From the NCBI GenBank assembly GCA_951406725.2, contig OX597814.1:116250001-116314000 (forward strand): a stretch of 64,000 nucleotides of DNA. The letters run 5' to 3'. The notes beneath the pieces are model-generated. The model saw only the letters and a program-made list of their open reading frames with translations, was not told where the DNA came from and did no database searches. Shown piece after piece: positions 1-64,000 of the stretch; the first letter of the stretch is position 1, and each line of letters opens with the position of its first letter. This DNA comes from Octopus vulgaris. Its lineage: Eukaryota. The translations under genes and the position numbers were made by a program.

Positions 1-150
1 CCCAGTGCATAACTGGTACTTAACTTATCGACCTCGAAAGGATGAAAGGCAAAGTCGACCTCGGCGGAATTTGAACGCAGAACATAACGGCAGACGAAAT
101 ACGGCTACGCATTTCGCCCGGCGTGCTAACATTTCTGCCAGCTCGCCGCC
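1..150 (-). mobile_element. SINE family A (Deu/Nin-like central domain), partial
   Basis: Reverse complement of ggcggcgagctggcagaa...gaggtcgactttgcctttcatcctttcg..gtcgataa..taagtaccag, a motif repeated more than 10 times in the window. Confidence 0.8.
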
Positions 151-534
151 TATTTTCACCAGGACATATAGCGTATGAAGTCATACCAAAATGTGTGTAT
201 ATTTTTTACAGCTGGGTAGATTTAACCAGCGAAAGGTAAGAGTGTATTCGCCATGATAACGGTAACGAGAGAAATATACACAACACGATTAATTTTGCTT
301 AGCATTTCGACTTGTCACCCCGATGGAATATAAAATATTGTCAGTTTGATTAATGGCATTCTCTTCTATTCTCATTTAGGTAATTGATTTCTCCGTCCAC
401 AGGGTTCAAATCCACACCAAGTACGGGATGCAATAGAAAGATCTCTGATATTTTACACTGCTGTTGCTGCGGCACAGATCTTAATAGAGATCTTAATAAG
501 CGTTTTTATGCCACCAATATAGCTGTCAGAAAGT

Positions 535-1420
535 CAGTGAGCTGGCAGAAACGTTAACACGCCGGGCGAAATGCTTAGTATTTCGTCTGTCTTTACATTC
601 TGAGTTCAATTACCACAGAGGTCGAATTTGGCTTTCACCCTTTCGGGGTCGATATATTTAGTACCAGTTGTGTACAGGGGTCGATAAAATCGACTGGCTC
701 ACATCCCCAAAACTTTCGGGCCTTGTGCCTAGAGTAGAAAACAATATAGATGGCAGAAACGTTAGCACGTCGGGCTAAATGCTTAGCTGTATTTCGTCTG
801 CCGCTACGTTCTGAGTTCAAATTCCACCGAGGTCAACTTTGCCTTTCATCCTTTCGGGGTCGATTAAATAAGTACCAGTCACGCACTGGGGTCGATCTAA
901 TCGACTTAATCCCTTTGTCTGTCCTTGTTTGTCCTCTCTGTGCTTAGCCCCTTGCAGGTAGTAAAGAAATAGGTATTTCGTCTGCCGTTACGTTGTGAGT
1001 TCAAATTCCGCCGAGGGACTTTATCCGTTTGTCTGTCCTTGTCTGTCCTCTCTGTGTTTAGCCCTTTGTGGGTAGTAAAGGAATATGTATTTCGTCTGCC
1101 GCTAAGTTCTGATTTCAAACTCCGCCGAGGTCGACTTTGCCTTTCATCCTTTCGGGGTCGATATAATCGACTTAATCCGTTTGTCTGTCCTTGTTTGTCC
1201 TCTCTGTGTTTAGCCCCCTGTGGGTAGTAAAGAAATAGGTATTTCATCTGTCTACGTTCTAAGACCAAATTCCGCCGAGGTCAACTTTGTTTTTTATCCT
1301 TTAAGAGTCGATTAAATAAGTACCAGTTATGCTCTGGTGTCGATATAATCGACTTAATCCATCTGTCTGTTCTTGTTTGTCCCCTGTATGTTTAGCCCCT
1401 TGTGGGCAATAAAGAAATAA
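535..1420 (+). mobile_element. Cluster of SINE family A copies with internally reiterated 3' modules (also 6938-7823)
   Basis: Repeated tatttcgtctgccg..gttcaaattccgccgaggtc..ctttgcctttcatcctttcggggtcga..tttgtctgtccttg..agcccc..gtgggtagtaaagaaatagg units. Confidence 0.85.
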
Positions 1421-1538
1421 ATGTTTTATGCATCTTTTTGTATATTTTGTACTTTGACAGTTATAATCATAGTTTGGATCGGAGGGGATGCAAAGGGGGG
1501 ATATGCTGTTTCGGGATGGAGCGAGTTTGTGTGTGTAA

Positions 1539-1574
<36 letters not shown>

Positions 1575-2434
1575 AGAGAGAGAAGGAGTGAGAGAGAGTG
1601 AGAGAGAGAAGGAGTGAGAGAGAGTGAGAGAGAGTGAATGAGTGAGAGAGAGTGAGAGAGAGAGTGAGTGAGTGACAGAGAGTGAGAGAGAGAGTGAGTG
1701 AGTGAGTGAGTGAGAGAGAGAGATAGAGTGAGAGAGAGAGAGAGAATTATTTTCAACTTTACAAAAATTGTTTTCTTTTCCCCCTCGACCATAGCGTTTG
1801 TTTGCTGTTGAAACGTTAATCAACTTGTAAAGTACGGGAGTATTTTCTTTGCATCCTATATATTTGGGTTTTAGGCTGCTGTCCGAACACATCAGAATTT
1901 AATTGTCAAATAACTTAGGCAGAAGTGAAATGTTAGCACCCATGACCTTTTCAATACCTCCTAGATCAGTGGGCAGAAGCTGCCAGGGACTTAACCCTAA
2001 AATTTACAATAGCTTACTCCGCCAAAGATGTCGTGACGTTAAAATGGATCTGGTCACCTTTCGAAATTGATTCTGAAAGAAAGAATGGTCAGACTTAAAT
2101 CATATAATAGATCGGTTGTCTGATATAGAGTTCGGCAGTTCATCCTATCCGGTGGAACCCTCCTCTGAACATTTGATAAACTAGAGTTTATTCAAGTAAT
2201 AGACGCTTCTTAATACAATTTACTTCAAGGGAAACTAATTTGCATGTTTCCAGAAATAGGATTTCGCTTTAAGATCGAAACTTTGCTGAAATAGCAAGTT
2301 TTGCTTTTATTTCCCGAGTCTACCTGTTACGAAGTTTCTATGAGATCAGTCTTCGTGTATTGTATATGATATATGTATGTATATATATATATATGTATAT
2401 ATAAATATATAAATGTATATATATATATATATAC

Positions 2435-2483
<49 letters not shown>

Positions 2484-2721
2484 TATATATATAATATAAA
2501 AAATATATAAATATATGCATATATACATATATATATGCATATATTTATATATTATTTATATTATTATATGATCGAACGCCACGCATCCTTTTCCAAGTAA
2601 GTTTTATCGCTCTCTATATACATGTATGCATATATACACATATGTATATATGTATATATACATATACATACATACATACGTATATATATGCAACAGACAT
2701 ATACACACACATATACATATA

Positions 2722-2789
<68 letters not shown>

Positions 2790-3259
2790 CCCACACACAC
2801 ATACATACACATATTGCAAACACATATCAATATGAACGTAACCGCGTATGAATCATCAATATTATAACCGTATGTCATACGTTTGTTTAAGTAATATTTT
2901 CTTTTCTTTGTTGTTATTATCGCTGCTGTGTTGTTGTTGTTGTTGTTGTTGTTAATGTTTCTGGAATCCTCATGCTTTTACATTACATAATATAAATGGA
3001 ATAAAAACTTTTCGGAAAGAAAAATCTCCTGTTTTCTCCGCTTTTAATCAGAAACCTCAGGACATACGAAATTAAATCAAATATTCCTGTCACTTCTAGT
3101 CAATTGCAGAAGATTTTCGCTCCGAGTTTAAGGTGTAGATTTAGAACAGTTCATATATATAGTATAGTGGGAAGTGAAACATTCTCGGCTTCTCTTCTAG
3201 AATCTTACACTAATAATATTTTACACTACATACTCTAAATAACAGAAGTGTATTATGTC

Positions 3260-3689
3260 TCTCTCTCTTTTACTCTTCTAGTTGTTTCAGTTATTTGAAT
3301 GCGGCCATGCTGGAGCACAGCCTTTAGTCGAGCAAATCAATCCCATGACTTATTCTTTGTAAGCCTAGTACGTATTCTATCGGTTCTTCTGCCGAACCGC
3401 TACGTTACGGAGGCATAAAACGGACACACAAACACACAAACATGCATATATGTGACAAACACGGACACACAAACATGCATATATGTGACCGCGTGTGAAT
3501 CGTTGGCGATTTTTTTCCTCCGTCTTTCATTCCTGAGATCTCTCCTTTTTCTATGTTTCTGACGAAGAGCTCCGCTCGAAACGTTAAATTCTCCTTCTTT
3601 CTTTCCTTTCCTGAGCGTCCAATAACACTGTACTTGTTCCACGTCTTCGAGCTGTTGTGTTTTGTCGTTGTGTTTTCTTGTTTGGATTA

Positions 3690-3750
<61 letters not shown>

Positions 3751-3916
3751 TTATACAATGGGCTTCTTTCAGTTTCCGTTTACCAAATCCATTCACAAGG
3801 CTTTGGTCGGTCCGAGGTTATAGCAGAAGACACTTGCCCAAGGTGTCACGCAGTGGGACTGAACCCAGAACCATGTGGTTGGCAAGCAAGCTACTCACCA
3901 TACGCAGCCACTCCTG
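3260..3916 (-). mobile_element. SINE family C (tRNA-like head, CORE-like ccttgggcaagt, internal microsatellite) with a nested insertion; duplicate at ~9700-10441
   Basis: Minus-strand head aggagtggctgcgtatggtgag..ggttcagtcccactgcgtgacaccttgggcaagtg; homologous to 56090-56545. Confidence 0.8.
3556..3588 (+). ncRNA. Minimal type-I hammerhead ribozyme motif (duplicate at 10000-10032)
   Basis: ttt-CTGACGA-a-GAGC tcc GCTC-GAA-ACGT(palindrome)-T-aaa. Confidence 0.65.
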
Positions 3917-4635
3917 CACCTGTTTGTAATATTAATACTTAACATTAAAGGAATCAAAAGTGTTGATTATTACGAAAATGGTGACGTCAATTAGGATTTA
4001 TTTTCTTAATGGCCACGTCTCGAACGATAATAATCTTAATGATATTAATAATGATGATTATGATAATGATGAATCTAATAATTCTAATTATGTGAATGAT
4101 GGCGCTAATAATCACATTTATGTTAACAGTGATGTTAATAATGATGATTATCATAACGGCGGTCTTTGTTATGATGATTATTATAATAATGTTAATAATA
4201 TTATGCTTGATAATAATATAATATTCATGACGATTAGGACATCGGCAACTATTAGAACAGCGAAAACAACGATTAATACCAGGAGGGCGATTAAAACAGT
4301 GATTAAGATAGCAATTATGATGACAACGACCACTATGAACACGATTTTGATGATGATATCTATGGTTAGGAAGACGAACTCAATAACGAAGTTAACGCAG
4401 TGATGATGGTGAATTTAGAAATGGCAGATTGCCAGGGTAAGTTAAAAATCTTCGTTGTAAATAACGATTTAGTAATTGAAGCACAAATAACATCTAAGCA
4501 CCAACATTATTTCATAATAATTCTTGAAAATGGTTGTAATATTTATTCATCGCACTCTGTAAATAATATATATATATATGCATACGAGAAGTAATAAAAT
4601 TATATAATGATATAATGTATAATAATATGATATAA

Positions 4636-4778
4636 GTGGAAGCGCGTGGTTTAGTGGTTAGGGTGTCAGCATCATGATCGTAAGATTGTGGTTTCGATTC
4701 CTGGACCAGGCTACGCTTTCTGATCTTGAGCAAAACACTTCATTTCACGTTGCTCCAGTCCACTTAGCTGGCAAAAAT
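4636..4778 (+). mobile_element. tRNA-derived SINE family B, cut by the gap (complete copy 11162-11410)
   Basis: A-box-like tggtttagtgg and B-box-like ggtttcgattcc. Confidence 0.8.
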
Positions 4779-4878
4779 NNNNNNNNNNNNNNNNNNNNNN
4801 NNNNNNNNNNNNNNNNNNNNNNNNNNNNNNNNNNNNNNNNNNNNNNNNNNNNNNNNNNNNNNNNNNNNNNNNNNNNNN
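4779..4878. other. Assembly gap (100 N)
   Basis: Run of N. Confidence 1.
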
Positions 4879-5789
4879 CAAATTTCAAGGTTAATAAATG
4901 CTGTGTGAACATGCTCCAACAGTGGTGATTTATTATTGTTGATATTCTTGCTGTTGTTGGTTGTACACGCCCACATTCTACTGTTAAGAAGATATATTCT
5001 AACCAGATTACTTTATCGAAAAAGAAGAGAGAAATGTTTTCTTTCTCTTTAGATTTTTTCGCCAACTAAGAGGTTCGAAACACTAGAATTGCTAACCCAT
5101 TACACTAAGGCGCTTTATGAGACATGTGGTTGTGTATTGTTTCCAAATATTTATTTTAAAAACATCTGGTTGTTCTGTGTGGCACCTGTGAGATGGCGCA
5201 AAGAGGTGTTCACCACAAAGTGGTTGCAGTGAATGAAAATAAAAAATTGAAGAATAAATAGTAAAAGATTATACACATATACACACACACACATAGAGAC
5301 ATGTATACGAACAATAACAGTTTGCTGAGAGAAAGCACAAACTTGAATAACCGTAGCAAAATCAACACCACCAGCAGCACCTAAATATACTTTGCTCGCC
5401 TCCTACGCCTAAAGAACTTACGAGACATCGATTAGTTGATGACAAAGATAGTATCATGAAAGTGTTATGTCATAAAATAGAGTACCTCTTTCACAGAAAA
5501 ATTTAGCCAGGAAAAGGCGAGAAAATGGGGTCAAATATTTTATTCACCAAAACATCTGTGAGGGTTTCAAATGAGCCTCAGAATAGTAACTGTAAAACAA
5601 CTCTGGCTGATGGGTATTGTCTCTCATTAACTTGAAAACACAGTGAAACAGACTCCTAAGAAATTAGTGATTATCTACGAAGGCCAGATTTCGTTATTGT
5701 AGGTCATGAGTTTGGATTAGTTCATAGGATTAAGGTGGGAGGGAAGAATATTGACATCTCGATCCTAAACCTTTGGATGAGGTAGTCAT

Positions 5790-6030
5790 CTCGGACGTTA
5801 TTGACTCGAGATCTTGAACTCATAGGGTTTTAATGACGTATAAGTGACTGAGATGACATTATTCCCCCAACTCTCTAGGGGACGCCAGACCGACGTAGGT
5901 TTACTCACTTTCAACTGGTTGGAATAAAGTAAGGTGAAATGAAGTGTTTTGTCCATTAAAACTATGCACTTCACAGAGCAGGAATCGAAACCATAATCTT
6001 GCCATCGCGAGTGCAACGCCTTAACCCTTA
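5790..6030 (-). mobile_element. Degraded tRNA-derived SINE family B
   Basis: ggaatcgaaacc (reverse B box) and aggtgaaatgaagtgtttt match the family body. Confidence 0.55.
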
Positions 6031-6177
6031 GACGATACTACACTTTTTGTTGAGGGGCAGAAAACAATTGTTGAAAAGTTTAGAACAGTTCTCGCGCTCT
6101 CTCTTACACATACACACAGACACACACACACACGCTCGGCCCCGAAACAATATATCCCTTTTTCACCAGGACATATA

Positions 6178-6552
6178 TATTTCTTTACTACCAACATGGG
6201 GCTAAACACAGATGGGATTAAGTCGATTACATAAACCCCAGTGCGTAACTGGTACTTAATTTATCGACCCCGAAAAGATGCAAAGTTGACCTCGGCGGAA
6301 TTTGAACCCAGAACGTAACGGCAGACGAAATACCTATTTCTTTACTGCCCACAACGGGCTAAACGCAGAGGAGACAAACAAGGACAGACAAACGGATTAA
6401 GTCGATTACATGGACCCCAGTGCATAACTGGTACTTAACTTATCGACCTCGAAAGGATGAAAGGCAAAGTCGACCTCGGCGGAATTTGAACCCAGACGAA
6501 ATACGGCTACGCATTTCGCCCGGCGTGCTAACATTTCTGCCAGCTCGCTGCC
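6178..6552 (-). mobile_element. SINE family A with an 18-bp target-site duplication
   Basis: ttttcaccaggacatata at 6160-6177 and 6555-6572 flanks the element. Confidence 0.85.
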
Positions 6553-7942
6553 TATTTTCACCAGGACATATAGCGTATGAAGTCATACCAAAATGTGTGT
6601 ATATTTTTTTACAGCTGGGTAGATTTAACCAGCGAAAGGTAAGAGTGTATTCGCCATGATAACGGTAACGAGAGAAATATACACAACACGATTAATTTTG
6701 CTTAGCATTTCGACTTGTCACCCCGATGGAATATAAAATATTGTCAGTTTGATTAATGGCATTCTTTTCTATTCTCATTTAGGTAATTGATTTCTCCGTC
6801 CACAGGGTTCAAATCCACACCAAGTACGGGATGCAATAGAAAGCTCTCTGATATTTTACACTGCTGTTGCTGCGGCACAGATCTTAATAGAGATCTTAAT
6901 AAGCGTTTTTATGCCACCAATATAGCTGTCAGAAAGTCAGTGAGCTGGCAGAAACGTTAACACGCCGGGCGAAATGCTTAGTATTTCGTCTGTCTTTACA
7001 TTCTGAGTTCAATTACCACAGAGGTCGAATTTGGCTTTCACCCTTTCGGGGTCGATAAATTTAGTACCAGTTGTGTACAGGGGTCGATAAAATCGACTGG
7101 CTCACATCCCCAAAACTTTCGGGCCTTGTGCCTAGAGTAGAAAACAATATAGATGGCAGAAACGTTAGCACGCCGGGCTAAATGCTTAGCTGTATTTCGT
7201 CTGCCGCTACGTTCTGAGTTCAAATTCCACCGAGGTCAACTTTGCCTTTCATCCTTTCGGGGTCGATTAAATAAGTACCAGTCACGCACTGGGGTCGATC
7301 TAATCGACTTAATCCCTTTGTCTGTCCTTGTTTGTCCTCTCTGTGCTTAGCCCCTTGCAGGTAGTAAAGAAATAGGTATTTCGTCTGCCGTTACGTTGTG
7401 AGTTCAAATTCCGCCGAGGGACTTTATCCGTTTGTCTGTCCTTGTCTGTCCTCTCTGTGTTTAGCCCTTTGTGGGTAGTAAAGGAATAGGTATTTCGTCT
7501 GCCGCTAAGTTCTGATTTCAAACTCCGCCGAGGTCGACTTTGCCTTTCATCCTTCTCGGGGTCGATATAATCGACTTAATCCGTTTGTCTGTCCTTGTTT
7601 GTCCTCTCTGTGTTTAGCCCCCTGTGGGTAGTAAAGAAATAGGTATTTCATCTGTCTACGTTCTAAGACCAAATTCCGCCGAGGTCAACTTTGTTTTTTA
7701 TCCTTTAAGAGTCGATTAAATAAGTACCAGTTATGCTCTGGTGTCGATATAATCGACTTAATCCATCTGTCTGTTCTTGTTTGTCCCCTGTATGTTTAGC
7801 CCCTTGTGGGCAATAAAGAAATAAATGTTTTATGCATCTTTTTGTATATTTTGTACTTTGACAGTTATAATCATAGTTTGGATCGGAGGGGATGCAAAGG
7901 GGGGATATGCTGTTTCGGGATGGAGCGAGTTTGTGTGTGTAA

Positions 7943-7993
<51 letters not shown>

Positions 7994-8108
7994 TGAGAGA
8001 GAGTGAGAGAGAGAAGGAGTGAGAGAGAGTGAGAGAGAGTGAGTGAGTGAGAGAGAGTGAGAGAGAGAGTGAGTGAGTGACAGAGAGTGAGAGAGAGAGT
8101 GAGTGAGT

Positions 8109-8171
<63 letters not shown>

Positions 8172-8857
8172 ATTTTCAACTTTACAAAAATTGTTTTCTT
8201 TTCCCCCTCGACCATAGCGTTTGTTTGCTGTTGAAACGTTAATCAACTTGTAAAGTACGGGAGTATTTTCTTTGCATCCTATATATTTGGGTTTTAGGCT
8301 GCTGTCCGAACACATCAGAATTTAATTGTCAAATAACTTAGGCAGAAGTGAAATGTTAGCACCCATGACCTTTTCAATACCTCCTAGATCAGTGGGCAGA
8401 AGCTGCCAGGGACTTAACCCTAACATTTACAATAGCTTACTCCGCCAAAGATGTCGTGACGTTAAAATGGATCTGGTCACCTTTCGAAATTGATTCTGAA
8501 AGAAAGAATGGTCAGACTTAAATCATATAATAGATCGGTTGTCTGATATAGAGTTCGGCAGTTCATCCTATCCGGTGGAACCCTCCTCTGAACATTTGAT
8601 AAACTAGAGTTTATTCAAGTAATAGACGCTTCTTAATACAATTTACTTCAAGGGAAACTAATTTGCATGTTTCCAGAAATAGGATTTCGCTTTAAGATCG
8701 AAACTTTGCTGAAATAGCAAGTTTTGCTTTTATTTCCCGAGTCTACCTGTTACGAAGTTTCTATGAGATCAGTCTTCGTGTATTGTATATGATATATGTA
8801 TGTATATATATATATATGTATATATAAATATATAAATGTATATATATATATATATAC

Positions 8858-8906
<49 letters not shown>

Positions 8907-9106
8907 TATATATATAATATAAAAAATATATAAATATATGCATATATACATACATATATATATGCATATATTTATATATTATTTATATTATTATATGATC
9001 GAACGCCACGCATCCTTTTCCAAGTAAGTTTTATCGCTCTCTATATACATGTATGCATATATACACATATGTATATATGTATATATACATATACATACAT
9101 ACATAC

Positions 9107-9143
<37 letters not shown>

Positions 9144-9168
9144 ACAGACATATACACACACATATACA

Positions 9169-9233
<65 letters not shown>

Positions 9234-11304
9234 CCCACACACACATACATACACATATTGCAAACACATATCAATATGAACGTAACCGCGTATGAATCAT
9301 CAATATTATAACCGTATGTCATACGTTTGTTTAAGTAATATTTTCTTTTCTTTGTTGTTATTATCGCTGCTGTTGTTGTTGTTGTTGTTGTTGTTAATGT
9401 TTCTGGAATCCTCATGCTTTTACATTACATAATATAAATGGAATAAAAACTTTTCGGAAAGAAAAATCTCCTGTTTTCTCCGCTTTTAATCAGAAACCTC
9501 AGGACATACGAAATTAAATCAAATATTCCTGTCACTTCTAGTCAATTGCAGAAGATTTTCGCTCCGAGTTTAAGGTGTAGATTTAGAACAGTTCACATAT
9601 ATAGTATAGTGGGAAGTGAAACATTCTCGGCTTCTCTTCTAGAATCTTACACTAATAATATTTTACACTACATACTCTAAATAACAGAAGTGTATTATGT
9701 CTCTCTCTCTCTTTTACTCTTCTAGTTGTTTCAGTTATTTGAATGCGGCCATGCTGGAGCACAGCCTTTAGTCGAGCAAATCAACCCCATGACTTATTCT
9801 TTGTAAGCCTAGTACGTATTCTATCGGTTCTTCTGCCGAACCGCTACGTTACGGAGGCATAAAACGGACACACAAACACACAAACATGCATATATGTGAC
9901 AAACACGGACACACAAACATGCATATATGTGACCGCGTGTGAATCGTTGGCGATTTTTTTCCTCCGTCTTTCATTCCTGAGATCTCTCCTTTTTCTATGT
10001 TTCTGACGAAGAGCTCCGCTCGAAACGTTAAATTCTCCTTCTTTCTTTCCTTTCCTGAGCGTCCAATAACACTGTACTTGTTCCACGTCTTCGAGCTGTT
10101 GTGTTTTGTCGTTGTGTTTTCTTGTTTGGATTAACTTTATATATATATATATAACGGGATAGCTATATATATATATATAAACAAAAGACGAAGGCAGGTG
10201 GAAAACAAACGAACAATTGTATTAGTATGGCGCTCAGGAAATATAAATAAAACAAGTCTTTAACGTTTCGAGCCTACGCTCTTCAACAGAAAGATACACA
10301 GAGAGAGAAAAACACAGAAAGAAGGAGAGAAAAAAAATGCGTGCAGTAGCTAACGACACTTGCCCAAGGTGTCACGCAGTGGGACTGAACCCAGAACCAT
10401 GTGGTTGGCAAGCAAGCTACTCACCATACGCAGCCACTCCTGCACCTGTTTGTAATATTAATACTTAACATTAAAGGAATCAAAAGTGTTGATTATTACG
10501 AAAATGGTGACGTCAATTAGGATTTATTTTCTTAATGGCCACGTCTCGAACGATAATAATCTTAATGATATTAATAATGATGATTATGATAATGATGAAT
10601 CTAATAATTCTAATTATGTGAATGATGGCGCTAATAATCACATTTATGTTAACAGTGATGTTAATAATGATGATTATCATAACGGCGGTCTTTGTTATGA
10701 TGATTATTATAATAATGTTAATAATATTATGCTTGATAATAATATAATATTCATGACGATTAGGACATCGGCAACTATTAGAACAGCGAAAACAACGATT
10801 AATACCAGGAGGGCGATTAAAACAGTGATTAAGATAGCAATTATGATGACAACGACCACTATGAACACGATTTTGATGATGATATCTATGGTTAGGAAGA
10901 CGAACTCAATAACGAAGTTAACGCAGTGATGATGGTGAATTTAGAAATGGCAGATTGCCAGGGTAAGTTAAAAATCTTCGTTGTAAATAACGATTTAGTA
11001 ATTGAAGCACAAATAACATCTAAGCACCAACATTATTTCATAATAATTCTTGAAAATGGTTGTAATAATTATTCATCGCACTCTGTAAATAATATATATA
11101 TATATGCATACGAGAAGTAATAAAATTATATAATGATATAATGTATAATAATATGATATAAGTGGAAGCGCGTGGTTTAGTGGTTAGGGTGTCAGCATCA
11201 TGATCGTAAGATTGTGGTTTCGATTCCTGGACCAGGCTACGCTTTCTGATCTTGAGCAAAACACTTCATTTCACGTTGCTCCAGTCCACTTAGCTGGCAA
11301 AAAT
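6416..11304. repeat. Copy 2 of the ~4.8 kb duplication
   Basis: Colinear with 1-4778. Confidence 0.95.
10180..10354 (-). mobile_element. Short HHR-motif element present only in duplication copy 2; homolog at 59701-59885
   Basis: Minus strand tcttt-CTGTTGA-a-GAGC gtag GCTC-GAAACGT-T-aaaga. Confidence 0.7.
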
Positions 11305-11499
11305 GAGTAACACTGCGATGGACTTGCGTCCCGTCCAGCTGGGGAACACATACCCCATTGAAACCGAGAAACCGGGCCCATGAGCCTGGCTAGGCTTTAA
11401 AAGGGCGCATGTATTTATTTTTTAATATAATATATATTACATAATATATATGTGTGCGTATGTATGTATATATGTATGTATGTATGTGTATGTCATTAT

Positions 11500-12445
11500 T
11501 CAGTTTTATTTCAACATGTCTTGCCAATGGAGAAGTTGATGGTTTCTAACCTAGGTCCGAGGTTCCTTCATTGCAATTTAAACAACACTAACAGGGTATT
11601 TTTGCATTTATGCATATATATATTCAATATTAGGAGTTAATGTACGTGTAGATTTGTATGTTTTATGCATGTATTCTCATGCAGAGTGTTACTTGCCTAG
11701 ACATGTTCATAAATACTTAAATGATAAACTTCTGGTAAGTTTTACAGATATTTACAGTTCCACTGGTGGCTTGGATCTGTAGTCTTCGAATCAGCTTTCT
11801 ACTTTCAGGTTTTGAGAAGCTCAATTTCTCAACATTGGTTCATAGGCAGCGTGTTACATATCCTAGTTCTCCAATAATTACATTTATAAGCCTGAACTTG
11901 TAATTTGGATAGAGTAACTGTAGAGTTCTCAATAGTTCAGCGCAGGTACTTTCTTGTTTACTGATTTCCCCAACTGTACATAGTTTCTCTTCGGGTTTTC
12001 ACATCAATGGCTCGGATCTCATTAAGCATCTAATCAAGCAACCCAAATGTTAGTATGAATACTGGCACTGAAAACACATTCTGGGCCACTGGTTTATTGA
12101 AAGCAGAGAATTCCGAGGTTCATATTTTCCTTATTTATCTGTAGTATTCTTTAGTGACTCGTGTCTTGTTACAGGTGCCATCGTAATATATGTTTTCATC
12201 CACAACAAGGTACCTATAACGTTCCTCGTCAGATATAGGGGAAACAGTTAAGTCATTGATAGAGATGTTATTAGTCTGTTTTACAGTTTTCCCTCTTTTC
12301 AAAACCATATAACATTTATCCTGACCAAACCCCAACCCTATATCCTTTGAGAATGTTGTAACCAGGTCATGCCTCTGTTTTATCTCTTGCATATTCATTG
12401 CATAGAGTTTCAAATCATCCACAAAGAGACAGTGCGTAATTTTGG
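11500..12445 (-). pseudogene. Decayed R4/Dong-like (restriction-like endonuclease) non-LTR retrotransposon: RT C-terminal part and endonuclease
   Basis: ITHCLFVDDLKLY...FSKDIGLGFGQDKC...YRYL in ORF 12135-12527, followed by ELLRTLQLLYPNYKF..VIIGELG; homologous to 57020-57340. Confidence 0.85.
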
Positions 12446-13361
12446 TATGTACGCATCTATCCACACACACGCACACACATATTATAATTACGTTGTAACT
12501 GGCACATTGTAGATTATTTAAAACCAAAGAAGGCTAACTTGGGAGAAAAGAATAATATCTATTTATTTCATGGCTGGGTATAAAACGTATACTTTGAATA
12601 TGATATATTATAGACTAGAATACTGTAGAGAGAGTCGGTGGCCAACTAAAAGTGTCCTCTGAAATATTAACCCAATTAACATTTCATGTAAGCTTCAAAC
12701 AAAGATAATAAAAAGAGATACAAAAGGAAAGCTATGAGGTAAGGGTGAGGATATATTCTAGTATTATTTCTACAAGTAATGACTAATATTAAGGATAATA
12801 ACTTATTAAGATGAAGAAAATGATCTGCAGATCCAGGCATATGAACTAGGACAATGATAATGTAGAGAAAATTTATTCGTAGTTACAAGTAATTTTAAAA
12901 ATATGACGTAATGTTTCGTAAACGAAGAGAAGCAAATATGTTAAGTGCCAAATATCAAAACTATTTGCAATTAAAATACATTATGAAAAGAATACGGAAA
13001 TAAAAATATTAAATGAATAATTTCAAATTGAAACGCTGAAGAAATACGGAAATCTTTTTTAGAAATCTTAATCAGATGAGCTGCAATTTACCAGAATATG
13101 TTTTAGAGTAGGTCTTGAAGATGAGTGGAAAAAGAAAATATGATTTCGCAAAAGAAAAAGAAATAGAAATGAAGGAGTGAGGCAGAAATTAATGAAGAAA
13201 GAAAACCAAAGAAGAATTCGCAGAGAAACCTGAAGGCACACTCATCGTGTAGCAGAATAATAATTTCTAGTTTATGGTTCTTTGTGTTTTGTTGTTGGTT
13301 TCGACTGAGGCAGTTTCCTCTCATTGTTAGCTTTATGTTGCATTTAGCTAAACACTATAAT

Positions 13362-13521
13362 CACCAGCACCATCACCACCAGCACCAGCACCAGCACCAG
13401 CACCATCACCAGCAGCAGCAGCAGCATCAGCAGCAGCACCACCACCACCACCATCGTCATTCTTCTTCTTCTTCTTCTTCTTCTTCTTCTTCTTCTTCTT
13501 CTTCTTCTTCTTCTTCTTCTT
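13362..13521. repeat. (CAC/CAG)n followed by (CTT)n microsatellites
   Basis: Visible in sequence. Confidence 0.95.
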
Positions 13522-13737
13522 CTTTCGTAACACAGTGTAAGTAAAAATGCACCGGAGTCTTTAGTCATCTGCCAAGTCACAACAAGGAACTCAGACAGAT
13601 AATACTTTCCTTAAGATGTGCGCTGTGCCCAATAGGGCTACTTTTTGCAAGACATCAATCTTGTATGAGATTTCCAGTTGCCTTTAAGAAATCTTGAAGT
13701 TTCAATGGGATTGAGCCTAACGCTCCGATCACCAACG

Positions 13738-13740
<3 letters not shown>
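13522..13740 (-). pseudogene. 3' end of an R4/Dong-like LINE lying between (TAA)n and (GAA)n
   Basis: Minus-strand translation PLVIGALGSIP...LQKVALLGTAHILRKVLSV*. Confidence 0.85.
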
Positions 13741-13802
<62 letters not shown>

Positions 13803-13827
13803 TTCCAGAAGGTTATATACTTTATCA

Positions 13828-13931
13828 AGGAAGTTTACAATTATAGTACTATTACATCTTAACTATTACTCTGGTTGTTAACATCCAGAGTCATAATAAG
13901 CATGTAATAGAACTATAATTGTGAACTTCCT
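13828..13931. repeat. Imperfect ~104 bp palindrome between (TTA)n tracts
   Basis: aggaagtttacaattatagt...gttaac...actataattgtgaacttcct. Confidence 0.9.
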
Positions 13932-13982
13932 CTCTCGTTTCGTTGTCTTTCTCTGACAGTACCACTTTTCCTCTTGTGTACC

Positions 13983-14056
<74 letters not shown>

Positions 14057-14150
14057 CATCATTATTATTATTGTTATTATTATTATTATTACTATTATTA
14101 TTATTTTTATTATTATTGTTATTATTATAATTATTATTATTATTATTATT

Positions 14151-14680
14151 GAGTGAGAGAGCAGTGCATGCTATCAAAATGACACTGGGGTAAAATATAC
14201 GAAGCTCAGTATACCCATCATGACTACCCGTCTGGTAAGGGTACACCAGGCACATGCATCACAACCATATGTGCGCGACATGGTGATCTCATATCAAAAT
14301 AAACACCACATAACCTTGCAGGTGGAGCCCAGTTAGAATTTTCTTCTGGTGGAGTAGCTCATCCCTCTCAAAAGGTCCCTGAATAAAGGTTGTTTCAGGA
14401 TGTTGAACGAAACACCCATGTTTCCAAAGGTGAATTATTAAAACCCCAAAGAATCCCTCTCAACACATGGCTATGATACTCCCTCGTTACTTCTGCTCGT
14501 GATCAGAGATGCACATATCATCAGCCACTAAGGGACATGCTCAACTGGTTAAGGTCAAACAACTGACAAGCAAATCTGTGGTATTGAGCAGAATATTTGC
14601 TGTAGCCCATCTTTTATACCAAGACAAAACAATGTACATGATAACACTTCCAATCAGTTAAGATCAGAAGCCATGACAAA
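14151..14680. mobile_element. Probable interspersed repeat inserted in a (TTA)n tract, class unresolved
   Basis: Complex ~530 bp block bounded by long (TTA)n on both sides (13984-14150 and 14683-14860). Confidence 0.45.
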
Positions 14681-14681
14681 A

Positions 14682-14760
<79 letters not shown>

Positions 14761-14792
14761 GTTATTATTACTATTACTATTATTACTATTAC

Positions 14793-14861
<69 letters not shown>

Positions 14862-15573
14862 GATTTCCTTCTCTGAATTCTGTTTCCATTTCTTATTGTG
14901 TGTCTTTCTGACACCTTCTTCTTCTTCTTCTTCTTCTTCTTCTTCTTCTTCTTCTTCTTCTTCTTCTTCTTCTTCTTCTTCTTCTTCTTCTTCTTCTTCT
15001 TCTTCTTCTTCTTCTTCTTCTTCTTCTTCGTCTTCTCATCATATTTCTTGTCGTCATTATCAGTTTTTGTTATTAAGTTTTAGTTAAAGTTATTTCGTGT
15101 CTACAAACACCTGTGGGGCGGTTTCTGGTTCTGTGTATGTTCACATAAACGTTTATCTTCTTTAGATTTGGTTTTACTCTGAAAAAAAAACTATTTTATG
15201 TTGTTGAATTTTCGTTAACGAGATTAAAATTCTTTGATGTTGCGTCAAAAGGAACTTTAACCTAAACTTTTTAAAGGAAAACTAACAACATATAATTAAA
15301 GATATCTGCAAAGAGACACAGGTGTGAACGCGCACTCGCACAAACACCCTATGCATGCAGACAATATAGAATCGTTGGCACCTGTACAAATGAATCGTAT
15401 GTATACACTTAGTGATGAAAATAAACAAAGTTGTAGCTATTCTCCTGGACTAATCATAAGCGGAGTTTCTCAGTATTGATTCTTACATAGAGCTGCTTAG
15501 GTTTCCAAGATATAGGCTAAGACAATTCGATTCCAATGTGTTTATATATATATATATTCACACACACATACAC

Positions 15574-15624
<51 letters not shown>

Positions 15625-15625
<1 letters not shown>

Positions 15626-15837
15626 TATTAATATAGGATGAAATTTTTTTCAGAAAAAAATTTCATCAGAAAGTGGCAGCATATTAAAATACCTTTACAG
15701 CTTAAAATTATAAACAACTTATAAACAAGGTCAAAAGAAAACTTATTTCCATGCCAATGTTCTGATAACAGACTTTAAAGTCTGTTATCAGCATATTGGG
15801 ATGGAAATAATTTTTCCTTTGCCCTTGTTTATAAGTT
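15625..15837 (+). other. (TA)n-flanked motif-plus-hairpin cassette (hairpin 15716-15837)
   Basis: aggatgaaa..agtggcagcatattaaaa followed by a palindrome centred on gactttaaagtc. Confidence 0.8.
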
Positions 15838-15877
15838 ATATATATATATAAACATCTATACATGCACGAGCACACAC

Positions 15878-15926
<49 letters not shown>

Positions 15927-16557
15927 CGCACACTCACACACATATGTGTATGCATGTATTCGTTGTGTATATGGGGTTTAAATCCTAGCTTTGTCCTCTT
16001 GGAGCACATCTGTTTATTCCAGTATTCTAAATTCGTATATTCGTATGCACATACAAGCTGAACATTCTGGAAATTATGCTTTGTAGTGTGACAATATATC
16101 AAAACAGGAGAATGGAAAATATCTTGGTATTATTGATTTGCCATCACATACGTTTCATTTACTGATACGAGTTACAAGGTTATATAAGTAAGAGAAACCT
16201 GTAAAATGCCTCCTATTAGAAATCTTGAGACAGAAAATCAAATGGTAACAGTATTATTTGATTCTCTGTCTGAAAAATTTCCAATAGGAGATATCTTACA
16301 TGTTTCTCCTACACGTACAACTTCGAATTCCCTATTAGCAAATGAAACATGTATACATGTAAATAAATAATACCAACATCTATATATATGAAATTGTCAG
16401 TGCAACCGCACAAATTTTACGAGTAGAATCTAATATGCCGGTATTTTATGTTTATAATTATATCCTTAAATATTGTATCAGGGTTTAACACTTCTTTTTC
16501 GTAGGTATATTGCTTTATTATGGAGAGCAATTTTGCATAGAATATGCTAGAGAGTCA

Positions 16558-16693
16558 AGACTATTGAAAATGTTGCAAGACGCAACGAAAATTTTAGGAA
16601 AATAAAAATAAGAAATAAATGGAAATTTTACCGGTGAGTGTGTTAAATTATAAGGCACAAAAAGAAAATGACTTTCTCCAGACACAACAGAAT
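16558..16693 (+). mobile_element. Truncated copy of the MITE at 33946-34152
   Basis: agactattgaaaatgttgcaagacgcaacg...ccagacacaacagaata nearly identical to 34014-34151. Confidence 0.85.
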
Positions 16694-17446
16694 ACTAGAG
16701 AAAATTGTAGTTCTGGGGAAGAAGGACTGGAGTTTCTACGTAGTATTTACTTTGCTAACATCATCTGGTAAGGGTTTCACAAAGAATGGAATTGACAGAT
16801 GTTAGTCGATTATATATATGTTAGTCTGAAAAGAAATTGCTTCCTAACATTGGTATTGATGCTGTCTCAGAGTCTGAAAAGAGTTAATGATAAAATGTAT
16901 TATGGATGATATACAGAGTTTTATTTGAATACAATTGGATTATTTCACCAATCAATGTGAATATTTTTCTAGTGCAGGATGAATTTGTACTTTATGTACG
17001 ATCAGTGCCTGCATCGAACTGAAATATTTCGTAATTCTGTCATCACCTTGTCCTGTGGAAAAGTTATGGCAAACACAAAGCTTTGGTATTTTGAAGGAAT
17101 ATTATATATTATTATATTTGAAATAATATTCGATAAGGAACCGTCTCTGTATCTCACATCTACTAAAGTTGTTAATCAGTAAACAGTGAGACGCCGTTTG
17201 TATTTAATATCTTGAGATTTGAGTTTCATACTAATTGTAATCTATAATTTATGCCTCCTAGCATTTATCGCTGTTGTATTATTGAATTTTTTTTATTTCT
17301 GTCTGGCTTTCATTTTAATATATCTATATTTACAGAATCACTACGCTATGATTTGACGTAAGAGAACACAGCACTAGTAAATATGAGCGCAGGATACTGA
17401 CATGAATACACATTCACATATTCACATATGATAATATACATGTATA

Positions 17447-17497
<51 letters not shown>

Positions 17498-17547
17498 CAT
17501 ACATACATACATACATAGATATATACATACATATATATGTATATGCA

Positions 17548-17609
<62 letters not shown>

Positions 17610-17610
<1 letters not shown>

Positions 17611-17927
17611 CAATTACAATAAATGAGGATAAAACTTTTCTTAAAAAATTTTATGAGTGGCGAGCGTATAAAATGAAACCGATTAAGGTGAAAAATTATA
17701 TGTATAATTATAACAAAGGCTTAGAAAAGAAATTTTCTAGCCTATTTGCTGAGAAACAGACACTATATCGTTTCTCTATTCAAAGAAGTCAGAATTAGAT
17801 GTGCTGAATTCATGTGTCAAATTCAGCACATATGTTTGTGACTTCTTTTAATAGTGAGACGATTTCGTGTCTATTTCTCAGCATATAGGCTAGAAAATTT
17901 ATTTTCTAAGCCTTTATTATAATTATA
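17610..17927 (+). other. (TA)n-flanked motif-plus-hairpin cassette (hairpin 17703-17927)
   Basis: aggataaaa..ttttatgagtggcgagcgtataaaa followed by a ~225 bp imperfect inverted repeat. Confidence 0.85.
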
Positions 17928-18282
17928 TATATATAAATATATGTATTTTGTTAAATTATTCAGCATTCAACCACGGATGAGAACAATATTAGACTGTGGT
18001 TCGTGGAGCGAACATACTGTGGTCTTTGTTGGGCGGTGGACTGAACATGTGCAAGGATGACATATGTATGTGAATGTGCTGTTTTATTTCAAGATTTCAT
18101 GCCAATTCATAAAGAGCCGGTTTCTAACCTAGATCCAAGTCTCCTTTATTGGAATGTAAACATCAACAACAAGGTATTTTTGTACGTATGTATGTATTTA
18201 TGTATATATGCATGCATGTATATATATATATATATGTATGTAGACTGTGCAGCACCTCACGCTTTTAATAATAATAATAATG

Positions 18283-18343
<61 letters not shown>

Positions 18344-18349
18344 TGATAA

Positions 18350-19490
18350 TAATAATGCTACAGAAGAGCTGAACTCTATGCTAAAAATAAGATAAAAGGG
18401 TTAACAGGCTAGCCATTCCAGTCATAAGTTACATTTTCAACTTAATAAACTGGAATGTTAGTGAATTGATAAACTTAAATAGAGAAAGCAGTAACTCCTA
18501 TAAAATAACAACAGTCGAACTAGAAAAATATTTAGAAACAAAAAAGTGGAAGACTATCATGTGTATTAAAATAACACACGCAGACTCATAAAATGTAAAC
18601 GCTTTCTCCTAAATGCAAGAAGGCGACGAAATACAAAACAAAAATGAACTACTCTGGAACACTGAGCTCTGAAGACAACACATAAGAAATGGTTAAGAAA
18701 ACAAGAAACATCATGGAAGCAAAACTGCAAAACACAGTAAATAAGAAATGAAGAGAAAAATACCTCCATGGCGAATCCCCTGTATGACTTGAAAGAAAAG
18801 AAAAGTGAGCCTAAGTTATGACCAACGGTTCTGGACTAAAAGCAGAAACGGAAGCATTAATTCCCGCCGCACAAGACCAATGCCTGGCCACAAACAACTA
18901 TAAAAGCAAAGCAATGAAAACAGGCCCTAGCACCAAGTGCAGAATGAGCAACCAAACAATGAAACAGCTTACCAATACAATGAGACACAATCTCTAGTTA
19001 TCCTGCCCTTTGCCAATTCTGAATATATACGCAGATATGACCGAGTAAGTAGTTATATTCACTGAAAAATATGCCAACGCTGTAAATGAAAACTAACAAG
19101 AAATAGTACAAACATGTGACAAACGAGGTACATGACAACGACCAGGCCACAAATATCTGGGATATGCCTGTTCCAATTGACAAAGAAATAAAAAGCTAAT
19201 TTCCCTGACATAATAATCAAGGATTGGAGAAAAAAAAACAACGTCTTACTGAAATACACTGTAGTCTCTTCTGAGTAAAATATTTCCTAAAGAGAAGTGG
19301 GGAAATTATCAAAGTACAAGGACCTCAAAATTGAAGTATTCAGGAAGTGGGGCATTTAAGATTGGAGCATTTGGGAAAGGAATCTTGCGATCAAAATCGT
19401 AGAAGCTCTACCAGGACCATCAGCACTACACATTATCGAAATACAGCCTTACTAGGAAGAGCCGATCTCCTCTGTGAGACACTATCAGAT
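18350..19490 (+). pseudogene. Decayed R4/Dong-like LINE 3' region (zinc knuckle and endonuclease)
   Basis: GLKAETEALIPAAQDQCLATNNYK..KCRM (~18833), IWDMPVPIDKEIKANFPDIII (~19155), KLSKYKDLKIEVFRKW (~19303); starts after (AAT)n. Confidence 0.85.
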
Positions 19491-20011
19491 CAACAGTACA
19501 TCTTATAATAAAACAATCCACAAACACAAGACACACTTCGTACAGTAAATATCCGATAAAATAGATACTCCTCACAGCATGCACTCTACAAGTCAGATAC
19601 CTAACAGAACACAACGCACATTACTCACACAACAAACAGCACACAATGCAAACAATAATACGGTAATACAATGCAACCAAGCACCATAGCAAAACAAACT
19701 GACGTGATACAATACCGGAAAGAGTTTGCATTCTTTCCTCTCGCCCCCCACCCCAACAAAAAAAAACGAACGCACAATACTGAATAGACCTCGGCAGCAC
19801 GGACGTTTAGGCGGTGATGCTGTAGAAATTTGTCTGAAGGAATCAAATGTTGAATAGTAATGATGATGATGATGATGATGATTCTAATAATAACAATAAT
19901 GATATATAGATAATCTATCTATCTCCTGCTCCTTCTCTTTCTCTTTCTCTCACTCACTCTCCCTCTCTCTCTATATATATATTTATATATATATATACAT
20001 ATATACATAAA

Positions 20012-20310
20012 TGTGGAGGCGCAATCGTCCAGTGGTTAGGGCAGCGGACTCGCGGTCGTAGGATCGCGGTTTCGATTCCCAGACCGGGCGTTGTGAGTGT
20101 TTATTGAGCGAAAACACCTAAAAGCTCTACGAGGCTCCGGCAGGGATGGTGATCCCTGCTGTACTCTTTCACCACTCTTTCTCTCACTCTTTCTTCTGTT
20201 GGCCTGCTCGCTTAGCCAGCGGGGTGGCGTCATCCGAAGGCTAAAACAATGCGAACGCATTGTGACCAGCGATGTGTAGCAACATCTGATGGTCTGGTCG
20301 GTCACGTGAC
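20012..20310 (+). mobile_element. tRNA-derived SINE family B
   Basis: ggaggcgcaatcgtccagtggttagggcagcggactcgcggtcg..ggtttcgattccc. Confidence 0.85.
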
Positions 20311-20379
20311 GTGATATATACATAAATATATATATTTGTATACATGCATATGTAATGCATCAATCTGCGTGTGGTGCTG

Positions 20380-21420
20380 TTTGTAACCACACTAAAATTA
20401 TTGTTGGGGGAAAGTTCCTTGGGGTTGTCGATTCATTTGTCTACCTTATAAGCTCTGTTCAAAATGATGGAAATCTTGATACAGAAATACAGCTGCGAAT
20501 TCAGAGGGCAGCAAAAGCATTTGGCAGCTTGGAGTCACGCGTTTGGTGCCAGTGACATATAAATAAGAATACAAAGCGGGCTCTTTAAAAAACATTTGCC
20601 ATACCAACCCAGTTGTATTCTTGTGAAACTTGGACTTGTTATGAAAGGAATTTTAAATTGTTAGAACAATTTCACCAACAATGTCTTCATCGCATTTTAA
20701 AAATTAAATGGAGTTCTTTTACTCAGACACAGATGTCCTTGCATCTGCAGGCACCACCTCAATTAAAGTTATGATTTTGAGGAACCAACTGAGATGGTGT
20801 GGCCATATTCTTCGAATGGCAGATGAACGCATGCCGATCAGCTGTTTTATGGTGATCTTGCAGAGGGGAAATGCTATCGGCGTAAGCCTAAAAAAGGTTT
20901 AAGAACGGCATAAGGACTACTATGAAGTCACCTGGAATGGTTCCAGAAGATATAGAAACCCTTGCTTCGGATAGAGTCGGATGGCGAACACAGGTGTAGA
21001 GTGGAGTGAAAGCATTTGAAGAGGCCAGGATAACGCAAGTAAGACTCAAAAGATATCTAAGGAAGAATGTAACGATCAAGAAGGTGAATGACAATGACCT
21101 TTTTGCGTGCACAGCCTGTGACAGACCATGCCTGTCTTTTGCTGGCCTCAAATCGCATTGGCGAACGCATGGAAAACGAACCTCCACCAACTATTCTGGC
21201 TATATGTCTGTGCACACCTTTGAATGCAGTGTATGGCAGAGGTTTTGCAAATCCGACGGAGACCTCAAAAGACATTTTAAGATCCACGAAGAGCAGAACT
21301 TATCTGCAGCTCTTGGCGGTTCAAATCGGAAGTAAAATCTATGTAGGTGTCTTTTCAGAACATTTTCTGGTTTAAAAAGAAAGCCACATCAAATGCCTTG
21401 ATTGTGCTAAGGCATAGGTG
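20380..21420 (+). pseudogene. 5'-truncated RTE-clade LINE ORF2 C-terminus with two C2H2 zinc fingers
   Basis: VDSFVYL..DTEIQLRIQRAAKAFGSL; QLRWCGHILRMADERMP; FACTACDRPCLSFAGLKSHWRTH; stops and frameshifts present. Confidence 0.9.
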
Positions 21421-21473
21421 CAGGAGGTGGTCAAACTCTGCATAAGGAGTAGACAACCACCACACACACACAC

Positions 21474-21801
21474 ATATTTATATATTTATATTGAGGGCAT
21501 TACTATACATGAATGCCACACGCTAAGAGGGACTCTTAAAGTCAAATCTACCAAAATAAATAAAAAGTTTGTATCGAATACGAGGGAATGCAACTCTCTT
21601 ATTCGATACAATGTGTTTATTTATTTTGGTAGTTTTGACTTTAAGAGCCCCTCCTAGCGTGAGGTATTTATGTATAGTAATGCCCTCAATATAAATACAT
21701 AAATATATTTTAAGAAGAAAAATTGATGGATTTTCCCTAATGAGGTTTTTCACGCCAACTACTTGATAATTTCTTATAAAGATTTTATCCTATTTTAAAA
21801 T
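21474..21801 (-). other. Motif-plus-hairpin cassette (hairpin 21474-21706)
   Basis: ~230 bp imperfect inverted repeat; minus-strand aggataaaa..agttggcgtgaaaaacct upstream. Confidence 0.8.
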
Positions 21802-23164
21802 TATATATATATATATAAATATATACAGTGGTGTGCTTTTGCGCGGCTTCCCTGCACCCCGTTATAATACTACAGCACAACAATAAACACTTGTTCAACC
21901 GGAGCAGTTAGGGATTGAAACATGTTTGCAGTGTCAGCCTGTTCGCCGCTTGTTTTTCACTTGTAGATGTCACATGATATGTGTATAAGAAGATTCATTA
22001 ATTTCCAATAATGACAATGTCAATTACAATTATATTCAATTCCATTTTCACGTGTTATTATTGGTTTCGTATAAAAACGTTTTAGATGATTTCCCAGGTC
22101 TCTTTCTGCAATGTATCCATTGGTTTCTCGGTTACTAGGCGGAATTAATTTTTCTTGAAAGCGGTGTGAATAGTGATACTGTGAGAGCTGTGAAAAGTTT
22201 TATTTCTTTCTTTTTTTATGAACGTTACATACGTTGTTTGATATTTGGAACATTGTTAAAGTGTGTAATGTTGGCTACATTAATACCATTAACTGAATAT
22301 TTTATATTTCTTTTTGTTTTATCGGGAACATTAGAATGATAGGAACAATAGTGAACCACTGAAATAAAGTCGTCTGAAGTCCTGCAATGCGAAGAAATTG
22401 GTGATGGTTTCCGTCGGCCAAGGGGAGTCAATTAAATTTCACATATAACACTACAGGAGATTTGTTAGTTTGCTATGATGAAGATAGTGTTTCATTGTAG
22501 AGAAATTAGCATGATCGCGAGGTCCAATAAAAAGCGAGAGAACATTTTAATATTTAATCTTTTCCTAAATTTCTCTCAGCGAATTGCTGCAGAGTTTCTA
22601 TTAAAATACATCAATCTAATAAACAAATGCAATTTATCTCTAGAAGTGTGAACCTTCCTTTTAGTATACTTACGTTTTAGATTAAACCATTAGGTGAGTA
22701 AAGAGCGATATATTGATTAATGAATGACACGTCTATTAGTCTGTCTGCGTTTTGTTAGATTTGTCTGGATTCATTTAGCTGTATATATGTCCAGTTATCT
22801 AAATTATGTATCTTGCACTCATGTGTGTGTCTATAAACGTTTATTTTATATATATATATATGTGTGTGTATGCATACATACATATATATGTGCGTTTATT
22901 ATGTCGATGTGTGAATATATATGCTTATATGCGTAAATCTTTGAGAGTAGCTTCTCACCTTCAAACCGTATTACATTATTTACAAACATGGTTCTCAATG
23001 CAGTCAACTCTCTGTGTGTTTAAGTGCTGTCCAAAATAAACACACTTCATTTTAAAGATTTCAAGGAAGATAAACGATGTTGCAATGGCAATCAGCATTG
23101 TTTCTTATAACGTAAACAATTGTTAGCTAATAAAGGTGATTACGTGTCTCGTGTACTTTTGTTA

Positions 23165-23330
23165 TGAATGCTCGAAATGAGTAGCAGATAGACAGCCGAT
23201 AACTGAAGAAGGGTCGTTCTTCTTGTTACTTGTCATGATTTCTATTTTTACTCTTGTTGTCTGCGTGTTTTACTCGTTTATCATCTTACTCCATGTTGTT
23301 TACATAGTTGGTGACGTCCTGTACCCGTAT
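23165..23330 (+). mobile_element. Short (TA)n-terminated repeat homologous to 60445-60620
   Basis: Shared aatgctcgaaa..gagtag..cagcc..aactgaNgaagg.tcgttct..tgacgtcctgt.cccg. Confidence 0.7.
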
Positions 23331-23349
23331 ATATATATATATATATATT

Positions 23350-24331
23350 CCACTGAGTGACCACATAGACTCATGCGCTAAAGACTCAAACCCCAAATTC
23401 TATATATTCCCCTTCTACCAATGTAAAGACGGGGTCACCACACAGGAGAGAATTAACAAGGAGAATCTCTTCATTGAAAAATTCCAAACACAACTTAATA
23501 TACAAACTCCTCGTTGATCAAACTTCCCTTTTCTACCTCATTCTTCATGGATGGACTCACACAAATATATAAGGATACCATAGATTCATCACTTCAAGCT
23601 AAAACTTATATTCTTTAAATATCATTTTTACTATTGTTGTTATTACCATCATTTTTATTATATATGACATAACAATCTGAAATGTAATTATAAATTGGTC
23701 TATGCAAATTTATATAATTAGAAAATAATATAAATAAAGTGTTAAAATCTGAAAGTTAAGTTAACAAACAATTATATAAAAAAGATAATACAAATGAAGC
23801 TAAAATCATAATTTTATAATTTGGGGTTTATTAGCAGCCTTTATTACAGGGGATTTTCTGAAACAAAAATTAAAGAACTCAAAAGAGTTGTCTCCCCTTA
23901 TTCACAACACAGGAACTGAAGAACCACAATTACTACTACTTCCTGTTTTTGCCAACATCCTTAATTAAACCAAACAACACATGGTCTTAATCCCATCGGA
24001 TCCTAATACCTCAAGGTAACTTTTTCGTGAACAATCATTAAACTCAAGATACACAACGAACTCACAATGTATTATTTATTATTATTCTTTTGCAAAAAAC
24101 AATGCAACTTTCTTTTTTCCCCTTTCTCATTTTAAAAAAAAACTTTTGTTACATAACTATTCTTGATAAGTCACACTATGACGAAAACCGGTTTGAATAA
24201 ATATATATTTATATATTTTTTCAATTTCTCATTTCATCAAAATTTTCTTTCAATCTAGCATTCTGCATTTTTACAATTTTTCCTTGCTTATCATTTCTCC
24301 ACGTGCGGTCAACACAACCCCACCATTTATT

Positions 24332-24334
<3 letters not shown>
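23350..24334 (+). mobile_element. 5'-truncated Penelope-like element: GIY-YIG C-terminus, 3' UTR and hammerhead
   Basis: SDHIDSC..FYIFPF..ERINKENLFIEKFQTQLN resembles a PLE endonuclease tail; HHR at 24158-24199; bounded by (TA)n and (CT)n(TA)n. Confidence 0.75.
24158..24199 (+). ncRNA. Type-I hammerhead ribozyme, U3-A8 core variant
   Basis: tattc-TTGATAA-GTCA cacta TGAC-GAA-AACCGGTT(palindrome)-T-gaata. Confidence 0.75.
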
Positions 24335-24420
<86 letters not shown>

Positions 24421-24622
24421 GTAAGTTCAGCAAAATTTAGATTCAGATGATTATGGTACTTTAGTTAAAGGTACCAGAATTTAGTATGGTATTATCCATA
24501 TAAATCAAATAGGGTGATTATAATCGACATTTTAAAAGCTGATGTAATAGAGTGTTCAATAAAATGAAGTAGCATAAAGCAAATGTACTACACTACCTTG
24601 GATATCCTTGTTGCTTATTTTG

Positions 24623-24679
<57 letters not shown>

Positions 24680-24683
<4 letters not shown>

Positions 24684-24927
24684 AGGCGTGTGGCGTAGTG
24701 GGTAGAGTGTCAGCACCATGATCGTAAGATTGTGGTTTCGATTCCTAGACCGGGCGAGGCGTTATGTTCTTGAGCAAAAAACTTCATTTCACGTTGCTCC
24801 AGTCCACTCAGCTGGCGAAAATGAGTAACGCTGCGATGGACTGGCGTCCTGTCCAGCTGGGGAACACATACACCATAAAATCCCGGAAACCAGTCCCATG
24901 AGCCTGGCTAGGCTTTAAAAGGGCGCA

Positions 24928-24928
<1 letters not shown>
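24680..24928 (+). mobile_element. tRNA-derived SINE family B
   Basis: Close match to 11162-11410. Confidence 0.85.
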
Positions 24929-24987
<59 letters not shown>

Positions 24988-24990
<3 letters not shown>

Positions 24991-25179
24991 GTTTGAAAAT
25001 GCAATTTTAAAAGATGTTTATTCACTTGACCGGTTTCAACTTTTTAGAAAAAGGTTGTCAAAAGTAACATGTAAAAGGTTTCAACAAAGCTTTATATTTT
25101 ACTTTTGACAATCTTTTTCTAAAAAGGTGAAACCGGCCAAGTGAATAAACATCTTTTAAAACTGCATTTTCAAACCTTC
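24988..25179. mobile_element. ~190 bp palindrome made of two head-to-head HHR-plus-AATAAA units
   Basis: Minus 25024-25065 actt-TTGACAA-stem-GAAACCGGTC-aagt-g-aataaa; plus 25101-25142 is the same with GCC instead of GTC. Confidence 0.75.
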
Positions 25180-25266
25180 TTTCATATATAATACCACTCG
25201 TGCGGTATCTTACAACTTCACTTTGTTATATATATATATATATATATACATAAATACATACATAAT

Positions 25267-25351
<85 letters not shown>

Positions 25352-25861
25352 AATATATCCGCACCGTATTGGCCCGATCGTTAGAACAAGGGTCGACCAC
25401 TTTATTCCCGATCTCTCTTCTCTTGCCCCAAATATTCCAGCATCTAATTTACTTTTATGTTTCTGTGGATGAATAAAATAAATTATCAAACCAAAATTTA
25501 GATTAGTGGAATTGTCAGAGCATCATAAAGATCCACGTGCATTTTTTCTAGTTCTTATTGTTTAGAATTCTTTCGAAGGATGATTTCATTCGTCCAGTTG
25601 TTTGACAACAGCACTTGGTAACTGAGTGGATTTCGCGGAGACCAGTAGGCATTCGGAGTTAATTCTACACTTCACTCTCAGCAAGCCTGTTAAAGGATTA
25701 AATGTACTGCTCTTCTCTATCTGTGTGTGAGTATAAAAATATATATAAATATACGTATGTGTTTGTGTGTGTATATATATGCATATCTACATCTGTATTG
25801 AGATGTAATGTTTATCGCCACTTCAGCATGGCTGTTCCGTAGAAACCGGCGTTACTACCGG

Positions 25862-26106
25862 TTTAACCCCTGGAAGACGCCTCCTCCACCTGGTTTTTCA
25901 ATGCAATCCGCACACGATATATATTGCAAGTATACTCTAGCGGGCGAATCTCCACCACCAAGAATGATCAGAAAGAGGTCGAAACCGTACGGTCTGGTGG
26001 TCTCGTGGATGGAAGATGGTAAGGATTCACTCCCCTGCTTGCAATGTATATGGAGCGCAGATTGCATCGAATAATCACTTGGAAGAGACGTCTTCCTGGG
26101 TTTAAA
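25862..26106 (+). ncRNA. ~245 nt rod-like hairpin with a degenerate hammerhead at its apex (25952-26000)
   Basis: Arms ggaagacg/cgtcttcc, atgcaatc/gattgcat, attgcaag/cttgcaat; ccacca..GATC/GGTC-GAAAC-CGTACG-GTC-tggtgg. Confidence 0.65.
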
Positions 26107-26373
26107 ATTATTTCTCAGTATACTTACTGCTTTCATCACTTATTGAGATTTTCTAAGAAGCCAATTTGCTTCCATCTATCTAGAATTATATAGAACTGCC
26201 AGGATGTTTTCGACTCCATCCACATAATATATGATGATGATGTTGACAATTATGGTCTCTCTCTTATTCCGAGGTTGACGGATCTGCAGTTTCTTGCTGA
26301 ATGGCCGGCACAAATAATTTGTTTATAGTGATGAAATGTATGTGCTGAAATGTATATGAAATGTATATTAGCT

Positions 26374-26605
26374 CACGGCGAACTGGCAGAAACGTTAGCA
26401 CATCGGACGAAATGCGTAGCCGTATTTCGTCTGCCGTTACGCTCTGAGTTCAAATTCCGCCCAGATCGACTTTGCCTTTCATCCTTTCGGGGTCGATTAA
26501 ATAAGTACCAGTTACGCACTGGGGTCGATATAATCAACTTAATCCGTTTGTCTGTCCTTGTTTGTCCCCTCTCTGTTTAGCCCCTTGTGGGTAGTAAAGA
26601 AATAG
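26374..26605 (+). mobile_element. SINE family A, near full length
   Basis: Matches the family consensus seen elsewhere in the window. Confidence 0.85.
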
Positions 26606-27349
26606 TGTATTAGCTCATGTCCTCCATAATATCGATATTGACTGAACAGGAGCACGGTGTGCCACGCAGCAGGCGTCGAAGTGGTCGTAGATGAACGTTA
26701 GGTGAAGTATTTTGCTCGAGATTACTACACACCACTCAGTCTAAGAATTGAAACCACGATCATAACAAGCCAAAGAAAAAAGTATGAAGATAAGATGTCA
26801 GATGCGTTTGTTTATATTAATTAAGGTGAGATCGAACCAGGAAATTATTGAATATCAAGAATCAATAAGAGTAATTTGCAGGGATTGTTGCATGTTAATT
26901 CGTTTAGAATAGGGCGTAGTTAGGTTGAAATGTTAACTGGTAGGTAGGGAAAGGTAAAGAGAAAATGAAGTTGTGTGGGAGTAAGTGAATGAATGAGTAG
27001 GTAAGAGGAGGGGGTCAACGGAAATGAATGAACATGATAGATACTTATTGGCATATGAGTAAAAGGGATGGCAGGGAAGACGGAAATGCATTGATGTGCA
27101 AAATCGTTATATTTATAACTTCGGCGAGGCAGGCTGTAATGGTCAGCATTATAAAATGTGATAGGCAGCAGATACGTATAAATAAAGGAAAAATAAAAAA
27201 AGATAGAGATAGAGATAGTAATAGAGAGAAAGATATAGAGATAGAAAGAGAGAGGAGAGAGGGAGAGAGAGTAACAAACACATGAAAAGAGAGGAAATGA
27301 GTTACAAAGATTGTAAAGAAATAGAAAGGTAGTTAAATAGATAAATTGA

Positions 27350-27690
27350 TTATAATATGTGGTGAACTAACAGTTGGCTCTCGGTCATGTAGTGGATCAA
27401 AGAGGCGATACAAAGACTCTGAAGACAACCTTGAGAGAGTGAAAGAGTGCAATGCAGAACAGTCTACTTGGGAACATATTGATCAAGATGGCTCACTATG
27501 GAGTAGTGCTTTGTACTCTGCAGTAAGCCTCACAGAATCAGACATAACCAGAGAAAATAAAGGGAAGAGGACTTCACGGAAAGGAAGAGTTCCAACGAGT
27601 CCTGATTCTTATATTCTTTGACCCCACTGTAACTGAAGATTTTATGCCAATACTGGTATCGAAAGCCACTTGAGGACTCACAAAGAGTAA
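27350..27690 (+). pseudogene. RTE-clade LINE 3' fragment
   Basis: GELTVGSRSCSGSKRRYKDS..TWEHIDQD..W, followed by a degenerate PHCN...SHLRTH finger. Confidence 0.75.
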
Positions 27691-28665
27691 AGCTGCCCAT
27701 CTAGTTATCTTCAGAAACATGAAGGGTGGATTTTAGTCCGTTTTAAATTCATGCATACGCGCATATAATAGTATCAAATTTTGGCACAAGGCCAGCAACG
27801 TATCTGGTATTCATTTGGTACTTCTTTTATCGACCCCAAAAGGATAAAAGGTAAAGTCAACCTCGGTGGAATTTGAACATGCACGTTTATATTAATGAAA
27901 ATATATTAATAAATACTAGACATTCATTTCCTTCTGGAAGAGCCGTTTAGTGAATGTAAGAGAAATATATGATGTTAAGAACACACAAATTGATAAAACT
28001 CAATTTTTATATCTAAATAGTTGTGTATAAAATGAAAGTGTCAAAAAGTTTCGTTATATATATATATATATATATATGAGGTGAAAAGAGAAAGGAGAGA
28101 AGAGAATAAGTGAAAGTGAGAAAAAAGGAGAGAAAGTGGACAAATAAGAGATAAAGGGAAAAGAGAGAAAGCACTGTGAATGTGTATTGATTATGTCAAA
28201 GAGAGCGAATATGTGAATATGAGGAATCAATTGGAGAACAAATGAAATAGATATAAAGCAAAATAAAAATAAATTGTCACATATAAAGTGAGAGAGAGAG
28301 ATGAGAACAAGAGAGGAAGACAGAGAAATTAAAAGATGGTATGTGGAAAGAAAGTAACCGAGACAGGAGAAAACGAAAAAAGAACGAAATAACGAAATAA
28401 AGAAGACGAAAAATGTTGTAGAGAACGTAAGGGAAATATAGGAAATGAAAGACAAAATTTGGAGAAAAAAATGATAGAAAAGTTAAAAACTTAATGAAAA
28501 TATCTGAAAAAAAAACAATAAAAATCACTTGGGAAAACGAAGAGAGAAAATCAAAAAATAATAAAATATGCTTAGTAAAAGGTACTTTTTTTCTGTTGTA
28601 AACTTGAAGTAATTGAAATTGAAGGTAATCAATATTTGTCTGTATCTGTAAGAGTCAGGTCTGAT

Positions 28666-28722
<57 letters not shown>

Positions 28723-29256
28723 CACACACTCACACACACATTCACACACACACACACGCACGCACACACACACACGCACACACAATGTTGTCTTTCATTT
28801 GCTCTACGGCTGCATCTTTTCTCTAACCTCTATTTTTGCGCGTGATCAGTGCCTGGTGAACGTCCGCACACATACCAACATGTACACAGACACGCTCATA
28901 TATATAGTTTTTTAAATATAGATGTTCAATATATGTCAATATATATTTATGATTTACTGCAAATACTTATGTATTATTGAGCTCAATATATCTACAAATA
29001 TATACAATAATAAAGTAATTAAAAAATAATGCACTATGCAGCACTTTTAGATAACTCGAAATGTAATGTAAAGTATATCATTTATTATAAACATACAATT
29101 TTAGACTTACAACAAAACAAAAAATAAGCGAGGTTGAGGCTGCACTGAACATTTTATGTTTCCGTAGGTAGGAAAAGTGAAAAAAAGTTCTGACTAGTTA
29201 TCTTCAATCGTCATGAAAGGAGAAATAACCAGCCTTCTGTCTATGATGTTAGCATT

Positions 29257-29555
29257 GTGGAGGCACATGGCCTAGTGGTTAGAACAGCGGACTCGCGGTC
29301 AAGGGATCGCAGGTTTGAATCTTAGACAGGGCGATGTGTGTGTTTATGAGTGAAATACCTAAGCTCCACGCGGCTCCGGTAGAAGGTAATGGTGAACTTC
29401 TACTGACTCTTTAGCCACAACTTCCTCTTCACTATTTCCTCCTGCATCTTGCAGCTCACCTGCGATGAACCGGCGTCCCGCCCAGGTGAGGAACCTATAC
29501 GCCAGGGTAAACGGGAAACCGGTCCTATGAGCCAGGCGTGGCTCGAGAAGGAATG
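29257..29555 (+). mobile_element. tRNA-derived SINE family B
   Basis: tggcctagtggttag A box; body matches 44953-45250. Confidence 0.8.
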
Positions 29556-29706
29556 AAGTTAGCATATACTTATTTAGAAAGCAGACTAACTAAAAGATAT
29601 CTAAATGAGACATCTGATTTTCATAACGATGAAAGCATCGACAACTTAAGCATCGACAACTAATGAATATATATATCTTAATTAATGTTATCGCTTATCA
29701 TTAAAA

Positions 29707-29905
29707 GTGGCGGACTGACAATTGCTGATACGCCGGGACGAAGGGATTAGTAGTATTTCGTCTGTCTTTATGTTCTGAGTTCAAATTCTGTCGGGGTTTC
29801 ATCTTTCGGGCTAAATAAAATTAACAGTACTTGAACCCTGGGGTCGATATTATCGACTTAATCCCTCAATAGAAATCGCTGGCCTTGTGCTAGAATATGA
29901 AACCA
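29707..29905 (+). mobile_element. Degraded SINE family A (other degraded copies at ~27775-27880 minus and ~31985-32190 plus)
   Basis: tatttcgtctgtc..gttctgagttcaaattc..ctggggtcgat. Confidence 0.7.
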
Positions 29906-30279
29906 GTACTGTGTATCATTGATAGATTAACTATAATTGCCGGCGCATACGATGTTTGGTACAAAGTAGTCACAGAAGATAACTGTATCTTAACTTGTAT
30001 TCTCTATAAATTATTATAACTTATTAATCATACGACAGACAAAGAAAGACCCAACAAAACTCAAAAAACAAAAAGCAAACGGATACTCCTTCTCTGATGA
30101 AGAGATAACAAGACTAGAAACTAGCCAAACAGTCTCCAATTTTCTACCATGGAGACATAAATAACGATGTTAAAAACCATTTTGTTTACTTTTCTCGGCA
30201 AGGTTAAAGTTTTACATTTATCAAAGACGTATCATCTTATAATAAATTTCAGATAATAATGTATTTTATACAAACAAAC

Positions 30280-30329
<50 letters not shown>

Positions 30330-30797
30330 ACACACACACACACACGCATACACACACATACACATACACACATGTGTATTAACTTACCCAAACGCAAATA
30401 TTTGTGATCTGTGCTAACGCTTAGGTATTTGCGCCTGTGTATATATGTACATATATATACATAGACAATGCCATATTCTATGCAATATGTGTGTGTGTAT
30501 GTATGTGTGTGTGTGCATGTGTATGTATTAGCATGGCTTAATTTTGAAGAAGATTCCGTCGTGGCCACTTCTGATATCTTGAACAAGTGTAATTTACCTC
30601 CGTTTTCAGCCAAACACAATGAATGTTACAGGGCAAGCGAAATCTGTTTGGAGGCCCGGAAGGCATATAATAACTGAAATTCAAAGGCCCAATTAGCCAT
30701 GTCATGTCATTATCAATCTATTAAATTAAGCGGTTGCATGACTGAACGGTGAAATCGTTTAGAAGCTCATTCAATGAACAACAAATTCATTAGTAAA

Positions 30798-31135
30798 GGC
30801 ACATAGCTTAGTGGTTAGGGTATTCGGATCCCGATCGCAAGGATGTGAGTTCGATTCCCGGCGGCGAGCTGTGTCCTTGAGTAAGACATTTTATTTCCCG
30901 GTGCTCCAGTCCACTCAGCTAACAAAAATCAGTAGTATCTGAAAGTCGAAGGGCCAGCCTTATTACATTCTTCTTCACGTTGAATCTCCCCGAGAACCAT
31001 GTTAAGGGTACACGTGTGTGTGTGTGTGTGTGTGTGTGGAGTACTCAACCACTTTCACGTTAATTTTACGAGCAGGCTGTTCCGCTGTTCGGATCAACTG
31101 GAACCCTCGTCGCCGCAACCGAAGGACTGCCGGTT
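30798..31135 (+). mobile_element. tRNA-derived SINE (family B variant 3' half)
   Basis: tagcttagtggttaggg, gagttcgattccc, tgctccagtccactcagct. Confidence 0.75.
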
Positions 31136-31352
31136 AAATTAATTCATCGAGTATGCGACTACTCATCGTCGAAGCAAACGGAGATCCATTTTACCTTTTA
31201 CTTACACACCCATATATTTACTCATATATGTGTGTGTACAACATACCATGTGCTCACACACAGACATACACCCACATGTATATATACATATCTGTCTCTC
31301 GATTAATACACACACACACGCAGACACACACACACACGCACACACACACACG

Positions 31353-31383
<31 letters not shown>

Positions 31384-31442
31384 TAGCATACACATAGATG
31401 CTGGTTTAATCATAAATCGACACACACCCACCCATTTACGCA

Positions 31443-31570
<128 letters not shown>

Positions 31571-32375
31571 AACACACACACACATATTCATACACACAAA
31601 CACATACATCGATCTATGAATAAATTCATTTCATCATTTCATCTATCTAAGAATTCTGAATATAAAAAAAAATACCCCTACCCTGGCAGCTGCCACGCAC
31701 ATATACATAAAGTTTTTGAAAAGATTGCAGAAAAGCAGAACATTTTTAAAAGAATTGATTTGGCAAAATGCCATTCGATTTAATATCATTAAAAGAACAG
31801 ACTAAGGCAGATTTTCTTCCATTCTGACGATTGTTTTTGTAAAGTTCATTGATTCGCGGATCTTCATAACGTCTTGAATGTTAACAAACAACCGAATTTT
31901 CTTCAAGTAAACTTAATTGAACTGCAACGTCAGATTTCATTATTAAGACCCTTGTTCATATTTTTCGATTGATATTCGTATTTCGGTGAGGTTGTGGATT
32001 GGTGGAAGCGTTAAAGCGTTGCACAAAGAGCATTGCGGTATTTAATTATGGTAGTTTGCATTCTGAGGTCGAATCCTGCTGAGGTCAATTTTGCCTTTCA
32101 TCCTTACCGAGTCGATAAAATAAATTACCCGTCAAGTACTTGGGCGAATTTAATCGACTATATAAGCCTCGATTTGTGATCTTGTCAGAAATCGATATTG
32201 GTAGTTCGGCGAATACTCTCCACGCTAGTGTGGTGAGCATGCTCGCTTTGCAACCACGTGCCTTCTACTTCATTCCCACTGCCGTTGCAAACTTGGCATG
32301 TTTCTGCTACTACAACCCGGGGCTGACAAAAGTCTTGTGAGTGAATTTTTGAGACGGAAGTTGGGTAGAAACATG

Positions 32376-32445
<70 letters not shown>

Positions 32446-32447
32446 TA

Positions 32448-32637
32448 CATTATATAATTAGGGCTTAGTAAAATAAATTACTTTGCCACATACTGAACTT
32501 TCTAGAAATTAGTAGTTAAATGGTCCTTCTAGAAATTAGTAGTTAAATGGTCCTTTAGAAATTAGTAGTTAAATGGTCCTTTTACATACTGAACATTACT
32601 TGGTGAAATTGATTAATAACTAATTAATTTTACCCTC

Positions 32638-32640
<3 letters not shown>
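32448..32640 (+). mobile_element. Short (TA)n-flanked element with an internal ~27-bp triplication; homologs at 52874-53090 (+) and 51250-51465 (-)
   Basis: attagggcttagtaaaataaattactttgccacatact shared; tagaaattagtagttaaatggtcctt three times. Confidence 0.85.
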
Positions 32641-32689
<49 letters not shown>

Positions 32690-32896
32690 GAGCAATTTTA
32701 GAAACAAAACCACCTTCAACTCAATCAACACTGAAAGGTTATATACCCGATCACTCCATACAGAGTGGTCGGGTATAAAACCTCAGAATAGATATAGTTA
32801 GTATAAGATTTAATTTTTAACATTTTATGGAGTGGTCGGGTACAAAACCTTTCAGTGTTGATTGAGTTGAAGGTGGCTGTGTCTCTAAAATTACTC
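32690..32896. repeat. Foldback unit with ~70 bp arms carrying the GAGTGG..TATAAAA motif three times
   Basis: ccaccttcaactcaatcaacactgaaagg / cctttcagtgttgattgagttgaaggtgg; gagtggtcgggta(t/c)aaaacct at 32763 and 32830. Confidence 0.85.
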
Positions 32897-33945
32897 TTAT
32901 ATATATCTATTTAAATATCTGTGTGTGTGTGTCTCATCAACGGCTTGCTAATCTACGTTTCCGTAGCTTAGCAGTTTGCTTGAGGGACATAAAACAAGTA
33001 CTATACATAAAAAGTAAGTACTGGGGTTGAATTGTTCCACTAAATCCTTGAAGACGGTGCTCCAGCATGGGCGCAGTCCTGTGACCGAAACAAGTAAGAG
33101 ACAATCGATAAATGATACTGATGGACAACTATTAAGTTTTCATTTTAAACGCTGTAAATAATATTAAACCTTAAAATCACAGAGCTGGCTCAGCTGAAAT
33201 AAAAATAAAATGAATGGCGTAACGCGTATCGACAGTTCGACATGTTAAAAAAAACTTCGAACGGAATGTTCAGAACTTGAATAGTTTTGCTATACCCTGT
33301 GGAGTCGGTGCTATGGTCTGTCTGTCTCAAACCACTAATGTTAACGATATTAGTAGCATCTGACACAAATAGAAGCAGTTTGGGAATTTTGTTTTTTCAC
33401 TAATTTTAGCTTTTTACGTAAGATTCACTGTTACAATTGGTAATAAACACGATACAAGTCTCTTACATTGATTTTCCTATTTCGGTAACATACATCGTTA
33501 CATTTTGATAATGGCTACTCATCACTTTGTTTAATTATTGTTGAGAGTTTACATTTTTGACCAGGAACAGATGAAAGGTAAAGTTATCCTGAGAACTGAA
33601 ATGTAAACTCATAGCGTAGAATGAGATGAAATGTTTAGTATAGTCTGCATTTAGTTTAACTAATTCCTGAGAATTCAACGATCTCCACGTTAACACAATA
33701 ATCATTGTATCACGGGCATTCTGGATATAAGTTTGGAGATAAACTATATCAGTTAGAGAAGAGATATAACCGACAATCAAATAGAGGTTATGAATTGTTT
33801 GCAATTCATAGCTGACCTCGATCACCTTCAGCTAAGTACTCGAAGAAATGATTCTACTTGCAAAATATACCTCAAATAATATCCTTTAGATTTCGTTTTT
33901 GGATTTGCTTTGCAAGATTCTTTATGTGAGTTCGTGAGTTGAAGC

Positions 33946-34152
33946 ATATTCTGTTGTGTCTGGGGAGAGTCATTTTCTTTTTGTGCCTTATAATTTAACA
34001 CACTCACCAGTAAAGACTATTGAAAATGTTGCAAGACGCAACGGAAATTTTAGGAAAAATAAAAATAAGAAATAAGTGGAAATTTTACCGGTGAGTGTGT
34101 TAAATCATAAGGCACAAAAAGAAAATGACTCTTCCCAGACACAAAAGAATAT
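33946..34152. mobile_element. MITE with ~68 bp terminal inverted repeats
   Basis: atattctgttgtgtctggg..ttaacacactcacc / ggtgagtgtgttaa..cccagacacaaaagaatat; second partial copy at 16558. Confidence 0.85.
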
Positions 34153-35999
34153 TCTTTAGCTTTGTATGAAAGAAGTGCATACAAAATGTGAAGGTGCGGA
34201 GTCTAGTGGTAAATAAGTTCGGTTTATGATTAGAAAGTTATGAGTTTATACTTCGGACTGGGTTACGCATTGTGTCGATTCTGGTCAGCTAAATGTTGGA
34301 GTCATTCTCTCACCCCAGATTCTATATTCTGGGTGTGCCACTGGGTCAACGGTGAAGAGGGTGAAATAGTGTCTATATTTGCTGGTGACTACATATGTAT
34401 AAAAAAGAAATGAGTGAAGTTAAGTTACATATTACCAAGTCATACTGGTTCTCGAATGTGCGTTGACTGTGTATATTTGCAATTATAGTTCTAGATACAG
34501 TATTTCTAAAAACAGTTGTTACTGGAAGGTTTTGATCATTGGAATGACTCGATTGATCGCAGCTCTTTGGATACTGGCAATTTGCCATGGCTGTGTGGGT
34601 ATTCAGCGTTATTTTAATGGTGAAAGTTCTTTTTGGTACTGGAGGCAACCTACACACAAAGACACATTCACTCAAATACGTGCATACGCGCGCAGAAATA
34701 TATATATGCAGAGAAAGAGAGGGAGAGAGTGCGAGAGAAAGAATGAGAGAGGCAGAGAGAGAAGGGAGAGGGAGATAAGGAGAGAGAGGTAGAGTGAGAA
34801 AGAGGGAGAAAAGGAGAGAGAGGTAGCGAGAAGGGAGAAAAAGAGAGGAGATATTACACATAAGTAATTGGTACAAATGAACAAAAAGAAAAGGTGAGAA
34901 ACCGAGGAAAGGGAGGACATGAGAAACATTAAAACAAAAGAAATATTGAAACGTCTGATGTTGAATCTTATCAATCTATGAATGTAAAGGCAAATGCTAC
35001 CTGTTTTCACTACCTAAGTGGCTACGTACAAAACCCTATCAACTGCCCCTCTTATAACTAATTTACTAATTTAACTCCCGCTTATACTAAACACCCTAAT
35101 GTTACAAAACAAGTCTACACATTTGTTAGAGGAGAGATAAAAATCGATTGAAATAACCTCATTATATGACTGGTACATATTTTGTTCTCCATAGAGACAG
35201 TAAAAGTAAAACTTGTCCCAATGTAAAGGAAACAATCTCAAGAGTCTGATATATTTTTAATCATGAATTCACTATCGTTGAACTTGTTGCAGGTCGGACC
35301 AGCGTGTATCTATAAATTAATGTCCGAACATTGAAGAATGACTGTATAGCATAGCCTTTCTACAAACCACAGCGTAATTCTAGAAAATGCCCAAAATGTT
35401 CATGTTTTAATGTAGGAGTATTATTTCCTCTATAGCCAGAAATAATAGTTTTGCAATATTTGAAATTGTAAAATAACTTTTCACTTTAAAGACGATCTTA
35501 ATGATGATGGTTTATAATGGTCATAAGATATGCAAGAAATATTAATGAAATTTACCATATTAAAACTTATTAGTTAATTAAGTCTGAAATAGACTGTCGT
35601 GAAAGAAAAGAAAATGGCTACAGATTGAATACATTGGTCAGGTCTACTGGATGAGACGAGACCTGATAAGGCTTGAAGAAACTGAACAAACTGTATGCAA
35701 ATATGCTTTTTGCAGAGTCGAGTAGATAAAAATCAGAGTGAGATCATCGGGGCCATTTAGTTAGTATAGTAACTCGACCAGTGAAATGGTCAAGCTCTCC
35801 AAAGGTCTTCGGAATGGAATAAAATATAAATGCTGTATAATTATATATTACGTTTGTTATTTGGACTATGGTTTTCCAGTTCTATGCTATACTATAATAT
35901 ACAATACTATACGGTACTATACAATCTATATATATATATATATATATATAACAAATGAGAGAGAGAGAGGGAAAATGGAATTTACGAGATTCAGTATTA

Positions 36000-36105
36000 A
36001 TCACAACGATCGTTTCGACCCATCTTGCATTGGTCCTTCGTGGCTGAGATGCTATACAGCTGTTTGTGGTGCATCCTTCGGTGCAGATATGTTTCGTCAG
36101 GTGAC
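36000..36105 (-). ncRNA. Type-I hammerhead ribozyme with an extended stem II
   Basis: Minus strand gtcac-CTGACGA-(~77 nt, atct/agat and tgca/tgca pairing)-GAAAC-GATC-GTT-gtgat; lies between (TA)n and (TCTA)n. Confidence 0.7.
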
Positions 36106-36179
36106 TTTTCAAAAGCTCAGTGCACTCAGTTTTACTTGATTTGTCTGAATCCGGTTGACAACAGGTTCAGGAGTTTGGA

Positions 36180-36341
<162 letters not shown>

Positions 36342-36370
36342 ATTTCTATCTGTCTGTCTGTCTATCTACC

Positions 36371-36409
<39 letters not shown>

Positions 36410-36428
36410 GTATATATGTATATATATG

Positions 36429-36463
<35 letters not shown>

Positions 36464-36562
36464 ACGAATAACAAGGGAACAAGAATTATGTAATCGACTA
36501 CATTATCTCACAGCTAATGTTCTGAGAGTGCTTCTATACACTCTATAGCTTGTTTGTTATCA

Positions 36563-36623
<61 letters not shown>

Positions 36624-37483
36624 GCGCTCTCTAACTCTCATACTCAAATAAGTACATATATACATAGGCTCAAGAATCTAAATATATGCTTACGAAATGT
36701 TGCACTTCAATGCCGGGGAGTGTACTTGTCAATTAGTTGGTGGTTACCTACTCTTCCACACTGCTGCCCAGATTAAAACCTGTCTTGCAAGGAAATTGTC
36801 CTGGAGTAATAAGTCTTCCACAATATAAATATGAATCTTCGCACCATCCACACACACACACACAAAAGAAAGAAACTGAAAAAAGACAAAAATCCCCACA
36901 TACAACACATGAATATGAATATCTGTTTAAAGTGCTATAGATACTAGAGATGAGATGTGAAGGTGAAGTAATGGAGGTTATTGCCAACATCAAATATCTA
37001 ACATCTTTACGGTTATTTATTCATCTAACCTATTGAATATATGAATACGACGCTATTGTTATTAATGAAAGGAACGGGATGGTTGGTGCATACTGTCTAA
37101 TTCTGTCATTAAAAGATAAACAATATGGCCTCTTTAACAGTAAATATATTTAAAGCCATTCAGCTATTATCCTTTCGACGCCTTATCTTTCTCCTTTACA
37201 ATTTATATAGTGGAATAATGGAACAACATGAATATTGATTCGGTCATGTTATTTCATGTTGATTCATGTTATTTTTATACTTTTACATTATTATACTTAA
37301 TTTTTTTTATATCCAGAATAACGAACAAACATGAATTAATATTCACTTCAGTGAATATACATGTATGCAATCAGACGCACGCATGGTTACACACACATAC
37401 AGCGACGCATACATATATATGATGTCCATATGTATACTTTCATATCTATACGCATGCATACATATAGAAATATACAGACATCC

Positions 37484-37528
<45 letters not shown>

Positions 37529-37657
37529 TATATATATATATATTCATATGCATTTGCAGTATATACATAAACAAAGGTGTATACATATATAGACATACAT
37601 ATGTACATATATACGTATATACACACACACATACATATATGTATGTATGCATATGTG

Positions 37658-37689
<32 letters not shown>

Positions 37690-37779
37690 CATGCTTACAC
37701 ATGTATACACATATATGTATATAGGCATTTGTAAATATGCGGGAACACCATTTCTTCTAGTCATGCTATATTAAAAACA

Positions 37780-38985
37780 TGACTGTGTTGTAGTTTTATG
37801 TTTTTCGGTTCGGTAATGTTTCCATATTTTATGCAATGAATTCGTACTTGGAAATATTAACTTTCTTAAATTTCTCATTGAAGTTTCAAGCTCCTCATAA
37901 TCTCCTGTTCAACTTTAAGTGATGTTGAACTGTTTTCCTGCCTTTTCGTTGGCAAGGATTGCTGAAGACAGAACCGCAGGAATTTAAATTAACTATCGGA
38001 CATTTATTGCCTTTGTGCCTATATTAATTTTATTATTGTGCTCTTACTGCGATTATTACTACCATCATTAACTACATTGTCTGTGGGTGAATTTTGCAGT
38101 GCGTTTGTGTGTTTCCTGTAATTTTTCTGTGTTTAAATTTGTGCGGTATTGCGTTACTAATTTTTCGGGCATTCATTCTCTGCAGTGTACATTGTGAGCT
38201 CATCCATGTACAAAAGATGGTTGATTATGTGCATAACATTTGTAACTAAATCAAATGCTGTTTAGTATGTAGACTAAATGTGTTAATACCAGATGGAAAA
38301 GGAGCGGAAGGAGAAATTTCCTTTATAAAGTATATATTTCTTTGATAATGTTGTTAGTTTACTGCTTTTCACTTTTGTCAGTGTCACATGATTATTTGCT
38401 AGTTAACCAGGACACATTTAATGTATCTTCCCTTTAATGATGCTGGCTGAATTATAGAAATATATTTCCAGAATCCACGCGTGAAGTGTCATAATCCTTC
38501 TGGTAATCAATCCATTCCGAATTCAGACCCCTTTCTTCTCGTGCAGTCGACTGTGTCATGATTGATCAGTAATTGATCGTTCCAGCCATGTGACCCTTTG
38601 TAGCATCCTTTGAATTCTAGTGCCATTGTTTTTTCTATAAATGTATTTACTTTTTCCGATATTATGGCAATAACATTTTTGTGGAGTATAAAATCAAGGG
38701 CATGCAATTTTCTGAAGCGGGTTTAAATTTCAGGAAGTCAGTCACAAGTCGTCTCTGTCTCTGTTAGTCTCTTATTAAACAGTTCTTGTAGAATATCATG
38801 TGTTCCTGATAGCTATTCTAATAAGCAATTTGGAATCTTAGTACAGCATACCTTTCTGGGAGGATTTGAGAGACTTCTAATATTCAGGTTTCGCAGTAGA
38901 GTTCAGATATTGGGCTCATAGTTTTGCTCTAAACTATATATTTTGACTCTCTGGCTACACGAAAACCCTTCCCAAATTCAACATC
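37780..38985 (-). pseudogene. Decayed R4/Dong-like reverse transcriptase, probably continuing at 39370-39870
   Basis: EFKGCYKGSHGWNDQLLIN, WIDYQKDYD and INHLLYMDELTMY on the minus strand. Confidence 0.8.
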
Positions 38986-38995
38986 TATATTATTT

Positions 38996-39370
38996 TTATT
39001 AAGTCGGCCTTAGCGAAGGCGAGGGTATTGTTTTCAGTCGTGTTTATTTGTTTGTTTGTTCGTTGACAAGATATCTCAAGAACCGCTGGATGGATTCGGA
39101 TGAAGCTTTCAGGGATATTTAGCTTCATGACTGGCACAAACTGATTAGATTTTGGAATCGATCCGGTACCGGACAAGGATTCTGGATTATTTTTCCGTAT
39201 ATTTTATTTAAACTTTGAGAACGATCGGGTTTATTTTTAGTATTCTCGTTTCTGAGAGCAGTGGAGCTTATTTCAGATATTGTCATTTTAAATATCATTA
39301 CCGGCTAATCGTTGACAGTACGTTAATGTTGCCTTAGCGGAGGTTCGCGCTGTCTGAGTGCTCTTGCTTT
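38996..39370 (+). mobile_element. Helentron-associated non-autonomous element (HINE/DINE-1-like)
   Basis: 5' gccttagcgaaggc short inverted repeat, (GTTT)n tract, 3' ccttagcggaggt followed by a gcgct..agtgc hairpin; T-rich flanks. Confidence 0.65.
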
Positions 39371-39872
39371 TATTAAAATTATTTGGCATTACAATAGAAA
39401 CGTGTTCGTTCTTCCTATATCTAATTTCCGTTTTATGTAGTGACAATTTTCGTGTGATATAGCAAGGATCTTTTCACGCATTCTTTCCTTTCTAAAACTC
39501 CTTTTTATGATGTATCATATTTCTCCACTACTTTATTTGTATCATTTCTATATTGATTTCTCTAAAAAGGGATCTTTTCCCATACGTTATACATTTTCTT
39601 TATATTTGTTTTCCTTGTGGTTTCGGTATATTTTACAATGGCATATGAGTAGATCTTACAGAATACTCACTTTCCTTTGTAATGACATTTGCATTCCATA
39701 TGCCATTTTGGTTAACGTGGTTATACCATTGTTCGAGTCCGTTTTCTTTAAATCTGCTGCATCAAGCTTCTAGAGTGATTCTGTTGTTATTCTTGGGAAG
39801 ATATCCGGACTGGTCCTCAGGAAGGTTTACTATATATCTTTGTGATTGTCATAGATTTGCTATTCATAGTAC

Positions 39873-39992
39873 CTTCTTCTTCTTCTTCTTCTTCTTCTTC
39901 TTCTTCTTCTTCTTCTTCTTCTTCTTCTTCTTCTTCTTCTTCTTCTTCTTCTTCTTCTTCTTCTTCTTCTTCTTCTTCTTCTTCTTCCTCTC

Positions 39993-40023
<31 letters not shown>

Positions 40024-40180
40024 TTCTTCTTCTTCTTCTTCTTCATATTCGTTTTCTTCTTCTTCTTTTTCTTCTTCCTCTTCTTCTTCTTTTTCTTCTT
40101 CTTCTTCTTTTTCCTCTTTTTTTCTTCCTCTTTTCTTCTTCTTCTTCTTCTTCTTCTTATTATTATTATTATTATTATTC
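39873..40180. repeat. (CTT)n then (ATT)n microsatellite
   Basis: Visible; followed by tttcgtaacacagtgta, as at 13522. Confidence 0.95.
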
Positions 40181-40384
40181 TTTCGTAACACAGTGTAGTG
40201 TACTATTATCATTCAGGCAGTGATCTGTCAGAATCACGCTACAAACATATACTTTTCTCCTATCCTCTTGCACATCCCCTTCATACATTAATTTCCATTC
40301 CACACAGCATCATCTATCTCTAACAGTTAACTCGCAAAAGCCTATGTGAATTCTAAACAGGAAAAGAATAAATCCGAGTAAAGC

Positions 40385-40435
40385 ACAGTCTGACGAAGGC
40401 CGAGGCAATCCGATACTTTGAAGACAAAGTCAGCC
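40385..40435 (+). ncRNA. Degenerate hammerhead-like motif
   Basis: CTGACGA-a-GG..CC-GATA(GAAA mutated)-CTTTG aaga CAAAG-TC; stem I is poor. Confidence 0.4.
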
Positions 40436-40517
40436 TTTTTCCTGTAGAAGTTGAACAAAGACTATAAAGCATTGATATATCCTTCAGTGTAATGTCAGAT
40501 TGTTTATCTATATGTAC

Positions 40518-40561
<44 letters not shown>

Positions 40562-40563
40562 AA

Positions 40564-40610
<47 letters not shown>

Positions 40611-40614
40611 TGCG

Positions 40615-40671
<57 letters not shown>

Positions 40672-42861
40672 CTTTTAAGCTGAAGATTCTCTTCGTTGCT
40701 AATTCGAAAATTGGCAACGTAATGCGTAAAAAGAATGGATAAAATGCGATTCTGCTTATAAACACGAACATACGATTACACAAACGCACAAAAACATGCA
40801 AACACATACACGCATACACACACATATATATATACAAGCATGTGTGTGTGTGTGTGTGTGTGTATACACATACGTACCATTATCTGGAAAGTATCGCCCA
40901 CTAACACAATGCACCAATCCTTTATTCCTGTCGTGTCGAGAAACAATAAAGGCCATTATGTAATCAGAAGCCGCTTCAGTGTTCAGCCAAACCTATCTCT
41001 CCCTCTCACATCCACTTACTTCCCGGTTAATCCATTGGGACAGTCATAATCGTTACCTATCCAATTCCCACCACTTAAAACATGGCGCCTTTCTGTCTAC
41101 TTAAAAAGAAATCGTTTATTTCTATTGACGATGCTGTAAGAGCTTCCATTGAAAATGACTATAGAGATATCTTTTCGAAGGCGAGATTTATTCAGTACTT
41201 TCTATACAAGGTTACATCTCACACACAGAGCAGTTTGCGTCTATGCATTTTGTCTTCATTGCTAAACGCCTTGTCCTCAACTTTGTTCATGTAGCAATAC
41301 TTCCGTTGCTAAAACCAATACATGCCACTCAATTGACGCTCTCAATTTCTCTCATTATAGACAATTATGGAGTGGCTCATTAGTCCGAGAAAATCTTATT
41401 TCACTTTTGATATTCTTCAGAACTCATCATTCTTTCATAACTGTTAAATTAATATTATATTCTAACTATCGTCAGCTTAGAATGCATTCGTCAGTTATCC
41501 CTTTATGCTATTCAGTGTTCAGGTCTAAGAACATCCATTCATGTTCATGTAAGCACGGCATGTAACACGTATTTCATATATGAAAGCCGGCCACTCGATG
41601 TAATATTCATCGTTACACTCTATAGCACAAATCTCCAGAATTTCTATTGGGAACGAAAATCAATATAGATTACCTACTACAAAGGTATTGAACCTATTCA
41701 ATGATAAAGAATCCCATTGGTTATCTGGTCTGTTTGAGAAAAATTTCCATAAAACCAAAGATACGCTAAAGTCTTTAATATAAACTCGGTTGAGCTTTAA
41801 ATGAAAGTATTTTGGAGGTAATCATCCGACATCGAAATTTCCTTTTTGTTGTCTTTCTTTTTATTTATGCAGACGATTTAAAAAAAAAAGAAAAGAATGG
41901 AATGAAAAAGTCGAAATTATTGTGTTTTCAACCTTAGCATTTACAGGTTGAAGTTTGAAGGAACACATGGAAAGAGCAGGGGAGGGTTGTACAGTGTTGT
42001 AAATATCGTAAGTACGGTCTCAAGTCCCAGGTCTTATGGGGACGGTTACCGGTTTCCATGGAGCATAAATGACGAAATCACATTTGCCGCGAATCGGCGC
42101 AAGTCTGTCGCAGGGTTTACACATTTACAGCAGAGTGGACTGGAGCAATGTGAACCGAAATAGTTTACTTAAGAACAAAACGCACTACTTAGTCCGAGGA
42201 TTGTAACTAAGATCTTGCTATTGTGAGGCAACACCCTAACCACCAGGTTTCGCACCTTCACGTGTGTTGTGGAGAGGAAGAATTCGCGAAAGTGTTCCAA
42301 AAAAAAATATTGGGCAGGGAATACTGTAGGTGTGATGGGAAGATGATATGCGGCTATAAATATAATTGTTTAACAATTGGAATGTGAACGCTGAGATAAA
42401 GAGAGAAAGATTGAGAGAAACAAGTAGAGGGAAAGAGAGGGAAAAAAATGAGTGCTAGGATAGACGTACAGTGTCTCAGAGCGTACGTAGGATCTGTCAT
42501 TGAAAATGCTATATTTTTCATATGGCCTGGCCATCGAGATTCTTTTTGTGTCCTGTGCAGCTCCATGTTAGACATAATTTAGCATACCTGTCCGTGTGAC
42601 TGTTCCAGACATGAACATCCTTGATCTTTAGGGAGATCTAGGGTAAAATTATTTAGTGTGGACTTCTGTTTATTTTTTAAGACAATTGGTTGTAGTTTAG
42701 GTCTTGTTGCTCTTTTTGAACAGGCAGAGTGGTTTGCGTGGAGTCAGTACTGGCAGCTTGCGACTGTCGACGTGCACATAATTGTTGAGTGTATAGATAA
42801 GAGTTGAAGGTTTGGCTCGTGGTGAGAGCGTGCACGCGACGGCAAAGCAAATGACATCAAG

Positions 42862-43096
42862 TACCTATTTCTTTATTACCCACAAGGGGCTAAACATAGA
42901 GGGAACAAACAAGGACAGACATAGGTATTAAGTCGATTACATCGACCCCAGTGCGGAGCTGGTACTTAATTTATCGACCCCGAAAGGATGAAAGGCAAAG
43001 TCAACCTCGGCGGAATTTGAACTCACAACGTAACGACAGACGAAATACCGCTAAGCATTTCATCCGGCGTGCTAACGTTTCTGCCAGCTCGCCGCC
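42862..43096 (-). mobile_element. SINE family A, full length
   Basis: Reverse complement of the family consensus. Confidence 0.9.
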
Positions 43097-44952
43097 AAGT
43101 ACCAAGACATTACATGCGGTGTGCGTGTATTTGTGTATGTATGTGTAAGTCTGTGTGTGAAACTGAAACCAAACTTACAATACAAAGCGTGTTGTATTGT
43201 AACTACTTTCACTGAAGGAACACCGCTTACATAGCTATCTATTTTTGACGGTGGCTCCTTTAGAAATCCGCTAAGTAAAAAGAGATGATCTAGAGATGCC
43301 GATATTTAGGTAGAGATTATCTTCACAAGATAACAGAAATCCAGCAGAATATTTAAGGGAAACTGTCTTTTTATGTCTTTAGAAAATTGAAAAGGGAGTG
43401 GCAATCATCTCTTATATGACCTCCACGTCAAATAGGAAGGAAGGAGCGATTGGTGCATTTTCAAACCAGAGGCATGACCTACATGATTGCAAGAAAGTGG
43501 ACTTCATTAAAGGTAACCAACCGTGGTGTCAGATGATGGTGTGTAAGCGGGTTCTAGATTATAGGTACCACCAAATAGGGTATAACCTGATTTGAACTGA
43601 GAATGTAAAGAGCTAGAACGGATATCACAAGGTATCCGATCTGGCATTCTTCAGTCCCGCCAATCCATCACCGCGACTTGACTTTCGTGGGACTTGAACG
43701 TTAGATTGCAGTGTCGAAATAACTACCTCGAGATTTTATCGCTCAAACCGATTCGCCATCTAATGTGTGAAGACATTTTGTCTTCTCTTGATGGCATCTT
43801 CTAACACAGCGAAGATAGAATTTCGTCTAATAAGGTGTCCCTTATGTGAAGTGAATAATTAGTAAACCATTAAATCTTTCATTATTACCGAATGATACAG
43901 GCGATATACATGCATTCAAATATACATACATAATTAGGTACACACACACTCATACACACACACACCCTCACATAGAATTGATTGCATAGTATTGTTTACA
44001 ATAATTATCTTGAGCTGACGAAATACATTTTATTTGCTGTACGATTAGGATTCCTTCTCTTCTGTTATAAACATTTTTATATTTCTTTACCACATTTTCA
44101 GTTTCGGTGGATTTTTATGTCAACACACTTGTTTCTAAAATCGATCGTAACAACGGAAACATATTAGTGTTGCGTATCGATTCAACGAAAATGGTATCAA
44201 TTACCTACGCAAACCCAAAACTCTGCCAGAGAACAAATAAAGTGTGAGCGTTGTAAGGTGACTAGTTAAAACATGACAGTGTTAAATGCCATTTACGATT
44301 AATGGCATCAGCTCCAAATGTAATGATAAAGCCCATTAGGAAACCGTTTTATTGTTATTTCTACAAAGCTATATTTAACGTTTATCACGCGCTAATTCCC
44401 TGCAACAGAATTATTATATATACATTTGTTCCTTCGCGAGTGGGTTTGTGTTAATTGATATGGCCGCTTATTTGCACAGTAGCAAAGGTGAAGCAATAAA
44501 TTGAAGACCGTTTTAAAAGTTTTTGTTCATACATAGAGATATTACACGGTAAACAACCTTTACTACTAGATTAGATAGAGCAAATGCCTGAGTGGTATAT
44601 ATAGGATTTCATGTTAGTTACATTGTAAAGTTCTATTAGATTATGCTTATGGAAGTTGTAGAAACATATCGGACATGTTAGGGAAATGTAATTCTGTAGT
44701 TTCAGGTTTGTAAAACATTCTTCAGTGTTATGTCAAAGTGGTTGTTTGGAGAAAAAATAAGGAAGTTCTTGAGTTTTGATCGAAAATACATTGAGTGGGT
44801 AGGTAAGTTTCAAGAGTCAGACGAGGCATCGATAAATTTCGAGTCAGTTGACGGAAAATATTTGTGTCTTAACTAATCGTTTTTTCTGCAACACCTACTT
44901 TGTAAGACAGCGGAGAGCACCGTCTGCATTATGTAAATAGTAATCTAATGTA

Positions 44953-45250
44953 TGTGGAGGCGCAATGGCCTAGTGGTTAGGGCAGCGGACTCGCGGTCGG
45001 AGGATCGCGGTTTCGATTCCCTGACCGGGCGTTGTGTGTGTTTATTGAGCAAAACACCTACAGCTCCACGACGCTCTGGCAGGGGGTGGTGGCCCCTGTT
45101 GTACTCTTTCACCCCAACTTTCTCTCACTCTTTCTTCCTGTTTCTTGAGTAACGCTGCGATGGACTGCAGTCCCATCAAGATGGGGGGAACACATACGCC
45201 ACAGAAACCGGGAAACCGGGCCCATGAGCCTGGCTAGGCTTGAAAAGGGT
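44953..45250 (+). mobile_element. tRNA-derived SINE family B
   Basis: A box tggcctagtgg, B-box-like ggtttcgattcc, tail catgagcctggctaggct. Confidence 0.9.
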
Positions 45251-45560
45251 GAAATCTCATGTACCGTAAGTTTGGGCTTTGTAACGTATCAAAGGTTGTT
45301 TAGAAATTAATACAAGGGGCTGGTTGTTTAATCTCGTGTATTTGTTTCATGCATTCTTCTCATTTATTCATCTCATGTAATACATGATCATGTAGACCTA
45401 GAATGAAAGAAATTCTACCAGTGATCTCCCAGGTATACTCCTAAGCAAAAAGATAAAGCACGACATTATACAACGCATTATGGTAGGATTTTAATTGAGG
45501 AAGGTTTGGCTCTTACGTTTAGCATGTTTAGTAACTACACGATGGTTACTTTGTTGAAAT

Positions 45561-45790
45561 GCGGAGAGCTGGCAGAAAGGTTAGCACGCTTAGCGGTATT
45601 TTGTTTGTCTTTACGTTCTGATTTCAAATTCCGCCGAAGTCGACTTTGCCTTTCATTCTTTCGGGGTCGATAAATAAAGTACCAGTTACGCACTGGGGTC
45701 GATGTAATCAACTTAATCCCTTTGCCTGTCCTTGTTTGTCCCCTCTATGTTTAGCCCCCTGTGGGCAATTAAGAAATAAGTAATAAGAAA
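45561..45790 (+). mobile_element. SINE family A
   Basis: Matches the family consensus. Confidence 0.85.
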
Positions 45791-46755
45791 TATATTAGTC
45801 AAGAATTGGATGAGCTAAAAGTAAGTTTTAAAAGACATGGTCTGTATGCGAAGGGTAAACGGTAACCTCTAATAATATATGATAATATTTTCGGGAGAGC
45901 TTTCTGCTGCTTTATTCAAATACCACGTAATCTATTTGATATTATTGCCATGAAATTACTATGACTGTTATCTTGCCACTCAAGATACCCTTGTTCCTGT
46001 ATTTGAAAGTGCCAGCCTTGCAACATCCTGTGTCATGCTGAATCTACCTGAGAACTACCTTCAAGCTTATGTACGTCTGTGGAGTTCTCAGCCACTAGCA
46101 CGTTCATTTCACAAGCTGGCTATTCCGTTGATCGCATCAACTGGCAAAGGGATCGCAAAAGTTGAAGAGAAGAATGAAAGGTAGAAAGAAGTCTGAATTA
46201 GCTCAAATGTGTTTTTTAAAAAAATATCCTTACTAATCACTGGAAGCTCTACAAAGTATTGCCTAACCCACGAATAAACACCACAATAATACAGAGAATA
46301 GGTACAAGCAAAATCAATCAACACTACTACAACATGACTTAGTAACGCTGAGTAAAAATAATAGATTTTAGATTTCTTCCTTGAGAATATTGGCAGCGAG
46401 AAAATAATATTGCTATTGTATTTTCTTTTTAGTTAAGTGTAACCGACAAGACGATGAATGGCCGCATTAAGAGCCTGTTCATATAAGATATATGTTACTA
46501 GAAGCTGATAGCAATGCTACGCATGGCTGGGTATCTCATGTTAGATGTATTATCATTGATTTCAGTAGGGAGAATGTTTGGAATAAATCAATTTGCTTCA
46601 ACACTGATTACAATCTCTGTACAGTGAGATTTAAGATGCTATGTTTAAAGACAGCTCTATGTATTTCTGCTTTCTTTCGTTCGGTGATGAAGAAACAAAC
46701 ATTGTAATAACTATGATAAGTCTGTCATACGTTATATGATAGCACATAAATATAA

Positions 46756-46820
<65 letters not shown>

Positions 46821-47056
46821 TATGCATGTATCTATGGATGTAATTTTACACCTACACACCCAGACATTTAGACAAACATCTCTCAACAGACAGAACCGTT
46901 CCCATATATATCCTTACGGTATGAGAACTTTGGAAATTGATGAAATAAAGATATAATATAATAATATATCACTTTATATACATACATATATACATATATA
47001 TATACACACACTCATATATATATATATATATATATATTTATTTATTATATAGAAGG

Positions 47057-47107
47057 AGCTTCTACAGGATTAGTACTGTTTCATTCAAGAGAAATCTTCA
47101 GGAAGCT
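47057..47107 (-). ncRNA. Type-I hammerhead ribozyme in the PLE terminal region
   Basis: Minus strand agcttc-CTGAAGA-tttctcttgaat-GAA-ACAG..CTGT-A-gaagct followed by AATAAA. Confidence 0.75.
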
Positions 47108-47430
47108 ATTTGACAAGAATTGTATTAGCATTTATACATTTAGGCAGGTTTAAAGGAGTGGTGGTGGGGGACTTTTTGGGGGTAGGCATAGCGCAAAATA
47201 TCATACTTGGGGGAGTGGTCAAGGAGTCAGTGGTAAGTTAGATGAAAGAATAGATAAATAAAGAAATAAAAAAATAAAAAATATATATAAAAAATATATA
47301 TATAAAAAATATATATATAAAAAAAAGGGGGGATAGAGTTATAGGTAAATAAGGAGATTCTCACTTATACCTATACACACATGTATACGTATCTACACAC
47401 ACACACATATACACATATATATATATATAT

Positions 47431-47477
<47 letters not shown>

Positions 47478-48294
47478 CATATATACACACATACATACAT
47501 ATCTACATACACACATACATACACCCGCCCACATATACAAATTTATACACATGCACATGCCTATACCTGTCTACACATACACACACGTATATATGCATAC
47601 ACTCACTCCCATGCATGCACGCATACACACATGTGTATATATATATATATATATATACCCACGACCACACATACATATATACACAGAAAAATATATATTC
47701 ATACGCACATACACTCATGCACACACAACACACCTAGTTCCCTATATACACATATTTACACCTATATATACATACACCCACATACACCTATGTACATATA
47801 TATATATATATATATATACATATACACGCATACATATATATACATGTGTGCACATACATACATACACACATATACATACACATACACATACACATGTGTA
47901 CCTATACATACCTACACATACACACATACATACATACAAATATATATATACATATATATATATACAATCCAATACAGGCCCATTCCCTAATTTTAATTTT
48001 ATTATCTTCATTTATTACTTTTGTTATCTTTGATCGCTAGATCTAAGAATCCTGGCTATGGCTGCATGTCCATTTGTCTGTCTACTAGAAGGCAAGTACT
48101 CATTCCCGCACGCACACTCATTAGCACGTACATTCACCCATTCGTACACTCATACACATACACGTACGCACGCGTTATATTCATACATACAAACATCTAC
48201 ATACGTTCACGTATATACACATACGTACTCGTACCTACAGATTCGTGTCTACACTTTAGGAGGCTAGTCTATACATATACACCAATAAATATAC

Positions 48295-48325
<31 letters not shown>

Positions 48326-48369
48326 TACACACACACACATATATATACTCCTACATACAGATACATACC

Positions 48370-48425
<56 letters not shown>

Positions 48426-48649
48426 CATACACATACACACATACATATACACACACATACATACACATATATATACATACACAAACATATATACACACAT
48501 ATATCCTTACGGTATGAGAACTTTGGAAATTGATGAAATAAAGATATAATATAATAATATATCACTTTATATACATACATATATACATATATATATACAC
48601 ACACTCATATATATATATATATATATATATTTATTTATTATATAGAAGG

Positions 48650-48700
48650 AGCTTCTACAGGATTAGTACTGTTTCATTCAAGAGAAATCTTCAGGAAGCT
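48650..48700 (-). ncRNA. Type-I hammerhead ribozyme (identical tandem copy)
   Basis: Same sequence as 47057-47107. Confidence 0.75.
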
Positions 48701-49022
48701 ATTTGACAAGAATTGTATTAGCATTTATACATTTAGGCAGGTTTAAAGGAGTGGTGGTGGGGGACTTTTTGGGGGTAGGCATAGCGCAAAATATCATACT
48801 TGGGGGAGTGGTCAAGGAGTCAGTGGTAAGTTAGATGAAAGAATAGATAAATAAAGAAATAAAAAAATAAAAAATATATATAAAAAATATATATATAAAA
48901 AATATATATATAAAAAAAGGGGGGATAGAGTTATAGGTAAATAAGGAGATTCTCACTTATACCTATACACACATGTATACGTATCTACACACACACACAT
49001 ATACACATATATATATATATAT

Positions 49023-49069
<47 letters not shown>

Positions 49070-49955
49070 CATATATACACACATACATACATATCTACAT
49101 ACACACATACATACACCCGCCCACATATACAAATTTATACACATGCACATGCCTATACCTGTCTACACATACACACACGTATATATGCATACACTCACTC
49201 CCATGCATGCACGCATACACACATGTATATATATATATATATATATACCCACGACCACACATACATATATACACAGAAAAATATATATTCATACGCACAT
49301 ACACTCATGCACACACAACACACCTAGTTCCCTATATACACATATTTACACCTATATATACATACACCCACATACACCTATGTACATATATATATATATA
49401 TATATATACATATACACGCATACATATATATACATGTGTGCACATACATACATACACACATATACATACACATACACATACACATGTGTACCTATACATA
49501 CCTACACATACACACATACATACATACAAATATATATATATACATATATATATATACAATCCAATACAGGCCCATTCCCTAATTTTAATTTTATTATCTT
49601 CATTTATTACTTTTGTTATCTTTGATCGCTAGAGCTAAGAATCCTGGCTATGGCTGCATGTCCATTTGTCTGTCTACTAGAAGGCAAGTACTCATTCCCG
49701 CACGCACACTCATTAGCACGTACATTCACCCATTCGTACACTCATACACATACACGTACGCACGCGTTATATTCATACATACAAACATCTACATACGTTC
49801 ACGTATATACACATACGTACTCGTACCTACAGATTCGTGTCTACACTTTAGGAGGCTAGTCTATACATATACACCAATAAATATACATATATATATATAT
49901 ATACACACATATACATACACACACACACATATATACTCCTACATACAGATACATA

Positions 49956-50009
<54 letters not shown>

Positions 50010-50180
50010 CATACACATACACACATACATATACACACACATACATACACATATATATACATACACAAACATATATACACACATATATATACATGCACAC
50101 ATACACACATACATACGTATACATACATACATACATCCATACATCCATACTTACATGCATTTATACGCATACACACACCC

Positions 50181-50224
<44 letters not shown>

Positions 50225-50503
50225 TCACACATACATATACAAATCTACGCACACACATACATACATACACGTATACACATACACGCACATACACATATAC
50301 ATGCGTACCCATACACGTGCACACACGCACGCGCATCCATATATATACACACACACACATATATATATACACGTGTGCAAGCATACATACATACTCATAC
50401 GCGCACACATACTTACATATACATATATGCACACACTTACACACATATATATACATACACATATACATGCATACATACATATATGCATACATACACACAC
50501 GCA

Positions 50504-50553
<50 letters not shown>

Positions 50554-50618
50554 TATACATATATATATATATACACATACATACACATACACATACATAC
50601 ACACATATACACATATAC

Positions 50619-50651
<33 letters not shown>

Positions 50652-50730
50652 TACATATATACACATATACATACATATACATACACACACACATACATAT
50701 ATACATATACACTGATACACATACCCATAC

Positions 50731-50761
<31 letters not shown>

Positions 50762-50888
50762 TATACACATGCATATACTTATATCACTACATACTCACAT
50801 ATATAAACATATATACATATACACACATACATATATACATGTACATACACATACGTATGCATATATATATATATACATATATATATAC

Positions 50889-50933
<45 letters not shown>

Positions 50934-51581
50934 TACATATACACATATACATGTATACATACGCAATAATGATACACCTATATACACATACACACACACA
51001 GACAGATGCATATACATACATATATATATATAAATTACATATCTATATAAATACATACATAATACACATATACACACACATATATATACATTCATGCATA
51101 TACATATACAAGTATACATACACATACATACACACACACGCGCACACATACATATACACACACACATATACAAATACATACATACATACACACATACACA
51201 CACACACATATATACATACATGTACACATGTACATATATATATATATATCAACAAGGGAGGGTAAAGTTAATTAGTTATTAATCAATTTCATCAAGTGTT
51301 CAGTATGTAAAGGGACCATTATTATTTTGAGTAAACAATGTTAGAGGGAAAAAAATCCTCTAAGTAGTGGAAGAGGCTAAAAAACTTTAATGGCTGCTAT
51401 TTCTAGAAAGTTTAGTATGTGGCAAAGTAATTTATTTTATTTTACTAAGCCCTAATTATATAATATTTTATACATACATACATACATACATACATACATT
51501 TACACATACATATGCATATACATATATACACATATACATACAAACACATATACACATATACACACACACACACATACAAGC

Positions 51582-51620
<39 letters not shown>

Positions 51621-51844
51621 AATATATATACATATATATTTTTACATGCATACATACACACACACACACATAATACATGCGTATATTCCTACTGTACCCA
51701 TGCATTTCTATACATATATACATACATACGATACACATATACAAGCGTGCACATATAATATGTGAAAGGTCTTAGGAGAAAAGGTAATCGGGGGTGCTAG
51801 GGGAACAGTGGGGTTGGGGGGGGGGGTTGTAGGGGGGGTTGTCA

Positions 51845-52253
51845 TCAATCAGGTTGCCAGGTAGGTCTATAGTTCTTGTAGTTCGCATACTTCTTATGCA
51901 TGCAATTTGGGGAGTGTTCTGAAAATTTGTTAAGGAGAGGGCCTTTGGCGAACAAGATCTCTAGGCTCTCTGATATGCATAGGTCACAGCAGGTATGTCC
52001 TCCTGTGTACAGAGCGCGCCTTCTGTAGTAGTTTCCACTTGGTCTTGAAGGGGATTGAGTTCCTTTTAAGGTACCAGATGTGGGCGGCGAGGGTAGTTTG
52101 GTTGGATTTATCCTGTCGCCGGAACGAGTGTGTATGTGCGTACCAGCGGGTCTTAAAGCTGTTTGACGTCATTCCAATGTAGGATTTACTTTTATCGTCA
52201 AAGCCTGATCTTACCTCGCATTTATATACTAGGTCCCTCTGTAGGCAGTTGTT
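51845..52253 (-). pseudogene. PLE GIY-YIG endonuclease domain, 5'-truncated with one frameshift near 52010
   Basis: CLQRDLVYKCEV..SYIGMTSNSFKTRWYAH..F..TTLAAHIWYLK..KWKLL, then CDLCISE..LLNKFSE..CMH. Confidence 0.9.
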
Positions 52254-52600
52254 AACTGCCATGATAAAACCACCTGCCCCCTCAACAACAACTGCCTACA
52301 GAGGGACCTAGTATATAAATGCGAGGTAAGATCAGGCCTTGACGATAAAAGTAAATCCTACATTGGAATGACGTCAAACAGCTTTAAGACCCGCTGGTAC
52401 GCACCATCCTACCTCGTTCCGGCGTACAGGATAAATCCAACCAAACTACCCTCGCCGCCCAAATCTGGTACCTTAAAAGGAACTCAATCCCTTCAAAGAC
52501 CAAGTGGCAGAAGGCGCGCTCGTACACGGGAGGACATACCTGCTGTGACCTATGCATATCAGAAGCAGCCTAGAAGATATATTTTCAGAGCCTCCCAAAT
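52254..52600 (+). pseudogene. Inverted, more disrupted copy of the GIY-YIG domain including the Cys-rich linker
   Basis: NCHDKTTCPLNNNCLQRDLVYKCEV..YIGMTSNSFKTRWYA, then many indels. Confidence 0.85.
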
Positions 52601-52717
52601 TGTGTATCGTATGTATGTATATATGTATAGAAATGCATGGGTACAGTAGGAATATACGCATGTATTATGTGTGTGTGTGTGTATGTATGCATGTAAAAAT
52701 ATATATGTATATATATT

Positions 52718-52756
<39 letters not shown>

Positions 52757-53406
52757 GCTTGTATGTGTGTGTGTGTGTATATGTGTATATGTGTTTGTAT
52801 GTATATGTGTATATATGTATATGCATATGTATGTGTAAATGTATGTGTTTATGTATGTGTATGTATGTATAAAATATTATATAATTAGGGCTTAGTAAAA
52901 TAAAATAAATTACTTTGCCACATACTAAACTTTCTAGAAATAGCAGCCATTAAAGTTTTTTAGCCTCTTCCACTACTTAGAGGATTTTTTTCCCTCTAAC
53001 ATTGTTTACTCAAAATAATAATGGTCCCTTTACATACTGAACACTTGATGAAATTGATTAATAACTAATTAACTTTACCCTCCCTTGTTGATATATATAT
53101 ATATATGTACATGTGTACATGTATGTATATATGTGTGTGTGTGTATGTGTGTATGTATGTATGTATTTGTGTATGTGTGTGTGTATATGTATGTGTGCGC
53201 GTGTGTGTGTATGTATGTGTATGTATACTTGTATATGTATATGCATGAATGTATATATATGTGTGTGTATATGTGTATTATGTATGTATTTATATAGATA
53301 TGTAATTTATATATATATATGTATGTATATGCATCTGTCTGTGTGTGTGTATGTGTATATATGTGTATCATTATTGCGTATGTATACATGTATATGAGTA
53401 TATGTA

Positions 53407-53444
<38 letters not shown>

Positions 53445-53570
53445 GGTATATATATATGTATATATATATATGCATACGTATGTGTATGTACATGCATATA
53501 TGTATGTGTGTATATGTATATATGTTTATATATGTGAGTATGTAGTGATATAAGTATATGCATGTGTATA

Positions 53571-53601
<31 letters not shown>

Positions 53602-53780
53602 GTATGGGTATGTGTATCAGTGTATATGTATATATGTATGTGTGTGTGTATGTATATGTATGTATATGTGTATATATGTATGTGTATATGTGTATATATA
53701 TATATATATGTATGTGTATGTATGTGTATGTATGTGTATGTGTATGTATGTGTATATATATATATATGTATATATATATG

Positions 53781-53824
<44 letters not shown>

Positions 53825-54109
53825 CGTGTGTGTATGTATGCATATATGTATGTATGCATGTATATGTGTATGTATATATATGTGTGTAAGTGTGTGCATA
53901 TATGTATATGTAAGTATGTGTGCGCGTATGAGTATGTATGTATGCTTGCACACGTGTATATATATGTGTGTGTGTGTATATATATGGATGCGCGTGCGTG
54001 TGTGCACGTGTATGGGTACGCATGTATATGTGTATGTGCGTGTATGTGTATATGTATGTATGTATGTGTGTGCGTAGATTTGTATATGTATGTGTGAGTG
54101 TATATATAT

Positions 54110-54145
<36 letters not shown>

Positions 54146-54316
54146 GGGTGTGTGTATGCGTATAAATGCATGTAAGTATGGATGTATGGATGTATGTATG
54201 TATGTATACGTATGTATGTGTGTATGTGTGCATGTATATATATGTGTGTATATATGTTTGTGTATGTATATATATGTGTATGTATGTGTGTGTATATGTA
54301 TGTGTGTATGTGTATG

Positions 54317-54372
<56 letters not shown>

Positions 54373-54416
54373 GGTATGTATCTGTATGTAGGAGTATATA
54401 TATGTGTGTGTGTGTA

Positions 54417-54447
<31 letters not shown>

Positions 54448-55260
54448 GTATATTTATTGGTGTATATGTATAGACTAGCCTCCTAAAGTGTAGACACGAA
54501 TCTGTAGGTACGAGTACGTATGTGTATATACGTGAACGTATGTAGATGTTTGTATGTATGAATATAACGCGTGCGTACGTGTATGTGTATGAGTGTACGA
54601 ATGGGTGAATGTACGTGCTAATGAGTGTGCGTGCGGGAATGAGTACTTGCCTTCTAGTAGACAGACAAATGGACATGCAGCCATAGCCAGGATTCTTAGA
54701 TCTAGCGATCAAAGATAACAAAAGTAATAAATGAAGATAATAAAATTAAAATTAGGGAATGGGCCTGTATTGGATTGTATATATATATATGTATATATAT
54801 ATTTGTATGTATGTATGTGTGTATGTGTAGGTATGTATAGGTACACATGTGTATGTGTATGTGTATGTATATGTGTGTATGTATGTATGTGCACACATGT
54901 ATATATATGTATGCGTGTATATGTATATATATATATATATATGTACATAGGTGTATGTGGGTGTATGTATATATAGGTGTAAATATGTGTATATAGGGAA
55001 CTAGGTGTGTTGTGTGTGCATGAGTGTATGTGCGTATGAATATATATTTTTCTGTGTATATATGTATGTGTGGTCGTGGGTATATATATATATATATATA
55101 TACACATGTGTGTATGCGTGCATGCATGGGAGTGAGTGTATGCATATATACGTGTGTGTATGTGTAGACAGGTATAGGCATGTGCATGTGTATAAATTTG
55201 TATATGTGGGCGGGTGTATGTATGTGTGTATGTAGATATGTATGTATGTGTGTATATATG

Positions 55261-55307
<47 letters not shown>

Positions 55308-55640
55308 ATATATATATATATGTGTATATGTGTGTGTGTGTAGATACGTATACATGTGTGTATAGGTATAAGTGAGAATCTCCTTATTTACCTATAACTC
55401 TATTTTTGTGTGTAGGTCCCCCCTTTTTTATATATATATTTTTTATATATATATTTTTTATATATATTTTTTATTTTTTTATTTCTTTATTTATCTATTC
55501 TTTCATCTAACTTACCACTGACTCCTTGACCACTCCCCCAAGTATGATATTTTGCGCTATGCCTACCCCCAAAAAGTCCCCCACCACCACTCCTTTAAAC
55601 CTGCCTAAATGTATAAATGCTAATACAATTCTTGTCAAAT

Positions 55641-55691
55641 AGCTTCCTGAAGATTTCTCTTGAATGAAACAGTACTAGTCCTGTAGAAGCT
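55641..55691 (+). ncRNA. Type-I hammerhead ribozyme with a GUA cleavage triplet
   Basis: agcttc-CTGAAGA-tttctcttgaat-GAA-ACAG t ACTAGT c CTGT-A-gaagct; AATAAA at 55702. Confidence 0.8.
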
Positions 55692-55777
55692 CCTTCTATA
55701 TAATAAATTAATTTTACTCTGCTATGTATTGAGTACCTTACTTACTGTGGTTAACCCCGAATCAACCCGGGACCTAC

Positions 55778-55868
<91 letters not shown>

Positions 55869-56089
55869 TATATATATATATAAGTATATATATATATAAA
55901 AGTATATATATATATATAAATATTTATATATTACAGTAAGTGACGATGTCAATAAATATATTCGTATATCTTGAATATATTGAGATCCATGCAATTCAAT
56001 TGAGTACAGATTAGCTATTTAAACAGCTAATATTTCCAGCTATGACACATTTAGATATCAGACAACATTCATATCCATATAACCTATAG

Positions 56090-56322
56090 CTTACTCTTTA
56101 CTCTTTTACTCTTTTAGTTGTTTCAGTCATTTGACTGTGGCCTTTAGTCGAGCAAATCGACTCCCGGACATATTCTTTAGAAGCCTAGTACTTATTCTGT
56201 CGGTCACTTTTGCCGAACCGCTATGTTACTTCGACGTAAACACACCAGCATCGGTTGCCAAGCGATGTTGGGGGGACAAACACAGACACTCAAACATATA
56301 CACACACACACGCACACACACA

Positions 56323-56376
<54 letters not shown>

Positions 56377-56545
56377 CATATATACGACGGGCTTCTTTCA
56401 GTTTCCGTCTACCAAATCCACTCACAAAGCTTTGGTCGGCCCGAGGCCATAGTAGAAGACATTTGCCCAAGTTATCACGCAGTAGGACTGAACCCGGAAC
56501 CATGTAGTTCGTAAGAAAGCTACTTACCACACAGTCACTCCTACT
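56090..56545 (-). mobile_element. SINE family C, near full length
   Basis: Homologous to 3260-3916; internal (CA)n(TA)n. Confidence 0.85.
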
Positions 56546-56639
56546 CCTTCTGGAGCTTTAGTTGATAAAAATTGAAAGACTTGTAAAAATTGAAAGACGT
56601 TCAAATCTCTTCACACAATAAACGTTATTACGACTACGA

Positions 56640-57340
56640 AATCGCTTAAATCGGCCCAAATGACATTTCCAAGCCTCCATCCATCCATACAAGCATACAT
56701 AGAAAGAAAATGTACAGCGATGCAGGGAAAGCAGCAGAATGTGGCAACTGATGCAGGCTTTGTGGAGTCAACACCGAAGATCACAAGCAGTTGTTCGAAA
56801 ATGTCATCACTGTATTATCTACCGATGAGACATATAAGCTAGCACACTGTATAATTCGATCCGTCGGAAGGATAATCTCGAGGACAAAGAAATAAGAACT
56901 CACACTATGGTAAAAGCCATAGCAACTCATAATGAAAATGAGGACTGATGGAATGTCCTGGTGAAAACCTCAGCAAAATGTAGACACATTAGTCTTGATT
57001 TAATGATTTCAGTTAGAGAAGAGAAACTGTGTACAGTTGTGGAACTCAGCTGTCCAGGGGATGTTAAGATAAGGTGAAAAACAGAATACCTACGCTGAAC
57101 TATTGAGATATATGCAGTTACTCTATCCAGATTACAAGGTCAGGTTTATATCTGTAATTATTGCGGCACTGGGATATGTAACACTGCCTAAATACCAATC
57201 TTGAGAAATTAGGCTTCTCAAAATCAGAAAAGAGGAAGTTGACTCGAAGACTACAGATCCAATCTATCACTGGACTTGTAAAATCTGTGAAACTTTCCAG
57301 AAGTTTATCAATTAAGTATATTTGACCATGTCTAGATATT
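56640..57340 (+). pseudogene. R4/Dong-like LINE 3' region (zinc knuckle and endonuclease)
   Basis: CRLCGVNTEDH..SSCSKMSSLYYLPMRH; EEKLCTVVELSCP; homologous to 11700-11990 minus. Confidence 0.8.
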
Positions 57341-57689
57341 GAAGTATATGCATGAAAACACATGCGTAAAACAAAACATACAAATCTGCACGTATACATA
57401 CATAAGTACGTACATACATACATACATATATGTACACACACACACATATACACACACAAACACACACACGCACACACATATATATATATATATACATATA
57501 CATATTATATACATACATATATATATGTATATACACACATATATATATACATATACATATACATGCATACATACACACACATACACACATATGCATACAC
57601 ACACATGCATATATATACATACATACATACAGACATACATACATACATACATACATACATACACAGACATATATACATATATATATATA

Positions 57690-57737
<48 letters not shown>

Positions 57738-57744
57738 TGTGTGT

Positions 57745-57945
57745 GTGTCTGTGTTTGTCCCCCGCCACCGCTTGACAATCAGTATTGGTGTGTTTAAGTA
57801 CCGGTAACGTAGTGGTTCAGCAAAAGAAACGATAGAATAAGTACTAGATTTACAAAGAATAAGTCTTGGGGGTTGATTTCTTCGACTACAAAAAACACTT
57901 TAAGGCGGTGCTCCTGCATGGCCGCCGTCAAATGACTGAAACTAG
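57745..57945 (+). mobile_element. SINE family C 3' half
   Basis: tgtgtttgtccccc..gatagaataagtactag..ggcggtgctcc.gcatggccgc. Confidence 0.75.
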
Positions 57946-58906
57946 TAAATCTAGTAATGTCTTTCATTTGGAATATTTCGCAATTTTTATATGTTTCACC
58001 TCGTGTCATAGGATGAGACTGCATGAGCTTAAACCAGATTTAAGGCTTTGCAAACCTTCTCTTTTGCTTTCAAGATATGCAGTTAAGGAGAGGTATCTCA
58101 CATGACTTCCTTGCATTAGCTTCGATTATATTTTGCTATGATTTTCTATTAGAAAATCTTCATGGAAATCTGCGAAATTAGAATATAACATTGTTATTTT
58201 TGTCATATTCCACAGAGCTACTGAAGCGTCACTATTCGTGAATTGAAATAAAGGGCTCGTATGATGTTGTTGAAGTAGATACCTGCATCTATAATCACGG
58301 AGGCAAAGAAATAATATCTCGACTATCACGTTTCCCTGCTACAAATTGCGGTTGAAATTTCTTTAATCGCATTCGTTGTATTAAAATGAAAAAAATACAT
58401 TGAGTAAAATAGTTTTACATGTCCTTTCTGCAATATGACGGAATTGTTGTTGGAAAGGCTGTGGGCATAGATTTTCTGGATACGGCTGGTATGCGATGTA
58501 AGTGCAAGAATCTGTTATATATTTGAATACGGTAGAGTGCCACAAACATATTACAGTAAGTTTCAAAAAAGGAAGAGGATTAACTGAGAGGAACCATACC
58601 ATTCGTAGGCAGATACATAAAATCTAAAAGCAATCATAGAAGGAATCTCCATTAAGCATAACCGATTCAGTATCTCGAAAGTAGAGGATATTAACTATGG
58701 GAGTGGATCTGGTAATTAGAGCCAACTAGTGAAATTAATGGACGTGTTTCAGACTTTTTATACCTCTTCACTTCAGTGGGACATATTCTACGTGGCTGGT
58801 AAGGCATGGTTCCGGGTTCAGTCCCACTGCATGGTACCTACTATATTATCGGGCCGACCAAAACCTTGCGAGTGGATTTGGTAGACAGAACGTGTAAGAA
58901 GCCCGT

Positions 58907-58987
<81 letters not shown>

Positions 58988-59133
58988 AAATAGAAAGATG
59001 AATTTTCTTGTTACAGATTATTCAAAAGTTTAACCGATACCTGGGTAGCAAAAATCACAGCAGAAAAAAGCACGGTTGGAGATAAGACCATTTGGTGTTG
59101 CAACCGTGCGTTGGTGCGGATAATTGAAGTTTA

Positions 59134-59491
59134 ATATTATTAGTGAATGGAAGAAATGGAGTTGAACGAAGATTGTACAGAATTCCTTTTATTACATTCT
59201 ACACATGTTTCAAAGGCCACAAATTTCCAAATTCTTATTAAATAAGGGTAACATATTGTTCAGCCATGGGCTCTTAAGGAGCGTCCTCGTTCGAATTGCG
59301 TTGCTGCGCCTCTGTTTTGTTTTGTTCTGTCAACGGAATTCCTGTTTTTTCCTGAAGAGAAAGCCACAATACGGTACCCTTATTTAATAAGAATTTGGAA
59401 ATTTGTGGCCTTTGAAACATGTGTAGAATGTAATAAAAGGAATTCTGTACAATCTTCGTTCAACTCCATTTCTTCCATTCACTAATAATAT
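59134..59491. mobile_element. Element with apparently perfect 117-bp inverted repeats and a hammerhead overlapping the right arm
   Basis: 59134-59250 is the reverse complement of 59375-59491; ttc-CTGAAGA(59352)-gccacaa/ttgtggc-GAAAC ATGT GTA-gaa, AATAAA at 59432. Confidence 0.85.
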
Positions 59492-59511
59492 ATATATATA
59501 TATATATATTT

Positions 59512-59659
59512 ACAACTATAAGAGAGAATCCACATAGTGGATTCTCTCTTATAGTTGTGTATTAATAATATTTACTGAATCTCAGTCTTTTATACGCTAG
59601 GCCACTTGGTGTTTAAATTGGTGTTATTAAATTAATATCCAATTTTTTCTTATTTTGTC

Positions 59660-59665
<6 letters not shown>
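59512..59665 (-). other. (TA)n-flanked motif-plus-hairpin cassette (perfect 22-bp stem, 59512-59558)
   Basis: Minus strand ggata..agtggcctagcgtataaaa, then acaactataagagagaatccac-3 nt loop-gtggattctctcttatagttgt. Confidence 0.85.
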
Positions 59666-59700
<35 letters not shown>

Positions 59701-59704
<4 letters not shown>

Positions 59705-59881
59705 AGAGTTTACGAAAAATAAACAAAAGACGGAGAGAGGTGGTGTGCAAAACAAACAGATGTATTAGTATAACGCTTAGGAATAGAAAAAGTTTTTAAC
59801 GTTTCGAGCCTACGCTCTTCTACAGAAAGGGACACAGAAAAAACAAGGAGAGAAAAAAATGTGTGTAGTGGCTAATGATCT

Positions 59882-59885
<4 letters not shown>
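59701..59885 (-). mobile_element. Short (TA)n-flanked HHR-motif element
   Basis: Homologous to 10180-10354; ttt-CTGTAGA-a-GAGC gtag GCTC-GAAACGT-T-aaa. Confidence 0.7.
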
Positions 59886-59925
<40 letters not shown>

Positions 59926-59938
59926 TAGATAGATATAG

Positions 59939-60647
59939 ATATACGTATAGATGTAAGTATATACATACATATATATTATTTCTTTTATTATATAATTGAA
60001 CGCCACGTATCCTCTTCCATGTAAGTTTTATCTTAATAATTATGATGCGCACTCTATACGATCTTTTTACTGTTTCGTTTTTCTCTCTTTCTCTCTCTTA
60101 TTCGTTTACCTCCTCTTCTCCCACTATTGTATCCTATAACTCTGTCACTCTCTCTCCCTCTCTCCTCCTCCCTTGCTCACGTGGCGCACACGTGACCATC
60201 GGCATTCTTTCTTTCTTCTCCTAACTTGTGTTTCTTCCTCACCATTGAAGCTGGAACATGGGAGACGTATTCTTTTCTGTCTCCCGTCCGAGCTTGATTT
60301 ACGTGTTAGCCACCACAACCTCGTTTAGGCTTACCAGCCCTTCTTTGTTTTCACTGTCCTGTTTGAGTTACCAATTTTGACCCTCCGCAAAATCCCAAAT
60401 TTTATTAAACTTGCATTGCAGGAGCAACTATTTTATATTGCTGTTAAATGCTCGAAATACAAGAGTAGAAAAGCAGCCAACAACTGACGAAGGATCGTTC
60501 TTTATGTTGTTTGTCTTGTTTCCCATTTCTGTCTTTCGTTGTTCGAAAAAATAGTTCATATTCCATCGTACTGTATGGTTTTGTTTGTTCTACACGTTTC
60601 ATGACGTCCTGTGCCCGCATATGCATATATACGTATAGATGTAAGTA
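59939..60647 (+). mobile_element. ~700 bp element bounded by a 21-bp direct repeat
   Basis: atatacgtatagatgtaagta at 59939 and 60627; 5' part matches 2562-2608, 3' part matches 23165-23330. Confidence 0.6.
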
Positions 60648-60936
60648 CATATACGTATGTATATATGCATATATATATATATATATATATATATGAGTAT
60701 GTATCTATGTATTTATATGTGTATCTCTGTGTTTGTCCCCCTGCCATCGCTTCAAAACGATGCTGGTGCGTATATGTCGCCGTAGCTTAGCGGTTCGGCC
60801 AAAGATACCGACAGAATATGTACTAAGGCTTACAACGGATTAGTCCTGGGGTCGATTTCTTTGACTAAAACCCCTTAAGGCAGTACTCCAGTATGGCTGC
60901 AGTCAAAAGACTGAAGCAAATGAATAACACACACAT

Positions 60937-60970
<34 letters not shown>

Positions 60971-61105
60971 GAACGTATACGTGTACATGTGTTTATGTAT
61001 GTATATAACTTTATATGTATATATACTTAGATATATATCTATCTGTCTATCTCTCTGCACACACACACACACACAAGCACACAAACACACACACACACAC
61101 ACACT

Positions 61106-61137
<32 letters not shown>

Positions 61138-61289
61138 ATATTATATCCACTGCATGTTTGGATACTCGTTATGAATAATAGAAATCTGGTTGAGAGAAAA
61201 TATTTCGAAGTATATTATGAGTCTGTATATTTTTCAATGATATCAATGTTTCGAAAGACTATTGTTGCTGCTATCATTGTCACTTTTTT

Positions 61290-62400
61290 CTAATTCCAGC
61301 TCACCCCTTATTGATCAAATCTATGGGTACTGTTTCAAGACAAGTCCTTATCGTCTTTATTTTCTGTTAACGAGTGCCCATTATCTCATGTATTAAATGT
61401 ATCTAACGCTTTATAATGTAGTAGGGTGTGATGTGAAGTGGATATAGTTGTTATTTCTAGCAGGTCATTTCTAACAGCTGAATACAATCTCTCTTTATAG
61501 TTTGGTACATTTCTTAATAAAAGTTTATAGATTTTTTTTAAGATCACAAAATTGAATTTGCTTTTGTGTTGAGACGAATCAATTGTATCGAAGTGTATTT
61601 CGGCCACGGGCCATTTCAGAAACACCACAATTTCTTTTTGCTTACAGTTACATGCAGTAATTGTTACGAAAACATACAACATCTTGATTTATACAGACTA
61701 CAGTGATTTGGTAGTATTAAGATATACTAAAAGTAGTTTACATGGATATAGAAGACAATTAAAAATAATTATTGCTTGGTGGAATACTGCCAGTAATTCT
61801 GATTCGTTGAAGTAAAAACTCCGTAGGATTCTCATCTATTGAAGTTTTTGAACTTGTTGACATTTTTCACTAAGATTTATTCTTGAAGAAAAGAATCAAG
61901 CGGAATGATGAATAGCAGTACACCCCGTTGTGTGCTTCGGGGTGAGTTAATGGGTAAATAACTAAACAATGGATTGAGAACAATGCTAAGAAAAATCTCG
62001 CTACTGCTACAGTGTAAAAGGAAAATTATATTTTGCTCATGAGAATGTATAAAATGCTGGAATATGGAATACATAAATATAGACTTTTTTTTTGATGCAA
62101 AAGAGAAAGCAAAGTGATCAAAGATCAGAAAGAAAAACTAAAATAAAAGAACACCAAAGCATGAGATTCAAAAGATTCTTGTCTTCAGAAAGGTTAGAGC
62201 AAGATAAATCAACTTTATAAAGTGAAATAAAAATAGTAGAAGAAACCTATAAAGTGCAAGAGTGATTGATAAAGATTGAACTGATGTGTTATATGGGTGA
62301 TCAATAAATAGATCACGCCACACAGAAGAACAGTAATAAAGGATTTCTTTAGACCAATAATCATAGTAATAGTTAGATAGAATAGGCAAAGAATTGCAAG
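61290..62400 (-). pseudogene. Possible very old PLE polyprotein remnant
   Basis: Minus-strand SNLSEDKNL, CNCKQK and LINKG occur in the order expected for PLE thumb, linker and endonuclease end; weak similarity. Confidence 0.3.
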
Positions 62401-62902
62401 ATATATCGCGTTATTGATCGAAATGAAGTGATTGCCAAGCGCACAATCTTTGTTCAACCTTCCAATGGATTTTCATTATAACTTTCAAAGATCTATGAAG
62501 AAATATTTCATGGAAACCACGAGAATAGTGCATAACATTCTGTTCAGTTTTCTGCAGTTGTTGGGAGTGGTTGAAAACCTGTCTAGAATTTAAAAAAATG
62601 TAGAATAAAAAAAAATCCTTATAGATTGCATTCAACTAGAATAAGGATGAGAAAATAAATGGAATGGTGGGGGTAAAAGCGTAACGATAGGTGTAGGCAA
62701 GAGTGAAATTAAAGGTTGTGAACAGAAAGTATAAATAAAAATCATTGATCAAATATCAATTTTAATACTCGACCGTAATGGGAGTCACTGAACTAGAGCT
62801 GAGTAAATGGAAAATCAAACAGCATTGCCTTATTTCATCCTTCTATTATCTGCAAGATATACATCATGTGCCTTCTAGAAAAAATATATAGTATTAATAT
62901 TA

Positions 62903-63103
62903 GTTTCAAATTTTGGCACAAAGCCATCAATTTCATAGGGGGTGGTGTCGATATAATTGACCCCAGTGTTCAACTGGTACTTGGTTTATTGACTCCGAAA
63001 GTATGAAAGGCAAGGTCGACCTCGGCACGATTTGAACGAAATGAAGGACAAACTGCCGCTAAGCATTTTTCCCGGCATGATAACGATTCTGCCAGCTCGC
63101 TGC
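62903..63103 (-). mobile_element. SINE family A, degraded
   Basis: atgaaaggcaaggtcgacctcggc..tctgccagctcgc. Confidence 0.8.
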
Positions 63104-64000
63104 CCTACTAATTTGAATATCGGAACTGCTTTTGAAGTAAATAATAGACATTTTTTGTAGTACTGTCTCTCGATCTATGTATCTACACTTATACATTGCT
63201 ATTTCCGTCTCTCTTACAGCATTGATCGGCTTTCTTTTAAACTCCCTAATATAATTATCATCTAGCCTATTTGCTTTCCCGTCTTTATGTTTGCAATTTA
63301 CGATGTCTCTGTTGCTTTAAATAGTCATTTTGTGTGTGTGTGTGACTGCCTGTCTGTCTGTCTGTCTGTTGTATTAACATAATTAATATAGAGCGTGAGA
63401 GTTAGACACTATTCCAGGTCGGTTAGTATATTGGGATCACTGTGTCACTTCACACGCTGTTAGAGATTCACCTGCTATTTGTCGGATGGGAATTTGGGGT
63501 TTCATGTATTTTATTTACATTTTGACACAATTAGAAAGTCTGTTAAATCGGCCACAGTATATAGCTTGTAATTGAATGTATCAAGTGAGCAAGGAAGACG
63601 GAAAGCAAATTGGACATGGGTGGTATTTAAACTCGAAATGGTAAAATCGGGAACAAATAAAGCAATGTATATTGTACAAAGTCTTAAAGGTCCTGTAAAT
63701 ACCACGCACTCATAGCGAGTTGGTGTGAGAAGGAAAAAGGCCCAGAGAGAAAAAAATATTTGGAGAAGCTAAAAGGTGATGAAATATCTACAAAATGCTA
63801 ATGTAATAAAAGCAAAAAATAGAAAAAATTAGAAAAAAATCGAAACAGCAAAAGCAGAAGGGATTTGTAAAAAGAAGAAAGTGATCAACAGTGAAACAGA
63901 GAGGAAAGAAGAGGAAAATAAATCTAAAAAAAAAACTATTTGGGTATAAACAAAACAATAGAATATTCTTTAAAAATAAGCTGTAAGAGTTTGTAGACAA

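Follow-up and report, generated by a model that had tools for sequence, protein, structure and literature searches.

The results described here indicate that the rod-shaped hairpin at 25862-26106 of the window (the whole 64-kb stretch of DNA that was analyzed) probably belongs to a head-to-head insertion of two 5'-truncated Penelope-like terminal-repeat pieces, and that the rod is likely a by-product of an inverted duplication at the DNA level. An earlier note on this DNA had interpreted it as a retrozyme- or viroid-like RNA with a rod fold. This interpretation was not borne out, because the two arms converge on one family sequence, a single copy folds no better than shuffled sequence, the locus holds no tandem unit, and the layout is of the Penelope type. 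A preprint makes the case for an origin of retrozymes in Penelope terminal repeats (bioRxiv 10.64898/2026.07.22.740005), so the earlier note nevertheless came near the right lineage. The insertion is made of the segments below.

25796-25804, plus strand: 9-bp direct repeat of 26141-26149, resembling a target-site duplication except that its right copy lies inside family sequence
25805-25930, minus strand: inverted copy, likely 5'-truncated, made of X' (25862-25930, the left arm) and Y (25805-25861)
25931-25934, no strand assigned: four-base junction TATA between the copies; the left arm ends at 25930 and listed pieces start at 25935-25937
25935-26107, plus strand: direct copy lacking Y, made of the hammerhead region followed by X (26038-26106, the right arm)
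26108-26156, plus strand: segment Z, at the right end only, ~49 nt, a candidate Penelope "tail"; depth drops at ~26156

Stability of the hairpin and its arms

Folding of the plus strand of 25862-26106 (245 nt) in an RNAfold-type check gave -101.8 kcal/mol and a z of -7.9, and none of 200 shuffles folded as well, which confirmed the nested complementary blocks that the earlier note had described and disposed of a fold no better than shuffles, which it had named as evidence against its own reading. The minus strand was more stable (-110.6 kcal/mol, z -9.9). The arms of the rod (25862-25930 and 26038-26106) are 69 bp each and 80% complementary. When the inner 107 nt (25931-26037) were folded alone, z was -0.31, i.e. 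shuffle-like; thus, the stability of the rod is the contribution of its outer arms. A single copy without the inverted arm gave z values of +0.51 (25935-26106) and +0.73 (25935-26157), both for linear RNA of a family whose full unit may extend upstream. The 14 mismatches between the arms comprise 2 GU on the plus strand, 5 AC and 7 others, and therefore are not skewed in favor of a helix of plus-strand RNA.

With one script and 25 shuffles each, ten other foldbacks of the window (104-383 nt) gave z values of -10.6 to -27.8 vs -8.8 for 25862-26106; the remainder of the 20 candidates were short, microsatellite-based or too long to fold. Therefore, the rod by itself is unremarkable in the DNA of this window. 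The GC content of the 245-nt span is 0.473 vs 0.392 and 0.351 in flanks of equal length, and the whole window (GC 0.346) is microsatellite-rich, with no long genes near the hairpin. A coding role for the span was rejected, as an ATG at 25964, the start of helix II (see below), opens a frame that closes after 36 codons. The description of the span as non-coding and GC-richer than its flanks was thereby upheld.

A multi-copy repeat family

Contigs from 4 of the 24 listed sequencing runs were aligned at 80% likeness on 25560-26340, namely three DNA runs, which carry three species labels and come from three studies, and run X22, which is presumed to be RNA. Runs X9-X20 had small word shares, and X9 alone of these was aligned. 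The DNA runs yielded 1002, 845 and 1274 aligned contigs, counts that include another repeat starting near 26283. These 845-1274 contigs per run bear out the earlier suggestion of a multi-copy element, and single-copy sequence, the second observation that the earlier note had named against itself, was not found. The adjoining repeat (26283-26611) is dispersed at very high copy, with depth up to 107552 in run X1 and many copies in the window; it is presumably SINE-like.

Depth climbs from the single-copy level to hundreds-fold between ~25803 and ~26156, and the high-copy repeat therefore spans 25805 to ~26156. The extent of ~245 nt given in the earlier note is accordingly correct for the hairpin but too narrow for the element. 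Summed depth on segment Y is 234-531x that of the single-copy flank, depth being no copy number; towards Y, depth grows from 41-74x in the 5' part, the gradient that 5' truncation would be expected to give.

Comparison of the arms with the listed majority letters of the family showed that 9 of the 14 mismatches become Watson-Crick pairs, one stays unpaired and four have no listed letter; by eye, the consensus of loose contig ends at 26070/26074 repairs three of these four. The majority letter at 25875 disrupts a pair of this copy unless the opposite base is altered with it, and such an altered partner is seen only in loose ends. Because nine mismatches are repaired in this way, the arms look like two decayed copies of one family sequence, each with its own substitutions, bearing in mind that contigs may map to either arm, which favors apparent convergence. 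Furthermore, one X9 contig spans 25868-26108 without gaps, with 20 differences and at single-copy depth. It probably represents the same locus in another species, in which case the head-to-head structure would be old.

Run X22 contributed 43 contigs, none at least 95% identical to this copy, and is uninformative on its transcription. No further copy of the element was found in the window by blastn, and there was neither a tandem unit at the locus nor a head-to-tail array of 150-450 bp hammerhead units elsewhere in the window. A pattern for segment Y had no matches in genome contigs or in viral contigs. An 18-mer around the GAAA box had none in viral contigs and 19 in metagenomes; the latter were dismissed as chance, since they lie in GC-rich DNA, lack a first box and extend over at most 18-20 bases. 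The family is not described in the literature searched, and could already be catalogued in repeat libraries such as Repbase or Dfam.

Segment order at this locus and in other copies

The hairpin boundary at 25862 is not a boundary of the repeat; contigs cross it into Y, with equal depth on both sides. In each DNA run, 32-41 contigs depart from the window sequence at 25805, and their consensus agrees with 26112-26141 read in reverse complement. The left-arm match ends at 25930; there, 17 X9 contigs branch off with a consensus similar to 26008-26037 in reverse complement. In addition, 20 X1 contigs enter 26108 from Y. Such loose ends, together with joints between opposite strands (25805 with 26112), gave the segment order of other copies: core (25935-26011), then X, then Y (25805-25861 in reverse complement) and finally Z (26108 to ~26156). 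At this locus, the order is inverted X' and Y, the four-base junction, core, X and Z. The right copy lacks Y, and in the left copy Y ends exactly at the Y/Z boundary. The Y/Z depth ratio was 2.2, 2.2 and 1.4 in the three DNA runs. The placement of 26141-26149 inside the family is based on depth and on a single X22 contig that runs to ~26156; in addition, the left flank of the hairpin resembles part of Z.

At other loci, inverted Y directly precedes the direct copy, with junctions 25839-26003, 25856-25954 and 25856-25935. None of the 15 joints listed, out of 105, connects 25930 to 25935. Among the 32 pieces listed, out of 3394, 11 begin at 25935-25937, none of them listed with a link to the left arm, and the single X7 joint ending at 25935 leads to 25856. 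In one X7 contig, the 40 letters before 25935 partly complement X; by this insert, the hairpin of the family itself may be longer than helix I.

These junctions bear on an alternative that we regard as rather unlikely, namely that the entire palindrome, from inverted Y and X through the core to X, Y and perhaps Z, is the unit of a non-autonomous foldback family with a vestigial hammerhead, either MITE-like or a palindromic Penelope derivative, of which this and the other copies are deletion derivatives. Internal deletions within such a palindromic element would account for the variable junctions just as well. Inverted Y stands before the core at the three other loci, two of which break at the same X/Y boundary, and the X7 insert, the resemblance of the left flank to Z and the ten other foldbacks within 64 kb would also fit. 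However, the listed joints and the pieces starting at 25935-25937 do not connect the core to the left arm as such a unit would, and the depth of Z is about half that of Y in two of the three DNA runs. A piggyBac-type MITE was considered and rejected, because the TTAA-CCC...GGG-TTAA ends are internal and copies run on through them into Y.

A hammerhead relic at the apex

The apex of the hairpin, within the direct copy, has the layout of a type I hammerhead with the following parts, all on the plus strand.

25937-26012: extended helix I, pairing 25952-25957/25995-26000, 25944-25947/26003-26006 and 25937-25941/26008-26012
25952-25957/25995-26000: helix I, 6 Watson-Crick pairs
25958-25964: broken first catalytic box CCAAGAA, with C3, A6 and A9 kept and U4C, G5A and G8A changed
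25965: extra U between positions 9 and 10.1, which makes the box 8 nt long
25966-25969/25977-25980: helix II, 3 Watson-Crick pairs and 1 GU, with a closing G10.1-C11.1 pair and a 7-nt loop
25981-25984: intact second box GAAA
25984-25993: palindromic helix III
25992-25994: GUC triplet, with the would-be cut site after 25994

All parts named in the earlier note (6-bp stem I, stem II, GAAA, GUC and the decayed box) were found in place. The three helices, the GAAA box, the G10.1-C11.1 and A15.1-U16.1 pairs and the NUH triplet are present, but the CUGANGA box with its C3-G8 pair is not intact, as three of its six invariant letters are changed while C3 is kept. The Penelope hammerhead consensus consists of a first box CUGANGAH, an extra base between 9 and 10.1, a G10.1-C11.1 pair, and palindromic 15.2-16.2 and loop 3 (PMC4209133); by comparison with that account, the motif equals the consensus except for the three box letters. 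With both strands scanned, it is the only match in the window with a helix I of at least 6 bp. Such a match occurred in 2 of 300 block-shuffled windows and in 1 of 20000 shuffles of the element, and none of the 300 shuffled windows combined it with at least three box letters and a palindromic helix III. The descriptor was composed after the motif had been seen, and the shuffles lose the palindromic context, so that the helix I part of the test is generous. The hammerhead layout exceeds chance.

The sequences of other copies point the same way. At each of 25944, 25968 and 26009, the majority letter of the family gives a Watson-Crick pair in a hammerhead helix where this copy has a wobble or mismatch: those at 25944 and 26009 replace a GU pair and a mismatch in extended helix I, and C at 25968 (57-77% of depth in the three DNA runs) gives helix II four Watson-Crick pairs.

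This copy is likely inactive, as the earlier note had supposed, a judgment based on U4C, G5A and G8A in the first box together with established hammerhead chemistry and the G8C result reported in PMC11167929. The predicted fold does not adopt the hammerhead, which has a probability of ~6e-7 in the 245 nt and 0.006 in 25950-26003, and forcing it costs 8.2 kcal/mol. Rfam hammerhead models gave no match in the window at the gathering threshold; in 25700-26300 there were 13 Rfam matches at E<=10, none of them to a hammerhead. A descriptor scan found no minus-strand hammerhead at the element.

Elsewhere in the family, record 11 of X22 covers 25938-25964 and differs at 31 of 173 bases, and hence stems from another copy. 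That copy also lacks an intact box by deduction: the run has six A>G places in all, five of which are listed elsewhere, so that G cannot stand at both 25960 and 25963. No majority letter fell in the first box among the 40 variant rows listed out of 172. At 26012, between 17 and 32 contigs per DNA run diverge from the window sequence and form a second group, whose X9 loose-end consensus pairs 12/12 with 25937-25948 by eye; the box of this second subfamily may be intact. A family consensus without CUGANGA, the third observation that the earlier note had set against its own reading, is thus seen in part, in one further copy without the box and in the listed rows without a restoring letter; the box of the second subfamily may be intact.

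The same evidence is pertinent to a non-LTR retrozyme family with a unit of ~300 nt, elsewhere arranged in tandem with an intact hammerhead and giving self-paired RNA circles, of which this locus would be a rearranged dead copy; we consider this improbable. The unit of ~280 nt plus an upstream part would fall within the 170-400 nt range given in PMC7229834, the 6-bp helix I with its distal extension and the 4-bp helix II are as in canonical motifs, the family letters improve the hammerhead helices, and the second subfamily leaves at 26012 with a possibly intact box. The two classes would also touch if retrozymes derive from Penelope terminal repeats, as the preprint argues (bioRxiv 10.64898/2026.07.22.740005). 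Nevertheless, this locus has no tandem unit, there is no go-back joint among the 15 listed of 105, a single copy is not highly self-paired (z +0.5 and +0.7), the additional base following position 9 is typical of the Penelope type, and no intact box was seen in this copy, in record 11 of X22 or in the 40 listed rows. Finally, a chance resemblance within an ordinary palindromic repeat would agree with the three wrong box letters, the absence of an Rfam match and the predicted fold, but is very improbable given the shuffling results and the three family letters, each of which improves a hammerhead helix.

Other features of the window

Intact minimal Penelope-type hammerheads, with the full first box, the extra base, helix II and GAAAC-GT-T, occur at 3559 and 10003 on the plus strand, within a 3.7-kb near-identical duplication (1-3735/6416-10179); none of 300 shuffled windows contained a match. 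At 9954-10336, minimal hammerheads lie ~290 bp apart on opposite strands (10003, plus, intact; 10289, minus, with one box change) in a 66% inverted pair. A candidate hammerhead at 24163-24195 (plus) has a 7-nt box, helix II and a palindromic helix III, and its U3-A8 covariant core is of the kind known from Schistosoma Penelope elements.

A 615-bp palindrome (88%) at 51845-52574 is built from a GIY-YIG-like ORF (Pfam E 0.03; atlas 0.94, with GIY-YIG on 35% of members), two pieces of which face each other head to head, and lies at the center of a 97.6% inverted duplication (48629-51737/52601-55712). Homologue searches with this fragment found nothing. A reverse-transcriptase fragment at 12135-12533 (minus; Pfam RVT_1, E 1.5e-4) and a C2H2 zinc-finger fragment at 21000-21335 (plus) are likely retroelement debris.

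Nine unrelated AT-rich foldbacks (13828-13931, 15709-15844, 16121-16379, 17697-17933, 21474-21706, 24978-25190, 32668-32918, 33942-34156 and 59134-59491) have z values of -10.8 to -27.8, several with TA-rich ends, and are possible sources of long double-stranded RNA. The long near-identical direct duplications 1-3735/6416-10179 (97.5%) and 46743-50221 (94%), one of which lies beside 100 N, may be assembly artifacts.

Proposed origin of the insertion

We therefore return to the head-to-head insertion of two Penelope-like terminal-repeat pieces. Thousands of Penelope-type hammerheads are known from animal genomes, usually arranged as inverted copies. Penelope elements are described as having an inverted, 5'-truncated copy by the 5' end, in head-to-head orientation, with an optional tail of 30-40 bp at one end (PMC8557442, PMC3846280). 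The locus is structured like such an inverted-pLTR insertion, and by this analogy its membership in the Penelope class is likely. An inverted 5'-truncated copy lies beside the 5' end here and, with other junctions, at three more loci; the two copies differ in 5' truncation, Y ends at the Y/Z boundary, and Z is found on the right only. The other Penelope-type hammerheads of the window (3559, 10003 and 24163 on the plus strand, 10289 on the minus strand) and the GIY-YIG-like fragment were also counted for this reading. Against it stand the length of Z (~49 nt vs the published 30-40), the missing Rfam hammerhead match, the X7 insert, the lack of a clean target-site duplication, which in Penelope elements is optional and of about 8-10 bp, and the ATG at helix II, which resembles that of PAc but opens a frame of just 36 codons. 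This locus has no reverse transcriptase or GIY-YIG ORF, and the family was unmatched in the sequence collections scanned.

In the case of PAc, the protein makes cuts in both strands and extends them, and it starts reverse transcription at two sites bounding the tail (PMC11167929). By analogy with this anole element, the reverse transcriptase/GIY-YIG protein of the element could have nicked both strands of AT-rich DNA, and element RNA could have been copied from each of the two nicks. Both copies would have stopped early, their 5' ends being joined at 25930/25935, with the tail (26108-26156) carried by one copy only. Separate decay of the two arms would then have reduced their complementarity to 80%, and Y would have been lost from the right copy.

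The role of Penelope hammerheads has been called unclear (PMC8557442), and hammerhead core mutants inserted equally well in vitro (PMC11167929). It is conceivable, though we put it forward tentatively, that a family with a dead core has spread in hundreds of copies while its helices were kept, serving as a natural inactive hammerhead scaffold and a folding or protein-binding signal. In the boldest form of this idea, the palindrome itself would have become a unit copyable from either strand. If it is true, the genome would hold evidence of Penelope-type mobility without any need for cleavage, and if the family keeps the helices but has no core, it would be a natural test of the hammerhead's role in such elements. 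One decayed insertion carries little weight by itself, but it serves as a warning that a rod with a hammerhead in an animal genome can arise at the DNA level without a viroid-like RNA. Editing of double-stranded RNA from palindromic repeats has been described for a Xenopus Harbinger ADAR substrate (PMC5625713); transcripts of the 69-bp arms, should there be any, may be one more such substrate.

Comparison with known systems

The motif resembles the type I hammerheads of Penelope pLTRs as presented by Cervera and de la Pena (2014; PMC4209133), especially the Aedes aegypti variant with its small palindromic helix III, in the 8-nt first box and the extra base after position 9, and further in G10.1-C11.1, GAAA, the palindromic helix III, the NUH triplet and a helix I of 5-6 bp. 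It differs from them in U4C, G5A and G8A, in a helix II of 4 bp vs 5-8, in the long distal extension of helix I, and in being known here without a link to an ORF.

The insertion as a whole is similar to the inverted-pLTR insertions of Adineta vaga Pen2/Pen2a (PMC3846280; scheme in PMC8557442), with head-to-head copies of differing 5' truncation, an end piece on one side only and an internal deletion of the microhomology type. Unlike these, it has no ORF between the repeats, its tail candidate is ~49 nt long, and the 9-bp repeat is no clean target-site duplication.

The defining features of retrozymes are tandem units whose hammerheads work, and circular RNA (PMC7229834; bioRxiv 10.64898/2026.07.22.740005). 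With the metazoan non-LTR retrozymes of coral, mussel and axolotl, as described in PMC7229834, the family shares its non-coding nature, a type I hammerhead, short high-copy repeats and a GC content below 50%. In contrast to them, the locus lacks a tandem unit and the copies seen lack an intact core; the monomer does not pair strongly with itself, and the rod is produced by a second copy in inverted orientation.

Finally, the hairpin is like the Xenopus Harbinger ADAR substrate (PMC5625713) in being a foldback of ~200-250 nt that would form long double-stranded RNA if transcribed, whereas the copies of this family appear mostly linear and a hammerhead relic lies at the center of the palindrome.
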